A stretch of DNA of 64,000 nucleotides from positions 83,761-147,760 of the IMG/VR virus record IMGVR_UViG_3300035171_000016. One strand, 5' to 3'. This DNA is from a virus. Shown in pieces: positions 1-64,000 of the stretch; positions within the stretch are counted from its first letter, which is position 1; each line of letters opens with the position of its first letter. The translations under genes and the position numbers were made by a program. The notes under the pieces are model-generated. The model saw only the letters and a program-made list of their open reading frames with translations. It did no database searches and was not told the DNA's origin.

Positions 1-782
1 TTTTTATATCCTACTCTATCATATACTATGGATGTTATAATATCATTTTTATAGCCAGATGTCAACGCTAATTTTCTAATCCCGTCTTCAATAAAGGTCT
101 CACCTGTTATTAAATTAGTTAGTTTCCAATAAAAAGTATTACAATTTCTATTGTTTTTTAATTTTTTTGATATTTTTTCGTTTCTCTTATTTTTGTGAGG
201 TTCTACATTATTTTTTTTATCAAAAAATGCTTGATATTTTTTTAATATTAAACCTTTAAATCTTATAGAATTTACAATTGTACAATGTTTTATTCCTAAT
301 TCTTTGGCACAGTTATTTATTGATTCAAATTCCTTTAAAAAAAAGCCTTCTTTATTATATAGAAATACTTTTTTCTTATTCTTTGCGGATTTAATATGGT
401 TTTTTATACACTCCTTATTTTTTTTAAAGTTTTCTCCGCCATCTGTTAAATTGTAACCATACTCTTTTTCGTTTGATTTAAAAAATTTTATCCAATATGT
501 TTCTCGTTTTGCAAGATTTTTTAAAGATACTTCTTCTATTATAAGAAAATCAAATTTATCAAAACCATATTTTTTAATGGCTCTATGTATCGCCATCTGA
601 CCTCGCCCATTTATTCCATGATATAAATAAGACTTAAATCTTTTACTTAAATTGGTAGTTAAGCCTACATAAACCTTTCCATTTACTAGATTAGATAATT
701 TATAAATTAAACATTTTTTATAGTATATGCCATAGGTTTTATATCTTTTTCGTTCTAAATTTTTTATTTGTAATAATGTCAT
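1..782 (-). CDS. GIY-YIG homing endonuclease, 3' end runs off window (not in ORF track)
   Basis: Manual translation from ATG at 782 gives MTLLQ...CLIYKLSNLVNGKVYVGLTTNLSKRF...AIKKYGFDKFDF...RETYWIKFF...GYNLTDGG, followed by a NUMOD-like segment (KEFESINNCAKELG). The frame is open to position 1. Confidence 0.88.
   Translation of the reverse strand, partial: MTLLQIKNLERKRYKTYGIYYKKCLIYKLSNLVNGKVYVGLTTNLSKRFKSYLYHGINGRGQMAIHRAIKKYGFDKFDFLIIEEVSLKNLAKRETYWIKFFKSNEKEYGYNLTDGGENFKKNKECIKNHIKSAKNKKKVFLYNKEGFFLKEFESINNCAKELGIKHCTIVNSIRFKGLILKKYQAFFDKKNNVEPHKNKRNEKISKKLKNNRNCNTFYWKLTNLITGETFIEDGIRKLALTSGYKNDIITSIVYDRVGYK
37..65 (-). promoter_or_regulatory. sigma70-type promoter for a gene left of the window
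   Basis: TTGACA-17nt-TATTAT on the minus strand. Confidence 0.55.
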
Positions 783-829
783 ATTTATGGATACACATAA
801 ACAAATCAGAAATACATATAAATATAAAA

Positions 830-1756
830 CTAATTTTTATACCATTCTAAGATTGAATCTTTTCCCTCGGCCATTAATTGCTCATTAAAGTCTTTATATG
901 GTTTTTTAGGAAGTTTAATTTTTATTTGTTTAGAATCAAAATATTTACTTAATCTTTTATATGCTTTATTTGCAGAATTAAGGCCAGCATTATCATTATT
1001 TGTAGCAATAATTATTTTAACATCTTGAATTTTAAGAAGATAATTAATTATCGGTAGGCCGCATTCAGTTCCAAACATACAGACAGAAGTTCTTATTCCA
1101 CAGGTCAAAAATGAAATAACATCTGATATTCCTTCAACCAAAATTATTTCCTTCTTTTCTTTTATGTCTTTATTATTTAAAAATAAAGGATAAACGGTAG
1201 ATTTTGAACCTCTTAAAATCCATTTCCACTCTTTATTATTTCCATTAATATCTCTTCCGGCCAACATTGTTATTTGGTTCTTAGAGTTCAATACAGGAAA
1301 AACATATTTGCCTTTTAAAATACCCTTGTCAGAAAAAACTCCGCCTCTGGTTTCTTGTAGAACTTCCTTGCTAATTCCTCTTGATTCCCAATAATCATAA
1401 ATAGGAACCAAGCTTTTAAAAATGTCGTCGGAAAAAATCTTAATTTGTTTGATTTTAGGACTAGGCGGCGGCAAAACTATATTATTTTTTTGTAAGTATT
1501 TTTCTAAATCTTCGGTAGATAATTGGTTAGTAACCAAAGAAATTAATCGTTTAATATCAAACTTGCTACCCTCTACGAAATCCAAACAAAGATTTTCTCC
1601 CCAATAAATAGCAACGCTTTTTGGGTCTTGTCCAGAACGCCATAATGCTGCCGTATTAAGATAGTTAGAACTTTCGCTAACAGGATAGCCATGAGTTAAT
1701 AGGATATTTTTAATAGCATCCTTATTTTTAAAGGAATATTCTCCAGAATTATACAT
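830..1756 (-). CDS. DNA primase (DnaG-like TOPRIM)
   Basis: YWESRGI, VFPVLN...LAGR, TOPRIM motif ILVEGISD, IIATNND, KDFNE. Confidence 0.85.
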   Translation of the reverse strand: MYNSGEYSFKNKDAIKNILLTHGYPVSESSNYLNTAALWRSGQDPKSVAIYWGENLCLDFVEGSKFDIKRLISLVTNQLSTEDLEKYLQKNNIVLPPPSPKIKQIKIFSDDIFKSLVPIYDYWESRGISKEVLQETRGGVFSDKGILKGKYVFPVLNSKNQITMLAGRDINGNNKEWKWILRGSKSTVYPLFLNNKDIKEKKEIILVEGISDVISFLTCGIRTSVCMFGTECGLPIINYLLKIQDVKIIIATNNDNAGLNSANKAYKRLSKYFDSKQIKIKLPKKPYKDFNEQLMAEGKDSILEWYKN

Positions 1757-1759
1757 ATT

Positions 1760-1948
1760 TTAAATTACTGCTAAAAGTCTAATAGGCCAATATAAAAGAT
1801 ATACTGGTAATAATATAGAATAAAATAATATTACAACTAATGAAGGATATTTAAAAGCAGTAGACATATCAATATAAACTGATTTCATATATCGTAAATC
1901 AGCCAAAAAGGTGATAAATCCTAAAGTTAAGTAAGCCTCTATTAGCAT
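1760..1948 (-). CDS. small membrane protein
   Basis: 62 aa with two hydrophobic segments; sigma70 promoter directly upstream. Confidence 0.6.
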   Translation of the reverse strand: MLIEAYLTLGFITFLADLRYMKSVYIDMSTAFKYPSLVVILFYSILLPVYLLYWPIRLLAVI

Positions 1949-1956
1949 AGGATATT

Positions 1957-1985
1957 AATATAAGAGTTTAACATTAAAAAGTCAA
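1957..1985 (-). promoter_or_regulatory. sigma70-type early promoter (primase operon)
   Basis: TTGACT-17nt-TATATT, 8 nt before ATG 1948. Confidence 0.65.
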
Positions 1986-1996
1986 GACTTTAATAT

Positions 1997-2187
1997 CTGC
2001 GTAGCAGTTTGAGATGAAAGACCTATCTTATTTATATAATTAATTGCGTAGCAAATATAATTAAAATTATAAGAATCATTTAAAATGGCCGCGATTTGAG
2101 CTTCTTATTCTTCTTTCAGAAGAACTGTCGTTCCGACAGAATTTAAGAGTAGTATAGTTTTATTTATCTATTACGAGCGATAGCGAG
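1997..2187. repeat. cluster of GC-rich mini-hairpins with GNA-type loops
   Basis: CTGC-GTA-GCAG (1997-2007), TTGC-GTA-GCAA (2044-2054), TTCTTCT-TTC-AGAAGAA (2108-2124), CTGTCG-TTC-CGACAG (2125-2139), and GC-GATA-GC near 2177, all in AT-rich non-coding DNA. Confidence 0.6.
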
Positions 2188-2215
2188 TTTATAATAAAAT
2201 ATTATACTCTTTCGT

Positions 2216-2541
2216 GTCAAGATACAAAAACTCCATATAATTTTAGGGATATGTAAAATATATCTTTAATATTAAGAACGTGCTAAGGTCGCCTATAAGC
2301 ACTTAATTTTACTATCTGTATTCGACTGTCGTGGCTTCTATTAAGAATTTGTATTCGCCACCCTATAATAAGACATCAATATAGTCTTTATTATAAAATA
2401 TACCTTAAATTAATAGTATTGGTTATCAGCTATTAATAGTATATAATCTTTTTGTTTGTTTAAAGTCTCCCCTTCTCTTTCCGCGAGCGGCGAGTTAAAT
2501 TTCCACCTTTCGGCGTTTCTTATGTTATGGGTCAAGACTCC
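2216..2541 (-). ncRNA. candidate structured non-coding RNA immediately downstream of the HNH gene
   Basis: Seven or more nested or serial stems. Several pair fully only on the minus strand through G-U pairs. One carries a GAAA tetraloop (CGCC-GAAA-GGUG, 2515-2504). Confidence 0.55.
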
Positions 2542-3006
2542 CTATTCTTTAATTTTAATAGAGTCAGATTTACTTATTTCGTTTTTTAGAAAATTTATAC
2601 GATTTAAAAGATTATTTTTCTTTTTTATATTTTTAGTACATACCTTATTAAGCTCTAAAAGAGCCGAAAGTCTTAATTTAGATAATTCTAACGGACTTAT
2701 TTTATTATTGTTACTAATTGATATAGTATCTTTTTTAAGTGTATTTATTTGTTTTTTGTTTAAAAATGGCTCGGAACCATATATAGAAATAGCTTTATGT
2801 GTAGATTTATGACATTTAAAACATAAAACAATTAAATCATCCATAGATGTTTTATACCAATTTTTATTATAAACTTTATGATGACAATTTAAGTTCTCGG
2901 TAGAGCGGCAATATTCGCATTTATTTCCAACCGAAAACTTCTTTTTTATCGAAAGGTTTTTCCAAAAACCGCTTTCTAAAAAAGCTCTGTAATTATTATT
3001 AGACAT
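2542..3006 (-). CDS. HNH endonuclease (Zn-binding) with basic C-terminal coil
   Basis: Y..FL.S..W motif, then CEYC...LNCHH.VY...DLIVLCFKCH..TH. Confidence 0.85.
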   Translation of the reverse strand: MSNNNYRAFLESGFWKNLSIKKKFSVGNKCEYCRSTENLNCHHKVYNKNWYKTSMDDLIVLCFKCHKSTHKAISIYGSEPFLNKKQINTLKKDTISISNNNKISPLELSKLRLSALLELNKVCTKNIKKKNNLLNRINFLKNEISKSDSIKIKE

Positions 3007-3020
3007 AAATTATTGCTATA

Positions 3021-3049
3021 ATATTAGAATCATTTAAACAAAAAGTCAA
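3021..3049 (-). promoter_or_regulatory. sigma70-type promoter for the HNH gene
   Basis: TTGACT-17nt-TAATAT. Confidence 0.6.
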
Positions 3050-3072
3050 CATCTTTTTAATTAATTTTATTC

Positions 3073-3101
3073 TTGACTTAATATCATATATAACATATAC
3101 T
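3073..3101 (+). promoter_or_regulatory. sigma70-type early promoter (leaderless)
   Basis: TTGACT-17nt-TATACT, 7 nt before ATG 3109; divergent from the 3021-3049 promoter. Confidence 0.7.
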
Positions 3102-3108
3102 TATATCA

Positions 3109-3300
3109 ATGCCTAAAATATTGACTATCTTAGTGGATAAAATAAATCCAGAGCCAACAATAGAAGAAATGAAGGCTTTTGGTGTAAGATTTGATAGAAT
3201 TAGCTGGAATAAGCTAACTGGTAATAAGGAATTTATGAAAGTTTTTCCTAAAAATCTAAAACTAGCAGAGAAATTAGTTAATAATATATTAAATAATTAA
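3109..3300 (+). CDS. hypothetical protein
   Basis: ORF directly after promoter. Confidence 0.6.
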   Translation: MPKILTILVDKINPEPTIEEMKAFGVRFDRISWNKLTGNKEFMKVFPKNLKLAEKLVNNILNN

Positions 3301-3322
3301 TTAATTAACTATAATATTAAAT

Positions 3323-3775
3323 ATGTCAATAATTGAAGCTCAATCTATTTTAACAGGCTGGTTCGTAAAGCATGACTCGATTAATAATGAACAATTTATC
3401 TCTATCGCTCCGAAAAAGACATTACCGAATGAGGCTGAGGCCGCGTTTTCGTTTGCTCTACAAGAATTTGAAAATAAAGGAATTGTCGGAAAGTTTATTG
3501 GTGTCAACGACAAGGGTAACTCATTATTTACTTGGTGTCTTAGGAGGCCCTTAATTCTCAATAGCCAAACATTAGTAATTAATGGACAAACGGCCCTATC
3601 AATAAGTAATTGTGTTAATTCATTTTACGAATCAATGGGTGATAAAGAAAATTTCTGCAATCCTTTGGAAATATGTCAAAACGATATAGATATTTTACTA
3701 GAAATAACCTCGCTTTTATCTGAACAAAATTTAGAAAAAAATAATAATAAAGAAAATATTAAAACTAATAATTAA
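3323..3775 (+). CDS. hypothetical protein
   Basis: 150-aa ORF in operon. Confidence 0.65.
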   Translation: MSIIEAQSILTGWFVKHDSINNEQFISIAPKKTLPNEAEAAFSFALQEFENKGIVGKFIGVNDKGNSLFTWCLRRPLILNSQTLVINGQTALSISNCVNSFYESMGDKENFCNPLEICQNDIDILLEITSLLSEQNLEKNNNKENIKTNN

Positions 3776-3793
3776 TTATAAATTGTAAACTAT

Positions 3794-4396
3794 ATGAGAA
3801 AAACTAATTTAATAGCATTATCATCAGCGGCAACCGGAGGAAAAGATACTCTGTATAATATTTTAGAAAAAATATTTAAACAATATAGTATTACATCCGA
3901 TAGGCTTGCTCTTGCTGACCCTCTTAAATCAGAGATAAATAGCTTCACGCAAGCTCAATATAATATTAGTGCATTTACTAAAGACCCCAAGGAAAAAGAG
4001 TTAATTAGACCGTTAATGGTTATTCATGGAAAAATTAAAAGAACTCAAACTAGTGGCAAATATTTTACCTCTTTAGCTCAGGAAAGATTAAATAGTAATA
4101 TTACTGATAATATATTAACAATTGTTACAGATATAAGATATTCCTCTTATTCTGAGGACGAACTTTATTGGTTGAAAAGTAATAATGGTATTTTAATACA
4201 TATCGAAAGAATAAATGTTGACGGCCAAATAATTGAGCCCGCTAACATTGATGAAAAAGAAAATGACCCTAAAATTAAATCAGCCGCCGATTACCATTTA
4301 CGCTGGCCAACTACAGACAATGAACAATTAAGAGAAGATTTTGTCAAAACACAACTTAAAGACTTAATTGAAAAAATTATCAATGAAAAAAATTAA
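3794..4396 (+). CDS. deoxynucleoside monophosphate kinase (T4 gp1-like)
   Basis: P-loop IALSSAATGGKDT, ALADPLK, VTDIRY..E. Confidence 0.8.
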   Translation: MRKTNLIALSSAATGGKDTLYNILEKIFKQYSITSDRLALADPLKSEINSFTQAQYNISAFTKDPKEKELIRPLMVIHGKIKRTQTSGKYFTSLAQERLNSNITDNILTIVTDIRYSSYSEDELYWLKSNNGILIHIERINVDGQIIEPANIDEKENDPKIKSAADYHLRWPTTDNEQLREDFVKTQLKDLIEKIINEKN

Positions 4397-4994
4397 CTTT
4401 TCTAAATTAACGGAAAATCAATTAGTTAATAGAGTTCAGAATAAATGCTGTAACGATTCTATGCTAGAGTTGATTAACAGGCATACTAAATTGGTATGCT
4501 CTGTAATTCATCGCTTTTCTAGAAGAAATATTCATATAAAGATTAACGACCTACTTGACGACCAATATTTAATTTTTGATGATGCTGTTAAAACATTTAA
4601 TGTTAGAAAAAAAACTAAATTTACATCTTGGCTCTACGCAAGAACAAGATTTTGGATATTAAATAATCACAAAAATGAGGATAAATTGATTCATTTAGAA
4701 AATCAAGATATAGAAGATATTTTTAATAAAAATGAAAAATTTTATCATTCAAATGATTCTATGATTGAAAACAATAAATATATTTTTAATATTTTAGGTC
4801 AAGTTAAAGATAAGAGAATTATTGATATTTTTAAAATTAGATATTTTAATGATGCTGGAAAGTCTAAAACCCCTTGGAAGGAAATTGCTAATAAGTTTAA
4901 TTTAAGCATTACAAGAGTAATTTCTCTACATGAAGAGGGAAGAAAGATACTTTTAGATAAATTTAACAGTAAAAATAAAATGGATGTCCTATAA
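4383..4994 (+). CDS. RNA polymerase sigma factor-like protein
   Basis: Region-2-like LINRHTKLV...DLLDD...AVKTFN..KKTKFTSWLY and region-4 HTH RYF...PWKEIANKFNLSITRV. ATG 4383 is preferred over TTG 4368. Confidence 0.75.
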   Translation: MKKINFSKLTENQLVNRVQNKCCNDSMLELINRHTKLVCSVIHRFSRRNIHIKINDLLDDQYLIFDDAVKTFNVRKKTKFTSWLYARTRFWILNNHKNEDKLIHLENQDIEDIFNKNEKFYHSNDSMIENNKYIFNILGQVKDKRIIDIFKIRYFNDAGKSKTPWKEIANKFNLSITRVISLHEEGRKILLDKFNSKNKMDVL

Positions 4995-5010
4995 TATATA
5001 AAATAAACAT

Positions 5011-5271
5011 ATGCCAGACTTTGAACAATCACCAGTAAACAAACCCCAATATCAAAAATCTAATAGAAATCCAGAATCAGTTGGAGCTTGTTGGATTAAA
5101 CAAAACGGTAATGGAATTGATTACCTTTCAATGAAGATAGAGCTTAAAAACGGAGAGGTATTAAATATTAAAGGATTTCTAAATTCTGAAAAAGTTACCG
5201 GAGACGCAAAGCCAGAATATATCCTTTATCCAAGCAAGGGAATAGTAAAAGAAAGAAATGGAAACAAGTAA
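5011..5271 (+). CDS. DUF736-like small beta protein (possible ssDNA binding)
   Basis: VGACW.K....DYLS..I...KPEY pattern. Confidence 0.5.
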   Translation: MPDFEQSPVNKPQYQKSNRNPESVGACWIKQNGNGIDYLSMKIELKNGEVLNIKGFLNSEKVTGDAKPEYILYPSKGIVKERNGNK

Positions 5272-5485
5272 TATGACACCAGAAAATTTCTGCTATTGGC
5301 TACAAGGATGGATAGAGTTAAATAAAACCTCTAATAAAAATGCCAAAGCTTCAAAAGAAACATTAGAAATGATTGAAAATCATTTAAAGTTAGTTTTTTC
5401 TAATGTAACAGAATTTAAACCAATTCCCGTCTCTAATAACGGAATCCAACCAACTAGAGACGGAGTTCCCCAGTTATATTGTTAA
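5258..5485 (+). CDS. conserved small phage protein
   Basis: MTPENFCYWLQG...I..HL.LVF motif, common in phage hypotheticals. Confidence 0.6.
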   Translation: METSNMTPENFCYWLQGWIELNKTSNKNAKASKETLEMIENHLKLVFSNVTEFKPIPVSNNGIQPTRDGVPQLYC

Positions 5486-5487
5486 AT

Positions 5488-6576
5488 ATGAATTATACAT
5501 TTAATGTTCCCATAAATAATCTTTCATTCGGCTCTGTTTCTCTAAATATTCTTAGAGAATCATACGCAGCCGGTCACTCTCCATGTATTATTCCTATTGG
5601 TGGTCAGGTGGATATTTCTGCCCAAAAAGAAGATAAAGATTTTTTTAACTGGCTCCAATCATGTTTAAATAAAGGATTAAAATCTCATAAGAGAAGCTTT
5701 CCGGTATTAAAATTGTGGCATCTTTCGGGCGGCATAGAATCACTAAGTAATAAACAAGTATTATATACTTTCCATGAACTAGATGGCGTTACGCCAGAAG
5801 AAATTAATGCCGTACAAAATAATCATAAAGTATTATTTGCCTGCGATTATAACACAAATACGTTTAAAGACTACGGATGTACAAATGTAGAAACGGTTCC
5901 GCTTGGATTTGATAATATAAATTTTTATAACACTAATAAAGAATATTTTAATGATGGCAGAATATCATTTTTTATTGGCGGTAAGTGGGAGCCGGTAAGA
6001 AAACGTACAGATAAAGTTATTCAAGCTTGGATTAAAAAATTTGGAAATAATAAAAAATATTTCTTAAACTGTGCCATTCAAAATAATTTTGTAAATCCAG
6101 AACAGCATAACCAAATATATTCAAATATTACTAAAGGACAAAGATATGGAAACGTACAGTTTTTAGGATTTATGCCTAGAAATGATATTTATAATGATTT
6201 TATTAATTCTCACGAAATAGTACTAGGATTAGGAACAGAGTCTTGGGGCATTCCAGAATTTACAGCCACAGCATTAGGCAAGCATTCGATTATATCAAAT
6301 TATGCAGGACATAAACAATGGGCTAATAACGATAATTCTGTATTAGTTAATCCTTGTGCTAAAATTCCGGCATATGATAATATGTTTTTTCATCCTAATC
6401 AACCATTTAATCAGGGGAGTGTCTACGATTTTAACGAGGACGAATTAGTTAATGCTTTTGAATTAGCTATAAAGCGTGTTGAGGCCAATAAAGTTAATAT
6501 TGCCGGATTAGAACTACAAAAAGAATTTACCTATAAAAAAACCTTTGATAAAATATATCAATTATTAAGCGAATAA
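5488..6576 (+). CDS. glycosyltransferase, GT-B/GT4-like
   Basis: VPLGFD, GKWEPVRK, ESWGIPEFTATALGK (EGxGLPxxEA-like). Confidence 0.8.
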   Translation: MNYTFNVPINNLSFGSVSLNILRESYAAGHSPCIIPIGGQVDISAQKEDKDFFNWLQSCLNKGLKSHKRSFPVLKLWHLSGGIESLSNKQVLYTFHELDGVTPEEINAVQNNHKVLFACDYNTNTFKDYGCTNVETVPLGFDNINFYNTNKEYFNDGRISFFIGGKWEPVRKRTDKVIQAWIKKFGNNKKYFLNCAIQNNFVNPEQHNQIYSNITKGQRYGNVQFLGFMPRNDIYNDFINSHEIVLGLGTESWGIPEFTATALGKHSIISNYAGHKQWANNDNSVLVNPCAKIPAYDNMFFHPNQPFNQGSVYDFNEDELVNAFELAIKRVEANKVNIAGLELQKEFTYKKTFDKIYQLLSE

Positions 6577-6577
6577 C

Positions 6578-6760
6578 ATGAATAATGACAAAACAATATA
6601 TTGTATTTGTGAAGATTGGCCAATTCAAAGTAAAATTATTGATAGTTTTATAGTTTTACAAGCGGTTCGTTCTGGGCAATACGATTTATATACTAAAAAG
6701 GGCGGAAAAGAATTTATATTTTGTCCGTTTTGTGGGTATAAACTAAAAAAGAATAAATAA
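6578..6760 (+). CDS. small Cys-rich (Zn-ribbon) protein
   Basis: CIC...FCPFCG. Confidence 0.55.
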   Translation: MNNDKTIYCICEDWPIQSKIIDSFIVLQAVRSGQYDLYTKKGGKEFIFCPFCGYKLKKNK

Positions 6761-6770
6761 TTAAATAAAT

Positions 6771-7010
6771 ATGAAAACCAATAAAAATTACATATTAAGA
6801 ACTGGTTTAGCATTAACATCTAGTAAAAGATTTCCTAAAAACTTAGAGTTGTCACAATTTGAATTAGATGGCACAGAAAAAGAAATATTTTATAAAATTA
6901 TGAGAAATACCGCTGCTGTATTTGCGGCACATTACTCAAATATTAACAACACAGATATAAATATAGAAATAAAAAAACTTATTAAAAAGTATAATATTAA
7001 AAATAAATAA
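6771..7010 (+). CDS. hypothetical protein
   Basis: tightly packed operon ORF. Confidence 0.55.
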   Translation: MKTNKNYILRTGLALTSSKRFPKNLELSQFELDGTEKEIFYKIMRNTAAVFAAHYSNINNTDINIEIKKLIKKYNIKNK

Positions 7011-7011
7011 T

Positions 7012-7215
7012 ATGAAAATTAAAATTGAATCGGCCTGCGACGGAAAAGAGCTTATTGAAGATTTTATTAATAAATTAAAATCTAATAATATAGAAGCCCC
7101 TTGGAAAGAGGGTGCTGACCTACCTATTGGCGTTAGAATTATTGTTAAAAATAAAAACGACCAAGAAATAGAGATTAGTCCCGATAAATTAAAAATTGTA
7201 TTTAATAAAGGGTAA
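7012..7215 (+). CDS. hypothetical protein
   Basis: tightly packed operon ORF. Confidence 0.55.
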   Translation: MKIKIESACDGKELIEDFINKLKSNNIEAPWKEGADLPIGVRIIVKNKNDQEIEISPDKLKIVFNKG

Positions 7216-7237
7216 CCATTTATAAAGAAGATATATA

Positions 7238-7642
7238 ATGCCATACTACGATTTTCTAAATCATAAAACCGGAGAAATTAAAACTTTATTCTTTGGAATG
7301 AATGAAGATAAAATTTATGTTGATTCTGACGGATATGAATGGAAACGACAGTTTTCAGTTCCAATGGCGGCGATTGATACTCAAAATGACGCCTTTGATG
7401 ATAAAAAAAATCTAGAAAAAATTAAAAACACAAAAGGCTCTCTTGGAGATATTCTAGATTATTCAAAAGAACAGAGTATTAAAAGAGAAGAAAAGCTTGG
7501 AACTACAGACCCTAAAAAACAGGCTTACTATGATAAATATGCAGCGGACAGAAATGGTAAAAGACACCTTAATGAAAAAAAAGAAAAACTTGAGAAAACA
7601 ATAAAAGAAGTAACAATTAAATATAACAAAAGAAACAAATAA
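7238..7642 (+). CDS. FmdB-like protein lacking Zn-ribbon cysteines
   Basis: MPYYDF...G....WKRQFSVP N-terminal pattern. Confidence 0.5.
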   Translation: MPYYDFLNHKTGEIKTLFFGMNEDKIYVDSDGYEWKRQFSVPMAAIDTQNDAFDDKKNLEKIKNTKGSLGDILDYSKEQSIKREEKLGTTDPKKQAYYDKYAADRNGKRHLNEKKEKLEKTIKEVTIKYNKRNK

Positions 7643-7743
7643 TCTTTTCAGTACACTTGAAAATATCTGTTAATAACTTTTTTTAGTTTTTAGCAGATTT
7701 TTATTTTATTTAAACTTGTTTAGATGTATACTAATATCCTATT

Positions 7744-9876
7744 ATGAATAAAGAAAAAGAAGCGGTTAATTATTTAGAAGAAATTTCAAACTTTATATTT
7801 TTAAGTAAATATAGTAGATATAACGAAAAATTAGAAAGAAGAGAGTCTTGGGCAGAGGCGGTTGGTAGAGTAGAGCAAATGCATCTTAAAAAATACTCCT
7901 ATCTTTCAGAATTAGATAAAAAAATAATCTCAAAAGCTTTTGATTCGGTTAGAGATAAAAGAGTTGTTCCGTCAATGCGCTCCCTGCAATTTGGTGGTAA
8001 GGCTATCGAGGCCAAAAACGAAAGAATTTATAACTGTGCCGTTAGGCACGTTGATTCTCTAAGAGCTTTTTCAGAAGTATTTTATCTTCTCTTATGCGGG
8101 TGTGGAGTAGGTCTAGGATTATCTAAATATTTTCTTAATAGAATTCCTGACTTAGTTGGAGAAAAAGATAAGACCGGAACCGTATTAACTTATCAAGTTT
8201 TAGATTCTATTGAAGGCTGGGCCGATTCTTTAGAGGTATTATTAATGTGTTATTTTAAAAACACTCCTTTGACTGGAAGAAAAATTGTATTTGATTATTC
8301 TAAAATTAGACCAGAAGGTTCTCTACTTAAAACAGGCGGCGGTAAGGCACCCGGATATAAAGGTTTAAAGTTTTGCCATAAAAAGATTAAAGAACTTCTT
8401 GACCATGTTATAGAATATAAACATCAAAATCGTTTAAAATCTGTAGATGCCTATGATATAATCATGCACGCCGCCGACGCCGTATTAAGTGGCGGAGTAA
8501 GAAGAAGTTCTACAAGCGTTATCTTTGATAAGGATGACGAAGACATGATTAACGCAAAAGCTAAATTTAAAGTTGATAAGGTTTTTACTTTTCATTGTAT
8601 CGGAGAAGAAACTCTAGGCGGATTTACTAATAAAATTTATGAAGGTAAAATTAATTTTGAAGGAACTAGAAGAGAAATTCAAATTAAAGATTACGAACTA
8701 GAAGACCTACAAAAAAATAATCTAGTAAGTTGGAGCCATCTTTTTCCTCAAAGGGCTAGGTCTAATAACAGCGTATTATTACTAAGAGATAGTACCACTC
8801 AAAAAGAATTTAATGATATTCTTCAAAGAACCAAGCAGTTTGGCGAGCCCGGTTTCGTATGGGGGAACCATCCTTGGCAATTATTTAATCCATGTTTTGA
8901 AATAGGTTTTATTCCTGTAACAAAAGATGGTATTTGTGGAGTACAATTCTGTAATTTAAGCTCTCAAAACGGAAGAAAAATTACATCTTTGGAGGAATTC
9001 AGAGAATCGGTTGTGTCCGCTACTATTATTGGAACCTTACAGGCAGGATATACTCATTTTCCATACCTATCAAAAGCCGCAGAAGAGCTTACTAAAGAAG
9101 AGGCATTATTAGGCGTTAGTATTACTGGAATTATGGATAATCCAGATATTATCCTAAATCCTGACATACAAAAAGAAATGGCAAAATTAGCAGTACAAAT
9201 CAATAAAGAATGGAGCAAGAAAATAGGTATTAATCAGGCCGCAAGAATTACTTGTGTTAAACCAGAAGGTACTTCTAGTTTGGTATTAGGAACTGGTTCG
9301 GGAATCCATCCTCACCATGATAGAAGATATTTTAGAAGAGTAATGGCCAACAAAAATGAGAATATCTATAAACATTTTAAAAAGGTAAATTCTAAACTAG
9401 TTGAGCCTTCAGTTTGGTCTGCTACTAAAACGGATGATGTTATTACTTTTCCTATAGAAGTATCTAGTAAAGCTATTATCAAAAAGGATTTAAATGCCAT
9501 TAAGCATTTAGAGTACATTAAATCAACTCAACAAAACTGGGTTCTATCAGGAACCACAGAAGTTAATTCTAAGCCGGTAGAACACAATGTTAGCTGTACA
9601 GTTATCGTTAAAGATACAGAATGGGATAGCATTTCTAAATTTATCTATGAAAATAGAAGGTTTTATGCAGCTATTTCTTTCGTACCAGATGGTAGCGATA
9701 AAATATACCAACAATCTCCTATGGAAGCCGTAGTAGATGAAAAAGACGAAATTAATTGGAATAATATTATTGCTCATTTTAATAAGGTAGATTATAAGTC
9801 TCTTAAAGAAAACGACGATAATACCGCTCATATTCAGGAAATAGTTTGTGCTGGAGGGGCTTGTCAACTAATTTAA
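7744..9876 (+). CDS. nrdJ: class II (B12-dependent, monomeric RTPR-type) ribonucleotide reductase
   Basis: PSMRSLQFGG, YNCA, GGVRRS, SNNS, GEPG, NPCFEI, FCNL, TCVKPEGTSS, C-terminal CAGGAC. Confidence 0.92.
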   Translation: MNKEKEAVNYLEEISNFIFLSKYSRYNEKLERRESWAEAVGRVEQMHLKKYSYLSELDKKIISKAFDSVRDKRVVPSMRSLQFGGKAIEAKNERIYNCAVRHVDSLRAFSEVFYLLLCGCGVGLGLSKYFLNRIPDLVGEKDKTGTVLTYQVLDSIEGWADSLEVLLMCYFKNTPLTGRKIVFDYSKIRPEGSLLKTGGGKAPGYKGLKFCHKKIKELLDHVIEYKHQNRLKSVDAYDIIMHAADAVLSGGVRRSSTSVIFDKDDEDMINAKAKFKVDKVFTFHCIGEETLGGFTNKIYEGKINFEGTRREIQIKDYELEDLQKNNLVSWSHLFPQRARSNNSVLLLRDSTTQKEFNDILQRTKQFGEPGFVWGNHPWQLFNPCFEIGFIPVTKDGICGVQFCNLSSQNGRKITSLEEFRESVVSATIIGTLQAGYTHFPYLSKAAEELTKEEALLGVSITGIMDNPDIILNPDIQKEMAKLAVQINKEWSKKIGINQAARITCVKPEGTSSLVLGTGSGIHPHHDRRYFRRVMANKNENIYKHFKKVNSKLVEPSVWSATKTDDVITFPIEVSSKAIIKKDLNAIKHLEYIKSTQQNWVLSGTTEVNSKPVEHNVSCTVIVKDTEWDSISKFIYENRRFYAAISFVPDGSDKIYQQSPMEAVVDEKDEINWNNIIAHFNKVDYKSLKENDDNTAHIQEIVCAGGACQLI

Positions 9877-9878
9877 TA

Positions 9879-9904
9879 TTTCACAGTTGGTATATATGGT
9901 GTAA
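9879..9904 (+). promoter_or_regulatory. putative phage late promoter
   Basis: TTTCAC-N14-GTGTAA, 9 nt before ATG 9914; motif recurs before structural genes. Confidence 0.65.
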
Positions 9905-9913
9905 AAACCATAT

Positions 9914-10465
9914 ATGAGAAGAAATAAAAAATTAAAACTTGACCTTACTGGACAAAAGTTTGGAGATTTAAGTGTTGTAACATGGACTAAATTTAAAAAT
10001 TTACATCGGGTGTGGATGTGCAAGTGTTCTTGTGGAAAAGAGCATGAGGTTCTTGGAACTCACCTAGTTTCTGGACTTACTAAATCGTGCGGATGTAAAA
10101 ACCATAAAAGTAAATCTGATAGCCCGTGTTGGACTGGATATGGAGATATAAGCGGAGGAATGTTTTCTGGAATTAAGTTAAGAGCCAAAAAATATAATAT
10201 TATATTTAATATTACGATAGAGTATATTTGGAATCTTTTTTTAGAACAAAAAAAGAAATGTGCGTTAAGTGGTATAGAAATAACAATGCCAGAAAAAAGC
10301 GGTTCTAGACCTACCGCATCTCTTGACAGAATTGATTCATCAAAGGGGTATATCGAGGGTAATGTTCAATGGGTTCATAAAGATGTAAATTGGATGAAAA
10401 ATAGCTTTAATCAAGATTATTTTATTTTTATATGCAAGCAAATAGCAAATAATAACACTATATAA
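9914..10465 (+). CDS. HNH-type homing endonuclease
   Basis: DLTGQKFGDL...WMCKCSCG...TKSCGC N-terminus; CALSG...ASLDRIDSSKGYIEGNVQWVHKDVNWMK. Confidence 0.85.
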   Translation: MRRNKKLKLDLTGQKFGDLSVVTWTKFKNLHRVWMCKCSCGKEHEVLGTHLVSGLTKSCGCKNHKSKSDSPCWTGYGDISGGMFSGIKLRAKKYNIIFNITIEYIWNLFLEQKKKCALSGIEITMPEKSGSRPTASLDRIDSSKGYIEGNVQWVHKDVNWMKNSFNQDYFIFICKQIANNNTI

Positions 10466-10538
10466 TTATTATTTATTTTATTATTAAGTGTAAATTTATA
10501 CAAATAAACATATAACAACTATTTAATACTAAAAAATA

Positions 10539-10790
10539 ATGAACGATATGGGAACAGATTCTCAATTACAGGAACTACAGAAAGAGTGGAGAGAAAGTAC
10601 ATCTAGAAAGCTAGATTATCTTACAGAGAAAATAGACGGCCTCCCCTCTTTATTTGCCAATCAATTAGAGTTTAAAACCCTAAAGAATGAAGTAGAAGAG
10701 CTTAAAACTTTCAGAAACAAGGCTCTTGGCGGCATTCTGGTATTTAATTTCCTTATTGCATTAATTGGATATTTAATAGGCCATCATTAA
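10539..10790 (+). CDS. holin-like (XhlA-type coiled coil plus C-terminal TM) protein
   Basis: Coiled N-terminus, single C-terminal TM helix, GTGTAA late motif at 10488. Confidence 0.45.
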   Translation: MNDMGTDSQLQELQKEWRESTSRKLDYLTEKIDGLPSLFANQLEFKTLKNEVEELKTFRNKALGGILVFNFLIALIGYLIGHH

Positions 10791-10796
10791 ATAAAG

Positions 10797-10825
10797 TTGA
10801 CTATTTTCATATAAAACTATATAAT
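10797..10825 (+). promoter_or_regulatory. sigma70-type early promoter (leaderless)
   Basis: TTGACT-17nt-TATAAT, 6 nt before ATG 10832. Confidence 0.75.
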
Positions 10826-10831
10826 TAATCA

Positions 10832-11626
10832 ATGTTGACATATGTTATTATAGACTATAATCGTCCCTTTGAGAGTGAATTATGTTTAAAATCTATACAT
10901 AAATACTCTAAATTCGATTATAAAATTGTATATCTCTCAAATGGCGGAGAGCAAGACTATGCTATTAACTTTTATAAAAATTCTCTAATAGATAAGTTAA
11001 TTCTAAGAAAAAAGAACTCTGGATGCGGACTCGCAATGAGAGAGGCTTTTAATGATTTTGACCTAGAATCCGATTATATTGCTTTAATTCAGTGTGACCA
11101 ATTCCTTATTAGAGAATACTCTAAAGAAGAGCTAGATTACCATATAAGCCTCTTAGAAAGTAAAAGGCACCTTTATATTGATTTGGCCGGAAATCAAGGC
11201 AATGGCAATCCTAGCGAAAGAGCGCACCTAATAAATAAATATGAGTACCGTAAGATTCCAAATACAATTGGTGGTCCCGGCCCATATGCTAATGAGGTTT
11301 GGACTGAAAAATCGTTTCAAGATTATATAAAAAATAATAATTTATCGTTTTTTACTTGCCCACTTTTATTTGCCGATAATGGTAAAATATCTAGAAGAGA
11401 ATATCCGTGTGGGGGAGAGCTGATTCAGTATACCGATGAAAAATCTGTTTTTATTACCAAGCCAATTAAAAATAGAGTAGATTTTCCAAACTTACATCTT
11501 ACCGATAAAGAATGGTCTGATATTATTCAAAATAAATGGATTAACGGTACTGTTCCAGAAATGCATAAAAAAGATAGCTTTTTATACTGGAGAGAACCAT
11601 ATACAACTAAAAATACAAATGTCTAA
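10832..11626 (+). CDS. glycosyltransferase, GT-A/GT2-like
   Basis: VIIDYNRP...CLKSI, LSNGG, NSGCG, IALIQCDQ. Confidence 0.7.
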   Translation: MLTYVIIDYNRPFESELCLKSIHKYSKFDYKIVYLSNGGEQDYAINFYKNSLIDKLILRKKNSGCGLAMREAFNDFDLESDYIALIQCDQFLIREYSKEELDYHISLLESKRHLYIDLAGNQGNGNPSERAHLINKYEYRKIPNTIGGPGPYANEVWTEKSFQDYIKNNNLSFFTCPLLFADNGKISRREYPCGGELIQYTDEKSVFITKPIKNRVDFPNLHLTDKEWSDIIQNKWINGTVPEMHKKDSFLYWREPYTTKNTNV

Positions 11627-12458
11627 AATATTCTTAGCAATATCAACCGGCGCAGGAGAAATAGAAAATATTAAAGAGTTAACAGCTAGTTTCTATAATT
11701 TTGATGGATTAGCAGTTACATATCATGGCACAAAAGAAGACGAGGAATATAAATTATTAGAAAATAGGAAAGGTAATGGATTTGTTGAAATAATTCCTTA
11801 TTTTGGACACCACGGACATGATTTAAATCATATTTTATTTAATCCTAAAATAGACCAATCTAGCTGGCTTTTATTAAGAGATAGTAGTGAAAGAGTAAAT
11901 CCAGACTTTGCCGCCAATATTAAAGATTTTATAAAAATGCTAGAATATAATGGTATAAATACTGTATATAATTATAGTAAATTATTACTTTTTAAAAGAT
12001 TTCCGCATCAATATTTTGTTAATAGTCCGCATTGGGGTTTGGTAGGAGTACAAGATAAGATGATTTCCATAGAAGCCTCTGGCCTTTTTAGCAGAGAAGA
12101 AGATTATTGTTATAGTATAAGAAATAGAAATAGAGATAAATATCATTTTGTATGGCATTATTTAAAATATTTCTCTAATATTCTTGATAGTAATCATTGT
12201 CTTTTAGGAAACGAAAAGAACCAAAACCAATTTCAAATTGATGAAGGGAACCGTAGACAATTTAGACGCTATTTAGAAACAAATAATTATCTCCCCTTAA
12301 CGCCGGAGAAATTTATTTGGATTTGTAATAATAAATTAGAAGATATTAAATATCTAATAAATAACAATAAAATACTAAATGATGCCTATAGATATTTAGT
12401 ATTAAAACAAACAGATTTTAATGATGACCACGATAATAATAATCTTGTTAAAATATGA
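11619..12458 (+). CDS. glycosyltransferase-like (GT2-type fold)
   Basis: WLLLRDSSER (D-x-x-E), PHWGL; adjacent to a GT2-like gene. Confidence 0.5.
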   Translation: MSKIFLAISTGAGEIENIKELTASFYNFDGLAVTYHGTKEDEEYKLLENRKGNGFVEIIPYFGHHGHDLNHILFNPKIDQSSWLLLRDSSERVNPDFAANIKDFIKMLEYNGINTVYNYSKLLLFKRFPHQYFVNSPHWGLVGVQDKMISIEASGLFSREEDYCYSIRNRNRDKYHFVWHYLKYFSNILDSNHCLLGNEKNQNQFQIDEGNRRQFRRYLETNNYLPLTPEKFIWICNNKLEDIKYLINNNKILNDAYRYLVLKQTDFNDDHDNNNLVKI

Positions 12459-12712
12459 ATAAAAAAAACAAAACACTAATCAAAATAGTTGAAAAAGACT
12501 TAATGAAAGATGAAGTCTGGGGATATGCGTATGTAAATAAGAATCTAATTGAATTAGAACAATTAATGAAAGGTAGAAGAAGATTTTCTGTACTTATTCA
12601 CGAATTAGTTCATAAAGCGTTACCAGAGTTAACCGAAAAAGAAACAACAAGAGTTGAGAAAATTTTATTCAGAAACTTGTGGGCGCAAAATTATAGGAAA
12701 GTTGACCAATGA
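12455..12712 (+). CDS. small HExxH zincin-like protein
   Basis: WGYA...I.L...VLIHELVH...P...E. Confidence 0.6.
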   Translation: MNKKNKTLIKIVEKDLMKDEVWGYAYVNKNLIELEQLMKGRRRFSVLIHELVHKALPELTEKETTRVEKILFRNLWAQNYRKVDQ

Positions 12713-13428
12713 TAAATTTAATAAATATTAAAACTTTAAAAACTGGCGAAGGTTTTGATGTATATATAGGTAGATATAATAAAGCTGGAGAATTTCCCGA
12801 ATCAATATGGAAAAATCCTTATATAATTGGCGTTCATGGCGATAGAGAGTTTTGTATAGAAAAATATAAATTATATTTAAATACAAGGCCAGATTTGCTT
12901 AGAAGATTAGGAGATTTAAAAAACAAAACTTTAGGGTGTTGGTGTGTCCCTGAGAAATGTCATGGAGAAATTTTAATAAAACTATCAGAAAGTAAATATA
13001 TCAGGAATTGGTTTAGTAATATGCTGCCATTTGACGAGCCAATGATTTATCAAGATATTATGTTTAAAACTCCTGAAAATTTTTATCAAGCTATGAAGCT
13101 TCCTAAGCATGATATTGCACTAAGAAAAGAGATAGCTGATATGCTTCCATTTGAAGCTAAAAAAGCAATTAGAGATAAATCTAAGTATAAATGGAGAGAA
13201 GACTGGTCACGAGAAAAGGCTCTTAAAATAATGAAATATACTTTAGATTTTAAATTTAAAAAAGGAACTTCTTGGTATAATAAACTAGTAATGACCGAAA
13301 ACTGGGAAATAACAGAATGGAATAACTGGGGAGATTTATATTGGGGCAAAGATATTAACACCGGAAAAGGAGAAAATAATCTAGGAAAAATTTTGATGGA
13401 AATTAGGAGTAATTATAAAAATGATTAA
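12709..13428 (+). CDS. DUF4326-NADAR (YbiA-like) fusion protein
   Basis: N-terminal DVYIGR...WKNPY...LGCWCVPEKCHG (DUF4326); C-terminal WFSNM...TPENFYQAMK...KF...WGDLYWG...GENNLGKILMEIR (NADAR). Confidence 0.85.
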   Translation: MINLINIKTLKTGEGFDVYIGRYNKAGEFPESIWKNPYIIGVHGDREFCIEKYKLYLNTRPDLLRRLGDLKNKTLGCWCVPEKCHGEILIKLSESKYIRNWFSNMLPFDEPMIYQDIMFKTPENFYQAMKLPKHDIALRKEIADMLPFEAKKAIRDKSKYKWREDWSREKALKIMKYTLDFKFKKGTSWYNKLVMTENWEITEWNNWGDLYWGKDINTGKGENNLGKILMEIRSNYKND

Positions 13429-14131
13429 ATTAGAAGACATTTCTAGCGAAATTTCGTTTGATGAGCCAACCCATGTTTATAAAAATAAAAAAGGAAAAAT
13501 ATTAACCTCTGTTACAACCTGTCTCGGAGAATATAAAGAAAAGTTTGACCCGACAGGTATAATTGCTTTAATGTGTGCTAAAAGAGCCGGAATAAGCAAA
13601 GATGAAATGTTAAATAAATGGAAAATAGAAAATAAAAGAGCTTGTGACTACGGACACTCTGTTCACGCTCAAATTGAACATTTTTTAAAAACTCAAGAAA
13701 TAAAAGATACTCCAGAAAAGGATATAGTAGAAGACTTTTCTAAAATAGAATTTAAAGGTAAAATTTATTCAGAATTAAGATTAAAATCTGATAAGTTTTC
13801 ACTGGCGGGTACCTGTGATATAGCGACTCTTGATAAAAAAATGGTGTCAATCCATGATTTAAAGACCAACAAAGCTTTTAATATTAAATCTAAATATGGT
13901 AATAAATTTTTATATCCATTAAATGATTTAGATGAAAACCATTTAACTAGCTATTCTTTACAAATTATTATTTATGGAGAAATGGTAAAAGAACATGGGT
14001 ACGATTTTATACCCGGACAAATACTTTGGATTAATCCTAAAACTAGGAAAATTGAGAAATATGATGTATTAGACCTTAGAAAAGAGGCTAGTAGATTATT
14101 GCATCATTTCAAATCTATTCAAGATTTTTAA
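13421..14131 (+). CDS. PD-(D/E)XK exonuclease (Cas4/RecB-like phage nuclease)
   Basis: H.Y...SVTT, G..VH, SE..L...LAGTCD...IHDLKT, YSLQ..IY. Confidence 0.8.
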   Translation: MIKLEDISSEISFDEPTHVYKNKKGKILTSVTTCLGEYKEKFDPTGIIALMCAKRAGISKDEMLNKWKIENKRACDYGHSVHAQIEHFLKTQEIKDTPEKDIVEDFSKIEFKGKIYSELRLKSDKFSLAGTCDIATLDKKMVSIHDLKTNKAFNIKSKYGNKFLYPLNDLDENHLTSYSLQIIIYGEMVKEHGYDFIPGQILWINPKTRKIEKYDVLDLRKEASRLLHHFKSIQDF

Positions 14132-14135
14132 TATC

Positions 14136-14164
14136 TTGACTTTTTTTGTTTAATGAAATAGAAT
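14136..14164 (+). promoter_or_regulatory. sigma70-type early promoter (leaderless)
   Basis: TTGACT-17nt-TAGAAT, 5 nt before ATG 14170. Confidence 0.65.
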
Positions 14165-14169
14165 ACTTT

Positions 14170-14634
14170 ATGGCTGCTAAAACTTTTTCGTTTTCTAAAC
14201 AATTAAAACAGGGCGAATTAGGCGAGCAATTCTTTATTAAATGTTATCATAATTTAAATCCAAGAAAAAGCTCTGCTAGAGAAGTGGATATTTTCATTAA
14301 TAAAAACGAAACTGTTGAACTAAAATCAGATAGCTATGGAGAGAATTTAACCGAAAACTTTTTTATAGAACTTGTAGGTAATACGGAATCAGGCAAGCTT
14401 GGAGGGGCTCATTTAGCATTAAAAAATGGACTAGATTACTTTGTATATCATTATACTCCAAATAAATCATTTTATTGGTTTCGTCCATCAGATTTAGTAG
14501 ATTTTATTGATAAAAATGGACATGAATTTAAAAGAAAAGAAGTTAAGAATGTAGGTTGGTCAAGTATTGGCCTACTTATACCACGCGATAAAATATCCCA
14601 CCTTATTATTAAAAAAGATATATTTAATGAATAA
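14170..14634 (+). CDS. PD-(D/E)XK endonuclease-like protein
   Basis: G..GE...VDIF......VELKSD...NFFIE; start reassigned to ATG 14170. Confidence 0.65.
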   Translation: MAAKTFSFSKQLKQGELGEQFFIKCYHNLNPRKSSAREVDIFINKNETVELKSDSYGENLTENFFIELVGNTESGKLGGAHLALKNGLDYFVYHYTPNKSFYWFRPSDLVDFIDKNGHEFKRKEVKNVGWSSIGLLIPRDKISHLIIKKDIFNE

Positions 14635-14839
14635 TAATATTTTTACTTGTAAAATTGAAGATTTAAAAGATTTTAGTCTTGTAATTCCGACTAAAGACTG
14701 TTACTATTTACCTGATGATGTTATAGTTATAAACGAGCATAGAAAAGTTTTAACCTGTGCAAAAATTTCTTCTTATAATACTTTGATAAAAAAGTATATA
14801 GAAGTAGTCGAAGAACCAAAAACATATAGAAAAAAATAA
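14627..14839 (+). CDS. hypothetical protein
   Basis: ATG overlapping the end of the upstream gene. Confidence 0.5.
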   Translation: MNNNIFTCKIEDLKDFSLVIPTKDCYYLPDDVIVINEHRKVLTCAKISSYNTLIKKYIEVVEEPKTYRKK

Positions 14840-14840
14840 T

Positions 14841-15044
14841 ATGGGAACAGCAGACAATATTCTAGAAAACATTAAACTTTTAGAAGACCAAAAACTTCAA
14901 TATATTCTTGCGGTCTGGACTCCAGAAACAAAGAATGATAAAGATGTTGTTAATTTGTATACTAATTTTGAAAAGGGCGAGGTAAAAAAACTTATAGAGG
15001 TTTTAAAAGGCGCGACGGTAGACGCCATTCAAAAAAAACCGTAA
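14841..15044 (+). CDS. hypothetical protein
   Basis: operon ORF. Confidence 0.55.
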   Translation: MGTADNILENIKLLEDQKLQYILAVWTPETKNDKDVVNLYTNFEKGEVKKLIEVLKGATVDAIQKKP

Positions 15045-15045
15045 T

Positions 15046-15804
15046 ATGAATAAAAATATTTTACCAATATTTTCTTCTCATTTTTCTTTAGGAAAGTCAA
15101 CTCTTACTTTGGAAAAACCAGAGCCGATAGAGGATAATAAGCCTATTTCAATTTTTTCTATAGCTAAAGAAAACAAGTTAACTGAAATTTATTTAGTTGA
15201 AAATAATTTTAGTGGTTTTATTCAGGCTTATAAAACGTCCAAAGATAATAAAATTAATCTTAAATTCGGATTAAAATTAGTAATTTGTAATGATTTAGCC
15301 GACAAATCCGAAGCCTCCTTTAAAACAGAGTCAAAGGTTATTATATGGATGAAAAATTCTGATGCTTATAAAGATTTAATTCGTATATATTCAAAGGCCG
15401 CGACTGATGGATTTTATTATTTACCAAGATTAGATTGGAAACATTTACAAGAAATGTTTACTAATAATTTAATACTTTCTATTCCTAGTTATGGTTCATT
15501 CTTACATAATAATCTTTTAAAGGGGTACGAGTGTGTTCCAGATTTCGGAAAATTAAAATATAATATAATGTATAGTAGGATGTCGCTTCCATTTGACTTT
15601 CTGATTGAGGAAAACCATAAGAACTATGCTAAAAATAATAATATTGAGATATTAGAAACACATCCTATTTATTTTTATAGCCTAAAACAGTTAGATTCAT
15701 ATATTTGCTTTAAGGCAATCCATAAAAGAGGTCAGTTTTCTGCTCCTAAAATTGATAATCACGGTTCTTCCGATTTTTGTTGGGAAAATTATAAAAATAA
15801 ATAG
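15046..15804 (+). CDS. stand-alone PHP domain of DNA polymerase III alpha
   Basis: SHFSLGKS, GFIQAYK...LKFGL, MKNSDAYKDLIRIYSKA...GFYYLPRLD. Confidence 0.8.
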   Translation: MNKNILPIFSSHFSLGKSTLTLEKPEPIEDNKPISIFSIAKENKLTEIYLVENNFSGFIQAYKTSKDNKINLKFGLKLVICNDLADKSEASFKTESKVIIWMKNSDAYKDLIRIYSKAATDGFYYLPRLDWKHLQEMFTNNLILSIPSYGSFLHNNLLKGYECVPDFGKLKYNIMYSRMSLPFDFLIEENHKNYAKNNNIEILETHPIYFYSLKQLDSYICFKAIHKRGQFSAPKIDNHGSSDFCWENYKNK

Positions 15805-15897
15805 TTAGAAACAAAAAAAATATTTAATTATTTATATAAAAATATAAATTTCTCATTAAAAAGAAAACTTAATGAATTTAAAAAAATAATATGCTAG
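15805..15897 (+). pseudogene. C-terminal remnant of a LAGLIDADG homing endonuclease
   Basis: Spacer translates as LETKKIFNYLYKNINFSLKRKLNEF, matching the C-terminus of the 30162 HEG (IMDYLYKDNLYLSLDRK). Confidence 0.5.
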
Positions 15898-16538
15898 ATT
15901 CCAAACTACTAAAATACAATATATCAAATTATAAATTTCTCTGTTTCGACGTTGAGAGCGAGGGATTAAATCTTCTAAAATCAAGGCCATGGGAAATCGC
16001 ATGGACTGTTTATCACGGCTATAATAAGATAGAAAGCCATCAACACTTCGTAAAATGGCACGAGCTTAATGTTTCTATTGGTGCGGCTAAGGCCACAGGA
16101 TTTAACCCGGCCATAATTGAAGAAAAAGGTGAAAATCCTAAAGATGTTATTGACTTATTTGATAATTATATATACAATAAGGAATACAAATTAATTACGG
16201 CTAATGGGCTAGGCTTTGATACCTATATTCATAATTTATCAAGAAAACTATTGGGATATAAAACTGATTATTCCTATTTAGATAGGATGTACGATATTTT
16301 ATCAATGGGTAGGGCCTATAGACTAGGAATAAAACCGCCGGAAGAAAAAAAAGATTTTTTAGCATGGCAATATCGCCTTTTGCAGATTTTTCAGAAAGGG
16401 CTAAAATGTAAAAACGCAGAGCTAGCTAGAGAGTTCGGTTTTGAAGTTGACGAATCAAAACTACATATTGGAGCATATGATTGCGAATTAACCGCATTTT
16501 CATTCTTTAATTTAATTAAAAAAATAGATATACAATAA
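15891..16538 (+). CDS. DEDDh 3'-5' exonuclease (DnaQ/epsilon-like)
   Basis: ExoI FDVESEG, ExoII ANGLGFD, ExoIII HIGAYD. Confidence 0.85.
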   Translation: MLDSKLLKYNISNYKFLCFDVESEGLNLLKSRPWEIAWTVYHGYNKIESHQHFVKWHELNVSIGAAKATGFNPAIIEEKGENPKDVIDLFDNYIYNKEYKLITANGLGFDTYIHNLSRKLLGYKTDYSYLDRMYDILSMGRAYRLGIKPPEEKKDFLAWQYRLLQIFQKGLKCKNAELAREFGFEVDESKLHIGAYDCELTAFSFFNLIKKIDIQ

Positions 16539-16546
16539 TTAATATA

Positions 16547-19096
16547 ATGTTTACAGAGCAATTTCAAAAATACGACTTTCCATTATTAGGACTAGTAAGA
16601 TTACCTCAAGTAAAAATTACTGACGCCGAAAAGAATTCTATTGGCATTAACTTAAATTGTTCAAATTATGAGTTTTTAAGAGAACTAACAAAACAAAACT
16701 TCCAAAAAAATGAGCATAAACTGTCTAATCCAGATGCATATCAAAAAAGAGCGCAGTATGAATTAGAGATATTTGAGGAATTAGGATTTACTGATTACGT
16801 TTTATTGGTATGGAAAGTTATCAATAAATTAAAAGAGCTAGGCGGTTACAGAGACGCTGGGCGCGGTAGCTGTGTAGGCTCTTTTGTTTTTGCTTTGATT
16901 GGTATTACCGGAGTATTAGATGTTATTGATAAAGGTTTAATTTTTGAGCGTTTTATTTCTAGAGTAAGAAGTAAAAAAGAAATTATTGATGGAACTACAT
17001 ATCTTCATGGAGACCTTCTTTGCGATGCAGATTTAAATCTCGGAGGGTGCCGACAAGATATTATTGATTGGCTTAAACAGGAATATCAGGGTAAAATCTG
17101 TAAAATTGCAGCGTTTTCAACCCTTACTTCTAAAATTTTAATTAAGGATATATATAAAACATATGACGAGGTAAACGAGGATGAGGCCAAGAGAGTTGCC
17201 GACATGATTGAGAAACAATTTGGTATAGTTAACGATATTGAAGAAACTATTAAAGAAAATAAAGAATTTAAAAAATGGTCAGAAGCACATCCTAAAACAT
17301 TTGAAATTTGTTTACAACTAAGAGATTTATTGAGACAAAAAACTTCTCATGCTTCTGGATATTTTATATCATATTATGATTTAGACGGATTTGTCCCTGT
17401 TGAGCTAAATAAAGATAAGGAATTATCTCTAGCTTACGAAATGAATGACGCCTCTCAGTTAGGAACAAAATTAGACTTATTAGGTCTAACACAATGCGAA
17501 ATTCTTACTGAATTTTTCAAAACTATTCCAGAAAAACCAGACGATATTGAATTAGACACAAATCCAATTGTTTACGAAGCATTACAAAAAGATTTTTTGC
17601 CATATGGATTATATCAAATAAGTGCCGATTGTGCAAAAAGAGTTACAAATAAAGTAAGACCAAAAAATATTTCAGAATTAAGTGATATTAACGCAATAGC
17701 TAGACCCGGCGCATTAGATTATCTAGATTCATATGTAGATGGAACAGTAAAATCTCCTCATAAAATATTTGATGATATAGTTAAAGAAACTAGAGGCCTG
17801 TTTTTGTACCAAGAGCAATTAATGAAGGCTATTGTGGCAATCGGATTTACGTTAGACGACGCTGAAATAGTTAGAAAAATTGTTGGCAAAAAACAAAAGA
17901 AAGAGTTTCCAAAATGGGAGCAAAAAATTAAAGATAAAATTAAAGAAAATAATCTTCCATCAGAAGTTTATGAAATTGTTTGGAAGGTTTTAAACGATAG
18001 CTCTGGATATTCTTTTAATAAAAGTCATAGCTTAGGCGTGTCATATCTCGGAGCATTAACTGTTTGGGCAAAATATAAATATCCATTACAATTCTATACA
18101 GCCTGCCTAAATTCAGCTAAAAATCAGCCCGCTCCCACAGACGAAATAGCGGCTATTGAAAACGAATTAAAATATTTTAATATTAAATTATTACCACCGG
18201 ATATTATTAAGTCTAAAAATGAATTTACTATAGAAGATGGAAATATAAGATTTTCATTACAGTCTATTAAAGGAATTGCTAATAAAACATTAGAAAAAAT
18301 TCAAAACTTTAAACACGAATATTCTTCTAAATTTGATATATTTAATGCCGCCAACGAAGCAAAGTTAGGTATTGGAGTTCTATCGGCTTTAATACAATCT
18401 GGCTGTTTAAGTAGCTATTGCAAGGATATAACTCGCTCACAGCTAGTTAAAGAGGCTCAGTTATATAATTTATTAACAGACAAGGAAAAGAAAAGAGTTA
18501 TTGAAATTGGAGAACAATTTAATTATGATTTAGTTGGAATTATTAAATATTTATCTTCTCCACAAAACGGCTCAGAAAAATCTTTTATTAAGAATAGTAG
18601 AATGGAAACAATAAGAAAGAAATTTAAAGGATATTACGAAATTTATAAACAAAATAGCAAAAATGAAAAGCTTGCTCAAAATTTTTATGAATTTTCCTTG
18701 CTAGGATTTACTTTTTCTGATACATTATATAGTATATTAAAGGAAGAATATAAAGATGTAATGCCAATAAATCAAGTAATTGGTGAGCTAGATAATACTA
18801 AAGTTCAGGTATGCGGACGTATTAGTGATATTCGCTCTGGGACTTCAAAAAATAAAAATAAATATATTAAAGCTAAACTTGAAGATGGTAGCGGAAATAG
18901 TATTAATATAATGATAATGGAAAGAAATTTTAGTCTCAATGAAGAGCTAAACGATGGTAAAAAACTAGAAGATGGAGATATTATCATGGCAGAAGGAACT
19001 AAAAAGCCAGATATTATCTTCTGTGATAAGATAGTATCCCAAAAAATTAAAATATATCAAAAACTAAGCGAATTAAAAAATAGCGAAAAAATATAA
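16547..19096 (+). CDS. dnaE: DNA polymerase III alpha catalytic subunit (PHP-less)
   Basis: GRGS, LIFERF, CDAD, HASG, KLDLLGL, RPG, YQEQ, YSFNKSH, C-terminal OB fold. Confidence 0.92.
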   Translation: MFTEQFQKYDFPLLGLVRLPQVKITDAEKNSIGINLNCSNYEFLRELTKQNFQKNEHKLSNPDAYQKRAQYELEIFEELGFTDYVLLVWKVINKLKELGGYRDAGRGSCVGSFVFALIGITGVLDVIDKGLIFERFISRVRSKKEIIDGTTYLHGDLLCDADLNLGGCRQDIIDWLKQEYQGKICKIAAFSTLTSKILIKDIYKTYDEVNEDEAKRVADMIEKQFGIVNDIEETIKENKEFKKWSEAHPKTFEICLQLRDLLRQKTSHASGYFISYYDLDGFVPVELNKDKELSLAYEMNDASQLGTKLDLLGLTQCEILTEFFKTIPEKPDDIELDTNPIVYEALQKDFLPYGLYQISADCAKRVTNKVRPKNISELSDINAIARPGALDYLDSYVDGTVKSPHKIFDDIVKETRGLFLYQEQLMKAIVAIGFTLDDAEIVRKIVGKKQKKEFPKWEQKIKDKIKENNLPSEVYEIVWKVLNDSSGYSFNKSHSLGVSYLGALTVWAKYKYPLQFYTACLNSAKNQPAPTDEIAAIENELKYFNIKLLPPDIIKSKNEFTIEDGNIRFSLQSIKGIANKTLEKIQNFKHEYSSKFDIFNAANEAKLGIGVLSALIQSGCLSSYCKDITRSQLVKEAQLYNLLTDKEKKRVIEIGEQFNYDLVGIIKYLSSPQNGSEKSFIKNSRMETIRKKFKGYYEIYKQNSKNEKLAQNFYEFSLLGFTFSDTLYSILKEEYKDVMPINQVIGELDNTKVQVCGRISDIRSGTSKNKNKYIKAKLEDGSGNSINIMIMERNFSLNEELNDGKKLEDGDIIMAEGTKKPDIIFCDKIVSQKIKIYQKLSELKNSEKI

Positions 19097-19102
19097 ACTA
19101 TT

Positions 19103-19360
19103 ATGAATAAAAAACCACTATTATCAACTTTAGGTTCTAATGAAAATGGAGACTGGAAACAAGAATGGAAAGATATGCCAGAATTTATTCAGGAAAAGCA
19201 AAGACCATATAAAATGCTTATAGTAAGATTTGAAACAAAAGAAGATTATGAAGATTTTCAAAAAAGAATTGAACAAAAACTTACGGATAAGACTAAAAGT
19301 ATCTGGCACCCAGAATTAGAGCGCGGCGAGCATTCTGATAAAAGATATGTAGACGAATAA
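19103..19360 (+). CDS. small protein associated with TAGT glycosyltransferases
   Basis: W..MPEF.Q......I.VRF....D...F...I.Q..T.KTKSIW.P; directly upstream of the GT pair. Confidence 0.55.
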   Translation: MNKKPLLSTLGSNENGDWKQEWKDMPEFIQEKQRPYKMLIVRFETKEDYEDFQKRIEQKLTDKTKSIWHPELERGEHSDKRYVDE

Positions 19361-19376
19361 TAAATATTAATTATTT

Positions 19377-20126
19377 ATGTTTACAGTATATATACCCTCT
19401 CTTAAAAGGTTTGATATAAAAAATGGTACTGCTAAACTTATGCAGGACAATAATATTAACTATAAATTAGTTGTAGAGCCACATGAATTTATAAGTTATT
19501 GTAATAATTTTGGAGAAAATAATGTTATTAGTATAGACCGCTCTGGATTAGGAGAGGCATATGTTAGAAATTGGATTAAAAAATATTCAAAATCAATTAA
19601 GGAACAGTGGCATTGGCAATTAGATGATGATATTAGTAGTTTTTGTTATAGAAGATTTCAACAAAAAAGACAGGCTATTTCTGCCAAAAATGCTTTATTA
19701 GATGTAGAAATAGAAACTATTAAATATAACAATGTTTCAGAGTCGGGTATTAATTTTGATTCTTGGAGGCCGGGGAATATATCTATAATTATTAATAGGC
19801 CGGTATATAGATGTGTTTTAATTAAAAATGATAATAATATAGAATGGCGAGAATTTGTTCCATTTTGCGACTGGGACTATTCTATGCAACTATTAAATAA
19901 CGGATTTTCAATATTAAAATTTGACCATATTAGATTAAAATCTCCTAAACCCGGAACCTTTGCTGGTGGATTAGACTATTTATATGCAAAAAATAATATT
20001 AGAAATAATATACAAAGTCAGTTAATTAAGGAGTGGCCAGAGTGCTATTTAAGCGAAAGTAAATCCGGTAAATGGATTAATGCTAGAAAATTTTTTAAAC
20101 TACATAATAACCCACTAAATAAATGA
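19377..20126 (+). CDS. TET-associated/GREB1-like glycosyltransferase
   Basis: VYIPS..R, LVVEPHE...Y, RNWI, WHWQLDDDI, DWDYSMQLL..G, GG. Confidence 0.72.
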   Translation: MFTVYIPSLKRFDIKNGTAKLMQDNNINYKLVVEPHEFISYCNNFGENNVISIDRSGLGEAYVRNWIKKYSKSIKEQWHWQLDDDISSFCYRRFQQKRQAISAKNALLDVEIETIKYNNVSESGINFDSWRPGNISIIINRPVYRCVLIKNDNNIEWREFVPFCDWDYSMQLLNNGFSILKFDHIRLKSPKPGTFAGGLDYLYAKNNIRNNIQSQLIKEWPECYLSESKSGKWINARKFFKLHNNPLNK

Positions 20127-21022
20127 ATCCAAACTATCCATTATATATTGTATCTAAAAGTCGCTGGGAAAGCCGATTAACAAGCAAGGCGTTAGAGAGA
20201 ATGGATGTTCCCTATTATATAGTAGTAGAGGCTCACCAATATAATGAATATGCATCCGTTATAGATAAGAATAAGATATTAATTTTACCACAAGAATTTT
20301 TAGATAACTACGATACTTGCGATGAACTCGGTAATACTAAAAGCAAGGGTCCCGGAGCAGCTAGAAATTTTGCATGGGAACACTCTATTAAAAATGGATT
20401 TAAGAGACATTGGGTACTAGATGATAATATTCCATTGTTTTATAGATTAAATAGAAATACTAGAATAATCGTTAATACCGGCTCAATTTTTAAAGCTGCC
20501 GAAGATTTTGTAGATAGATATGAAAACTTATTGGTTTCTGGATTTAATTATAGATTCTTTTGCAAACAAACAGAGCCTCTTCCGCCTTATTATCTTAATA
20601 CCAGAGTTTATTCGTGTTTATTAATTCAAAATGATGCTCCCTATAGATGGAGAGGAAGATATAATGAAGATACCGATTTATCTTTAAGAGTTTTAAAAGA
20701 CGGACATTGTACATTACAATTTAATGCCTTTCTTCAGGGTAAGGTGGCTACTCAAACAGTAGCGGGTGGAAATACTGAGGAATTTTATAAAAACGAAGGT
20801 ACTATCAATAAATCCAAAATGCAAGTTGATTTACATCCAGATGTATCAAAGCTTGTTTGGAAATTCGGTAGGTGGCATCATCATGTAGATTATAGCTCAT
20901 TTCAAAAAAATAATAAATTAATAAAAAAGAAAAATTTAAATATAGAAGATAAAATAAATAATTATGGAATGAAATTGGTAGATATTAAAGATAAAAACAT
21001 TGACAAAACTAACATATCCTGA
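20123..21022 (+). CDS. TET-associated/GREB1-like glycosyltransferase
   Basis: YPLYIVSKSR, GPGAARNFAWEHS, HWVLDDNI, WRGRYNEDTDLSLRVLK, GGNT, RWHHHVDY. Confidence 0.8.
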   Translation: MNPNYPLYIVSKSRWESRLTSKALERMDVPYYIVVEAHQYNEYASVIDKNKILILPQEFLDNYDTCDELGNTKSKGPGAARNFAWEHSIKNGFKRHWVLDDNIPLFYRLNRNTRIIVNTGSIFKAAEDFVDRYENLLVSGFNYRFFCKQTEPLPPYYLNTRVYSCLLIQNDAPYRWRGRYNEDTDLSLRVLKDGHCTLQFNAFLQGKVATQTVAGGNTEEFYKNEGTINKSKMQVDLHPDVSKLVWKFGRWHHHVDYSSFQKNNKLIKKKNLNIEDKINNYGMKLVDIKDKNIDKTNIS

Positions 21023-21028
21023 TAATAT
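21000..21028 (+). promoter_or_regulatory. sigma70-type promoter (leaderless)
   Basis: TTGACA-17nt-TAATAT, 6 nt before ATG 21035. Confidence 0.65.
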
Positions 21029-21034
21029 ATAAAT

Positions 21035-21469
21035 ATGCCTAAACTAACTATTGCCGAAGTACAAGAAGCCCTAGCTCGCTCTAATGTAGAACCAAAACAG
21101 CAAGAGTCGGTTCTTAATCATTTACAAGAGGTTATTAAAGAGCTAGAAGACGAAAAAGAGCAACAAAATCCTACAGTTAAAGTAAAAAACGAGTTTGGAG
21201 TAATTATTCTTGATGAAAATGGAGATATTAAGGTAGATACTGCTGCGCTTATTTATCAGATAAAGGTAGGAGAAGACCACGGTACGGTATTCCAGCGCAT
21301 TAGAGACGCCGTAAAAGAATTTAATCTAACTAAAAAAGGCCTAAAGCATCCTGTCAAATCGGTAACAGAAGCCTTTCAAGCAATCGCGCCTAAGATTTTT
21401 AAGAACCAAGGTATCATTCGTAAAACTAAAGAAATTACCAGAGTATTAAAAACTAATAATAAAATTTAA
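21035..21469 (+). CDS. hypothetical protein
   Basis: 144-aa ORF with its own promoter. Confidence 0.65.
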   Translation: MPKLTIAEVQEALARSNVEPKQQESVLNHLQEVIKELEDEKEQQNPTVKVKNEFGVIILDENGDIKVDTAALIYQIKVGEDHGTVFQRIRDAVKEFNLTKKGLKHPVKSVTEAFQAIAPKIFKNQGIIRKTKEITRVLKTNNKI

Positions 21470-21470
21470 C

Positions 21471-21499
21471 TTGACTTTTCTATAAAATTAAATTAATAT
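21471..21499 (+). promoter_or_regulatory. sigma70-type promoter (leaderless)
   Basis: TTGACT-17nt-TAATAT, 6 nt before ATG 21506. Confidence 0.65.
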
Positions 21500-21505
21500 A
21501 AATAT

Positions 21506-21697
21506 ATGCCTAAAAATACAAATAAAACAATCCGTTATTTCGGTGAAATCGTTATGCGCCCTAATGGTCGCTATCAAGTAAAACATATCCAACGCCTTAT
21601 CGGTGTCAACCAACATCGCCGCAAGTGGGTTGATGTTAGTGGCTCTGAATTTGCTAAGGAACTAAATAAAGCAAATGTTTTAGCCCCTAAACACTAA
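21506..21697 (+). CDS. small basic hypothetical protein
   Basis: Own promoter; CGY/GGT-rich codon use like the capsid gene. Confidence 0.65.
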   Translation: MPKNTNKTIRYFGEIVMRPNGRYQVKHIQRLIGVNQHRRKWVDVSGSEFAKELNKANVLAPKH

Positions 21698-21706
21698 TAT
21701 ATAATT

Positions 21707-22273
21707 ATGCCTAGCCAATTTTTTTCACCTAATGCCAAAATTTCAGGAGGAGCGGCTTTCTTCTCCTTTAATTCTAAGGATGGCTCAGTTTATATCAAAT
21801 TACTTAAACAGATAGCTAATAATCCAAATAAGAAAGGTAATTTTGACGGAGCGAATCCAGTAAATATTAAACTTTCTCAAGATGAGGCCGCTGATTTTGT
21901 CCGCGCCGTTAGAACCAGCGGAGAATCTAAATTCTTTCATAAGTTCGAGGCCAATACAACCTCTGGCTCTTTAAAGTTTTATACTATTCCAGCTAAGGAT
22001 AACTTTCCTGCTCGTAGCGGTTTTGGTTTATCTGTGAAGAAATCCGCAGATGGAAAGGAAACAGAAATTAAGGTAGGATTTACTCTCGGTTCTGCCGAAA
22101 GACTATCTATTTTCTTAACAAATGCTTTAACGCATATTATGGACGCTGAATACTCACAGGACATTAAGGACGCAAAGGAGTATGCCGAAAAGAAAAAGAA
22201 TGCCGCATCGGTATCTGTTCCAGACGAAGCTAAAGAAGATGTTAAAGAAACAGAAGAAGAAATCGAATTTTAA
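21707..22273 (+). CDS. Whirly/PC4-fold-like ssDNA-binding protein
   Basis: G.VY..L...FD....IKLS..E...FFH...FGLSV...I.V.FT pattern; acidic tail EEEIEF. Confidence 0.55.
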   Translation: MPSQFFSPNAKISGGAAFFSFNSKDGSVYIKLLKQIANNPNKKGNFDGANPVNIKLSQDEAADFVRAVRTSGESKFFHKFEANTTSGSLKFYTIPAKDNFPARSGFGLSVKKSADGKETEIKVGFTLGSAERLSIFLTNALTHIMDAEYSQDIKDAKEYAEKKKNAASVSVPDEAKEDVKETEEEIEF

Positions 22274-22283
22274 TTAAAAAATT

Positions 22284-22529
22284 ATGGCACATGGAAAAAG
22301 TTTAGAACTTAATAAGATTAAACCCGCTGACACAACTATTGGTTCATACGCTAAAGTTGGAAATAAAATGTTTAGAGAGTTTGTCGCTGGAGATATTGTT
22401 TATTCTAGAGACGGAACTACTAAATATTTGGTTCAAAAAGACGGTAGCTTTAGAAGAGTTACTGCTGCAATGGAAAATCTAACTAAGATTGTTAAAAAGG
22501 TTAGCGATAACGAGTCTAAAGAAAATTAA
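22284..22529 (+). CDS. hypothetical protein
   Basis: last ORF of the + block, convergent with terminase. Confidence 0.55.
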   Translation: MAHGKSLELNKIKPADTTIGSYAKVGNKMFREFVAGDIVYSRDGTTKYLVQKDGSFRRVTAAMENLTKIVKKVSDNESKEN

Positions 22530-24388
22530 TAGGTAGTCTTACCCATCATAATCGGCATCCATAGGTTTGCCGATTTTTTTACGTCTCCAGCTCTATTCAT
22601 ATCAAAGTAAGCTTTAGCGGCTTCTATTGCTAATAAAAGACTAGTATAGCCGTCTTTACGAGCACGGTTAGCACTTTTATTTCTTTTTAGAGTTACTGGC
22701 AAATCAAAAATCTGGCCACCAGAAGGCGAGTTACGAATTTCTATTAAACTAGCCTGTTTTTTAATTTGATAAACAAGGTCGTCTTCATTTGAAATTAAAT
22801 CTACTATAAACTTGTTTTTATTTTCGCTTTCTTCAAATGGGTATGGAATTCCGCTTGTTATAGCAGATTCATAATCGTTATGAGAGGTTAGTCTAGAAGC
22901 AAACCAGATTTTTTTAGTATTTATCCACGTTTGTAGTTGTTCATTAATTCTTCTGATAGACTGTTGGTTAAAAACGTGTTTAAAACAAATTTTATTATTA
23001 CTTAAATTGTATTCTTTTTTGAAATCTAACAACATTCTATTATAATCGTCACCATGAAGTTCTCCATTATATTCTAATAGATTAACCTTGAATTTGTTAT
23101 CTTGAAACAAAGCAGACTCATTACAGCTAGAGGTAAATCCGCCATCAGCATTATCAAAGCATATCATTTGAATATTAAAAGCTTTTAATAGATAATAAAA
23201 ATATTTGATATGTTCTTTTAAGTCTTTTCCGGCTTCCATATACGAATGGACTACTGTTGCCGTTTCATTTTCTGGATTTAATTTCAAAACACACATTGCG
23301 AAGAAATCTGAACTAGGACTATTAGAAAACGATGGGTCGCATCCTAAAACATAAATATCCTCTGATTTTCCTCTAATTTCCATACATGGAGAATCAGAAT
23401 CTTTAACAGTTAATTCATGCATTTTCTTAGCCGAAAAATAAGAATCGCTACCATCTGTAAAATGTGCGCCAAATTCTCTTTGAAAGATTGGGTCATGTTC
23501 GCCCATAGAGCTAGCTTCTTCAATAACACTCTTTTCAATAAAGAGTTTCGGAAGAGCCTTATAACCTATTTGAGCAACGAAATAGGTAGCATCAACTACC
23601 TTATCTTCCGCTAAAATATTCTCTATCCATTCTTGAAATGTTTTATAACATGGCTCAAAAGTATAAGACGCGCTGGTTAAGCATATCATTCTTGCCGAAG
23701 ATGGGAATACCATCCTATCCTTTTCCTCTATCTTTCCTTCTTTAACAAGTTCGTCTTCCTCGTCTGCCTGACGAATACGCTCTCCGACATTTGACGGAAC
23801 CAACAAGAACGGCATTAATACTTTTTTAACAACCTCTTCTGAAAAAAGTAGATATTCATCTAAAATAAGTAATTGGGCGCGAAAACCACGAAGCTTATCA
23901 GAGTTCATGGGAATTGCTCTGATAATTCCGCCATTCAAAGCGATTTCAAATGCATCATTTCTCTTACTTTTTGCGCCGAAACATTCTTTAAGTAAGAAAC
24001 CTTCTTTTGAGTCTATTATTTTTTCCAAATTGTTAAAGATATGTCTAGCTGTACGAAATGTCGGGCCGCATATAACAACATTAGTTCCCGGATTGAATAA
24101 AGGATATAAGAATGCTATAATGGCAGCTATAAAGCTTTTTGAAGCACCACGAGAGGCCACAATCATTGAAAAATTTCTATTAAAAAGAGCTTTTAATAAA
24201 ATCTCTTGATATGTAGCTAGAGTTACTTTTCTTTTAGTTAATAATTCCAAACCAAAACCAAGATTTGCTCTTAAAAACTTTCCGAGTGCGGCCATAGCCT
24301 GCTTATCGGTAAGCTCTCCTTTTAAATCTAAAATAGATTGATTTATATTTGGATATTTTTTCTCGTATTTTTTAGGGAAATATAACAT
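22526..24388 (-). CDS. terL: terminase large subunit
   Basis: YQ, Walker A SRGASKS, LRGFRA..LILDE, nuclease VLGCDPS...D, RKDGYTSL. Confidence 0.88.
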   Translation of the reverse strand: MLYFPKKYEKKYPNINQSILDLKGELTDKQAMAALGKFLRANLGFGLELLTKRKVTLATYQEILLKALFNRNFSMIVASRGASKSFIAAIIAFLYPLFNPGTNVVICGPTFRTARHIFNNLEKIIDSKEGFLLKECFGAKSKRNDAFEIALNGGIIRAIPMNSDKLRGFRAQLLILDEYLLFSEEVVKKVLMPFLLVPSNVGERIRQADEEDELVKEGKIEEKDRMVFPSSARMICLTSASYTFEPCYKTFQEWIENILAEDKVVDATYFVAQIGYKALPKLFIEKSVIEEASSMGEHDPIFQREFGAHFTDGSDSYFSAKKMHELTVKDSDSPCMEIRGKSEDIYVLGCDPSFSNSPSSDFFAMCVLKLNPENETATVVHSYMEAGKDLKEHIKYFYYLLKAFNIQMICFDNADGGFTSSCNESALFQDNKFKVNLLEYNGELHGDDYNRMLLDFKKEYNLSNNKICFKHVFNQQSIRRINEQLQTWINTKKIWFASRLTSHNDYESAITSGIPYPFEESENKNKFIVDLISNEDDLVYQIKKQASLIEIRNSPSGGQIFDLPVTLKRNKSANRARKDGYTSLLLAIEAAKAYFDMNRAGDVKKSANLWMPIMMGKTTY

Positions 24389-24391
24389 ATT

Positions 24392-25300
24392 TTAAATAAA
24401 CTTATTATCTATCATATATTGAAAATCAATTTTTCTAGGGTCATTTTTTAATTTATATAAATTAATAATAAATTCGGATGCTTTAACTCTTCCATCTACG
24501 CAACAAATTTGTACATTTTCAAACTTTAATAACAAATCTCTTATTCTATGTAATATATAATCTGGCGTTGCCTCGCTTCTTATATATTTTAAATGATTAA
24601 ATCCAAATAAATTAGATATTTTTGATTCTATAAGAATAATTATATTGGCATTACTATCTTTAGCTCTTTGCATTTCTCTACATAACCTGTCAAATCCAGA
24701 ACTCAAAGAGCTAATAGCATCCTGTAAACTTTTTCTTTCGATAAAAATATTAAATTTATTATTTCTTGCCGAATAATCACCAAAATCTAATTTAATTATT
24801 TCTTTATTAGTTTTTATATCTAATACCGACTGCTCTCTAGTATCTATTAATATTTCTGGTTCAATATTGTTATATTCTAATATTTGATTATAATCATATC
24901 TAACATCTAAAGAAATTTCATCGCATATATTTTCATAACTATTTTTTCCATAAAAATTATGAAAAAATTTAATTGATGGATAACATAAAGTTCTTAATTC
25001 AAAATTAGAAGGAGCATAAATATATCCTTTTAATATTTTTCTCTTATTAAGCCAATTAGTAAGATATAAAAGTCCTTCTTCTTTTGTTTTAGATTGTAAA
25101 TATTTTTTTAAGTTATCTTTACCTACAAAATCTGACGTTAAATATTGTTCTGGAGATTTAAATGGAATTAATTCACCAGTAAACAAATCTAAAGATTCGT
25201 AAAATTTTTGATAATAATCTGATTCTTTAGTACGGTGCTTTTTCCAAAAATGTGCTCGCTCCGTAAATTCTTCTCCACATATTTTACAAATATTATCCAT
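24392..25300 (-). CDS. ERCC4 (XPF/Mus81-type) nuclease with N-terminal Zn finger
   Basis: CKIC...H...H; IDTREQ, GDYS, IERKS..D. Confidence 0.8.
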   Translation of the reverse strand: MDNICKICGEEFTERAHFWKKHRTKESDYYQKFYESLDLFTGELIPFKSPEQYLTSDFVGKDNLKKYLQSKTKEEGLLYLTNWLNKRKILKGYIYAPSNFELRTLCYPSIKFFHNFYGKNSYENICDEISLDVRYDYNQILEYNNIEPEILIDTREQSVLDIKTNKEIIKLDFGDYSARNNKFNIFIERKSLQDAISSLSSGFDRLCREMQRAKDSNANIIILIESKISNLFGFNHLKYIRSEATPDYILHRIRDLLLKFENVQICCVDGRVKASEFIINLYKLKNDPRKIDFQYMIDNKFI

Positions 25301-26426
25301 TTATAACTAAATCCTCATCAATTCCAAATATTCTTACTATTGCCTCGTCTAGTTCAGAAAATCTAGTAAGTTCACCTTTAATTTTTGTATTTCTTTCTTC
25401 TGCCATTTTAACTAATGCGGTTCTTCTTTCTTCGTTTTTCATTTCTTCTACAATGTTTAATAGAGTAAAAGATGCCCCAACCCTTTCATTTAATTTTTCA
25501 CTTCTTTCTTGTGTTAATGATTTATAAAGAGAATTTTGTCTTTTTATACATTCGTCTCTATCTTTTCTAGCATTTTTTACTACCTCTACTATAGCCATTG
25601 ATACTTTACCGTCCTCTTCTACTGCTCTGTTTTGTTCTCTATTAAGCATATTAATATCGTTTTCTATTTGAGAGCCTATAACAATTTCAGAGCATAGGAG
25701 AATATACTGGTCAACATTTTCCTGAGTTAAATCGTCTTTATTAAAACAATATTTTATAAAACTAGACTCAAATAATTCCTTATCAGATTGAGATTCGTAA
25801 GAATCTATTTGGTGTTTAAATCTATAAGATGCCAAATATCCAATTAAAGCTTCTATTTGTTTTTTCTGAGAGGGTGTTAATTTTTTAGTATCCCAATTTT
25901 TAGTTTCATCAACATATTTTTTAATTCTAGAGACCGCTCTTTCTGGACTTCTAGGGGGAAAATAATTACTATCTATTTCTTCTCCATACATAGGCTTTCC
26001 ATCTAAAGTTCTCAGATATGAATTAATTTCTCTTACCTCTGAGGTAGACGGCCCTATCCCATAACCAAATAATTCTCTAGCCATCTCCATTGCCTTCATA
26101 GTAGAATAATTATTTTTAATATATTCTTTATGTTCTGGCGAAAGTTCAAAACTTTTTTTAGTTGATGCTAATTTAATAACTTCCCCAGAAAATCCACTAC
26201 CAACAAGAAATTCTTTAATTAAAGAAGCCTGTTTAGACCTTCCATCTAATTCATCGTTAGGAAAAGCTAATTTTAATAACTCTGGAATAGATGGCGGAGT
26301 TTTTGACTCGTCTTTCCATCTATTTAAAATCAATTCTTTTTGTAAAGAAGACAAAAATATTTCTTTAACTTCATTTTTTTTAAATGGAGTTTGTTCGCTA
26401 GTTTCTATATCCCAAATATCAGGCAT
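25293..26426 (-). CDS. hypothetical protein (possible terminase small subunit-like)
   Basis: HTH-like N-terminal half, coiled C-terminal half, upstream of terL; function is inferred. Confidence 0.4.
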   Translation of the reverse strand: MPDIWDIETSEQTPFKKNEVKEIFLSSLQKELILNRWKDESKTPPSIPELLKLAFPNDELDGRSKQASLIKEFLVGSGFSGEVIKLASTKKSFELSPEHKEYIKNNYSTMKAMEMARELFGYGIGPSTSEVREINSYLRTLDGKPMYGEEIDSNYFPPRSPERAVSRIKKYVDETKNWDTKKLTPSQKKQIEALIGYLASYRFKHQIDSYESQSDKELFESSFIKYCFNKDDLTQENVDQYILLCSEIVIGSQIENDINMLNREQNRAVEEDGKVSMAIVEVVKNARKDRDECIKRQNSLYKSLTQERSEKLNERVGASFTLLNIVEEMKNEERRTALVKMAEERNTKIKGELTRFSELDEAIVRIFGIDEDLVING

Positions 26427-26428
26427 AT

Positions 26429-27133
26429 TTAAATAAAATCTATTTTATCTTTAACCTCTCTAGCTATCTTAATTATATTTCGTTTAATTTGCTGTATTCT
26501 AGCATATCCCGGTTTTCTATTTTTTTCGTGGCTAACAAACCCCATATCTTTAGCTACTTGTTCTTCTGATAAATTTTTGATATACAAAGCCTCATATATT
26601 AACCACATAGATAGCTTTAATTTCTTTTTCATTTCGTCGTGAAATATTAATATATATTTCTCTGAATCAATGTGGCTGGATGGCATTTCCATTACTTCAT
26701 TTGTATGATTTTCGGTAGAAACCGGAAGTTTAACATTATGAGCATATTTTTTACCATTTTCCCATTTTTTATATAATGGACAATTAGAATCTTGTTTTCC
26801 GTTTACAGTCCAGTCACATCCATCTGAGCCGGTATTAAATACGCACTTTAAACATGGCCTAGAGCAAGAATCATATACGTTTCTTTTAAGATTTCGTAAT
26901 TGATTATTAATAATTGTATTAATCCACGGTTCTACCTGTTTGGTACTATCAAATAAATGCCACTTCTTAAATAAATGAATCCTAATTATTTGTTCAATAT
27001 CCTCCCAGTCTATTGAAGATATGATTTTTAATTGCCATTTATGCTTATTTCTAGATAACAAATTATCTATAATAGGTAACGATTCCTCAAATGTTATATT
27101 TTTTTTAGCTTCCGTATTTGGAGTTTCTTCCAT
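26429..27133 (-). CDS. sigma factor-like protein with Cys-rich insertion
   Basis: DWEDIEQ.IRIHL..KW..FD....PWI..II.NQ.RN (region 2), CSRPCLKC..C..C, C-terminal HTH LSEEQVAKDMG. Confidence 0.65.
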   Translation of the reverse strand: MEETPNTEAKKNITFEESLPIIDNLLSRNKHKWQLKIISSIDWEDIEQIIRIHLFKKWHLFDSTKQVEPWINTIINNQLRNLKRNVYDSCSRPCLKCVFNTGSDGCDWTVNGKQDSNCPLYKKWENGKKYAHNVKLPVSTENHTNEVMEMPSSHIDSEKYILIFHDEMKKKLKLSMWLIYEALYIKNLSEEQVAKDMGFVSHEKNRKPGYARIQQIKRNIIKIAREVKDKIDFI

Positions 27134-27166
27134 AGATAAGTTTATTTTATTTTGATATTCTATGGA

Positions 27167-27661
27167 TTATTCGATTTCAATACTATCTCTTTGTTTTTTT
27201 GAGCTACTTAAAAATTCATTTTTAAATTGAGCCTTAGCATTTTCTATTTGAGCTTGTTTTTCTGCCTTAGAAAGTCTTTTCTTAGATTGGGGTTTTGGTT
27301 TAGGAGTAAAATCTTTATCTATTCCTCTATAACCCTCGGCAAAAACCTCTGTAGAGCTTTGTCTATTTGGCCGTAAATTATCAACATTAAAATTACATTC
27401 AATTTTATCAATTTTTGGAACAGAAGTAGCGTCATTTTCTATATCATCATCATCGGATGTCTGAATAGGCTTATTTACAGGTCTGAGATTATTAGATGTT
27501 ATTGACGGGGTAAGCGTAAAAGACGGTTTGTTGGCCGCTGGGAGCGGTTTAGACGAGGCAGATGACTCAAGATATGGTTTACCACACTTAGAACAAAAGT
27601 TTGGCTTAGAAACAGACCATTCAGTACCAAAGTTACATTTTAAACAGTAGATTTTTGCCAT
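27167..27661 (-). CDS. zinc-ribbon protein
   Basis: YCLKC...KPNFCSKCG. Confidence 0.65.
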   Translation of the reverse strand: MAKIYCLKCNFGTEWSVSKPNFCSKCGKPYLESSASSKPLPAANKPSFTLTPSITSNNLRPVNKPIQTSDDDDIENDATSVPKIDKIECNFNVDNLRPNRQSSTEVFAEGYRGIDKDFTPKPKPQSKKRLSKAEKQAQIENAKAQFKNEFLSSSKKQRDSIEIE

Positions 27662-27717
27662 AACATTAATATATAATAAATTATAGTGTATTTATATGAT
27701 AATTAAACTAAATAAAT

Positions 27718-27745
27718 AAAAAAAGACAGATTATTGGTCCGTCTT
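27718..27745 (-). terminator. intrinsic terminator
   Basis: AAGACGGA-loop-TCTGTCTT followed by a T-run on the minus strand. Confidence 0.6.
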
Positions 27746-27789
27746 GTGTATTACACTAAATTATTAAATATTTAAATATTTATATATTA

Positions 27790-28554
27790 TTATACGCTAG
27801 GCATCTTTTTTAGCCTCTCTATAAAAGAGAATACTAGGTCTTTAGGAAGGTCTTCTATAGTTTTATATTCAGGCTTGAAGGTATTTTCGGCCTTCATTTT
27901 ATCTTCTAGATGCTTAAACAAAACACCCTTAGCCTTCATAATATCACAAAGAAGCTTAACCTGTCTTTGAGGAACTATCGCCGGTCTAGATACCTGTTGC
28001 TCCGCTTCTCCGGTAGACGCCCCTAATTCCTCGCGTGATACAATATTAATATTTAAACAGTTTCTTACGGCTCGGCAAAAAGCTCTATTAGTGGCAATTT
28101 CTAGCAAGTATTTGGTTGCAAAATTACTAGTATTCCCTAAATGAGCGCAAGCGTTATCTTGAAACAATAGGCTAATATTTTCAGATTCGTAATTAGGAAT
28201 TAATTCTAATTCACAATTAACAGCTACATATTCTGGATTAGCCTCTTTAATATTATATTTTACGGATTTAAAACCTCTTAACTTAGCTAGATATTTAATA
28301 CCGCCTAATAGAATAATTAAATCGGTATCCTTTACATTATCTTTAATAATATCTATTTCTGAATATGGTTTTCCGTATTGTTTTTCTATTCTTTCCCTAT
28401 GTTTTGGGTCGTTATTAATATAGAGGTATTGAATGGGAACCATACTCCTATAATCTATAAGACCATCTTGAGTAAATTTATATTCAATTCCTTTTATTAA
28501 GCCGTTTTCGTCGCGCTCAACTTTTTTTAAAATATTTGGTTTAATTTCTTCCAT
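27790..28554 (-). CDS. single-strand annealing protein-like (Rad52/Erf-type fold)
   Basis: LLGGIKYLA..RG...A.A...N......IATNRAFCRAVRN.LNI..VS.EE. Confidence 0.5.
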   Translation of the reverse strand: MEEIKPNILKKVERDENGLIKGIEYKFTQDGLIDYRSMVPIQYLYINNDPKHRERIEKQYGKPYSEIDIIKDNVKDTDLIILLGGIKYLAKLRGFKSVKYNIKEANPEYVAVNCELELIPNYESENISLLFQDNACAHLGNTSNFATKYLLEIATNRAFCRAVRNCLNINIVSREELGASTGEAEQQVSRPAIVPQRQVKLLCDIMKAKGVLFKHLEDKMKAENTFKPEYKTIEDLPKDLVFSFIERLKKMPSV

Positions 28555-28577
28555 AGGTATAAATTTTAACTTAAAAA

Positions 28578-28916
28578 TTAAAATTCATTATCATCTTCTG
28601 GCTGAGCTAATGGCGCAGAAGGCTTTTTGGCTACGGTAGCCGACTTTTTAGGAGCGGCAACAGAAGAACTTTGGGTCTTCGGCTTCCAATCATCTACATA
28701 AATACTGTGGGTGTCCCCATTCTTGCCCGGAGCCAGCTTTTTTGAAATTACTAACTTAACATATCCTTTTTCATTAGGAGAGAGAGATTTAAAACTTTCT
28801 AAGAACTTTTCTGGCAAAATGCTTAATTTTAAAATTGAGCCGCCATTATCAAAGATTTTTTCTTCTACCCAAACGCCATTGATATAAGTTTTAGTCGTAT
28901 TACTTGAATTATTCAT
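28578..28916 (-). CDS. putative ssDNA-binding protein
   Basis: Small beta protein with flexible acidic tail EDDNEF, next to the SSAP. Confidence 0.45.
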   Translation of the reverse strand: MNNSSNTTKTYINGVWVEEKIFDNGGSILKLSILPEKFLESFKSLSPNEKGYVKLVISKKLAPGKNGDTHSIYVDDWKPKTQSSSVAAPKKSATVAKKPSAPLAQPEDDNEF

Positions 28917-28951
28917 TTATTTTTTTATTTATTGTTAATTAATCTATTTAA

Positions 28952-28980
28952 AGTATATCATTAGACCTTATCAGTGTCAA
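28952..28980 (-). promoter_or_regulatory. sigma70-type promoter
   Basis: TTGACA-17nt-TATACT. Confidence 0.7.
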
Positions 28981-30151
28981 GCTTTTCAAGAAAATACATG
29001 AATTCGCTTTCTTCCCACAATAATTCTAATTTTTCATTAATAATTTTAATTGGTTCATTTATTGTTGGATTAATATTTCTTCCAATAATATAATCTTGAT
29101 AACTAGCAAAAAACTTTCCGCCGCCAAGGATTAATTTACTAGATTTATAATATAAATTATCAATATTAATATTTTTTAATTTATCGGGCATTTCTTTTGA
29201 TATAACCACAATTGGAGAATAATCTAAATAATCTAATTTAATATTATTTAATTTTTCTTGATTTAATTCTGATATTAATTGATATGGAATTTTTAAAGAT
29301 ATTAATTGTTTAATAAAATCTGGATTATTATTTTCGGCTATACAATAAACAATACCAGAAATATTTTTCTTATATTTTTGTAGAATATTTAGCGGAATTT
29401 CTTTTGTTGTAATAATTTGACAAGGATTTAAGGCTAATTGATTTTGCAGTATAGCCAAATTAAAATTCCAATCAATTCTCATTACTAGATTTTGAGCATT
29501 TAGTTTTTTTACGTCTATTACGTCTGTAACAGCGGATTCTAAAAATTTATTATTAAATAAATCTCCAATATATAAGGTATTATATGGATAATTAAAATTA
29601 TCGTTTAATAACTTAATGACTGATTTAGCAATTTGCTCTGGTTTAATTTCGTTAATTTGTTTATTTGGTCCCTCGTCTAACGAAAACATTGGATTTTTAG
29701 ATTTTCTATCTGGTTCTAAAATAATTTGTTTGGATTTGTCACCAAAATAAGGACGAACACAATTAGAAAAATTATTAGAGATTAGGTCAACTAATGGTAT
29801 ATTATAATGTCCAGCTAAATGCGCTCCAACTGAATCTGTACATAAAACTAGCTTTGATTTGCTGATAATATATTGGAATTGGCCCCAATTAGTGCTTCCT
29901 TGTAGATGCCTACAATATTTTAGCGGCCTTTCGTCTTTTGCGCCTAGCTGTAAAATTTCTATATTATTTTTTTGTAAGTAAGGATAGATTAAATCTAAAA
30001 CCTCTTCCCAGTAACTATAATTTTTAGATGGTTTGCTCCAAGGTTGGATAACTATATAGTCATTAGGCAACCCTGGGTAGAATTTTTCACAAGTATGAAT
30101 CTTGTCAATTTTTTGTCCTGACGTTAAACTATAATTTTGCATTATATTCAT
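28961..30151 (-). CDS. GT9 (heptosyltransferase-like) glycosyltransferase
   Basis: YIVIQP...KNYSYW..V, QLG, LCTDSVGAHLAG.YNIP.V.L. Confidence 0.75.
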   Translation of the reverse strand: MNIMQNYSLTSGQKIDKIHTCEKFYPGLPNDYIVIQPWSKPSKNYSYWEEVLDLIYPYLQKNNIEILQLGAKDERPLKYCRHLQGSTNWGQFQYIISKSKLVLCTDSVGAHLAGHYNIPLVDLISNNFSNCVRPYFGDKSKQIILEPDRKSKNPMFSLDEGPNKQINEIKPEQIAKSVIKLLNDNFNYPYNTLYIGDLFNNKFLESAVTDVIDVKKLNAQNLVMRIDWNFNLAILQNQLALNPCQIITTKEIPLNILQKYKKNISGIVYCIAENNNPDFIKQLISLKIPYQLISELNQEKLNNIKLDYLDYSPIVVISKEMPDKLKNINIDNLYYKSSKLILGGGKFFASYQDYIIGRNINPTINEPIKIINEKLELLWEESEFMYFLEKLDTDKV

Positions 30152-30161
30152 AATAAGATAT

Positions 30162-31010
30162 TTAAATTTTCCATTTTTTAAGAGTTTTATTTTTATGTAA
30201 TTGTTTTAATTTATTTAAATATCGCACTTTTCTATCTAACGATAAATATAAATTATCTTTATATAAATAATCCATAATTATCATTATATTATTAATTCCA
30301 TAAATATTCATATAATGAACATCTTTTTTAGAAACGGTAATATAGTTCTTAATTTTTAATTTATTTTTAATAAAATTAGATATTTGCTCTATAATTTTTC
30401 TAGAACCGGAGCAAATGTAAAACTGAGTATTTAAATAATTAGTTTTTTTACCTTTAACTAAATAATAGTTAATACAACCATCGCCTTCAAAATAACCTCT
30501 TAAAAAATATGGCATCAAAGACTGTTTTATATTAGGCATTTCTACGGTTTTTGATTTATTTTGGACACATCCCAATCTTGCTAAATCCTCGCATATTTTA
30601 TGACTTCTAATGCTTAATCTTAATAAATTTTTTTTATTTTTGAGTTTACTCCTATCAATAAATAATAATGGCCTATCTGTTTCAATAATTTTTTGTAATT
30701 TATTTAAAACTATCCTATCGCCCTCTTGTATAGAAATGTGGAAATCTCCATCTTTTAAGTTATTATATCCATCACTAAACGCCCATCCTAAGAAGTATGC
30801 CTTATCTAAAGTATTAATATTATTGAAAATATTATGATTAATATTATATTTTCTATACGCTCCAACAGCTCTAGATTTTATATTAAATTTTCTTAAAATA
30901 TTCATAATAGTTACCGCGCTAGTATTATATCTAGCTCCTATTTTACTCAAACTCAATCCTTTATTATATAAATTAATAATGATAGGATATTTTCTTTTAT
31001 CTATTTTCAT
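30162..31010 (-). CDS. LAGLIDADG homing endonuclease
   Basis: AYFLGWAFSDG and FLRGYFEGDG; N-terminal HTH. Confidence 0.88.
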   Translation of the reverse strand: MKIDKRKYPIIINLYNKGLSLSKIGARYNTSAVTIMNILRKFNIKSRAVGAYRKYNINHNIFNNINTLDKAYFLGWAFSDGYNNLKDGDFHISIQEGDRIVLNKLQKIIETDRPLLFIDRSKLKNKKNLLRLSIRSHKICEDLARLGCVQNKSKTVEMPNIKQSLMPYFLRGYFEGDGCINYYLVKGKKTNYLNTQFYICSGSRKIIEQISNFIKNKLKIKNYITVSKKDVHYMNIYGINNIMIIMDYLYKDNLYLSLDRKVRYLNKLKQLHKNKTLKKWKI

Positions 31011-31013
31011 AGT

Positions 31014-32960
31014 TTATACGGGGACAAAAACCGAATTATTTGATAAATAATTAAGAAATTTTTGGGTTCCGGCAGCAACAAAACAATATCCATTAAACAT
31101 ACCCTTTCTCTCTCCCTGACCAATACAATATATTTCAGATTGCATAAAATCTTGATAAGGCAATACTTTATCGAGATACGGATTTAAGTCAAATAACTCC
31201 GAAAACTCTGGTTTAGTTGCCAAATATAAATTCCATTCTTCGCTAGGATATGATTCTCTAAAAGATTTAAGAGTTGCGGATACATATAAACAATCCCCTG
31301 CGGACTCTGGACATACAATTAAAAATTGTTTTTTGCCATTATTTATTAACAAAGACTCAAAAGGAATTTGCGGCTGTACTTTTTGATTATGTTCCATTGC
31401 CGCCCTACGGAATGAATTTACTAGACTTTCTCTCAATTTTCTTTTTTCTCCATCTTGAGATAGAAATTTCATCCAATGCTGTTTACCACTATCATTTTCC
31501 GGCAAATTCATATTCAGAATTTCTTTATAACAGTGGTCAATAAACTCAATATCGGATTGCTTATCTTCTATTCTAGCATTAATATTTTTCAGTTCTTTCT
31601 TTCTATTAAAATAAGAGTCCCAATCAATCTTTTTGCAAGAATCAAAAAAAGATTCTAATTTGCCAGCAATAACATTGGCGTCAAAGTTTTCAACCGTCCA
31701 TTTTCTTGCTCTTTCTGTAATATCTTTCTTTTTTTCTGGAGAAAGATTATAAACAAGCTCATAAAATTCAGTAATTGATTTAATATCAGGCACGAATTTT
31801 TTAAAACCAGTTCCAACCTCTCTAGTATAGGTACCCCTTAGAGAAAAAACGAAATCATTTTTGACATAATCTTCTCCACAAGAATATGGGAAAGAGGCAA
31901 ATGGTATTCCAGCCAGCATTGATTCTTGGCTTGTTAATTCGCTTCCACCACTATTAGGACAGCTACAAGAGCCATCGGCCAAATTATAAATTTTATTTAA
32001 ATCTTTTTCGTTGATGGTACTAGTAATTCCTGCGCTAATTCTACTTTTCTTTGATTTACAGGTAGGACAGTCCAAATCTTCTCCGTCATGCGGGGCTACT
32101 TCCCATTCTTGACAATTTTTACAAAAATATGTGCATAAAACATCTTCCTTGTTAAGTTTAAGTTCATCTCTAATTCTATCAATTGGCCAGCCGTTAGGTT
32201 CGGTAAAAGAAGTATGTAATAATAATCTTACTTTCTTATCAGGATTTTTTAGTTTAAATTCTTTTAAACCCTCTAGAAGAGCCCATGCTTGTTTTCTTAA
32301 TTGGTTTCTAAATACATAAATAATAACTTTTTCATCATCATTAATATTAAATTTACGTCTTAATTCTAATCTTTCTTTATTTGGTAGAGGATAGAAATCG
32401 TCAGTATTGAAAGCTGGAAATAGTGTTTTACAATGTCCATATTTTTCAATATTTTCTTCTTTTAATGCTCTTTCTGCAAAGCTAGACCAAAAATACATAT
32501 TAGGACAATTTTCTGCCCATGTTTTAAAATTAGGTAAAATAGGCTCAGAATCAGCGGTTGTCCATTGAATAAAATTTTGTTTAATATGTTTATACCAGTC
32601 TTGACTTATATAAGATTCTTCACTAGAACTCCAAATATCATCTGCGTGAATAACGCAATCTAACCTGTTTTCTGTAACAAATTTTTCCACTACATTGTTT
32701 CCATAACTAACCCACCTTCTATATCCTTCATCCTGATTAAATCTGTTCTGGTCAAAATTAACCATTGTACCAAAGCTTTTCCAAGGATATTTTTGAAAAC
32801 TGGGGTCATTATCTGAAAATCCTTGATTTAGAAAGTATATATCATATTTATTTGTCTTATAAATAATTGGTAGCCAAGCTTTTACGCATCTAGCTAAACC
32901 TGTTTTTAAAGAGATATTATTGGTAATTATACCAATTTTAAGTTTGTCTTCCATGTACAT
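31014..32960 (-). CDS. GT4 glycosyltransferase with Zn insert and GT9-like C-terminal domain
   Basis: TGLAR, FRNQLRK, CKNC..CPTC, NKIYNLAD..SGGSEL...ESMLAG; C-terminal ESAGD...NPYLDKV. Confidence 0.75.
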   Translation of the reverse strand: MYMEDKLKIGIITNNISLKTGLARCVKAWLPIIYKTNKYDIYFLNQGFSDNDPSFQKYPWKSFGTMVNFDQNRFNQDEGYRRWVSYGNNVVEKFVTENRLDCVIHADDIWSSSEESYISQDWYKHIKQNFIQWTTADSEPILPNFKTWAENCPNMYFWSSFAERALKEENIEKYGHCKTLFPAFNTDDFYPLPNKERLELRRKFNINDDEKVIIYVFRNQLRKQAWALLEGLKEFKLKNPDKKVRLLLHTSFTEPNGWPIDRIRDELKLNKEDVLCTYFCKNCQEWEVAPHDGEDLDCPTCKSKKSRISAGITSTINEKDLNKIYNLADGSCSCPNSGGSELTSQESMLAGIPFASFPYSCGEDYVKNDFVFSLRGTYTREVGTGFKKFVPDIKSITEFYELVYNLSPEKKKDITERARKWTVENFDANVIAGKLESFFDSCKKIDWDSYFNRKKELKNINARIEDKQSDIEFIDHCYKEILNMNLPENDSGKQHWMKFLSQDGEKRKLRESLVNSFRRAAMEHNQKVQPQIPFESLLINNGKKQFLIVCPESAGDCLYVSATLKSFRESYPSEEWNLYLATKPEFSELFDLNPYLDKVLPYQDFMQSEIYCIGQGERKGMFNGYCFVAAGTQKFLNYLSNNSVFVPV

Positions 32961-33014
32961 ATAATATTATTTATATTTAAAAATTAAACTAATTTAATAT
33001 AATATTTTGATAAT

Positions 33015-33053
33015 ATGGAATAAAAAGGAATAATCTTATTCCATTTAGTGTAT
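33015..33053 (+). promoter_or_regulatory. late promoter with operator-like inverted repeat before portal
   Basis: ATGGAATAA (33015-33023) / TTATTCCAT (33036-33044); GTGTAT at 33048, 8 nt before ATG. Confidence 0.5.
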
Positions 33054-33061
33054 ATATTAAT

Positions 33062-35155
33062 ATGAAAAAATTAGCCGAATTTGCAAGAGAAAATAAATTA
33101 AACTATAAGAACCTATGGCGAGAAGTTAAAAATGGCACGGCCTCTATTAAAACCACAACTAAAAATGGAAGAATTTATGTACAGGAAGAGGCCACGGCCT
33201 CTAAGTTGGCCAAATTTGTAGATAATGAAGGCAAATTCTATACTCCAGTTTTGTCCGGTAAGGATACTATTGTCGCGTCATCAACTCGCAGAAACGCTGC
33301 CGCTACTAGTACTCCAACTGATGAATATTATAATATTTCTAATGGTTTAACTCCATTTAATAATGCGTCTCAAAGAACTGGTGGAGACGGCGGTGGTATG
33401 TTTCCGGTTGCAGAGGCTATTCTTTTAACTCAAAAGGCTTATTATAATTTTTCAGTTTTTAGAAATATCATAGACTTTATGACAGAGTTTTCATGCTCTA
33501 AGATATTCTTACAAGGCGGCAATGCAAAAGCTCGTAATTTCTTTGAAAATTTCTTTGATTCTATCAATATTAATGCTCTACAAGACAAATTTTTTAGAGA
33601 AATGTATAGGTCAGGGAATTGTCTAGTATATCGTTTTCAGGTAAAAGCAAAACAAGAAGATATAGATAGATTAAATAAAATCTACGGAGCAACAGCCGCC
33701 GCTCTAACTCTTCCGTCTAAATATATACTAATTAATCCATATGATATTGGCGTTCAATCTAATATAGTTTTCGGCTCCAATGTAATTTTCTTTAAAAGAC
33801 TTAATGGTTATGAAGTAAATCGTTTAAGAGCTTCCGAAACCCCAGAAGAAAAGCAGTTTTTTGATAGTCTACCAGAAGTAACACAAAAACAAATTAAGGC
33901 CGGTTCTGGAACAGTATTAATTCCGCTAGACCCGGAAAGATTATATGGAGTTTTCTTTAAAAAGAGTGACTACGAATCTATGGCAATTCCAATGGGTTAT
34001 CCAGTTCTAAAGGATATTGAATGGAAGGCCGAAATGAAGAGAGTTGACATGGCTGTAGCTAGAACAATGCAACAAGTTGTTTTATTGGTAAACATGGGAT
34101 ACGAATCTAAAGATGGAACTTATATGTTTGATGGTAAGGCGGCAGAATCAATGCAAACATTATTTGCTAGCGAATCAGTAGGTAAAGTACTAGTTGCCGA
34201 CTTTACTACCAAATTAACATGGGCTATTCCAGCAATCGGAGACTTTCTTGACCCTAAGAAATATGAAATAGTTAACCAAGATATTAAAGAAGGATTAAAT
34301 TATATATTAACCGGAGGCGATTCTAAGTTTGCTAATCAATTTATATCTGTAAAGCTTTTCGTAGAAAGACTTAAAAGCGGAAGAGAAATGTTTTTGAATG
34401 AATTTCTTATTCCAGAAATGAAAAAAATATCTGAAAATATGGGTTTTAAATCTTGCCCTACTCCAAAATTTGAAGATATTGATTTAAGAGACGAGGCAGA
34501 ATGGGAAAGAATTGTAACTCAATTAGGTTCTTTAGGTATACTTACTCCCCAAGAAACTTTAGAGGCTATGAATTCCGGTAGACTTCCTACCGCCGAAGAA
34601 TCTATAGAACATCAAAACGAATATCGAGCGCAAAGAGACAAGGGTTTATACGAACCACTAGTAGGCGGCCCTTATGATACGGCCAAGCTAGCTAAATTAA
34701 CGGCTGCTCAAAAACCAGCAGCGCAAACAAATCCATCAGATTTAGGTGGTCGCCCGGGAAATGTAAAAACCAAACAAACTACTAAAAAAGTAGGTATTTC
34801 TAGAGGCTCTATACAAGAAGAGATGGCTATTCAAAGTTTATATTCTTTATCTAAAATTAAAGATAATTTAATATTAGCTGCCAACCTTAAAGAAAAAGTA
34901 AAGCAATACTATGCAAAAGCAAAAAATATTAAAAAATTTAATGACCAACAAATGTTCATTATTAATGAAATAAGCGAATTAATTATAGCTGACTGCAAAC
35001 CAAATGAATGGGAACTTAATATCGAGAAATATATTAAAGAGCCAATCGCCTCTAACGAAAAGAATATTAAGGAAATAGAAGAAATAGCTTTAGAACATTC
35101 TCTACCTCATTCTTTAGCCGCTATTTTACTTAATAGTAAATTAGAAAAAATCTAA
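33062..35155 (+). CDS. portal protein with N-terminal HTH
   Basis: AYY..SVFRNIID.M.EF, FFREMYRSGN..VY, portal-like size and helical pattern; N-terminal MKKLAEFARENKLNYKNLWR. Confidence 0.7.
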   Translation: MKKLAEFARENKLNYKNLWREVKNGTASIKTTTKNGRIYVQEEATASKLAKFVDNEGKFYTPVLSGKDTIVASSTRRNAAATSTPTDEYYNISNGLTPFNNASQRTGGDGGGMFPVAEAILLTQKAYYNFSVFRNIIDFMTEFSCSKIFLQGGNAKARNFFENFFDSININALQDKFFREMYRSGNCLVYRFQVKAKQEDIDRLNKIYGATAAALTLPSKYILINPYDIGVQSNIVFGSNVIFFKRLNGYEVNRLRASETPEEKQFFDSLPEVTQKQIKAGSGTVLIPLDPERLYGVFFKKSDYESMAIPMGYPVLKDIEWKAEMKRVDMAVARTMQQVVLLVNMGYESKDGTYMFDGKAAESMQTLFASESVGKVLVADFTTKLTWAIPAIGDFLDPKKYEIVNQDIKEGLNYILTGGDSKFANQFISVKLFVERLKSGREMFLNEFLIPEMKKISENMGFKSCPTPKFEDIDLRDEAEWERIVTQLGSLGILTPQETLEAMNSGRLPTAEESIEHQNEYRAQRDKGLYEPLVGGPYDTAKLAKLTAAQKPAAQTNPSDLGGRPGNVKTKQTTKKVGISRGSIQEEMAIQSLYSLSKIKDNLILAANLKEKVKQYYAKAKNIKKFNDQQMFIINEISELIIADCKPNEWELNIEKYIKEPIASNEKNIKEIEEIALEHSLPHSLAAILLNSKLEKI

Positions 35156-35160
35156 TTTTT

Positions 35161-36474
35161 ATGGCCAATAGGAAGATATATAATCAGGCCGGAATCGCTG
35201 TTTCTAGCGACTCCTCTGGATATTGCTTTCTTGATTTTTCGGGAAATAGAACTAATTCAATATATTCTAATATTAACGGTTTAACTGGATATTCTTATAA
35301 TTTAGTAAAACCGCTAACTAGAATAGTTGATGTTAGTTATGGATTTTCCGAAAGCAGAATAGATGTTAAAAACATGGGTAATTTTGGAACTATTGCTAGG
35401 CCATCAATAGTTTCCACACCAATAACATTAAGATTTTCATATTATTTAATGGGTTTAATAAACGAAGCAAGGCTTGGTTTTATTTTTGCCCAGCCATCTG
35501 GAAATAATGTTAACAATCCTTCTATATACGATAATATATGTCCTATATCTGGATTTTTAGATAGAACGTATCAGCCAGATTATAATGATTCATTTATTAA
35601 TTATGCCGGAGCAAATGAATACTGGAATAATACTCATAGAGACTGCAAGAATTTTTTTGTTATAACTAAAATAGGAGAATCGGATTTAAAATCATCTCCA
35701 TCAATAACCCAAACATTAAATAATACAACCGGAACCATTCTAAAAGATAATATTTATGTATATGAATTTGGAAATTGCTATTTAAATTCATATAAAGCCT
35801 CTGCTTCGGTAGGTAATTTTCCAGTAGCTTCTGTAGATTATACTTGTTATAATGTAATGTATATAAGCGGAGGCTCTGGACAAAATATTCCAGCAGTAAA
35901 TCCTAAAGATTTTACCTTGTTAAGCGGAATTACATACAATTTACCGCCCATGTCTAGTGGAGAATTATCTACTATATTATTACCCGGAGATATTACTTTA
36001 AATATAATGGAAACCGGAAATAACCAAATAACAAATCTTCCTATTAGTTTTTCTGATATTAAAGTTCAAAATTTTGATATAGATATAAATTTAAATAGAG
36101 AGCCTTTATATAATTTAGGATACCGCCTTCCTATGGATAATATTGTTAATTATCCGGCATATGCAAACCTATCTTTATCTGCAATAGTAGGAAATACATC
36201 TACCGGCTCTTTTATTGATTTTATTAATAAAGATACCGAATATGATATTTCAGTTAATATGAAATATTCTAGGAATAGCAATATTACTGGCACGGCGATA
36301 TTATATAGATTTTTAAGTGCCAAATTTAATAATATTCAAATATCAGAATCTATTTCAAATAAAAAAATGGTTAGTTTTAATGTTTCTAATGAGATGAACC
36401 CAACTACAAATAGTAAGGGATTTTTCATTTCTGGACAATTAGGAGTACCAAATAATAATAAACCTTTATATTAA
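35161..36474 (+). CDS. tail tube protein paralog
   Basis: Colinear similarity with 46431-47606 (FGNCYLNSY..ASVGNFP, PGDITL, VQNF.I...L.RE.L..LG). Confidence 0.65.
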   Translation: MANRKIYNQAGIAVSSDSSGYCFLDFSGNRTNSIYSNINGLTGYSYNLVKPLTRIVDVSYGFSESRIDVKNMGNFGTIARPSIVSTPITLRFSYYLMGLINEARLGFIFAQPSGNNVNNPSIYDNICPISGFLDRTYQPDYNDSFINYAGANEYWNNTHRDCKNFFVITKIGESDLKSSPSITQTLNNTTGTILKDNIYVYEFGNCYLNSYKASASVGNFPVASVDYTCYNVMYISGGSGQNIPAVNPKDFTLLSGITYNLPPMSSGELSTILLPGDITLNIMETGNNQITNLPISFSDIKVQNFDIDINLNREPLYNLGYRLPMDNIVNYPAYANLSLSAIVGNTSTGSFIDFINKDTEYDISVNMKYSRNSNITGTAILYRFLSAKFNNIQISESISNKKMVSFNVSNEMNPTTNSKGFFISGQLGVPNNNKPLY

Positions 36475-37331
36475 TGAATATTAAATTTACCGTATCAGCA
36501 GAAAAAAATAATAATAAAATAATTTCTTCCTCAGAAGATAAGTTTGCCGGAGTAGTAAAAGGTAGTTTAATTAAAATAGAAAACGATTCTATTCTTCATA
36601 CTGTCCAATCAAAAGAATCATTTTTTTATATTAAAGATTTTTTAGTACAAAATTCAAAAATTATTGTTATTGAAGATGATACAAAGATAAATCTACAATC
36701 TGGAGACTCGCTTAAAATAACATATAAAGAATATGAATCAAAATTTATTATTGACGTTTTAAATGGCGGAGTAGGATATAATGTAGGAGATATTATTACA
36801 GTAAAAGATGGAGTAGTAAATATTGATATATCAAGCGGACTATCAAACCCAACTACTTTAGAAGTTATAGAAGTTAATATGGATGGGGCTATTCAAAAAC
36901 TAGGCATAAAAGAATCTGGAAGATATATAACGCCCCCAAGTAATCCTATAAAAACATATTCAAAAAATGGAAATAATTGCGAAATTGAATTAAAATATTT
37001 AGAGCTTTCTAATAGAGCTTTTATAGAAAAAGAAATAGATAATATTTATTTTTCAAATGGCCAAACATTTATAGTTTTAAATTCTTCTTTACCATTAAAC
37101 TTAAAAAATGGAAAGCTATCGGTAGAAAAAGCTATTGTTACTCTTTCTGAAAACTATAATGGAGAAACTAGAAAAAACCTATCATATGAAATATTTAGAG
37201 ACTTTACTCCAAACCTTAGAATACCTCTTTTAGTAAGGGGTTCTCTATCTCACGAAACAGTTTATAATAAAGGCTGTTTAATTTTAGATGCCGAAATCCA
37301 AAAAATTAAAGATAAACTAGGTATTTCTTAA
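36474..37331 (+). CDS. putative virion/baseplate protein
   Basis: NGGVGYNVGD.IT...G.Y..PP beta motif; coupled to the tail paralog. Confidence 0.45.
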   Translation: MNIKFTVSAEKNNNKIISSSEDKFAGVVKGSLIKIENDSILHTVQSKESFFYIKDFLVQNSKIIVIEDDTKINLQSGDSLKITYKEYESKFIIDVLNGGVGYNVGDIITVKDGVVNIDISSGLSNPTTLEVIEVNMDGAIQKLGIKESGRYITPPSNPIKTYSKNGNNCEIELKYLELSNRAFIEKEIDNIYFSNGQTFIVLNSSLPLNLKNGKLSVEKAIVTLSENYNGETRKNLSYEIFRDFTPNLRIPLLVRGSLSHETVYNKGCLILDAEIQKIKDKLGIS

Positions 37332-37333
37332 TA

Positions 37334-40300
37334 TTAAGTTCTTTTAGGAGCGAAGGTTTGATGTAAGATTCCTCCCGGTCTGCTTTGTTGAGTCATTTCT
37401 TTTACTATCATTCCTTTAATATTATCGGCTACTTTCGATAGAACATCCTTGCTATCTTTTTCTGACGTTCCATTTTTAGAATCTGAACTTGATTTAGAGT
37501 CGCTAGATGTTACTTCTCCGGTATGATGCATAGAAACATTTACAGCCACATGATTGGTAACATTAGACTGTGGTTTAGAATCACTATTTTTATTTCCATT
37601 CGTTGATAGTTTTTCTTTAATTTGGTTTAAAGCATTTATAATTTTAGTTGTTCCATCGTCTGAATTAGATTGTCCGCCAACATATCCTCCATCGGCATAT
37701 TTAGCTGTAGAATTGAGAGATTTAAAGAAACTAGTTCCGTATTTATTAACCGTTTGTGGGCTCATTACATACTCTCCGCCCATAACCATAGCACTAAACT
37801 TATCAGAAGAGTTTTCGCCGCCAAAATAACCGCCGCCAGCAAATTTAGGAATTAATCCGCCACTAGCTCTACTTGTTAGTCCAAAACCATAAGGGTTATA
37901 GCTTTGAGTTCCATATGAATTAATACTATTAATAGTAGTATTATTTCCAGCAAAATTATTTGCGGCAGAGGAATTTAATGGGCCTTGGCCTTGATTTAAA
38001 GCTGATATTTGGTTGTCTGTAGGATTATTACTATTGCTAACTTGAGCAAACGCACCAACAACATTACCAACGGCACCCAAATAAGCCAATCCTAAATTTA
38101 AATTTTGAGAAAACTTAAAGGCATCTAATTGTTTTTGATACTCTCTTTCGGCTAACCTTTTATTAAGGGCGTACTTTTCTCTTGAAAACTTTAATTTATT
38201 TTGAGGATTATTATCATCTGTTTGTCCTATAGCGGATAATAATGAACTTGTTTTAAAAGAGCCCTTTCCTTTATTAATTAAAAATGCATTAGCTAATGTT
38301 ATGTCGGTAGAGCTTCCGTTTATTGAAATGGAATCACTAGTAACACCCGGAAAAGAATTCTTTTTCTTGGGTCTATTAATAAATGCTCCCGGCTGCCTAA
38401 ACGAGTCCCTTTGTTCCCCTGTTCCGTTTAGGTGATTTAGATTATCAACACCAATACGATTTACTGCGTTTTTATTAATAACAAATTCCCCGCCGCTTAA
38501 AAATGCCGGAACATCATCTCTTACTCCAGAACCCATATTTACAAATCCGCCTTTAGCAAATTTAGGAATATATCCACCAGAAGCTTTTCTATTAGGCGGA
38601 GTAGCCGATGGTATTATACTAGGAGCAAAAGAAGCTATACCTTTAAAGGCAGCACCAAATAACGAGTTAATTCCAATATTTATAGCCTTAGAAGCTAAAC
38701 TTTGGGCTAATGATATACCTAAATCTCTAAATGCCTCGCTTGCATTTTTTGCGCCTTTAGTTATCTCTAATAAATTATAAGATAAATCATTTTTGATTTC
38801 CGCTGAAAATTCCTGCAATCCAACAACAGAATCTTTTAGAAAAGTAGACGTATTATATTGGAATGGAGCCGCAGCCGCTTGTGCGAAGCTAGCCCCAGTT
38901 AAAGCTGTACCACCAATTCCGTTTCCGCGCTGAGAAGCCGCACCAATATTATTTTCTAAGTTTTTAGCAGCGATTCTATCAGTAAAAGCTAATTGAATAT
39001 CTAAATTTTTATTCTGATTTTCAATTTCATCGTTAATATTTTTTTGTTTTTCTTCTAATGCTGTAGAAGCAGATATTAAATTTTCTAATATTACTTCTTG
39101 AGTTTCTAGTTCTGCGCCAGCAGGAAGAGAAGAGATTTTTGATTTCGTGCCGTTAATTAAACTATCTATTCCGCTTTTATTTATATTATTAAAATCTACA
39201 TCCGAAACCGTACCTGATAAATTAGTTGATAGGTTTTTCCTTTGCGTTGCTAGTTCCGCTTCATATGATTGCGCTCTTTGTATAGCAGCAACTTGGAATG
39301 GATTTGCACCAACCTCGCTTCTTTGTAATCCAGAAATTTTATTTATTGAATTTCTATCAATAATTCCACTCTGTCTAATATTATTTTGTGCTTTAGCGAA
39401 TTGTACGTTTAAAAATTTTTCATTATTATTAAACTCGGCTAATCCTTTAGCATCATTTGAAGCAAGATTAGAACGTAAAACAGACAAGTCTTTAATATAC
39501 TTTAATAATGAACCATTTATTTTTTCTTTTATAGAAACTAGTTCGTCCTGAATTGACTTTATAGTTTTATCGTCTAGAGATAGATTGGAAATATTATCTA
39601 TTTTCCCCCCTAATAAAGTATTTTTTAAATCACCTTCTGGTAATTTACTTATTTTATTTAAAGACGTTCCAGATATTTTTTTATCATTAGAATTTAAATC
39701 GCTAATAACGGTATTTATTAATGCTTGACTCCCTTTAACAAGACTAACATTTTCTATTTGTTTTGCTATTTGATAGTTTATTTGTTCTGGTGAATTTGAA
39801 TTAATATTTCCAAAAACAGAAGAAACAAAAGATGAAGATTTTTTAAATCCAGAATTTATAGATTCGGCATCGCCATTTAATTTATTTTTTTCAATACTAT
39901 CTTTTAATAATTTTAATAAATCATTTTTACCAGATACTAATCCTTCGTTACTTGATATAGATAACTCTGCTTTTAGTTGTTTTTGAGCCTTATCAAACTC
40001 GTCTTTATCTTGAGCTAATTTTTCTTGAAAGGAGACATAATTTTTAAAATAAGAATTATCTCCAGAATTTAAAATAGATATTTGATTTGCGCCTTGACGA
40101 TTTATAGCCCTAACATCTATATTGCTTACATCTCTACTTAAACCTTTTAATATTTTAATATCAAAATTATTTAAAGATTTACTAGAAGACTCTAAAAATT
40201 TTATTAAATCAGAATTAATAGTTTCTAAAGCATCATCGTATAACTGAATATTTTTATCAATAACTTTTGAATTTTCTTTATTTGCATTAATATTTGAAGA

Positions 40301-43300
40301 ACTAAATTTTCCAAATAATACTTTTGAAAGAAAATCTGGGTTATTTTTACCCGCCTCGCTTACTTGTTGAGATATATCTCCAAACTGAGAGCCGAAACCC
40401 TTTGAAGATAAAATAGGCTTTAACGCTGAAAGGAATCCAGATAGACCGCCAGACCTAGATGATTGAATTTGCTCTAAATCTTTAGGACTTAATACGTCTT
40501 GTAATGACTGGCCAGAAGTATTTAGTCTTGTTAATAAAGAACTAGAAAATTGTTGAACCCTCTCTAAGTCGGTAGACTCTCTATCCAATCTTTTTCCTCT
40601 AAGATACTGTCCAATTACTGGGTCATTTTCTGAATTACCAGCTCTAGCACTTGTAGTAAAAAACCCTCTTTCAAAACTTTCAAACCCGCCGGGTTTAGAT
40701 GTTGAATTTAATATGCTAGCATCTTTACCAGAATTAATATTTTGACTATTAATAGTTTGAGCAATATCAGCGATATTATTAGCTTCGGAAAAATTTCCAC
40801 TTGTAACGGCGGACTGTATTCTTCCGCGAAATTCAGACGGAATACCTGCAAAGGCTATATTTTTTTGACCCTCTAGTAATCTTTTTTGTAAAGCAGTAGC
40901 GGATAAATCATTTCCAATACTTGCTAGCTGCTGAGAAATAGAAACGTAAGAGCTTAAAGAAACCGATGTTTTTTGTGCCGAATCGGTTAATAGCTCTAAT
41001 CTCTTTGATAAATCTGGAAGGGTATCAGAGAACGCTTTAAATACAGTAGGTAATTCCAGTAACGCTCCCACTCCGGCTCCGGCTACGGCTCCTAGCGGAT
41101 TTCCTCCAGATAATCCTAACCCAGTTAAAGCATATGAGCCTATATTTCCAGCGGCACCAATAGAAGCGTTTGCTCCACGAGCCGTAGTAGAATTGTTTCC
41201 AATTAATCCTTCTGCGGTATTTTGAATTACTCCCGTTAAAATAGGAAGAGCAAAAGAACCTAATAATGCCTGTCCAGCAACTCTTTGCCTTGCCCTCTGA
41301 AACGATGCGTTTTCTCCTAAATTTTCAGATTCTTTAGATAGTTTATTATCTTTAAATACAGAATTAAAAATATTTAATTTATCCAATTTTGATTGGAAAA
41401 TTTTACTTCTATTTTGAAGTTCTTCTTCGATTATCTGGTCTTCTTGAAGTGAAAGACCTCTATTTAACTCGGCTCTTCCGGGGCCAAGTAATTCATCTCC
41501 AGATACTCCAGATTGAAAAATTCTACTAGATAACGCTCCGCCTTCATTTAATACTTTTGTTACTCCGGCAACATTAGAAGCTCCATTATCAATAGTTCTT
41601 ATTCCTCTGGTAGTAATTTTGCCACTAGAAGGGTCTTTAGTTATATCTAAAACCTTAGTAGTATAACTTAATTTTTGAGTATTTTGTATTATTTGAGATT
41701 TAAACTTTTGCATCTCTTCGGAACTTTCACTCGCTCCTTTAGATACTAAACTTAAATATTCATCTATTTGTTTATTAATGATATTAGCCTCTCTAATACC
41801 CTTAAATCTTACATCTTCTCTTAATAGTTGTTGTTCTCCATTAACTCCGGTAGGCAAAAGAATGCTTTGGTTAACAGTTCTTTGGTTTGCAATATTAAAT
41901 CTATTGGCTTGTGCATCTAAAATCTTTTTATTATTAGCAAGATTAAATATAGCATTACCTATTACTGACGTTTCAGAGTTTCCTGCTCCAGAAAAGCTTG
42001 GATAAAATTGAAATGCTCCCGGATTAAAGCTTTTAGTTTTTTGTTCAGCCGTACCAAAGTTTACATCCGACGCTTTTGTAATAGCTTTTATAAAATTATC
42101 TAGCGACTCCGTAGATTTCTTTAAGCTAATATTTAAATCAAGGGTGCTTTTACTTATCTCTGGTAATTGTATAGCATTTTTACCAGTTCCGGCTCCAAGT
42201 AATAAAGGAAAGGGTTTTTCTGGTGGAGGCGTTCCGTATCTAACAGAATCGGGGGCTAAACTAGCTGGATTAAAAATAGGCTTAGCTTTTTTAAATTCTT
42301 CTGGAACTAGATTAGAAGGTAATAGATTAAAAGGGTATGGAATATCCGCAAAATTAGGAATATTTCCTGCTTTTTTAGGGTCATTTCCGCTTCTTCTAGA
42401 CCTATTAATACCCTGTTGAAGACCAAGCGGCTCATCTTTGGTATTATAAATACCAATTCCTAAAGGATTATCGGCAGAAATAAGCTCTCCAGAACTTCCT
42501 ACTCTAATCTGAGAAGGATTAATACCTGCCTTTGTTTCTCTTTCTATAGCGTCTGATAAAGCACTAAAACCCGGAATATTTTTAGCTCTACTATTACCAG
42601 TTATTTTTTCATTGGTAATTACAAACGGGGCCGCAGTTGCTCCAACGCCTCCTAATGAAAATTTAGATATTATTTCAGCTACTCTTGCCGCCGCAGCAGC
42701 ATTGGCATTTAGTTGGGCATTTTGTTTTGCTAAAATTTCACTAACAACCTGTTGAACTTTATAAGTTTCGTTTCCTGCTGCGTTTATTTTTTGTATAGCA
42801 CCCGGTTCAGATTGTAATAAGTCTAAAATAATTCTTTCGTTTCTTGCTCTTGCACTAGATACTTCGAGAATAGTTGCAAATGATTTTGCTGCTTGAACTG
42901 TAAATGTAGCAAATAATTTACTAACTAAGGTACCCGCCAACACTAGGCCCGGCCCAGATAAATAGTTTCCTAATCCCTTTAATATTCCCGTTCCTAGATT
43001 TTCCCCAATATCAGAAGTAGCAGCAAAATCAGTAAATTTAAATAGATTTTTTAATGCGGGGGCAATTGATAAATTACCTACTTTTGCTCCAAATTGCTGT
43101 AGATTATTTAAAGATTGGTTTAGTTCCGAGGCCAATGTTTTATTAAGCTCTGCTTGGCGTCTTGCAGCTTGGTCAGAAGAGTTTGCGGAAGTAGATAGAG
43201 CACGTTCATAGATAGAACTCTGTTTCCCTAAATCTTGCAATATAGCTCTAAATTGGTTTGCTTGAAATAGTCCCGAACTTAATTGTACAATTTGTTCTCT

Positions 43301-44203
43301 TTGGGCATCCGAAAGCGTTTTATATGCTTGTGCCGTATTTTTTAGAATAGCATCAGATGATAAAATTTTTCCATTAACATCTTCGGTTAAAATTCCTAAC
43401 TGTTTAAGATTATCTAGAACTTCTGGACGCTGTACTCGTTGAAATATAGATTTTAATGCGTTGCCGATAACCGCGCCACCACGCTGCGTTTGTTGTTGCG
43501 CGGAGGTAACTAGGGCTATAAGAGAGTCAAAGCTTACCCCGGTATCCTGAGCGGTAGAGCCTACACGTTGTAAGGCTTGGGCTAAATCTCCCGAACTCAC
43601 AGAAAACTGAGCGTCTACAGTTGCTAATTTATTTACTAGTACTGTAGAATCTAAAGCAACATCATTAAAACTGTTTAAAGCGGCTGTAATGGCCTTTGTG
43701 GACTCTACAACATCTAATCCACTTAAACGGGTAAGAGTAAGCGCATCTTTGGTTCTTTTTAAGGTTTCTGATACAGATAAGCCTTGACGAGAGAATTCTA
43801 GGGCAGACGAGGCGGCAATTTTAAATGATTGTCCCGTTTCATTAGCTACTTTAAAAAGAGATGTAGAAAAACCTTCTAGTTGCTTACTACTTAATCCAAA
43901 AATATTATTAATATCAGCTAATTCTTTTTGTACTTCGATAGTAGACCTAATTAGAGCGTCCATCGCCCTAGAGATTAGATAAACCTGCCCGGCAGTAGCA
44001 CCGAAAGAAATAACACGGGCACCAGCGGATTGTAGAGCCTTCTCGAACTCTCCAACTTTCGTACTAATCTGTCCTAATCCAGAGGCGTCTACTCTAACTC
44101 TTACAGGTCTAGCCTCAAGACGCCTAACAGCATCAAAAGTCTGTGACTCAAGAAGCTTAGTATTTGCACCTATTACTAATTCTGCATCAAATTGACCGGC
44201 CAT
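37334..44203 (-). CDS. tail tape measure protein
   Basis: 2289 aa; TP901-type N-terminal TMP domain (EFSRQGL, KL..VD..FSVS, GNALKSIF.R); C-terminal FA.GG...D.VPA.L..GEFV motifs. Confidence 0.9.
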   Translation of the reverse strand: MAGQFDAELVIGANTKLLESQTFDAVRRLEARPVRVRVDASGLGQISTKVGEFEKALQSAGARVISFGATAGQVYLISRAMDALIRSTIEVQKELADINNIFGLSSKQLEGFSTSLFKVANETGQSFKIAASSALEFSRQGLSVSETLKRTKDALTLTRLSGLDVVESTKAITAALNSFNDVALDSTVLVNKLATVDAQFSVSSGDLAQALQRVGSTAQDTGVSFDSLIALVTSAQQQTQRGGAVIGNALKSIFQRVQRPEVLDNLKQLGILTEDVNGKILSSDAILKNTAQAYKTLSDAQREQIVQLSSGLFQANQFRAILQDLGKQSSIYERALSTSANSSDQAARRQAELNKTLASELNQSLNNLQQFGAKVGNLSIAPALKNLFKFTDFAATSDIGENLGTGILKGLGNYLSGPGLVLAGTLVSKLFATFTVQAAKSFATILEVSSARARNERIILDLLQSEPGAIQKINAAGNETYKVQQVVSEILAKQNAQLNANAAAAARVAEIISKFSLGGVGATAAPFVITNEKITGNSRAKNIPGFSALSDAIERETKAGINPSQIRVGSSGELISADNPLGIGIYNTKDEPLGLQQGINRSRRSGNDPKKAGNIPNFADIPYPFNLLPSNLVPEEFKKAKPIFNPASLAPDSVRYGTPPPEKPFPLLLGAGTGKNAIQLPEISKSTLDLNISLKKSTESLDNFIKAITKASDVNFGTAEQKTKSFNPGAFQFYPSFSGAGNSETSVIGNAIFNLANNKKILDAQANRFNIANQRTVNQSILLPTGVNGEQQLLREDVRFKGIREANIINKQIDEYLSLVSKGASESSEEMQKFKSQIIQNTQKLSYTTKVLDITKDPSSGKITTRGIRTIDNGASNVAGVTKVLNEGGALSSRIFQSGVSGDELLGPGRAELNRGLSLQEDQIIEEELQNRSKIFQSKLDKLNIFNSVFKDNKLSKESENLGENASFQRARQRVAGQALLGSFALPILTGVIQNTAEGLIGNNSTTARGANASIGAAGNIGSYALTGLGLSGGNPLGAVAGAGVGALLELPTVFKAFSDTLPDLSKRLELLTDSAQKTSVSLSSYVSISQQLASIGNDLSATALQKRLLEGQKNIAFAGIPSEFRGRIQSAVTSGNFSEANNIADIAQTINSQNINSGKDASILNSTSKPGGFESFERGFFTTSARAGNSENDPVIGQYLRGKRLDRESTDLERVQQFSSSLLTRLNTSGQSLQDVLSPKDLEQIQSSRSGGLSGFLSALKPILSSKGFGSQFGDISQQVSEAGKNNPDFLSKVLFGKFSSSNINANKENSKVIDKNIQLYDDALETINSDLIKFLESSSKSLNNFDIKILKGLSRDVSNIDVRAINRQGANQISILNSGDNSYFKNYVSFQEKLAQDKDEFDKAQKQLKAELSISSNEGLVSGKNDLLKLLKDSIEKNKLNGDAESINSGFKKSSSFVSSVFGNINSNSPEQINYQIAKQIENVSLVKGSQALINTVISDLNSNDKKISGTSLNKISKLPEGDLKNTLLGGKIDNISNLSLDDKTIKSIQDELVSIKEKINGSLLKYIKDLSVLRSNLASNDAKGLAEFNNNEKFLNVQFAKAQNNIRQSGIIDRNSINKISGLQRSEVGANPFQVAAIQRAQSYEAELATQRKNLSTNLSGTVSDVDFNNINKSGIDSLINGTKSKISSLPAGAELETQEVILENLISASTALEEKQKNINDEIENQNKNLDIQLAFTDRIAAKNLENNIGAASQRGNGIGGTALTGASFAQAAAAPFQYNTSTFLKDSVVGLQEFSAEIKNDLSYNLLEITKGAKNASEAFRDLGISLAQSLASKAINIGINSLFGAAFKGIASFAPSIIPSATPPNRKASGGYIPKFAKGGFVNMGSGVRDDVPAFLSGGEFVINKNAVNRIGVDNLNHLNGTGEQRDSFRQPGAFINRPKKKNSFPGVTSDSISINGSSTDITLANAFLINKGKGSFKTSSLLSAIGQTDDNNPQNKLKFSREKYALNKRLAEREYQKQLDAFKFSQNLNLGLAYLGAVGNVVGAFAQVSNSNNPTDNQISALNQGQGPLNSSAANNFAGNNTTINSINSYGTQSYNPYGFGLTSRASGGLIPKFAGGGYFGGENSSDKFSAMVMGGEYVMSPQTVNKYGTSFFKSLNSTAKYADGGYVGGQSNSDDGTTKIINALNQIKEKLSTNGNKNSDSKPQSNVTNHVAVNVSMHHTGEVTSSDSKSSSDSKNGTSEKDSKDVLSKVADNIKGMIVKEMTQQSRPGGILHQTFAPKRT

Positions 44204-44279
44204 ATAATATATTTACTACCTTATACTCTTTAAACTACCAATTATTTACACATATTAAAGAATATATTAAATTAAATGA

Positions 44280-45269
44280 TTATCCGGTCATATTGAATAA
44301 ATCGTCTTTTGTTAGCATTCCGTTACTCTTTTTACCTATTTCTTTACCAATATTCATTACTCTAGAAGTATCAATACCTAACATTTCCATATCTTTCTTT
44401 GTCGCCCCCATAATACTTCCCATTCCTCCATCAGCATTTTCATCATCTTTTAATATTCCTGACTTTTCGGCGTTTTGAGTAATTTCAAACCATTCGATAG
44501 TATCATCAACATTTTCTGACATTTCTTTAGGAATTTTATCTCCATATTGACCAGTTAAATTCTTAAAATATCTTCCCCATGCAAATAAATTAGTTTGATG
44601 GTTAGTTAAACTTACTATTGGCTTGCCATAAAAATAATAAGCATTATCTCCGCACATATAAAATAGATTAGTAAAGAATGAAGATATAGCTATTTTTTTT
44701 ATATTTTCTTCCTGAAATTTATCTTGATATTTTTGATATAAAGTTATTAATTCTTCATATTCAGAACTTGAAGTATCATCAATTTCTAACCTTTCTTTAA
44801 ATTCCGAATCTTTATAAAAAGAACTTACTATTTGAAAATGAAAAGCCTGCTGATTAGCATATTTTTCTGCTGTCGAGCCAATTAAATAATCTTTTTTTAT
44901 AAACAGAGCATCTAAGTGATTTTCTGAGTCAGCTATCTCTTTTCTCCAAGTTTTTCTTTTAGAATATAAGAATTCTCTAGAAAGGTTCTCTCTTGCTCCC
45001 CGTATAAACTCTTTAGTATTATTAAAATCATCTTCTTCTTTTTTAGTCCATAAACCTTCGGAAATAATGATTTTTTCTCTGTTTTTATTTGTAGGTATAT
45101 TTTGTTCGATAGCCCTAGAAAAGAAATAAGAGTATTGTTTTTCTATTTTAATAGAGTCTAAATGAGATTGGTGTTTAATATATAAATCACCAAATTTTTC
45201 ACTGTTTTCTATTGAAAAACCGTTAATTAATTCAGAAAAAATTAAATGAGACTTTTCGGAATATTTCAT
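44280..45269 (-). CDS. putative tail assembly chaperone
   Basis: position immediately upstream of TMP. Confidence 0.5.
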   Translation of the reverse strand: MKYSEKSHLIFSELINGFSIENSEKFGDLYIKHQSHLDSIKIEKQYSYFFSRAIEQNIPTNKNREKIIISEGLWTKKEEDDFNNTKEFIRGARENLSREFLYSKRKTWRKEIADSENHLDALFIKKDYLIGSTAEKYANQQAFHFQIVSSFYKDSEFKERLEIDDTSSSEYEELITLYQKYQDKFQEENIKKIAISSFFTNLFYMCGDNAYYFYGKPIVSLTNHQTNLFAWGRYFKNLTGQYGDKIPKEMSENVDDTIEWFEITQNAEKSGILKDDENADGGMGSIMGATKKDMEMLGIDTSRVMNIGKEIGKKSNGMLTKDDLFNMTG

Positions 45270-45274
45270 TCATA

Positions 45275-46027
45275 TTACGAAGATTTTTTAATTAGTCCGT
45301 TAACTTCTCCAGCAGCAAAAATTTCATCAAACTCTTCTTGTTTTTCCGCCTTACCAAAGGCCCATAAAGTAGAAGCAAGTAAAAGCTTTTGAATAACTTC
45401 ATAATCAAAAGAGTCGTCACTTAACTCCAATTCTTCATATTTTTTAACTCTATCTTCAAATTTACCATTTCCAAAAACAGGCTCAAACTTTCCATTATTA
45501 TCCTTATATGATAAGAATAACATCCACCAAACAGCGGTTCTATCGCTAGCTACTTTTTCGGCAGTATGTTCATATAACATTGAATTGCCACTTTTTTCTT
45601 CGATAGATTGTAGTTCTGCTAGAATAGATAAAATTTCATCATTTAAAGTTTTAATTTCGTCTTTATTATCCTCTGGTTTTTCATTAAGTTTATTAAGTTC
45701 AGATTTCTTAACCCAAATCTTTGACCAAAGGCCTTCATATACTTTTTTTTCCTCGCTACCTAAAATGCCACCATCATCAACAAAGCGTTTTCTTAATTGA
45801 ATAGTAGAAAAAATTCCACGTTTAATACATTCTGCAACAATACTTTCATAATATAAAGTAGATTCTTGTTTTAAAGAAAATGATGGCTTAGATAGAATAT
45901 AATTATATGGAACTTTTTCTGTTGCTTTTTCAAGAACAGTTATATCTTTTCCATCCGCATCTTGTTTAATTACTTGTACGTCTTTAGAAATCTCTTTTAA
46001 AACCGAAAATTTTACAATATGTTTCAT
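45275..46027 (-). CDS. putative tail assembly chaperone
   Basis: lies between tail tube and TMP. Confidence 0.5.
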   Translation of the reverse strand: MKHIVKFSVLKEISKDVQVIKQDADGKDITVLEKATEKVPYNYILSKPSFSLKQESTLYYESIVAECIKRGIFSTIQLRKRFVDDGGILGSEEKKVYEGLWSKIWVKKSELNKLNEKPEDNKDEIKTLNDEILSILAELQSIEEKSGNSMLYEHTAEKVASDRTAVWWMLFLSYKDNNGKFEPVFGNGKFEDRVKKYEELELSDDSFDYEVIQKLLLASTLWAFGKAEKQEEFDEIFAAGEVNGLIKKSS

Positions 46028-46048
46028 GTATTATTATATATTTATTTT

Positions 46049-46345
46049 TTATTTATTAAAGTTTTTATTATCATTATTTACATCTTTACTATCGCATACT
46101 AATTTTTGAATTTCTTCTAATTCTCTTACGGCTGTATTTAATGTATCTAATATATGTTTTCTATCTCTCTGGTAGTCAATAATAGAATTTTCATAGTCTC
46201 CCACTCCCATTTTAATAAATGTATTTTCTAATTGTTTAATATATATAATTCTTGCCTCTAGAGTAGTAAGAAATACGCTAGTTAAATTTTTTAATTTTCT
46301 AATAGCAGAAAACAATACGACGCTATTCAATTTATTAGAATCCAT
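46049..46345 (-). CDS. hypothetical protein
   Basis: 98-aa ORF in tail operon. Confidence 0.55.
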   Translation of the reverse strand: MDSNKLNSVVLFSAIRKLKNLTSVFLTTLEARIIYIKQLENTFIKMGVGDYENSIIDYQRDRKHILDTLNTAVRELEEIQKLVCDSKDVNNDNKNFNK

Positions 46346-46430
46346 ATAAACAAACCTTTAAACCAACACCGTAACCTTTATAGCGGAATAGAACCGCTAT
46401 TTTAACAAATCTTGCTAGTCTAATTACTAA

Positions 46431-47606
46431 TTAGATATTAGCGCAAATACCAGACATGAATACATTGTGAGCTAAATCACTAGGCCCGCCAATAGTAGTC
46501 TTGAATGAATAATCAACGGTCTTATTACTTCCGATTGATAATCCGTATTTCTGGCTTTCTAGTTTAGCACCTTTTAGTTGATAGAAAACTACAGGATTAT
46601 TAGTACCCGGAGCATTAATAGTAATAGACGGGTTAAAGTCTAAATTATTATTATAAATTTCAACTAAACTACCAGTTTGGAAGTCACCAGCCAAAGCGTT
46701 AACAGTTAGAGTAGCTTCAACAGGGAACTTAGGAAGCTTTGCGTAATAGAATTTAGAACCTAGTTGAGCTAAATCTTCTAGATTTAAGTTAAATGACAAG
46801 CTGTAGCTCTGTACCTTTAAGTCTGTAGGGGCAGAGAAACCATCGCCAGCAGATAGACCCATGTTAAGGTTAATATCACCCGGACGAAGAACGCTTAGTC
46901 CAGTAACATTCGTTAGCGCGGTATTATTAAACGAGGTAACACCAGTAGGAAGTAAATATCCATATCCAGTAATAGCAGTACCACTAGAAGGCGTAATTGC
47001 CGGAGTAATAGCTACGTTACCAGTATTTGCCTGCCAGAGATGCTGCGCTTGAGTATTAAGAGCTACAAGCGAGACATCAACCGTAGGAAAGTCTAAAACG
47101 CGACCCTGCGCCGTATATGAACCAATAAACGTATTACCAAACGAAACTACGTCATAATCAGTAGGATTAGTATCGTCAGCGTCTTGACCTTCTGCAAGAG
47201 TTTTAATGAAGTAGTTCTTAGAGTTAACAACACCAGCTAAGATACCGGATAGACATCCGATTTGAGCTGCGTCACCAGCCTTGTTTACGTTAAAACCTAT
47301 TAAATTTTCATTAACTAGGTTAGCCTGAATATATGAAAAACTTAACTGAACATCTGGCGGGTCAATAGGAACAAGGTCAACCTGAGACAATTCACCAAAC
47401 TGGTTAACGATTTTTAACTTCTTATCCCATCCATTATCACATTTTTGTACTCTATAAAGCTGTGCGATAAGGCTCTGACCAGAAGCGATACTTCCAGAAA
47501 TAAGTCCTAAAGTAGCCGGTAGTTGTAGAGGCCCGGTAGCGGAATTGTTGCCGGTAGGCCCAACGAATAATGCGTCTCCCGCGTAAAGCTGTCTATTTCT
47601 TGCCAT
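46431..47606 (-). CDS. major tail (tube) protein
   Basis: Beta-rich, codon bias like the capsid gene, full late promoter upstream, position before chaperones and TMP. Confidence 0.72.
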   Translation of the reverse strand: MARNRQLYAGDALFVGPTGNNSATGPLQLPATLGLISGSIASGQSLIAQLYRVQKCDNGWDKKLKIVNQFGELSQVDLVPIDPPDVQLSFSYIQANLVNENLIGFNVNKAGDAAQIGCLSGILAGVVNSKNYFIKTLAEGQDADDTNPTDYDVVSFGNTFIGSYTAQGRVLDFPTVDVSLVALNTQAQHLWQANTGNVAITPAITPSSGTAITGYGYLLPTGVTSFNNTALTNVTGLSVLRPGDINLNMGLSAGDGFSAPTDLKVQSYSLSFNLNLEDLAQLGSKFYYAKLPKFPVEATLTVNALAGDFQTGSLVEIYNNNLDFNPSITINAPGTNNPVVFYQLKGAKLESQKYGLSIGSNKTVDYSFKTTIGGPSDLAHNVFMSGICANI

Positions 47607-47649
47607 ATATATTATATTTTATTGTTAAATTCTTGATGTCTTCTTTTAA

Positions 47650-47674
47650 TTACACTAAATCTGTCCTTGTGAAA
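47650..47674 (-). promoter_or_regulatory. putative phage late promoter
   Basis: TTTCAC-N13-GTGTAA. Confidence 0.65.
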
Positions 47675-47699
47675 TTATTTTTTATTTTATAAATGGCAT

Positions 47700-47981
47700 T
47701 TATTTATCATTTTTCCATGATTTAGGAATAGGACAGGAATGTTTTTCCATTTTACTTTTTACTTTTTTCATAAAGGTTTCGTGGCTCATTTTTCCTTTAT
47801 ATCTACCCCAAGCTCTAACTGCTGCCTCTAAATCCACACATTCTTTACCCTTCCTAATAGGAAAAGACTTTCTTTCTTCGTCTAAGTATTCTGTTGTTTT
47901 TGAGTTTCTTTCTTTATAACTAACATATGCTGCATTTGAATCATCGGCGGCATTAATTTCAAAAATATGTATATTCTTCAT
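47700..47981 (-). CDS. small protein (DUF6582-like)
   Basis: RKSFPI....D..AAVRAWGRY...; GTGTAA motif at 48001-48006. Confidence 0.45.
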   Translation of the reverse strand: MKNIHIFEINAADDSNAAYVSYKERNSKTTEYLDEERKSFPIRKGKECVDLEAAVRAWGRYKGKMSHETFMKKVKSKMEKHSCPIPKSWKNDK

Positions 47982-48032
47982 AAAAGATATTTTATATATA
48001 TTACACCTGTTTGTATAGTTTTTATAATTAAA

Positions 48033-48893
48033 TTAACTAGTATTTCTTACTCTTGCTATTTTTAATGTAATAAATGAGAAAAATGATTCATTAGTCATTT
48101 TTTGAATATCTGCCGCCATAGCTCTTTTACCGAAATCACTTATTTCGACAGATTCTATTAAGGCCCCTAGGCCCTGAGCAACTCTATTTCCTACTATACC
48201 TGTGTAGTTATAAGGAATATTATTCTTAAATCCTCCTAAATTATTAAATGGAAATTCATTTGAATTTAATAATGGTATATATTCATTCATTGCATCTTTA
48301 AAATTAGAACAAATAGCATCTAATTGAAACTGAGACTCTGCAAAAACATAACAATTTATTTCAGAATTTGTCTTTTTTAGTCCACCTAATGCCCATGGCT
48401 CATTATTTCCTAATTCATTTTTAACAAAAATAACAGGATAAGCAAATTGATTATTTAATACTCCTGTAGGAATTTGAGGTAATTTAGGCCGTAAAGACAT
48501 TTTAGTTTCAAATAATATAGTCATATCTGAAAAGCTTGCCACTATAGCAGGAACTTCATTAAAAGAATATATTCCAGAAATAGGAGAATTTATTTGTATA
48601 GAATCTGGGATATATACGTTTCCATTGTAATAATCAATACTAACTCCGCTTTGACCGTTAGCTACAAAAGAGTTACCAATATATACTCCCGTCATTACAG
48701 TACAATTAGGTACGGAAATATCACTACAGAGAGGTTTAAACGAGCTAGAATAGGTTTTAAAGCCATTAAATGTTTGTTGTATAGGGTAGAACTGGCCCGT
48801 GGTAGTATAAAATGCTTGCCCCTGAGTTAATAGGCGATTATTAAGATAGAGTATAGTACTCGAAACTAATAAATTTTCATAAGTAGCTAACAT
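48033..48893 (-). CDS. putative tail completion/terminator protein
   Basis: YPVIFV......PWALGG; position before the tail tube. Confidence 0.5.
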   Translation of the reverse strand: MLATYENLLVSSTILYLNNRLLTQGQAFYTTTGQFYPIQQTFNGFKTYSSSFKPLCSDISVPNCTVMTGVYIGNSFVANGQSGVSIDYYNGNVYIPDSIQINSPISGIYSFNEVPAIVASFSDMTILFETKMSLRPKLPQIPTGVLNNQFAYPVIFVKNELGNNEPWALGGLKKTNSEINCYVFAESQFQLDAICSNFKDAMNEYIPLLNSNEFPFNNLGGFKNNIPYNYTGIVGNRVAQGLGALIESVEISDFGKRAMAADIQKMTNESFFSFITLKIARVRNTS

Positions 48894-48907
48894 ATCTTTA
48901 TTTTACA

Positions 48908-49531
48908 CTATTTGAACCTAGCTATAAATTTATCAAGTATGTCTTTTAAATAGTTCTTTTGAGGAGTAAACTCTGCCTTATTTTTTACATCTCCCTTTGA
49001 TTGTAAACCTGTACCACTTCTACTATTTTCGGTTTTAAAACCCTCAGACCAAAAAATATATTTAGCTAAATATGTAATTCCGTTTTCTATCATATCAAGC
49101 CAAGAGCGGTTTGTCCACTCAGCTATACCAAAATCATCAACCGAAGAATATATTTCTTTTTTAGATGGCACCCTAACTCTAAATGCAAAATTAACCTTAT
49201 TATTATCTATTGAAACTTTAGGTTTTTCATCCATTGAAATAGACTCTTTTAACACCTCTTTTAAATTTTCAATAGGTTCGGCCCCCTCATAAAAACCTAT
49301 TGCTGCGGCTATATTTCCTTTTGATATAATTTCACTTTGTGTAATTGCTGGGTTTTCACAGGCAGCAACAACTTGTTTACTAACTTCGCTATTATCAATA
49401 TCTTCTTCTAGTCCTTTTAAAGCAAAAACAAACCTTGTATTAGCTGCATTTTTAGCTAATCCCTGAAATCTTTTACTACTAGCAACTGATTCATTTAGCT
49501 TTTTTTTTATAGAAATAGTATTGATTACCAT
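48908..49531 (-). CDS. putative neck protein
   Basis: SW...IE.GI...SRSGTGLQ; neck module position. Confidence 0.45.
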   Translation of the reverse strand: MVINTISIKKKLNESVASSKRFQGLAKNAANTRFVFALKGLEEDIDNSEVSKQVVAACENPAITQSEIISKGNIAAAIGFYEGAEPIENLKEVLKESISMDEKPKVSIDNNKVNFAFRVRVPSKKEIYSSVDDFGIAEWTNRSWLDMIENGITYLAKYIFWSEGFKTENSRSGTGLQSKGDVKNKAEFTPQKNYLKDILDKFIARFK

Positions 49532-49535
49532 ATAA

Positions 49536-49994
49536 TTATTTAGTAGAGGTTAGCCTGAAATAATAATATTTTAAACCAATAAAATTTTGAACTTTATAAG
49601 TATTTTCTTGGTTATATGCCTGACCATCAACAATTAACATTTGTGTTAAACCATTTAATATAAAATTTTTACAATCTTCTTGGACTTTTATTAAAATTTG
49701 ATTAGAATCAATATTAAATTTTAATTGAGCAAACTGGTTGCTATTCATTTGATTTGGATATATAATAATGGCCGGAAATACTCCAGTAATAGGTGGGTTA
49801 TAAGATATATCCGATAAATTAATCGTATCAGCTCCATAGCCCGGAAATACTACCTCTCCAGAATTTATTATTGTTTGAACTGGAGATTTAATAATATTTA
49901 TATAATTATTAGATTGTGCCCCAAATAAATCGAAATGCTGCCCAAATATTCCAGTAATTTCGGATTGCTGACTTGATGTAACTAATTGAGCCAT
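49536..49994 (-). CDS. putative head closure protein
   Basis: position and size. Confidence 0.45.
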   Translation of the reverse strand: MAQLVTSSQQSEITGIFGQHFDLFGAQSNNYINIIKSPVQTIINSGEVVFPGYGADTINLSDISYNPPITGVFPAIIIYPNQMNSNQFAQLKFNIDSNQILIKVQEDCKNFILNGLTQMLIVDGQAYNQENTYKVQNFIGLKYYYFRLTSTK

Positions 49995-50001
49995 TTAATT
50001 A

Positions 50002-50535
50002 TTAAATAATGTCTTGTTCGTATAAATCTCCAGACTCTCTTATTTGAGACTGATATGAAACAAAAATATCATCACCAGTAACATCTTTTGCGGTTTGATT
50101 TCTCATTTTATATTTATTAACTAAATTCTTTAAATCCTGATTAATAGATTTTCTTAAATCCAAGTAAACTCTAGCCAACTGATGTCTTTCTGTAAATCTA
50201 ACAATTCCTCCATCAGATTGTATTTGAGAAATAGAATTAACGGCTCCAACTCCAGTTAGATTTCTTATTAGCCGATTATAATAAGAAAGCATATAAATAT
50301 ATTTATATACATTAGCAGCATCGTCATTAATTAAACAATTAATATTTTTTCCATCTATTAGTTCTAGAAAATTTACTCCTTGCGTATTATTTAAAGTAAA
50401 ACAGGTTCCAAGCATATTGTTTAAATCGTTAACATTAGAACGATAATAAGCTATTAACGATGGAATAGAAATATTAGTAGCTTCTTCGGCCATTTCATTT
50501 TTAAATATATTAGTTGCCCAATCTACAGCTTTCAT
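50002..50535 (-). CDS. putative head-tail adaptor
   Basis: helical protein first in the neck module. Confidence 0.45.
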   Translation of the reverse strand: MKAVDWATNIFKNEMAEEATNISIPSLIAYYRSNVNDLNNMLGTCFTLNNTQGVNFLELIDGKNINCLINDDAANVYKYIYMLSYYNRLIRNLTGVGAVNSISQIQSDGGIVRFTERHQLARVYLDLRKSINQDLKNLVNKYKMRNQTAKDVTGDDIFVSYQSQIRESGDLYEQDII

Positions 50536-50559
50536 ATTATTATTTATTTTGTTATTAAA

Positions 50560-51207
50560 TTAAGAAATATTCCAATAGTATCCATCACAACTTAATATAT
50601 AAGCTTCTCCGCTATTAGCTTGAAAAGTTGTAGTGGCCGAAGATGAATAAATTTTATCATTTTGTTGTCCAGATAAAGTAATAGACGCTCCTCCACGATT
50701 TTTTATCAAATATAAAGTTCCATTTGATGTAGATATAAGAGGCAAAGTCCAAACAACATTTGAAACACCTGTAAAAAAATAACTTTCGTAAGAACTTAAA
50801 GTAATATTTGACGATGTTACTATATATGTTGGCGTAGGCGGTATAGGAGCATTTCCCGTTTGCTGTTGCGTTGAATAGGTTGATGGAAAAATATTAAAAT
50901 CTCCATCTAATACTCTAGTAACCGAACTATTATTATATATTTCTATATCGTAAATAAACGAACCCGCTGGCAAGGACATAGTATCAGATGAAGAGCCGCT
51001 TATAGATAATATTCCACTTTCAAATGGAGATACGGTATTAACATTTAATTTAAGTATATATCCAGTATCTCCCCACTGATTTTTGACATATCCTTGTGCC
51101 GCAAAACCACTAAAATTTATATACGAGCCATTACTATCTTGACAATTTACATATGTCAAAAAACTTGTTCCAGCAACCAAATTAAAATCATAAGAAGTAT
51201 TACTCAT
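50560..51207 (-). CDS. virion protein, BppU-like N-terminus plus small C-terminal beta domain
   Basis: GTSF...G..IN.SG...LPAG.F.YDIE...RVL.G. Confidence 0.55.
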   Translation of the reverse strand: MSNTSYDFNLVAGTSFLTYVNCQDSNGSYINFSGFAAQGYVKNQWGDTGYILKLNVNTVSPFESGILSISGSSSDTMSLPAGSFIYDIEIYNNSSVTRVLDGDFNIFPSTYSTQQQTGNAPIPPTPTYIVTSSNITLSSYESYFFTGVSNVVWTLPLISTSNGTLYLIKNRGGASITLSGQQNDKIYSSSATTTFQANSGEAYILSCDGYYWNIS

Positions 51208-51229
51208 ATATACATTTTATCTTTATAAT

Positions 51230-51259
51230 TTACACTATTAAAAACCTGTATTAGTGTAA
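51230..51259. promoter_or_regulatory. back-to-back late promoters
   Basis: TTACAC-N18-GTGTAA between divergent genes 51207(-) and 51286(+). Confidence 0.6.
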
Positions 51260-51285
51260 ATAAATTATATATTAAGTAAATAAAT

Positions 51286-52125
51286 ATGTCCACAACACAA
51301 GTTCAATGGAGAAGAGGCTCTGGAAGTACCATTAATACGTTTATTGGAGCTTCTGGAGAAATAGTAGTAAATACCGATACTAACCAAATTGTCGTTCAGG
51401 ATAATCTTACAGCCGGTGGATGGACTGGCGCAAGAATTATTGATTTAAATAATATGTCTGGTAAAATTACCAGTGGTATTAATATTACAAATGTAGCAAA
51501 CGTAGTATATCAAACCGGAAACCAAACCATATCTGGAACTAAAGTTTTTAATAGTGCGATTAACGACACTAGTAATTTTCAAACAATAGACTTAAATAAT
51601 AGAATATTATCAGATAGTACGTCTAGTTTATCTATAGATTATAATAATAGGTATTTAGTAGAGCCTATTAGCAATCCTAAAGCCTCTTTAGACTGGGGTA
51701 ACAGAAGATTAAACAATTTAGCTGGCAATGTATCTATAGACTGGGCAACTGGGACTATGCTAGATACATCTGCGGCATTATCAATTAGCTATCAATCAAG
51801 AATATTGTCAGGTTCTTGGTATATACAATCTGGCTTATTTACTCAAGCCATAGCTCTTTCTCCGGCCTTAAATAGTTCATCTATTACTTTATCTAGGTCT
51901 CCATTTTATATAAATAATAGCACGTCAAATGTTACTTGGACTCTTCCTTTAATAAGTAGCTGTACTGGAAAGGTTTATCAAATTAAAAATCGTGGAGCAC
52001 AGGTTACCCTTACTGGCTCATCTAATGATTTATTTTTTGCCCAATATCCTGTAATATCTTTTACAGTAAATAGCGGAGAAGCTTACCAATTAGCTAATGA
52101 CGGAACTTATTGGAATATAATGTAA
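51286..52125 (+). CDS. tail fibre-like protein (Mtd-N-like domain plus repeats)
   Basis: VQWRRGS...F.GASGEIVVNTDT..IVVQD..TAGG; ~15-aa SID(W/Y).NR.L repeats. Confidence 0.65.
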   Translation: MSTTQVQWRRGSGSTINTFIGASGEIVVNTDTNQIVVQDNLTAGGWTGARIIDLNNMSGKITSGINITNVANVVYQTGNQTISGTKVFNSAINDTSNFQTIDLNNRILSDSTSSLSIDYNNRYLVEPISNPKASLDWGNRRLNNLAGNVSIDWATGTMLDTSAALSISYQSRILSGSWYIQSGLFTQAIALSPALNSSSITLSRSPFYINNSTSNVTWTLPLISSCTGKVYQIKNRGAQVTLTGSSNDLFFAQYPVISFTVNSGEAYQLANDGTYWNIM

Positions 52126-52133
52126 TTAACCTA

Positions 52134-53984
52134 TTAAGGTTTAATTAAAAGGTACCCTCCAACCGTAGGAGTACTTGTAGGTAAATATGGTAAAAATGAC
52201 CACCCAGTAGAAGTCCAATAAAAAGTAGCTGTTCCATTATTAGGCAAAAGAAGGCTAGAACCAATTGGGTTATCGCTTAAATCCGTAGCTTGTACAAAAA
52301 CTGAATTTCCATTATTGTTATTATTTGTAATTGTAAAAGTATTATTAATTATATTTAATCCTACACAATCGGAAGACTTAGGAAGATATATTAACCCGTT
52401 GTTAGCAAAGTGAGTAGATTGTATTGAGGCCGTTTTATAATCTAATAGATTTACAGCATCATAACAACATACATTATAAGCATCAAAAGCATTATAACCA
52501 GCATCGGTAAAAAATGCCGGATTATTTATTGCATTATTTAGTCTTCCGCCTATATTTCCATATAATACTACATTAGTCATATGAGAGGAATCAAAGTTAG
52601 CATATAAACCACCAGAAATATTATTTGACACTAAACAATTTATAACATTATTACCAGCTTCTCCTCCGCCAACTTGCACCGCCGTTGAACAGTTTAATGT
52701 ATTATCATTAATTATAATATTAGCATTTGGATAAGCGAAAGGAATTACTCCAGCGGTACTCCCAAGCGTTGCTCCAGTTCCTCCGTTTACGGTATTATTA
52801 CAAAATCTAATATTGCTACCAGAAGCAGTTAACATAGCAATATCCGACATTGCATTAAAAGTATTATTAGAAATAATATACCAACTATTTGTTCCTGTTC
52901 CTCCGTTAAAAGCTATACCACGCATTCCCCAAATTGTGTTATTCATAAACCAACTAGTTCCATGATTATTTCTAAGTTGATAATATTCTTCAACTTGAGA
53001 CATATTTGTGAACAGGCATCCGGTAGTAGTTTTTGCTGGATATATATTCATTGCCGTAGCATTATTGTCTCTAAATATACAATTAGTAATAAATGCGAAT
53101 CCATTGGTTGAACTACCTACTGATTTCATTACTTCTCCTCGCCAATTTTGAAATATACAATTAGTAAGATTAATATTTTCGTATCTATTAGCGTCTGATA
53201 TATCTACAAGGGCATCATGTGTTTGGTCCCATCCTGTTCCATCCACAACACTAGCTGGTTGAGGAGTATTAACAGAAAAACCATTTTGAAGGCCGCCATC
53301 AATAGTCATACTAGAAAGGCTAAAGTAAATAGATGGGGACGTATCTGGAAGAACAAACATAAAACCTCTATAAACTTCACCAGTAGACCGGCCAGTAAAT
53401 GAAAAATTAGTATATACTCCCCATGCCCCGTCTCCCGTTAATGTTGTTGCTGTTCTGCCCGCGCCAATCCAGTTAACATGATTAGTACAATATATGTCTC
53501 CCATATACCAAGCTCCAAAAGGAGTTCCTAATTGTTGATATGAGATTAAAAGATAATTACCCGCTGGAATAGTTATAGTAGTTCCAGTTCCTAATGCATC
53601 GTGTGCGGCCTGAAAAGCATTGACATTATTAGTTCCTATAATACAATACAATCCAGTTCCGGTAAGCATTGCGGGAGTTGATAAGGTAGCATTTGCCCCG
53701 CTTACAGACGAAAGAGTGGCAACTAAATCTTGATGATTTGGAAGAGTAGTTAAATTACCAGCCCCAAATATTTCAACAGTTTCCCCTAATCTTAAAGATA
53801 CATTTTGAGAAAAGGTGACAGACGTGGAATTACTAGTAGTATTAACGGTTAGGTTAGTGCAGTCTCCAATAGCTCCATATGTAGAAACATCTAATGAAAA
53901 TGCAGGAATAGGAGCAATAATCATTAAAAATATTAACTTTATAATATAGTTAATTATTTTTTTATGAGAAAAAAAATATTTCAT
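52134..53984 (-). CDS. right-handed beta-helix (pectate lyase-like) protein with predicted signal peptide
   Basis: DVSTYGAIGD, AFQAA.D, IPAGNYL, many I.NN repeats; hydrophobic leader ending AFS; ATGA coupling at 53984. Confidence 0.7.
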   Translation of the reverse strand: MKYFFSHKKIINYIIKLIFLMIIAPIPAFSLDVSTYGAIGDCTNLTVNTTSNSTSVTFSQNVSLRLGETVEIFGAGNLTTLPNHQDLVATLSSVSGANATLSTPAMLTGTGLYCIIGTNNVNAFQAAHDALGTGTTITIPAGNYLLISYQQLGTPFGAWYMGDIYCTNHVNWIGAGRTATTLTGDGAWGVYTNFSFTGRSTGEVYRGFMFVLPDTSPSIYFSLSSMTIDGGLQNGFSVNTPQPASVVDGTGWDQTHDALVDISDANRYENINLTNCIFQNWRGEVMKSVGSSTNGFAFITNCIFRDNNATAMNIYPAKTTTGCLFTNMSQVEEYYQLRNNHGTSWFMNNTIWGMRGIAFNGGTGTNSWYIISNNTFNAMSDIAMLTASGSNIRFCNNTVNGGTGATLGSTAGVIPFAYPNANIIINDNTLNCSTAVQVGGGEAGNNVINCLVSNNISGGLYANFDSSHMTNVVLYGNIGGRLNNAINNPAFFTDAGYNAFDAYNVCCYDAVNLLDYKTASIQSTHFANNGLIYLPKSSDCVGLNIINNTFTITNNNNNGNSVFVQATDLSDNPIGSSLLLPNNGTATFYWTSTGWSFLPYLPTSTPTVGGYLLIKP

Positions 53985-54496
53985 TGTGGAACTAGGCCAC
54001 ATTTCCAACTCATATAAACTCCGCTTACTGAGCTTATACTATTATTGGTACATAGCAAACAACATAGGGTAGTCGAACTAACTGTAAAAGAACTTGTTGT
54101 ATTAGAACATAAATTTGCTACCTGTGCCGAAGCACCCCCAACTAGGGTAGCTCTCATTGCTTCAACTCCATTTGTTAAAATAATAAATGATAGATTTGTT
54201 CCACTATTTACTGCTGGATATGTATAATTTACCCAAAAATTCGTATAAGTGCCGTATGCCAGAGGAAGCTCCATTGATGTTCTTGACGAATTATGAGCCA
54301 TTGAGCCAACTGGGTTTATATAATCTAAACTTGAGTTATTATTAATATTAAAAGAACCACCACCAGTAGAGCCGCTAAACCCTATAGTTTCTCCTTTAGA
54401 TGGTATTTGCGTACTATATATATATCCAGAAAAACTATTAGTACAAATACTCAAAAAAATAACTAAATAAAAATATTTTTTTATTATTTTAAACAT
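53981..54496 (-). CDS. small secreted-type protein
   Basis: MFKIIKKYFYLVIFLSICTNSFS leader; N/T/S-rich. Confidence 0.6.
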   Translation of the reverse strand: MFKIIKKYFYLVIFLSICTNSFSGYIYSTQIPSKGETIGFSGSTGGGSFNINNNSSLDYINPVGSMAHNSSRTSMELPLAYGTYTNFWVNYTYPAVNSGTNLSFIILTNGVEAMRATLVGGASAQVANLCSNTTSSFTVSSTTLCCLLCTNNSISSVSGVYMSWKCGLVPQ

Positions 54497-54514
54497 TTTC
54501 GTTAATAATTAATA

Positions 54515-56572
54515 TTACTGCGTAATTTGAACCCATGTAGCTGATGCTCCCGCTGGGTTTGTTATATTAAGAACATCGCCCCATCTTAACATAAAACTTC
54601 CTCCTGTTTGTGGAGTGGCAACCGTTCTATTATTTATACCAATACCACTATGAGAAGTACTTAATAAATTAAATTGCATTAATGGAGCATAATAGTTTGT
54701 ATAATTCATTGTTCCGCTAACGGCAACTGCTGTTGATATACCGTAGTTGGTCTGGAAGAACGGATGCTCAACTGGCCAAGGGATTTTATTCATCAGATTT
54801 ACTGCTGCCTGTTGATATACAACATTGTTTGTAGGGTTAGCCGGATGGACATTATCAATACTAATAATATTCATCAGACTGTCATTACAATATCTCCATT
54901 CCGGCGATGAGTAAGCCAATAGCGGCCAATCGGCTACCCGAGCGTTATACTCCACCAAATTAAAATTGTTCGACAGTTGAAATCCAGCAGCCGATGAACC
55001 GAATCTCATAGTCTGTCTAAATATCACATCCCAGCCATTTGTTACGCATTCGGTATAGTAATTTGTAAAATAGCTGAACGTATTTGAAGGCGCAACCCAG
55101 CCCCCCGCATTTGCCATTACCTGATTTCTGCCTAAGTCTGTAATGACTTTCCTGTTCAGGAACTTTGATTTAGGAAGCAGAAATAAATTATCATGCTTCA
55201 TCGAAATGGTGGAACCATTATTAAAGGCGATGTTGGATATGGTGGTAAAACCAGAGCCGCCATTGGCGTTATTGATTGGCAATACTTCTTTGCCTGCTGC
55301 TGTCCAGTTTCCGCTATTTCCGTAGTAGTAGTAGTAAATAAACTGAGACTTGGATGATTGCGAGGTGCCTTGAACGATGGTTCCATCAATAGCCGAGTTA
55401 TCCATGATTGAGTCCCCTTCAATGCAAACAGCAGTATCTCCATCGAATAGCCAAGACGCGATTGCATAAGAATCGGCTAACATATTGGTGTCATATCCAC
55501 CATTAAACAGTAATACAGATTCTACTTCAATTTGCGATGCAAAGTTTCCAAGTGCTAGGATGGAAGCATTGTCCAAAGCTAGATTAAGTAAGTTGTACCC
55601 GTTAGTCGTGGTGATAGCAGAAATACCGGCATTTGTGAAAACTAATTGCTTATAGCTACCGCTCCAACCAGCGATGTTACCATCATATCCCGCCATGTAA
55701 TGATTAAGGCCGTCCGTTGTTAAGGTATATGTATGACGTAAAAGAGGTAGAATATTGATTACTCCAGACTGACCCGCTGGGCTCCAGCCATTATCATTAA
55801 GAATGGATGCCGAGTTTGTATACTGACCATAATAGGTTCCGATTGGATTCCCTGCGGCAAAAGGAACAATTTGACCCCAAAAACTGCAAAACCCTTCAGG
55901 ATTTTCGTAGGTTAAGTCGTCATTATTATTGGTGTTTTTTAGTGACCAAACAAGCGAGTGATAAGAGCTATTCTGCGATGACTCCATTGCCGTTCCTGGC
56001 TGACGAAAGGTTACGGCAATAGTGAAGTTAGTTCCAACAGAGCATGGAAACCTAAGAAATACATTGGCATTTGTAGTACCATCTACGTTATTAAATAACT
56101 TTATACCAAATGAAGTTTGAACCGCACCATTATTTGTATAAGGATTCCCAAAATAAGATAAATTTGTACCATTTGGATTCCATCGTGCCGGAAAAATAAG
56201 CGCATCATTCAGAGCTCTTCCGCGTTTGATTATTTCATTTTGGAAACCAACTGCCCAATCTATACTAAGAGCATCATTTACTCCCTGACGTTTTAGCCAA
56301 GTTAATGCATTTGTATCATTATACGGCTGAGAAGCATTTGTAATTCCCGGGCCAACATTTAAATTAGTACCAGATACGTTAAACTGTCCCACGTTTGGTG
56401 TTAAAACACTACTTGCAGGAATTCCGCTATCTACGACCCCGCCAGTACCATTACCTCTAAAAAGATTAGTAGTAGAAGGAAAGCCACCATTAGGAATATA
56501 TGCCGCAGTACCAGTTAAACAGATACTTAGTAAAGCTACTAAACCAAAAATTTTCTTGAAATTATTAAACAT
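54515..56572 (-). CDS. SGNH/GDSL hydrolase-domain protein with predicted signal peptide
   Basis: Leader MFNNFKKIFGLVALLSICLTGTA; blocks EGDSI, NGGS, LGRN, DNVHP. Confidence 0.7.
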   Translation of the reverse strand: MFNNFKKIFGLVALLSICLTGTAAYIPNGGFPSTTNLFRGNGTGGVVDSGIPASSVLTPNVGQFNVSGTNLNVGPGITNASQPYNDTNALTWLKRQGVNDALSIDWAVGFQNEIIKRGRALNDALIFPARWNPNGTNLSYFGNPYTNNGAVQTSFGIKLFNNVDGTTNANVFLRFPCSVGTNFTIAVTFRQPGTAMESSQNSSYHSLVWSLKNTNNNDDLTYENPEGFCSFWGQIVPFAAGNPIGTYYGQYTNSASILNDNGWSPAGQSGVINILPLLRHTYTLTTDGLNHYMAGYDGNIAGWSGSYKQLVFTNAGISAITTTNGYNLLNLALDNASILALGNFASQIEVESVLLFNGGYDTNMLADSYAIASWLFDGDTAVCIEGDSIMDNSAIDGTIVQGTSQSSKSQFIYYYYYGNSGNWTAAGKEVLPINNANGGSGFTTISNIAFNNGSTISMKHDNLFLLPKSKFLNRKVITDLGRNQVMANAGGWVAPSNTFSYFTNYYTECVTNGWDVIFRQTMRFGSSAAGFQLSNNFNLVEYNARVADWPLLAYSSPEWRYCNDSLMNIISIDNVHPANPTNNVVYQQAAVNLMNKIPWPVEHPFFQTNYGISTAVAVSGTMNYTNYYAPLMQFNLLSTSHSGIGINNRTVATPQTGGSFMLRWGDVLNITNPAGASATWVQITQ

Positions 56573-56619
56573 AAATTTAATTACACGTTTATCCTTTATA
56601 TACTTGACAATAACTAAAA

Positions 56620-57009
56620 TTATTTAGCAGCCGACATAATTTCTAAACCAATTTTTTGCTTTTCTTTAGAAAGTTGCTGAGTAGTAAATTTAGTCGGAGT
56701 TTTATATGCAAGAGCATACTTATCAAACTCAACTAATAACTGTTTCTTTAAACGAGTAATATCAGAAATAGGAATTAGGCCCGCGCGGATTGCATGGTCA
56801 CGAATTTCGGCGGTATTGAAGGATTCTAGCTTAGATACATATTCGGCCTTATCTAAAGTTCCATATTTACCAAGTCCATCCGCTCCTAGTAGAATTTCTA
56901 ACTTTGTTGAGCCTACCGGCTGTTCGATTAAACGTCCATCAGTCTGCTCTAGGTCTGAAAGCTTGGTAATCTTTTTAGCGGTCTTAGATGATTTATTTGA
57001 ATTTTTCAT
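56620..57009 (-). CDS. hypothetical late protein
   Basis: Full late promoter upstream at 57095-57120. Confidence 0.6.
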   Translation of the reverse strand: MKNSNKSSKTAKKITKLSDLEQTDGRLIEQPVGSTKLEILLGADGLGKYGTLDKAEYVSKLESFNTAEIRDHAIRAGLIPISDITRLKKQLLVEFDKYALAYKTPTKFTTQQLSKEKQKIGLEIMSAAK

Positions 57010-57094
57010 AATTTTATTCTTATTTTATAATAGCCTTATACATGAATAATTAAAGTATTAAAATTAATTTTAAAACATAAGTACTCTTTAATCT

Positions 57095-57120
57095 TTACAC
57101 TGAAAAAGAGTTTAGTGAAA
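57095..57120 (-). promoter_or_regulatory. putative phage late promoter
   Basis: TTTCAC-N14-GTGTAA. Confidence 0.65.
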
Positions 57121-57140
57121 TAAAATAGTAAAATAATATT

Positions 57141-58073
57141 CTATGATACTTTATCGTTAACTATAGGCACGGGCATATATTGGTTTATTTCTTCTGATTT
57201 TAATATCTTGAATAATTCAGGATGTTTTAATTTTTGTTCTTCGATATATTTAAGAATTTCTGGATTTTCCCATTTACGAGCGAGTTTAGGAACAGGAAAC
57301 TGGCGGAGATAGTCTATAATAATGGCGGCGGCAATATCTTGTATAGCAAAATAATAACATCCATTTTTCATTTTAGTATCCTTACTCTTTTTTACTGAAT
57401 ACCCATTTTTATAAATGTTATTTAGCTTACTATGAATCCATTCGACTACAGGAGATATGGCCGCTACAAAACCTATAGATATTCTGTTTTGATTTTTATA
57501 TTTAAATATCCATCCATCACCATCTATGGCACCAATAATATAAGCATATTCTAAATACTCATTATTTATATTGGGCGGCTGTAATGTATATGTTTTTCTA
57601 GGAGTAATATTAAAATGTCTAAATAAATCTTCGTGCCACTTTTTAGCTTTATGTATGGCAATATAACAAACTTCCATTAAATCATCACTTTTATATTTTT
57701 TTCTAGTATGAACCACAACCCTTCCGTTAAAACCTACTTCTTTTTTAAAATTATGCAATAAATCTACGTCTTTAGATGATAAATTTATTTGAAATAAACT
57801 TCCGTTTGTTCCTAGATTTCCGTCTGTTGCTATAAATCCTCCATAATAACAATTAATTAGATTTAAATTTTTCCAATAATCATTATTTATGGTATATTTT
57901 GAATCTCTATATCCACTTACTAAACCTAGTTTAATAGATTTTTTTTGTAATGAAGAAGCGGTTCTGTTTGGAAAATATTGTATCATTTTATTAAAACTTA
58001 ATTTTCCAGTTAATTCTTTTAGTTTATTTTCTTCTTCTTTAGACCAATTATTATATGTTAATGTAGCTCTCAT
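57141..58073 (-). CDS. LAGLIDADG homing endonuclease
   Basis: YYGGFIATDG and YIIGAIDGDG; Myb-like N-terminus WSKEEE..L; LARKW. Confidence 0.85.
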   Translation of the reverse strand: MRATLTYNNWSKEEENKLKELTGKLSFNKMIQYFPNRTASSLQKKSIKLGLVSGYRDSKYTINNDYWKNLNLINCYYGGFIATDGNLGTNGSLFQINLSSKDVDLLHNFKKEVGFNGRVVVHTRKKYKSDDLMEVCYIAIHKAKKWHEDLFRHFNITPRKTYTLQPPNINNEYLEYAYIIGAIDGDGWIFKYKNQNRISIGFVAAISPVVEWIHSKLNNIYKNGYSVKKSKDTKMKNGCYYFAIQDIAAAIIIDYLRQFPVPKLARKWENPEILKYIEEQKLKHPELFKILKSEEINQYMPVPIVNDKVS

Positions 58074-58122
58074 ATTTTATTATAGTAACTTGTCTAGTGT
58101 TATTAAACCATAAAAGTATAAT

Positions 58123-58150
58123 AAAAAACTCCAGCTTTTAACTGGAGTTT
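58123..58150 (-). terminator. intrinsic terminator after major capsid gene
   Basis: AAACTCCAGT-TAAAA-GCTGGAGTTTTTT on the minus strand. Confidence 0.75.
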
Positions 58151-58168
58151 GTGATAAACTTTATATTA

Positions 58169-59308
58169 TTATAGGCACAATCCTAATACAGCCCTTGAAT
58201 CTAGGGCAACTCTGCCTTCCCGTACCTGTGCCCAGAAACCAATCTTGTCAGAGCGAAGCGGGAACGAATCGTCAACATTGACGGTTACAGTACCACCAGT
58301 ATCGCCGCCAGTTTCAACTGCGCGAGCAAATGCTTTGCGAGTTAGGTCAACACCTACGCAAATTTCGTTGGTAGAGGTGCTGAACGTGCTGCCAGCCGGG
58401 TTAATGTTACCAGTAGCATAAACACCGAATAGGTTGTTATACTTACCACCGATACCAAGTTCGTTTAGGTCGGTAATGTTGATACCGAAGATGTCAGACG
58501 TACCAGCAGATTCGTAAATCTGTTGACGAACGGCATCAGGTAGAGCAACCGCAGTCGTATTAGTATAGTTAGCAACCGTAGCACCAACAGCCGTCGGGCC
58601 TAGCTTGGTGTTCATCGGGTTGTAAGCAAACGCACGAATCTGAGCTTTTACTTCGGGAGATACGAATAAATCCGTAATACCTTTTGAGTAAGGAGCAGTA
58701 GGAGTACCGTTAGCGTATGAGGCGTTAATTCTGCGAGCCTTAGTAATTAACTTGCTTAGGTCATCAAGAAGGAAAACACCAGTTGTGCTAGCAGCAGCTA
58801 CGTTACCAGTAGCAGTACCATTAACTAGCTGAGTAGCACCACCAAGAGCGGCTAGAATAACAGCCCATCCTTGTAGTTCCTGCTTAACTAGAATTTCGTT
58901 AATCATTCTCTCTACAGAGTTAGAAAGAATCGGTAGGTTGGACTTACGAGCGAATTTCTTACGGAACGATACAGCAGAGCTAATATCGTAGTAGGAAACG
59001 CGAGCTTCGTCGCTAGAATACATTTCGGAAGTCGGAAGACCGCCACCCATTGACGAACTCCAAACCTGAACAGCGTTTACGCCTTCACCGTGGAGGAAAT
59101 CAAGAGGAATTGACGGAGCCTCGTCTTCACCGAACGCATAGTCATTATAAATTAATGACGCCGTACCGGACTGCATTAGAACGAGTTGGATAACAGGCCA
59201 AATACCGGCAGCAAAAGCTTCGGCGGCTTCCATAGAGACCTGACCGTTGCGGCTACCCATAGCCTTGACTAGTTCAATGTGTTCAGGTGTATTTTTTAGT
59301 TCAATCAT
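58169..59308 (-). CDS. major capsid protein
   Basis: 379 aa, strongest codon bias in the window, follows protease and decoration genes, DLFVSPE motif, terminator after it. Confidence 0.78.
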   Translation of the reverse strand: MIELKNTPEHIELVKAMGSRNGQVSMEAAEAFAAGIWPVIQLVLMQSGTASLIYNDYAFGEDEAPSIPLDFLHGEGVNAVQVWSSSMGGGLPTSEMYSSDEARVSYYDISSAVSFRKKFARKSNLPILSNSVERMINEILVKQELQGWAVILAALGGATQLVNGTATGNVAAASTTGVFLLDDLSKLITKARRINASYANGTPTAPYSKGITDLFVSPEVKAQIRAFAYNPMNTKLGPTAVGATVANYTNTTAVALPDAVRQQIYESAGTSDIFGINITDLNELGIGGKYNNLFGVYATGNINPAGSTFSTSTNEICVGVDLTRKAFARAVETGGDTGGTVTVNVDDSFPLRSDKIGFWAQVREGRVALDSRAVLGLCL

Positions 59309-59353
59309 ATTATTTTTTCTTTAAATTGTTATATTTTTTATTAAATATTGATA

Positions 59354-59905
59354 TTAGTAATTTACATCAAGATGAACCATGATATAACCATTGCTATCCA
59401 TCGGGCCATAGAACTTACCAACCTTGGTTGATAGAGTTGAAGAGCCAGTTGTGGTAATCGTGCTACCATCATTAAATAGATAAGCAGTTTCGCCACCTTT
59501 AGCATTTGCAGCATGAGCACCGCTATATTCTACGAAACCACGGCGAACAATCGGAATCGCCCAACCAGACGGACGAGCCTGCATACGTTCGGCCTTGTCA
59601 GGATGAAGAATAAGCTTTTCGCCGTTTTCGTCAGTTTCACGAGCATCGTAAAGTAGGAAACCTACTACGTTATCACCGGAGGCGGTACAAACACCAACCT
59701 GCGCTTGAACACCGTAACGGTTTGAAATGAAGTTTTGATATGTCGCGCCAACTGAGCCGTATGAGCTAGGGCCAGCTTGGTCAGCATAAAAACCAGAAAC
59801 GATTTTAACCGGAGTACCTTTAAGGGTCGGATACGTTCCGCTGAAAGCAAAGAACGGGATAATTTCGTGGTCGCTAATGTCGCGTAGGGGTCTTAAATTA
59901 GGCAT
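59354..59905 (-). CDS. capsid decoration/cement protein
   Basis: Between protease and MCP; G.PVK...G.LL.D..E.DENGE pattern. Confidence 0.55.
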   Translation of the reverse strand: MPNLRPLRDISDHEIIPFFAFSGTYPTLKGTPVKIVSGFYADQAGPSSYGSVGATYQNFISNRYGVQAQVGVCTASGDNVVGFLLYDARETDENGEKLILHPDKAERMQARPSGWAIPIVRRGFVEYSGAHAANAKGGETAYLFNDGSTITTTGSSTLSTKVGKFYGPMDSNGYIMVHLDVNY

Positions 59906-59940
59906 AATATTTTTTTATTTTTATTTTTACTTGATGTTAT

Positions 59941-59966
59941 TTACAATTTATTTTTTAAATGTGAAA
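59941..59966 (-). promoter_or_regulatory. putative phage late promoter (capsid operon)
   Basis: TTTCAC-N14-TTGTAA. Confidence 0.55.
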
Positions 59967-59988
59967 TTTTATTTTAATATTTCTTTAA

Positions 59989-61839
59989 TTATTTACGGTT
60001 CTTACGTTTATCTACAATTTCCCAACCTTCTACACCGAAAGCTTTCTTAGCTCTTTCAGCAAGAGATTCCTGTTTTGCGGCAGCATTAGGAATAAGATTC
60101 TTTTTGTCTTCTTCGCCATTTTTAAGGGCGTCATCAACACTAGCCTTAGCTTCTTTCTTGTTGCCGTCTTTGTCTTCTTGATTATCATCTTTTCCGCCGT
60201 CCTTAGCGTCTTCTTCTTTAGCTTTCTTGCTCTTCTTTTTAGCAGCTAGGAGAACATCAATTTCAGCTAGATAAGCGTTAAACTCATCATCAGAAGCAAG
60301 AGTTTTGACCTTATTAGCGACGATTTCTTTTTGCTTATCATCTAGGTCAAATGAATTTTCGATAGACTCCATACGAGCAGAGAACGCATCAAGCTGTTCG
60401 CGTTCTTGATTAGCTTTAAGAAGCTTATTATGCTCCGCCGTAACTTTTTCTAGATTTTCTTGAATTTCTTTTACAGACTTATTTAATTTTTCGGCGTTTT
60501 CATTGGCAGCTTTAATAGCGTTGTCCTTTTCGGCAATCTTGCTGGTAAAGTCTTCTGAAATTTTCTTAATACCATCTTCTACTAATTGTTTAGCACTAGA
60601 AGCAAACAATTCTTTAATCCCTGAGGAATTAATTTCTTTTAAATTCTCGTCCGTAAGTTGTTCAATTTTGTCAATTTTCATTGGTAGTATATTTTTTTCG
60701 TTATTAGTTATTACATCTGTTTCATTAGCTTGTGAAATATTATTTTTAATATTATCTAATTTAGCTAAACATTCTTTACATCCATTTTCAACAATTTCAA
60801 TATTTTTGGAAGATTCCATACATCTACACTGTGAAATTATAGTTCCACAAGAACATTTAACGGTCTTATGTTCGTGTGCAAAAGATTCAATATTATTTGA
60901 TAATTTAATATCCTTTATCTCATTAATATTAAGCTCTTTAGATAGTATAGAGCAATTATGAATACTAATATTAGCAACAATGGAACCATCGTTCATTTCA
61001 ATATCACAGATATGATAACCCATACCTGATTCTGGTAGATTTTTTAGTTTTTCAATTAATTCATCATTTAAATTAATAGAAGCATTAGATTCTTCCGCTT
61101 TAACTACAATCGGGTCTAATTGTCCAGCCGGATTTTCAACCAATCCAACACCCAAACAAACAACTTCTCCGATTGGAACGCGGCCTATTTTTTTACCATC
61201 ATCGGTAAATCCGTTTCCGCCATAAGCCAATAATTTCTTAGATAATTCGTTAATTTCTTTCTGGTCAGTTATTAGTTTTCCTTCTGCAAAATCATATTTA
61301 TTTTTATCAATAATTAATAAATTATATTCATCAAAAGCCACTTCCCAAGAGCAATAAACCTTACCTTTTAATTCAGAGGTAGATTCATTAATATTCTTAA
61401 TTGCGTCGGCAAGTTCTGGATTTGGGGCGCACCAAATTATACCAGTTATAGTTACTGCTAAAGGCTCGGTCATTTTTTCCGCTACTTCTGCGCTGATTTC
61501 TTTTCCAGTTTTAATATCTGTATATTTAGAATCAACAATAACCCCAACAAGATTTTTACGAGAATGCTCTAAATCTATAAAACCTAATGGAGCACTTTCT
61601 TTTAATTTTGCTCCTTCTGGCATTTGTACGCCATCAGAATTCAAATTTAATTTATTTATTAAAAAAGCTTCTGATTCAAATAACTGGAAACCAATGTTTT
61701 CCGTAAGATTTACGTCTTTAGGAAGTAGTTTAGATAAATTAGAATTTTTAGAAGCAAAAGATAAAATTCTTTCTGTATTATTTGAATCTACAGGAAGAAT
61801 TTTTGCCGCAAAAGTTATTTTATGTTTAAATTCTTTCAT
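59989..61839 (-). CDS. prohead protease/scaffold protein
   Basis: N.N.DG, IDLEH...VG, CSWE, G.GLVENPA, long coiled-coil C-terminus. Confidence 0.72.
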   Translation of the reverse strand: MKEFKHKITFAAKILPVDSNNTERILSFASKNSNLSKLLPKDVNLTENIGFQLFESEAFLINKLNLNSDGVQMPEGAKLKESAPLGFIDLEHSRKNLVGVIVDSKYTDIKTGKEISAEVAEKMTEPLAVTITGIIWCAPNPELADAIKNINESTSELKGKVYCSWEVAFDEYNLLIIDKNKYDFAEGKLITDQKEINELSKKLLAYGGNGFTDDGKKIGRVPIGEVVCLGVGLVENPAGQLDPIVVKAEESNASINLNDELIEKLKNLPESGMGYHICDIEMNDGSIVANISIHNCSILSKELNINEIKDIKLSNNIESFAHEHKTVKCSCGTIISQCRCMESSKNIEIVENGCKECLAKLDNIKNNISQANETDVITNNEKNILPMKIDKIEQLTDENLKEINSSGIKELFASSAKQLVEDGIKKISEDFTSKIAEKDNAIKAANENAEKLNKSVKEIQENLEKVTAEHNKLLKANQEREQLDAFSARMESIENSFDLDDKQKEIVANKVKTLASDDEFNAYLAEIDVLLAAKKKSKKAKEEDAKDGGKDDNQEDKDGNKKEAKASVDDALKNGEEDKKNLIPNAAAKQESLAERAKKAFGVEGWEIVDKRKNRK

Positions 61840-61859
61840 TTTAAATAAAAGAATATCAA

Positions 61860-62234
61860 TTATTTACTAGCAGTATCGCCTTTAACGATAAAGAGGTCTT
61901 GAGAAGCATAAATCTTCTTCTTGGAAGCCTCAAAGTCGTCGGCCAAGCCTAACGCAGCAAGGGCTTTATTCATTTTACCAGCACCATTAATAGCGGGTAA
62001 ATGACCAACCGAGTGACCATCCTGATAAGCATACATTGAAGCTGAAATTCTATCCATTCTGCTATGTAAATTTTCAGCAACGCTATAAATAGCCCTCATA
62101 CAATCGTTAAATTGAGATTTGTTATCTACTTTATCGCTAGATACTGAGTCGGAAGCGATTAATTTTTGTAATTTTCCTAGTTCGCTAGCAAAAGACTGAG
62201 ATAATTCCGATAATTCTTGGCGTTCTTTGTTCAT
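61860..62234 (-). CDS. hypothetical late protein
   Basis: GTGTAA at 62256-62261 upstream. Confidence 0.6.
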   Translation of the reverse strand: MNKERQELSELSQSFASELGKLQKLIASDSVSSDKVDNKSQFNDCMRAIYSVAENLHSRMDRISASMYAYQDGHSVGHLPAINGAGKMNKALAALGLADDFEASKKKIYASQDLFIVKGDTASK

Positions 62235-62265
62235 AAATAGTATATTTTTATTATTTTACACATTT

Positions 62266-62982
62266 TTAGCTAAATTTATTCCAATCTTTTTCAAACCAAT
62301 TAAGTATATCATTATTTTGTCTAATATTAGTCTTTAAATGTAAGATTTTGGTATTATAATCAGGCCTTTTTGGGTAGTAATAGTAATTATATTCATCTGT
62401 AGTTAATATTTTTATCTTAATGCCGTCTAAATTAAAAATGTTACCATAACATGACTCGTTTAATTCTGAACACCTTAATACTAATCTATTTATCGCTTCT
62501 TGGTCAGAAAAATACATAGTATTATTAATTTCTTCAATCCATAAATCTATAAATTTTAAAGTATTTGCATTATATTTAAAAAATATTACTCCAGCATTTA
62601 TAAAACCGCTCCATAACGGATATGGAGTTGCTTTTTCGTTCTGTCTTCGCATAGTAAAGGCAATATCGAAATCATCATTAAATACCTTGTCATAGTTTTT
62701 AATAGCAAAGGCATCTGCGTCCATCCATGTAATATTTTGTTTGTATTTATTTAATGCCGATTTAATAATTAGTGGTTTATATGGAATTACCCCAACCATA
62801 TCTTTAGACTCTAGTTTATTCGCATCTATTTTTTTATAAAAATCATTTAAATTAAAAACCTCTCCAATACTCATAGTACCTTCTATGTCATAAATAGTAG
62901 GATTATATCCTAGTTTTTTATTTTGAATTGTAGATAGCTCTAAAATCCTTTTATAGTCTTTACTGGCGGCAGTAATAATCAT
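62266..62982 (-). CDS. nucleotide-diphospho-sugar transferase (GT-A, GT77/GT34-like)
   Basis: YKP..I, WMDADA, INAGVIFF, SDQEAIN, ILHLK. Confidence 0.78.
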   Translation of the reverse strand: MIITAASKDYKRILELSTIQNKKLGYNPTIYDIEGTMSIGEVFNLNDFYKKIDANKLESKDMVGVIPYKPLIIKSALNKYKQNITWMDADAFAIKNYDKVFNDDFDIAFTMRRQNEKATPYPLWSGFINAGVIFFKYNANTLKFIDLWIEEINNTMYFSDQEAINRLVLRCSELNESCYGNIFNLDGIKIKILTTDEYNYYYYPKRPDYNTKILHLKTNIRQNNDILNWFEKDWNKFS

Positions 62983-62995
62983 AATTTATTTAATA

Positions 62996-64000
62996 TTAGC
63001 TATTAGTTATTCTACGATTATTAATTAAAATTGAATTACCACCAACTCCACCCGCTTGACTCATTATTTCTCCAGTAAACGTAGAGTATTTAGTTAAGTT
63101 AAGGGGTCTAGCCGTATATAGTACGGTAGTTAGATTATGATTTTGATTTACTGAAAATATTTGACAGTCAGAACCTAACATTCCAGTAGGATTTGCATAT
63201 CCAGAATATTGAAATGAATAAATTGTATGGCCACCAATAGTAACACTACCAGCAGATATATCATTATAGACAATAGCATTGTCACTTAAATATAATCCAG
63301 TAGAAATATCTATTCCATTAGAAAGAGCAATAGCATCTAAGCTATCATAAAAACTTAAACTTATATAAAGCTTATTTGAACCACGAAATTTAGATGCCGC
63401 TGTTGGATGAAATATATGACCGCCACTAGGGTCAAAATCAAATCTTGTTTTAGACACACATTTATAAAATCCGGTTCTTACTGCCGTTTCTAATTTGGGA
63501 AATTGTCCAGTCCAAGCATAAATATATCCACCTACTAAATTAGAATTAAAAGCCCCGCTCATGTATAAAATATTAATTCCGCCATTTGAATCCATATAGT
63601 TTAAGCTATCATATCCCGTTCCAGAATTAAGAGTAAATCCTGTTCCTAAATAATATCCAGTATTTAAAGATGGTTGGGTTGGAATATTATTACCCATTTC
63701 TATTCCGGTTTGTCTTGGATTATGAATAGCTATTACATCATAGCCCTGATTAAAAGCTACCCATCCATTTTCACTCGCCCCCCCTACCAGATTTCCAGCA
63801 GAAGTATTTCCATTGGTATCATGCGCCTCAATAACCACCTGATAATCTCGATATGGCCCGCCTGATATTGATGCGTTAGTATCTAAATCAAAAGTCCATT
63901 GTCCTTGATGCGTATTTCCGTCAATAATTAAACCCGTAGCTTCGTATAAAATGTTTTGACTAGGAATCCTAGAATATTGTTCTAATCCATTTAAGCTTCT
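62996..64000 (-). CDS. putative virion structural protein (5' end beyond window)
   Basis: Frame is open from 64000 into the listed ORF; G/S/T/N-rich. Confidence 0.55.
   Translation of the reverse strand, partial: RSLNGLEQYSRIPSQNILYEATGLIIDGNTHQGQWTFDLDTNASISGGPYRDYQVVIEAHDTNGNTSAGNLVGGASENGWVAFNQGYDVIAIHNPRQTGIEMGNNIPTQPSLNTGYYLGTGFTLNSGTGYDSLNYMDSNGGINILYMSGAFNSNLVGGYIYAWTGQFPKLETAVRTGFYKCVSKTRFDFDPSGGHIFHPTAASKFRGSNKLYISLSFYDSLDAIALSNGIDISTGLYLSDNAIVYNDISAGSVTIGGHTIYSFQYSGYANPTGMLGSDCQIFSVNQNHNLTTVLYTARPLNLTKYSTFTGEIMSQAGGVGGNSILINNRRITNS

What the first reader, a model, noticed from the sequence alone, without database searches (positions are those of the whole stretch)
2216..3049. HNH nuclease gene followed directly by a ~330-nt highly structured, strand-specific candidate RNA
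Seen: a sigma70 promoter (3049-3021) precedes a 154-aa HNH gene, and structure starts at the first base after its stop. The outer stem is GGAGUCU/AGACUUU (2541-2535/2468-2462). It encloses CCC/GGG, CGCC-GAAA-GGUG and CCGC-UC-GCGG. Further hairpins sit at 2398-2444, 2364-2395, 2331-2361 and 2272-2306. A long-range stem GUCGAAUACAGA/UUUGUAUCUUGAC (2326-2315/2228-2216) closes a multibranch domain. CGAAUACARAU occurs twice. Three stems have A-C mismatches on + but G-U pairs on -, so the fold favours an RNA on the HNH strand. I do not recognise it as tRNA, a group I intron or a known riboswitch. Inference: a co-transcribed nuclease-RNA pair (analogous to HEARO/omega RNA systems but 3' of the ORF), or a novel phage ncRNA or replication-primer RNA at the divergence point beside primase.
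Basis: partly seen in the sequence, partly recalled or inferred. Interest (0 to 1): 0.8.

Follow-up and report, generated by a model that had tools for sequence, protein, structure and literature searches.

The report
New phage RNA, invaded by HNH
The stretch after the HNH gene is a real folded non-coding RNA of about 330 nt that matches no catalogued RNA family. It belongs to the early promoter-to-primase slot of this uncultured phage group, not to the HNH nuclease, which is a mobile gene that landed in front of it.

Summary
Window 2541-2216 (minus strand) folds into 13 helices. These are kept in the only two homologues I could find (L015, L009): 93% of cells are paired, 37 of 70 pairs changed on both sides, and slid controls give 38-48% paired. 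There are 15 G-U cells against 1 A-C, so the RNA lies on the primase/HNH strand. Folding energy alone is not significant on either strand.

The nuclease-RNA pair reading fails. L015 has the same RNA directly behind the same early promoter with no HNH gene. The 154-aa protein is an ordinary phage HNH endonuclease. L176 carries an unrelated HNH-type gene in the same slot.

No Rfam family, tRNA or tmRNA matches in the window or in ten related loci. All eleven related phage loci hold a G+C-rich island in this slot, between a sigma-70-type early promoter and the primase's own promoter, but their sequences fall into several non-alignable classes.

Function is unknown. My best guess (about 0.3) is an early transcript acting at a replication-control or origin region. 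This scan earlier noted analogous RNAs in T5-like phages; my model finds no match in T5.

The parts
3021..3049 (-). Early sigma-70-type promoter (TTGACT-17-TAATAT). In relatives without HNH it directly drives the RNA.
   Evidence: Equivalent promoters lie at L015 3362-3390 and L009 359-387. The promoter region aligns with L010 at 76% identity.
2542..3006 (-). 154-aa free-standing HNH endonuclease gene (homing-endonuclease type), inserted in the short leader between the promoter and the RNA.
   Evidence: Pfam HNH, E 9e-6. PHROG HNH endonuclease families. Only one homologue in 5.8 billion proteins, namely L009 401-859 at 51% identity. Absent from L015, L010, L011, L012, L014, L177 and L178.
2462..2541 (-). 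Domain 1 of the RNA. It comprises outer helix P1 (2541-2535/2468-2462), P1a (2531-2529/2471-2469), the GAAA-tetraloop hairpin P1b (2515-2504) and hairpin P1c/d (2494-2475). It is a G+C island of about 50% in a 31% genome.
   Evidence: P1 has 4 of 7 pairs changed on both sides.
2398..2444 (-). P2 (2444-2439/2403-2398) enclosing P2a (2437-2430/2416-2409). The 13-nt loop contains a conserved GAUA.
   Evidence: helices 6 and 7: 9 of 14 pairs changed on both sides, 94-96% paired.
2364..2395 (-). P3 hairpin.
   Evidence: helix 8: 7 of 11 pairs changed on both sides. Fold z -3.0.
2331..2361 (-). P4 hairpin (GUGGC/GCCAC), followed by a conserved CGACAGU.
   Evidence: helix 9: 100% paired, 3 of 5 pairs changed on both sides.
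2253..2312 (-). Three-way junction. P8 (2312-2306/2259-2253) closes P5 (2302-2298/2284-2280, loop with a conserved ACC) and P6 (2277-2274/2266-2263, 7-nt loop AAYMUUA).
   Evidence: helices 10-12: all 100% paired, 11 of 16 pairs changed on both sides. P8 was found by constrained folding of all three sequences.
2216..2252 (-). 3' part: a small P7 hairpin (2252-2249/2238-2235, weakly supported) and the conserved tail UGGAGU...GUAUCUUGAC. Its pairing partner, if any, is unknown.
   Evidence: helix 13: 75% paired. The tail motif recurs in the other RNA classes. It overlaps a promoter-like site, 2220-2191.
1957..1985 (-). The primase operon's own promoter (TTGACT-17-TATATT). It marks the far end of the non-coding slot.
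   Evidence: CTTGACTTT...TATAAT is conserved in the alignment of relatives. See also L015 3941-3969 and L009 1376-1404.

Best explanation
Window 2541-2216 (minus strand) is a gene for a structured non-coding RNA of about 330 nt. It has a three-way-junction 5' domain, three hairpin modules and a second three-way junction.

The RNA sits in a slot found in a small clade of uncultured A+T-rich phages (several sample names suggest lakes). The slot lies between a strong host-type (sigma-70-like) early promoter, at the genome's main point of divergent transcription, and the primase operon's own promoter.

The HNH gene is a free-standing homing-type endonuclease gene. It inserted into the roughly 30-40-nt leader between that promoter and the RNA. 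It therefore borrows the early promoter and, in this genome, is co-transcribed with the RNA. It is not the RNA's partner.

Shown here: the fold, its conservation, its strand, its independence from HNH, the promoter architecture, and the lack of any Rfam match. Inferred: the function. My preferred reading (about 0.3) is an early transcript that acts in cis at the replication-control or origin region beside primase, by transcriptional activation or as a pre-primer in the manner of ColE1 RNA II or the T4 origin transcripts. The confidence below is for the shown part together with 'not an HNH guide'.
For: - Homologues: a covariance model built from the window sequence alone finds L015 3422-3761 (126 bits, E 1.6e-39) and L009 866-1156 (58 bits, E 3e-17).
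- Covariation on the three-sequence alignment: 92.9% of cells paired, 37 of 70 pairs changed on both sides, 0 of 500 shuffles as high. Slid controls give 38-48% paired and 2-10 such pairs.
- An unfitted MAFFT plus RNAalifold run already gave 18 of 50 pairs with compensatory change.
- Strand: 15 G-U cells against 1 A-C.
- Not coding: a 1-nt indel shifts the only 41-aa ORF between the window and L015. The longest complete ORFs (either strand) are 41, 17 and 45 aa.
- No Rfam, tRNA or tmRNA match.
- L015 has promoter then RNA with no HNH; the window and L009 have promoter, HNH, then RNA.
- L176 has another HNH/EndoVII-like ORF in the same slot.
- G+C islands of 44-54% lie in the same slot in all 11 loci, against 27-34% locus G+C.
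- A second RNA class (L010, L179, L176) has its own covarying fold.
- The genome-wide A-T skew minimum is at window 2961, at the main strand switch.
Against: - Only three members of this RNA class could be collected. Two of the alignments were fitted to the proposed structure, which inflates pair counts.
- Whole-region folding energy is not significant.
- No clear intrinsic terminator follows the RNA. It may simply be the 5' part of a long early mRNA.
- The skew minimum coincides with the switch in gene direction, so it is not independent evidence of an origin.
- Two of three class members do carry the HNH gene, so a looser HNH link (for example, the RNA gene as the homing target) is not excluded.
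Confidence: 0.8

Rival explanations
1. Cis-acting leader of the leftward early operon. The folded RNA modifies or protects the transcript that reads on into primase. It could work by processive antitermination in the manner of HK022 put or EAR RNAs, or as a stabilising 5' structure.
For: It lies directly behind an early promoter. No convincing terminator separates it from primase; the only terminator-like site is the weak 2139-2125, and none is found in L009. Small GNRA- and triloop hairpins follow it.
Against: Primase has its own well-conserved promoter between the RNA and the gene. At about 330 nt the RNA is several times larger than known antiterminator RNAs (own knowledge). The RNA differs in class between phages whose primases are 55-70% identical.
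Confidence: 0.25
2. Trans-acting early RNA for host takeover or counter-defence (a decoy or sponge), made first after infection.
For: Strong host-type promoter. Fast turnover of sequence classes among close relatives, as expected in an arms race. Independent folding modules.
Against: No similarity to any host RNA or known decoy. No defined 3' end. Its fixed position beside replication genes is not explained.
Confidence: 0.2
3. The conserved hairpins act in single-stranded DNA (origin or priming signals), not in RNA.
For: The neighbouring 2215-1990 stretch is full of GNA- and triloop mini-hairpins beside primase. The locus is at the strand switch and A-T skew minimum.
Against: 15 G-U cells against 1 A-C, a GAAA tetraloop, and long irregular multi-helix junctions are typical of RNA and costly in DNA. 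A strong promoter points into the element in every relative examined.
Confidence: 0.07
4. Functional HNH-RNA pair (RNA-guided or RNA-assisted nuclease, omega-RNA-like).
For: The RNA starts at the base after the HNH stop codon and is probably co-transcribed. Two of three class members carry the HNH gene.
Against: L015 has the same RNA without HNH. The protein is 154 aa, with an HNH domain only. No HEARO match. An unrelated HNH gene sits in the same slot next to a different RNA class in L176.
Confidence: 0.03
5. Group I (or II) intron, or a remnant of one, carrying the HNH gene as its homing endonuclease.
For: An HNH ORF next to a large folded RNA in a phage is the classic intron picture. Alleles with and without the ORF both exist.
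Against: There is no host gene or exons: a promoter and a divergent gene lie upstream and non-coding DNA lies downstream. No Intron_gpI or group II match even at E 10, nor in relatives at E up to 1. The ORF lies outside the fold, not in a loop.
Confidence: 0.02

Closest known systems
Large structured RNAs upstream of the replication helicase/primase gene of T5-like phages
   Same: A promoter-driven, ORF-free stretch of several hundred nt directly upstream of a replication-initiation gene in a virulent phage. The fold is kept by compensatory changes, and there is no Rfam match.
   Different: A different phage group. My model R2 finds no match in phage T5. This RNA is shorter (about 330 nt against 430-600 nt), and a separate promoter lies between it and primase.
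ColE1 RNA II pre-primer and phage T4 oriF/oriG origin transcripts (own knowledge)
   Same: A promoter-driven transcript running into a replication-control region, where (for RNA II) the RNA's own fold matters.
   Different: No origin, RNase H site or R-loop has been shown here. There is no sequence or Rfam similarity.
HEARO / IscB omega RNA
   Same: A structured RNA next to an HNH-containing nuclease gene.
   Different: The omega RNA lies upstream of a roughly 400-500-aa RuvC+HNH protein and is obligatory for it (own knowledge). Here the protein is 154 aa with HNH only, the RNA is 3' of it, the RNA also occurs without it, and there is no HEARO match.
Free-standing HNH homing endonuclease genes of T4-like and other phages
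   Same: A small HNH ORF, sporadic among close relatives, sitting in an intergenic slot beside conserved sequence, with other endonuclease genes nearby: GIY-YIG at 3-782, and LAGLIDADG and HNH_3 genes in relatives.
   Different: Cleavage activity and target site are untested.
GOLLD / ROOL and other 'ornate' large phage-associated RNAs
   Same: Large, multi-junction non-coding RNAs of unknown function encoded by phages.
   Different: No match to their Rfam models. This RNA is smaller and has a very narrow distribution.

Membership tests
HEARO / IscB omega RNA system | RNA matches the HEARO covariance model | tested here: not met
   No Rfam match at gathering score over the window, nor at E up to 10 over 1700-3200.
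HEARO / IscB omega RNA system | Nuclease of about 400-500 aa with a RuvC domain interrupted by HNH | tested here: not met
   154 aa. The only Pfam match is HNH at residues 30-71. PHROG matches are to stand-alone HNH endonucleases.
HEARO / IscB omega RNA system | RNA and nuclease gene always occur together | tested here: not met
   L015 has the RNA (E 1.6e-39) with no HNH gene between the promoter and the RNA.
Group I intron with homing endonuclease ORF | Match to the group I core (P3-P9, G-binding site) | tested here: not met
   No Intron_gpI match at E up to 10, and none in ten relatives at E up to 1. The G-binding site was not examined by hand.
Group I intron with homing endonuclease ORF | Interrupts a host gene, with exons on both sides | tested here: not met
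   A promoter and a divergent gene lie upstream. About 230 nt of non-coding DNA and another promoter lie downstream.
Free-standing HNH homing endonuclease gene | HNH catalytic motif | tested here: met
   Pfam PF01844, 26.1 bits (cut-off 21.4). The CxxC...HH...CxxCH pattern is conserved with L009.
Free-standing HNH homing endonuclease gene | Present or absent at the same site among close relatives | tested here: met
   Present in the window, L009 and the P0004 contigs. Absent in L010, L011, L012, L014, L015, L177 and L178. A different HNH-type ORF is present in L176.
Free-standing HNH homing endonuclease gene | Cleaves the ORF-less allele near the insertion site | not testable with these tools
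   Needs a cleavage assay on L015-type leader DNA.
Structured non-coding RNA (generic criteria) | Helices kept by compensatory substitutions in homologues | tested here: met
   37 of 70 pairs changed on both sides and 92.9% paired, against 38-48% in slid controls. An unfitted alignment gave 18 of 50. There are only three sequences.
Structured non-coding RNA (generic criteria) | A transcript exists with defined ends | not testable with these tools
Promoters are predicted only.
RNA-primed origin (ColE1 RNA II / T4 ori type) | Transcript forms a persistent hybrid and primes DNA synthesis at a mapped origin | not testable with these tools
   Only circumstantial evidence: the locus is next to primase, at the strand switch and at the A-T skew minimum.
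T5-like large leader RNA (scan notes) | Homology to the T5 RNA | tested here: not met
   R2 finds no match in AY543070 at E up to 1. R2 is a single-sequence model, so its reach is limited.

The most novel reading that the evidence does not exclude
The early promoter-to-primase slot of this phage clade holds a fast-diversifying set of structured RNAs. These would be origin-specifying pre-primer or activator RNAs, functionally like ColE1 RNA II, that co-evolve with each phage's replication machinery. The conserved RNA gene would also be the homing target that repeatedly attracts HNH endonuclease genes. Together with the T5-like cases, this would make 'structured RNA in front of the replication initiator' a general, undescribed feature of virulent phages.
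Probability: 0.2. Interest if true: 0.75.

Novelty: new variant of a known kind. Interest (0 to 1): 0.5.

Why it matters
This adds a well-supported but narrowly distributed new structured RNA to the short list of large phage non-coding RNAs. It shows the RNA is tied to the replication-gene control region rather than to the adjacent nuclease. If RNAs in this slot prove to act in replication initiation, and if the analogous T5-like RNAs do the same, they would point to an RNA component of phage origin function that current annotation misses. The locus is also a clean natural example of homing endonuclease genes using a non-coding RNA's promoter-proximal leader as a landing site.

Tried and rejected
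- Rfam at gathering score and at permissive E-values, on the window and on ten relatives: nothing relevant.
- ARAGORN for tRNA and tmRNA: none.
- Thermodynamic test: the whole region is not better than shuffles on either strand. Single hairpins give z -1.2 to -3.0.
- More members of the RNA class were sought in several ways, all without success:
  - BLASTN and tBLASTN against 50,697 phage records: no match.
  - Primase-guided loci from IMG/VR and JGI metagenomes: 160 loci at 43% identity or less, with no BLASTN or model match.
  - Four DNA-pattern scans: chance matches only.
Three places returned no DNA.
- A three-sequence model (R3) could not be built; calibration time exceeded the limit.
- Ideas dropped after inspection:
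  - T-box-like UGGN motif: no Rfam match, and the alignment is inconsistent.
  - tmRNA-like 5' end in L011: ARAGORN negative.
  - An 11-nt GAAA-tetraloop receptor in P7: the geometry is implausible.
  - Pairing of the tail with J1/2 or J4/5: not conserved.
  - Weak model hits at window 33418-33781: they lie inside a 697-aa ORF and are noise.
  - The 41-aa ORF 2410-2535: frame-shifted in L015.

Full report
**What is there.** The window comes from a 147,760-bp IMG/VR virus record that is 95% complete and 31% G+C. On the minus strand, the order is:
- a sigma-70-type promoter at 3049-3021;
- a 154-aa HNH ORF at 3006-2542;
- about 590 nt without a credible ORF;
- a second promoter at 1985-1957;
- a 62-aa ORF, then a Toprim primase at 1756-830.

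Genes upstream of 3109 run the other way. The first helix starts at 2541, the base after the HNH stop codon.

**Energy alone does not show structure.** The 326-nt stretch folds at -62.6 kcal/mol on the minus strand (z -1.66; 6 of 100 shuffles as good) and -63.5 on the plus strand (z -2.45). Single hairpins give z between -1.2 and -3.0. The question had to be decided by comparison with relatives.

**Relatives.**
- No phage record matches the DNA or the primase.
- The primase has 13 relatives at 52-70% identity in metagenome assemblies. I fetched ten loci.
- All ten show the same layout: a small divergent gene, then 480-900 nt of non-coding DNA, then primase. In the alignment most carry a CTTGACTTT...TATAAT promoter just before primase.
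- An HNH gene sits in front of the non-coding stretch only in L009 and in the P0004 contigs, for which no DNA was available.
- L176 has an unrelated HNH/EndoVII-like ORF at that place.
- L015, L010, L011, L012, L014, L177 and L178 have no such gene.

**The RNA.** L015 (no HNH) and L009 (with HNH) align with the window over about 330 nt.
- An unfitted MAFFT plus RNAalifold run already showed 18 of 50 predicted pairs with compensatory change.
- I then wrote a structure for the window sequence alone and built a single-sequence covariance model. The model found L015 at 126 bits and L009 at 58 bits. It found nothing else in the close loci, 160 distant primase loci, 40 pattern-scan loci, phage T5, or elsewhere in the own genome.
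- On the resulting three-sequence alignment, 92.9% of cells are paired and 37 of 70 pairs changed on both sides. None of 500 shuffles reaches this. Sliding the partners by 1-3 columns gives 38-48% paired and 2-10 such pairs.
- Helices P2, P3, P4, P5, P6 and P8 carry most of the compensatory changes.
- G-U cells outnumber A-C cells 15 to 1, so the fold belongs to the primase/HNH strand.
- Caveats: there are only three sequences, and the alignment was fitted to the structure.

- The long-range stem 2326-2315/2228-2216 is strong only in this genome: duplex -10.7 kcal/mol, against -4.0 and -4.1 in the homologues.
- Constrained folding of all three sequences instead finds GUAAAAU/AUUUUAC (2312-2306/2259-2253). 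This helix closes P5 and P6 into a three-way junction. It is 100% paired, with three compensatory pairs.
- The repeated CGAAUACARAU is real but is not conserved as such.

**Not coding, not a known RNA.**
- The only ORF of note (41 aa, 2535-2410) is frame-shifted by a 1-nt indel in L015.
- Rfam 15 gives nothing at gathering score. At E up to 10 over this region, and E up to 1 over ten related loci, it returns only weak chance-level hits (rli60, a snoRNA and mir-1302), none on the RNA. ARAGORN finds no tRNA or tmRNA.
- A survey of more than ten thousand candidate viral RNAs (PMC10690425) does not mention primase-associated motifs.

**HNH is a passenger.**
- In L015 the promoter (3362-3390) is followed after about 35 nt by P1.
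- In the window and in L009 the HNH ORF fills exactly this leader.
- The two HNH proteins are 51% identical and are each other's only relatives in the 5.8-billion-protein search. They match ordinary phage HNH endonuclease families.
- The locus is rich in other homing-type genes: GIY-YIG at 3-782, and LAGLIDADG, HNH_3 and GIY-YIG in relatives.
- A free-standing homing endonuclease gene that borrows the RNA's early promoter is the economical reading. An omega-RNA-like pair is not supported.

**A slot, not one family.**
- Every one of the eleven loci has a G+C island (44-54% in 80 nt, against 27-34% overall) at the same place.
- The sequences fall into classes that neither BLASTN nor the model connects.
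- L010, L179 and L176 form a second class with its own fold: 92.2% paired and 11 of 43 compensatory pairs. That structure was derived from the same alignment.
- By eye, the classes share some features: a P1 stem followed by UU(A)GAC, a hairpin with a GACC-containing loop, and a 3' motif GUGUAUCUUGAMAC. I could not establish homology between them.

**Function.** This part is inferred.
- For an origin-linked role: the RNA is the first thing made from a strong host-type promoter. It lies at the main switch of gene direction and at the genome-wide A-T skew minimum (window 2961). It sits next to primase and is followed by conserved mini-hairpins.
- Against over-reading this: the skew minimum may simply reflect gene orientation.
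- My preferred reading (about 0.3) is an early transcript acting in cis at a replication-control or origin region.
- The main rivals are a leader or antitermination role (0.25) and a trans-acting takeover or counter-defence RNA (0.2).
- Earlier notes of this scan describe analogous large RNAs upstream of the T5-family helicase gene. My model finds no homology to T5.

**Verdict.** The headline interpretation (a nuclease-RNA pair) is rejected. Interest is moderate because only three members are known and the function is open.

Noticed in passing
window 1997-2007 (minus strand): A mini-hairpin CUGC-UAC-GCAG lies about 10 nt upstream of the -35 of the primase promoter. It covaries among relatives: UCGC/GCGA in L179 and L009, CCGC/GCGG in L178, UCGCC/GGCGA in L176, and CUGC-UAU-GCAG in L010.
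   Followed up: partly
window 2108-2139 (minus strand): Two adjacent hairpins, CUGUCG-GAA-CGACAG and UUCUUCU-GAAA-GAAGAA. L010 has the first one identical and the second with compensatory changes (UCUAAUCU-GAAA-GAUUAGA). L012 has GUCUUCU-GAAA-GAAGAAC. They could be boxB-like protein sites, a weak terminator or origin signals.
   Followed up: partly
window 2175-2187 (plus strand): The 13-mer GAGCGATAGCGAG is unique in the genome. It occurs in the opposite orientation relative to primase in L009, and variants (CGCGATAGCGG, CGCGATTAGCGG) occur in L178 and L179. It is a candidate protein-binding site in the origin-like stretch.
   Followed up: partly
L010 5490-5790, L179 140-440, L176 2420-2700: A second, non-alignable class of structured RNA lies in the same slot. 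It has a conserved GGGUGAAGCGACAGGACUGAAAC and its own covarying helices. G-C to G-U changes place it on the primase strand.
   Followed up: partly
L011 3600-3800: A third kind of element lies in the same slot. It ends in a clear intrinsic terminator (CCACUAUCUAAAGUGG followed by CCUUUUUU) and begins with a tmRNA-like GGGGCUGAUUU. ARAGORN does not call a tmRNA.
   Followed up: partly
window 2254-2270 and 2394-2410: A 17-nt internal direct repeat at 88% identity links the 3' sides of the P2 and P6/P8 modules. The two modules also resemble each other within L015 and within L009, which suggests either an internal duplication or two sites for one binding partner.
   Followed up: no
window 1760-1948 (minus strand): A 62-aa hydrophobic ORF lies between the primase promoter and primase. 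It is present only in this genome among the eleven loci and has no Pfam or PHROG match.
   Followed up: partly
window 3-782 (minus strand), and relatives: Homing-type endonuclease genes cluster around primase: GIY-YIG/NUMOD1 here and in L015, LAGLIDADG in L010 and L177, HNH_3 in L012, and HNH in the P0002 contig.
   Followed up: partly
window 2191-2220 (minus strand): The best-scoring sigma-70-like site of the region (TTGACA-18-TATTAT, 11 of 12) overlaps the conserved 3' tail of the RNA. L178 has the same UUGUAUAUUGACACGAAA. It is unclear whether the conservation is for a promoter or for the RNA.
   Followed up: partly
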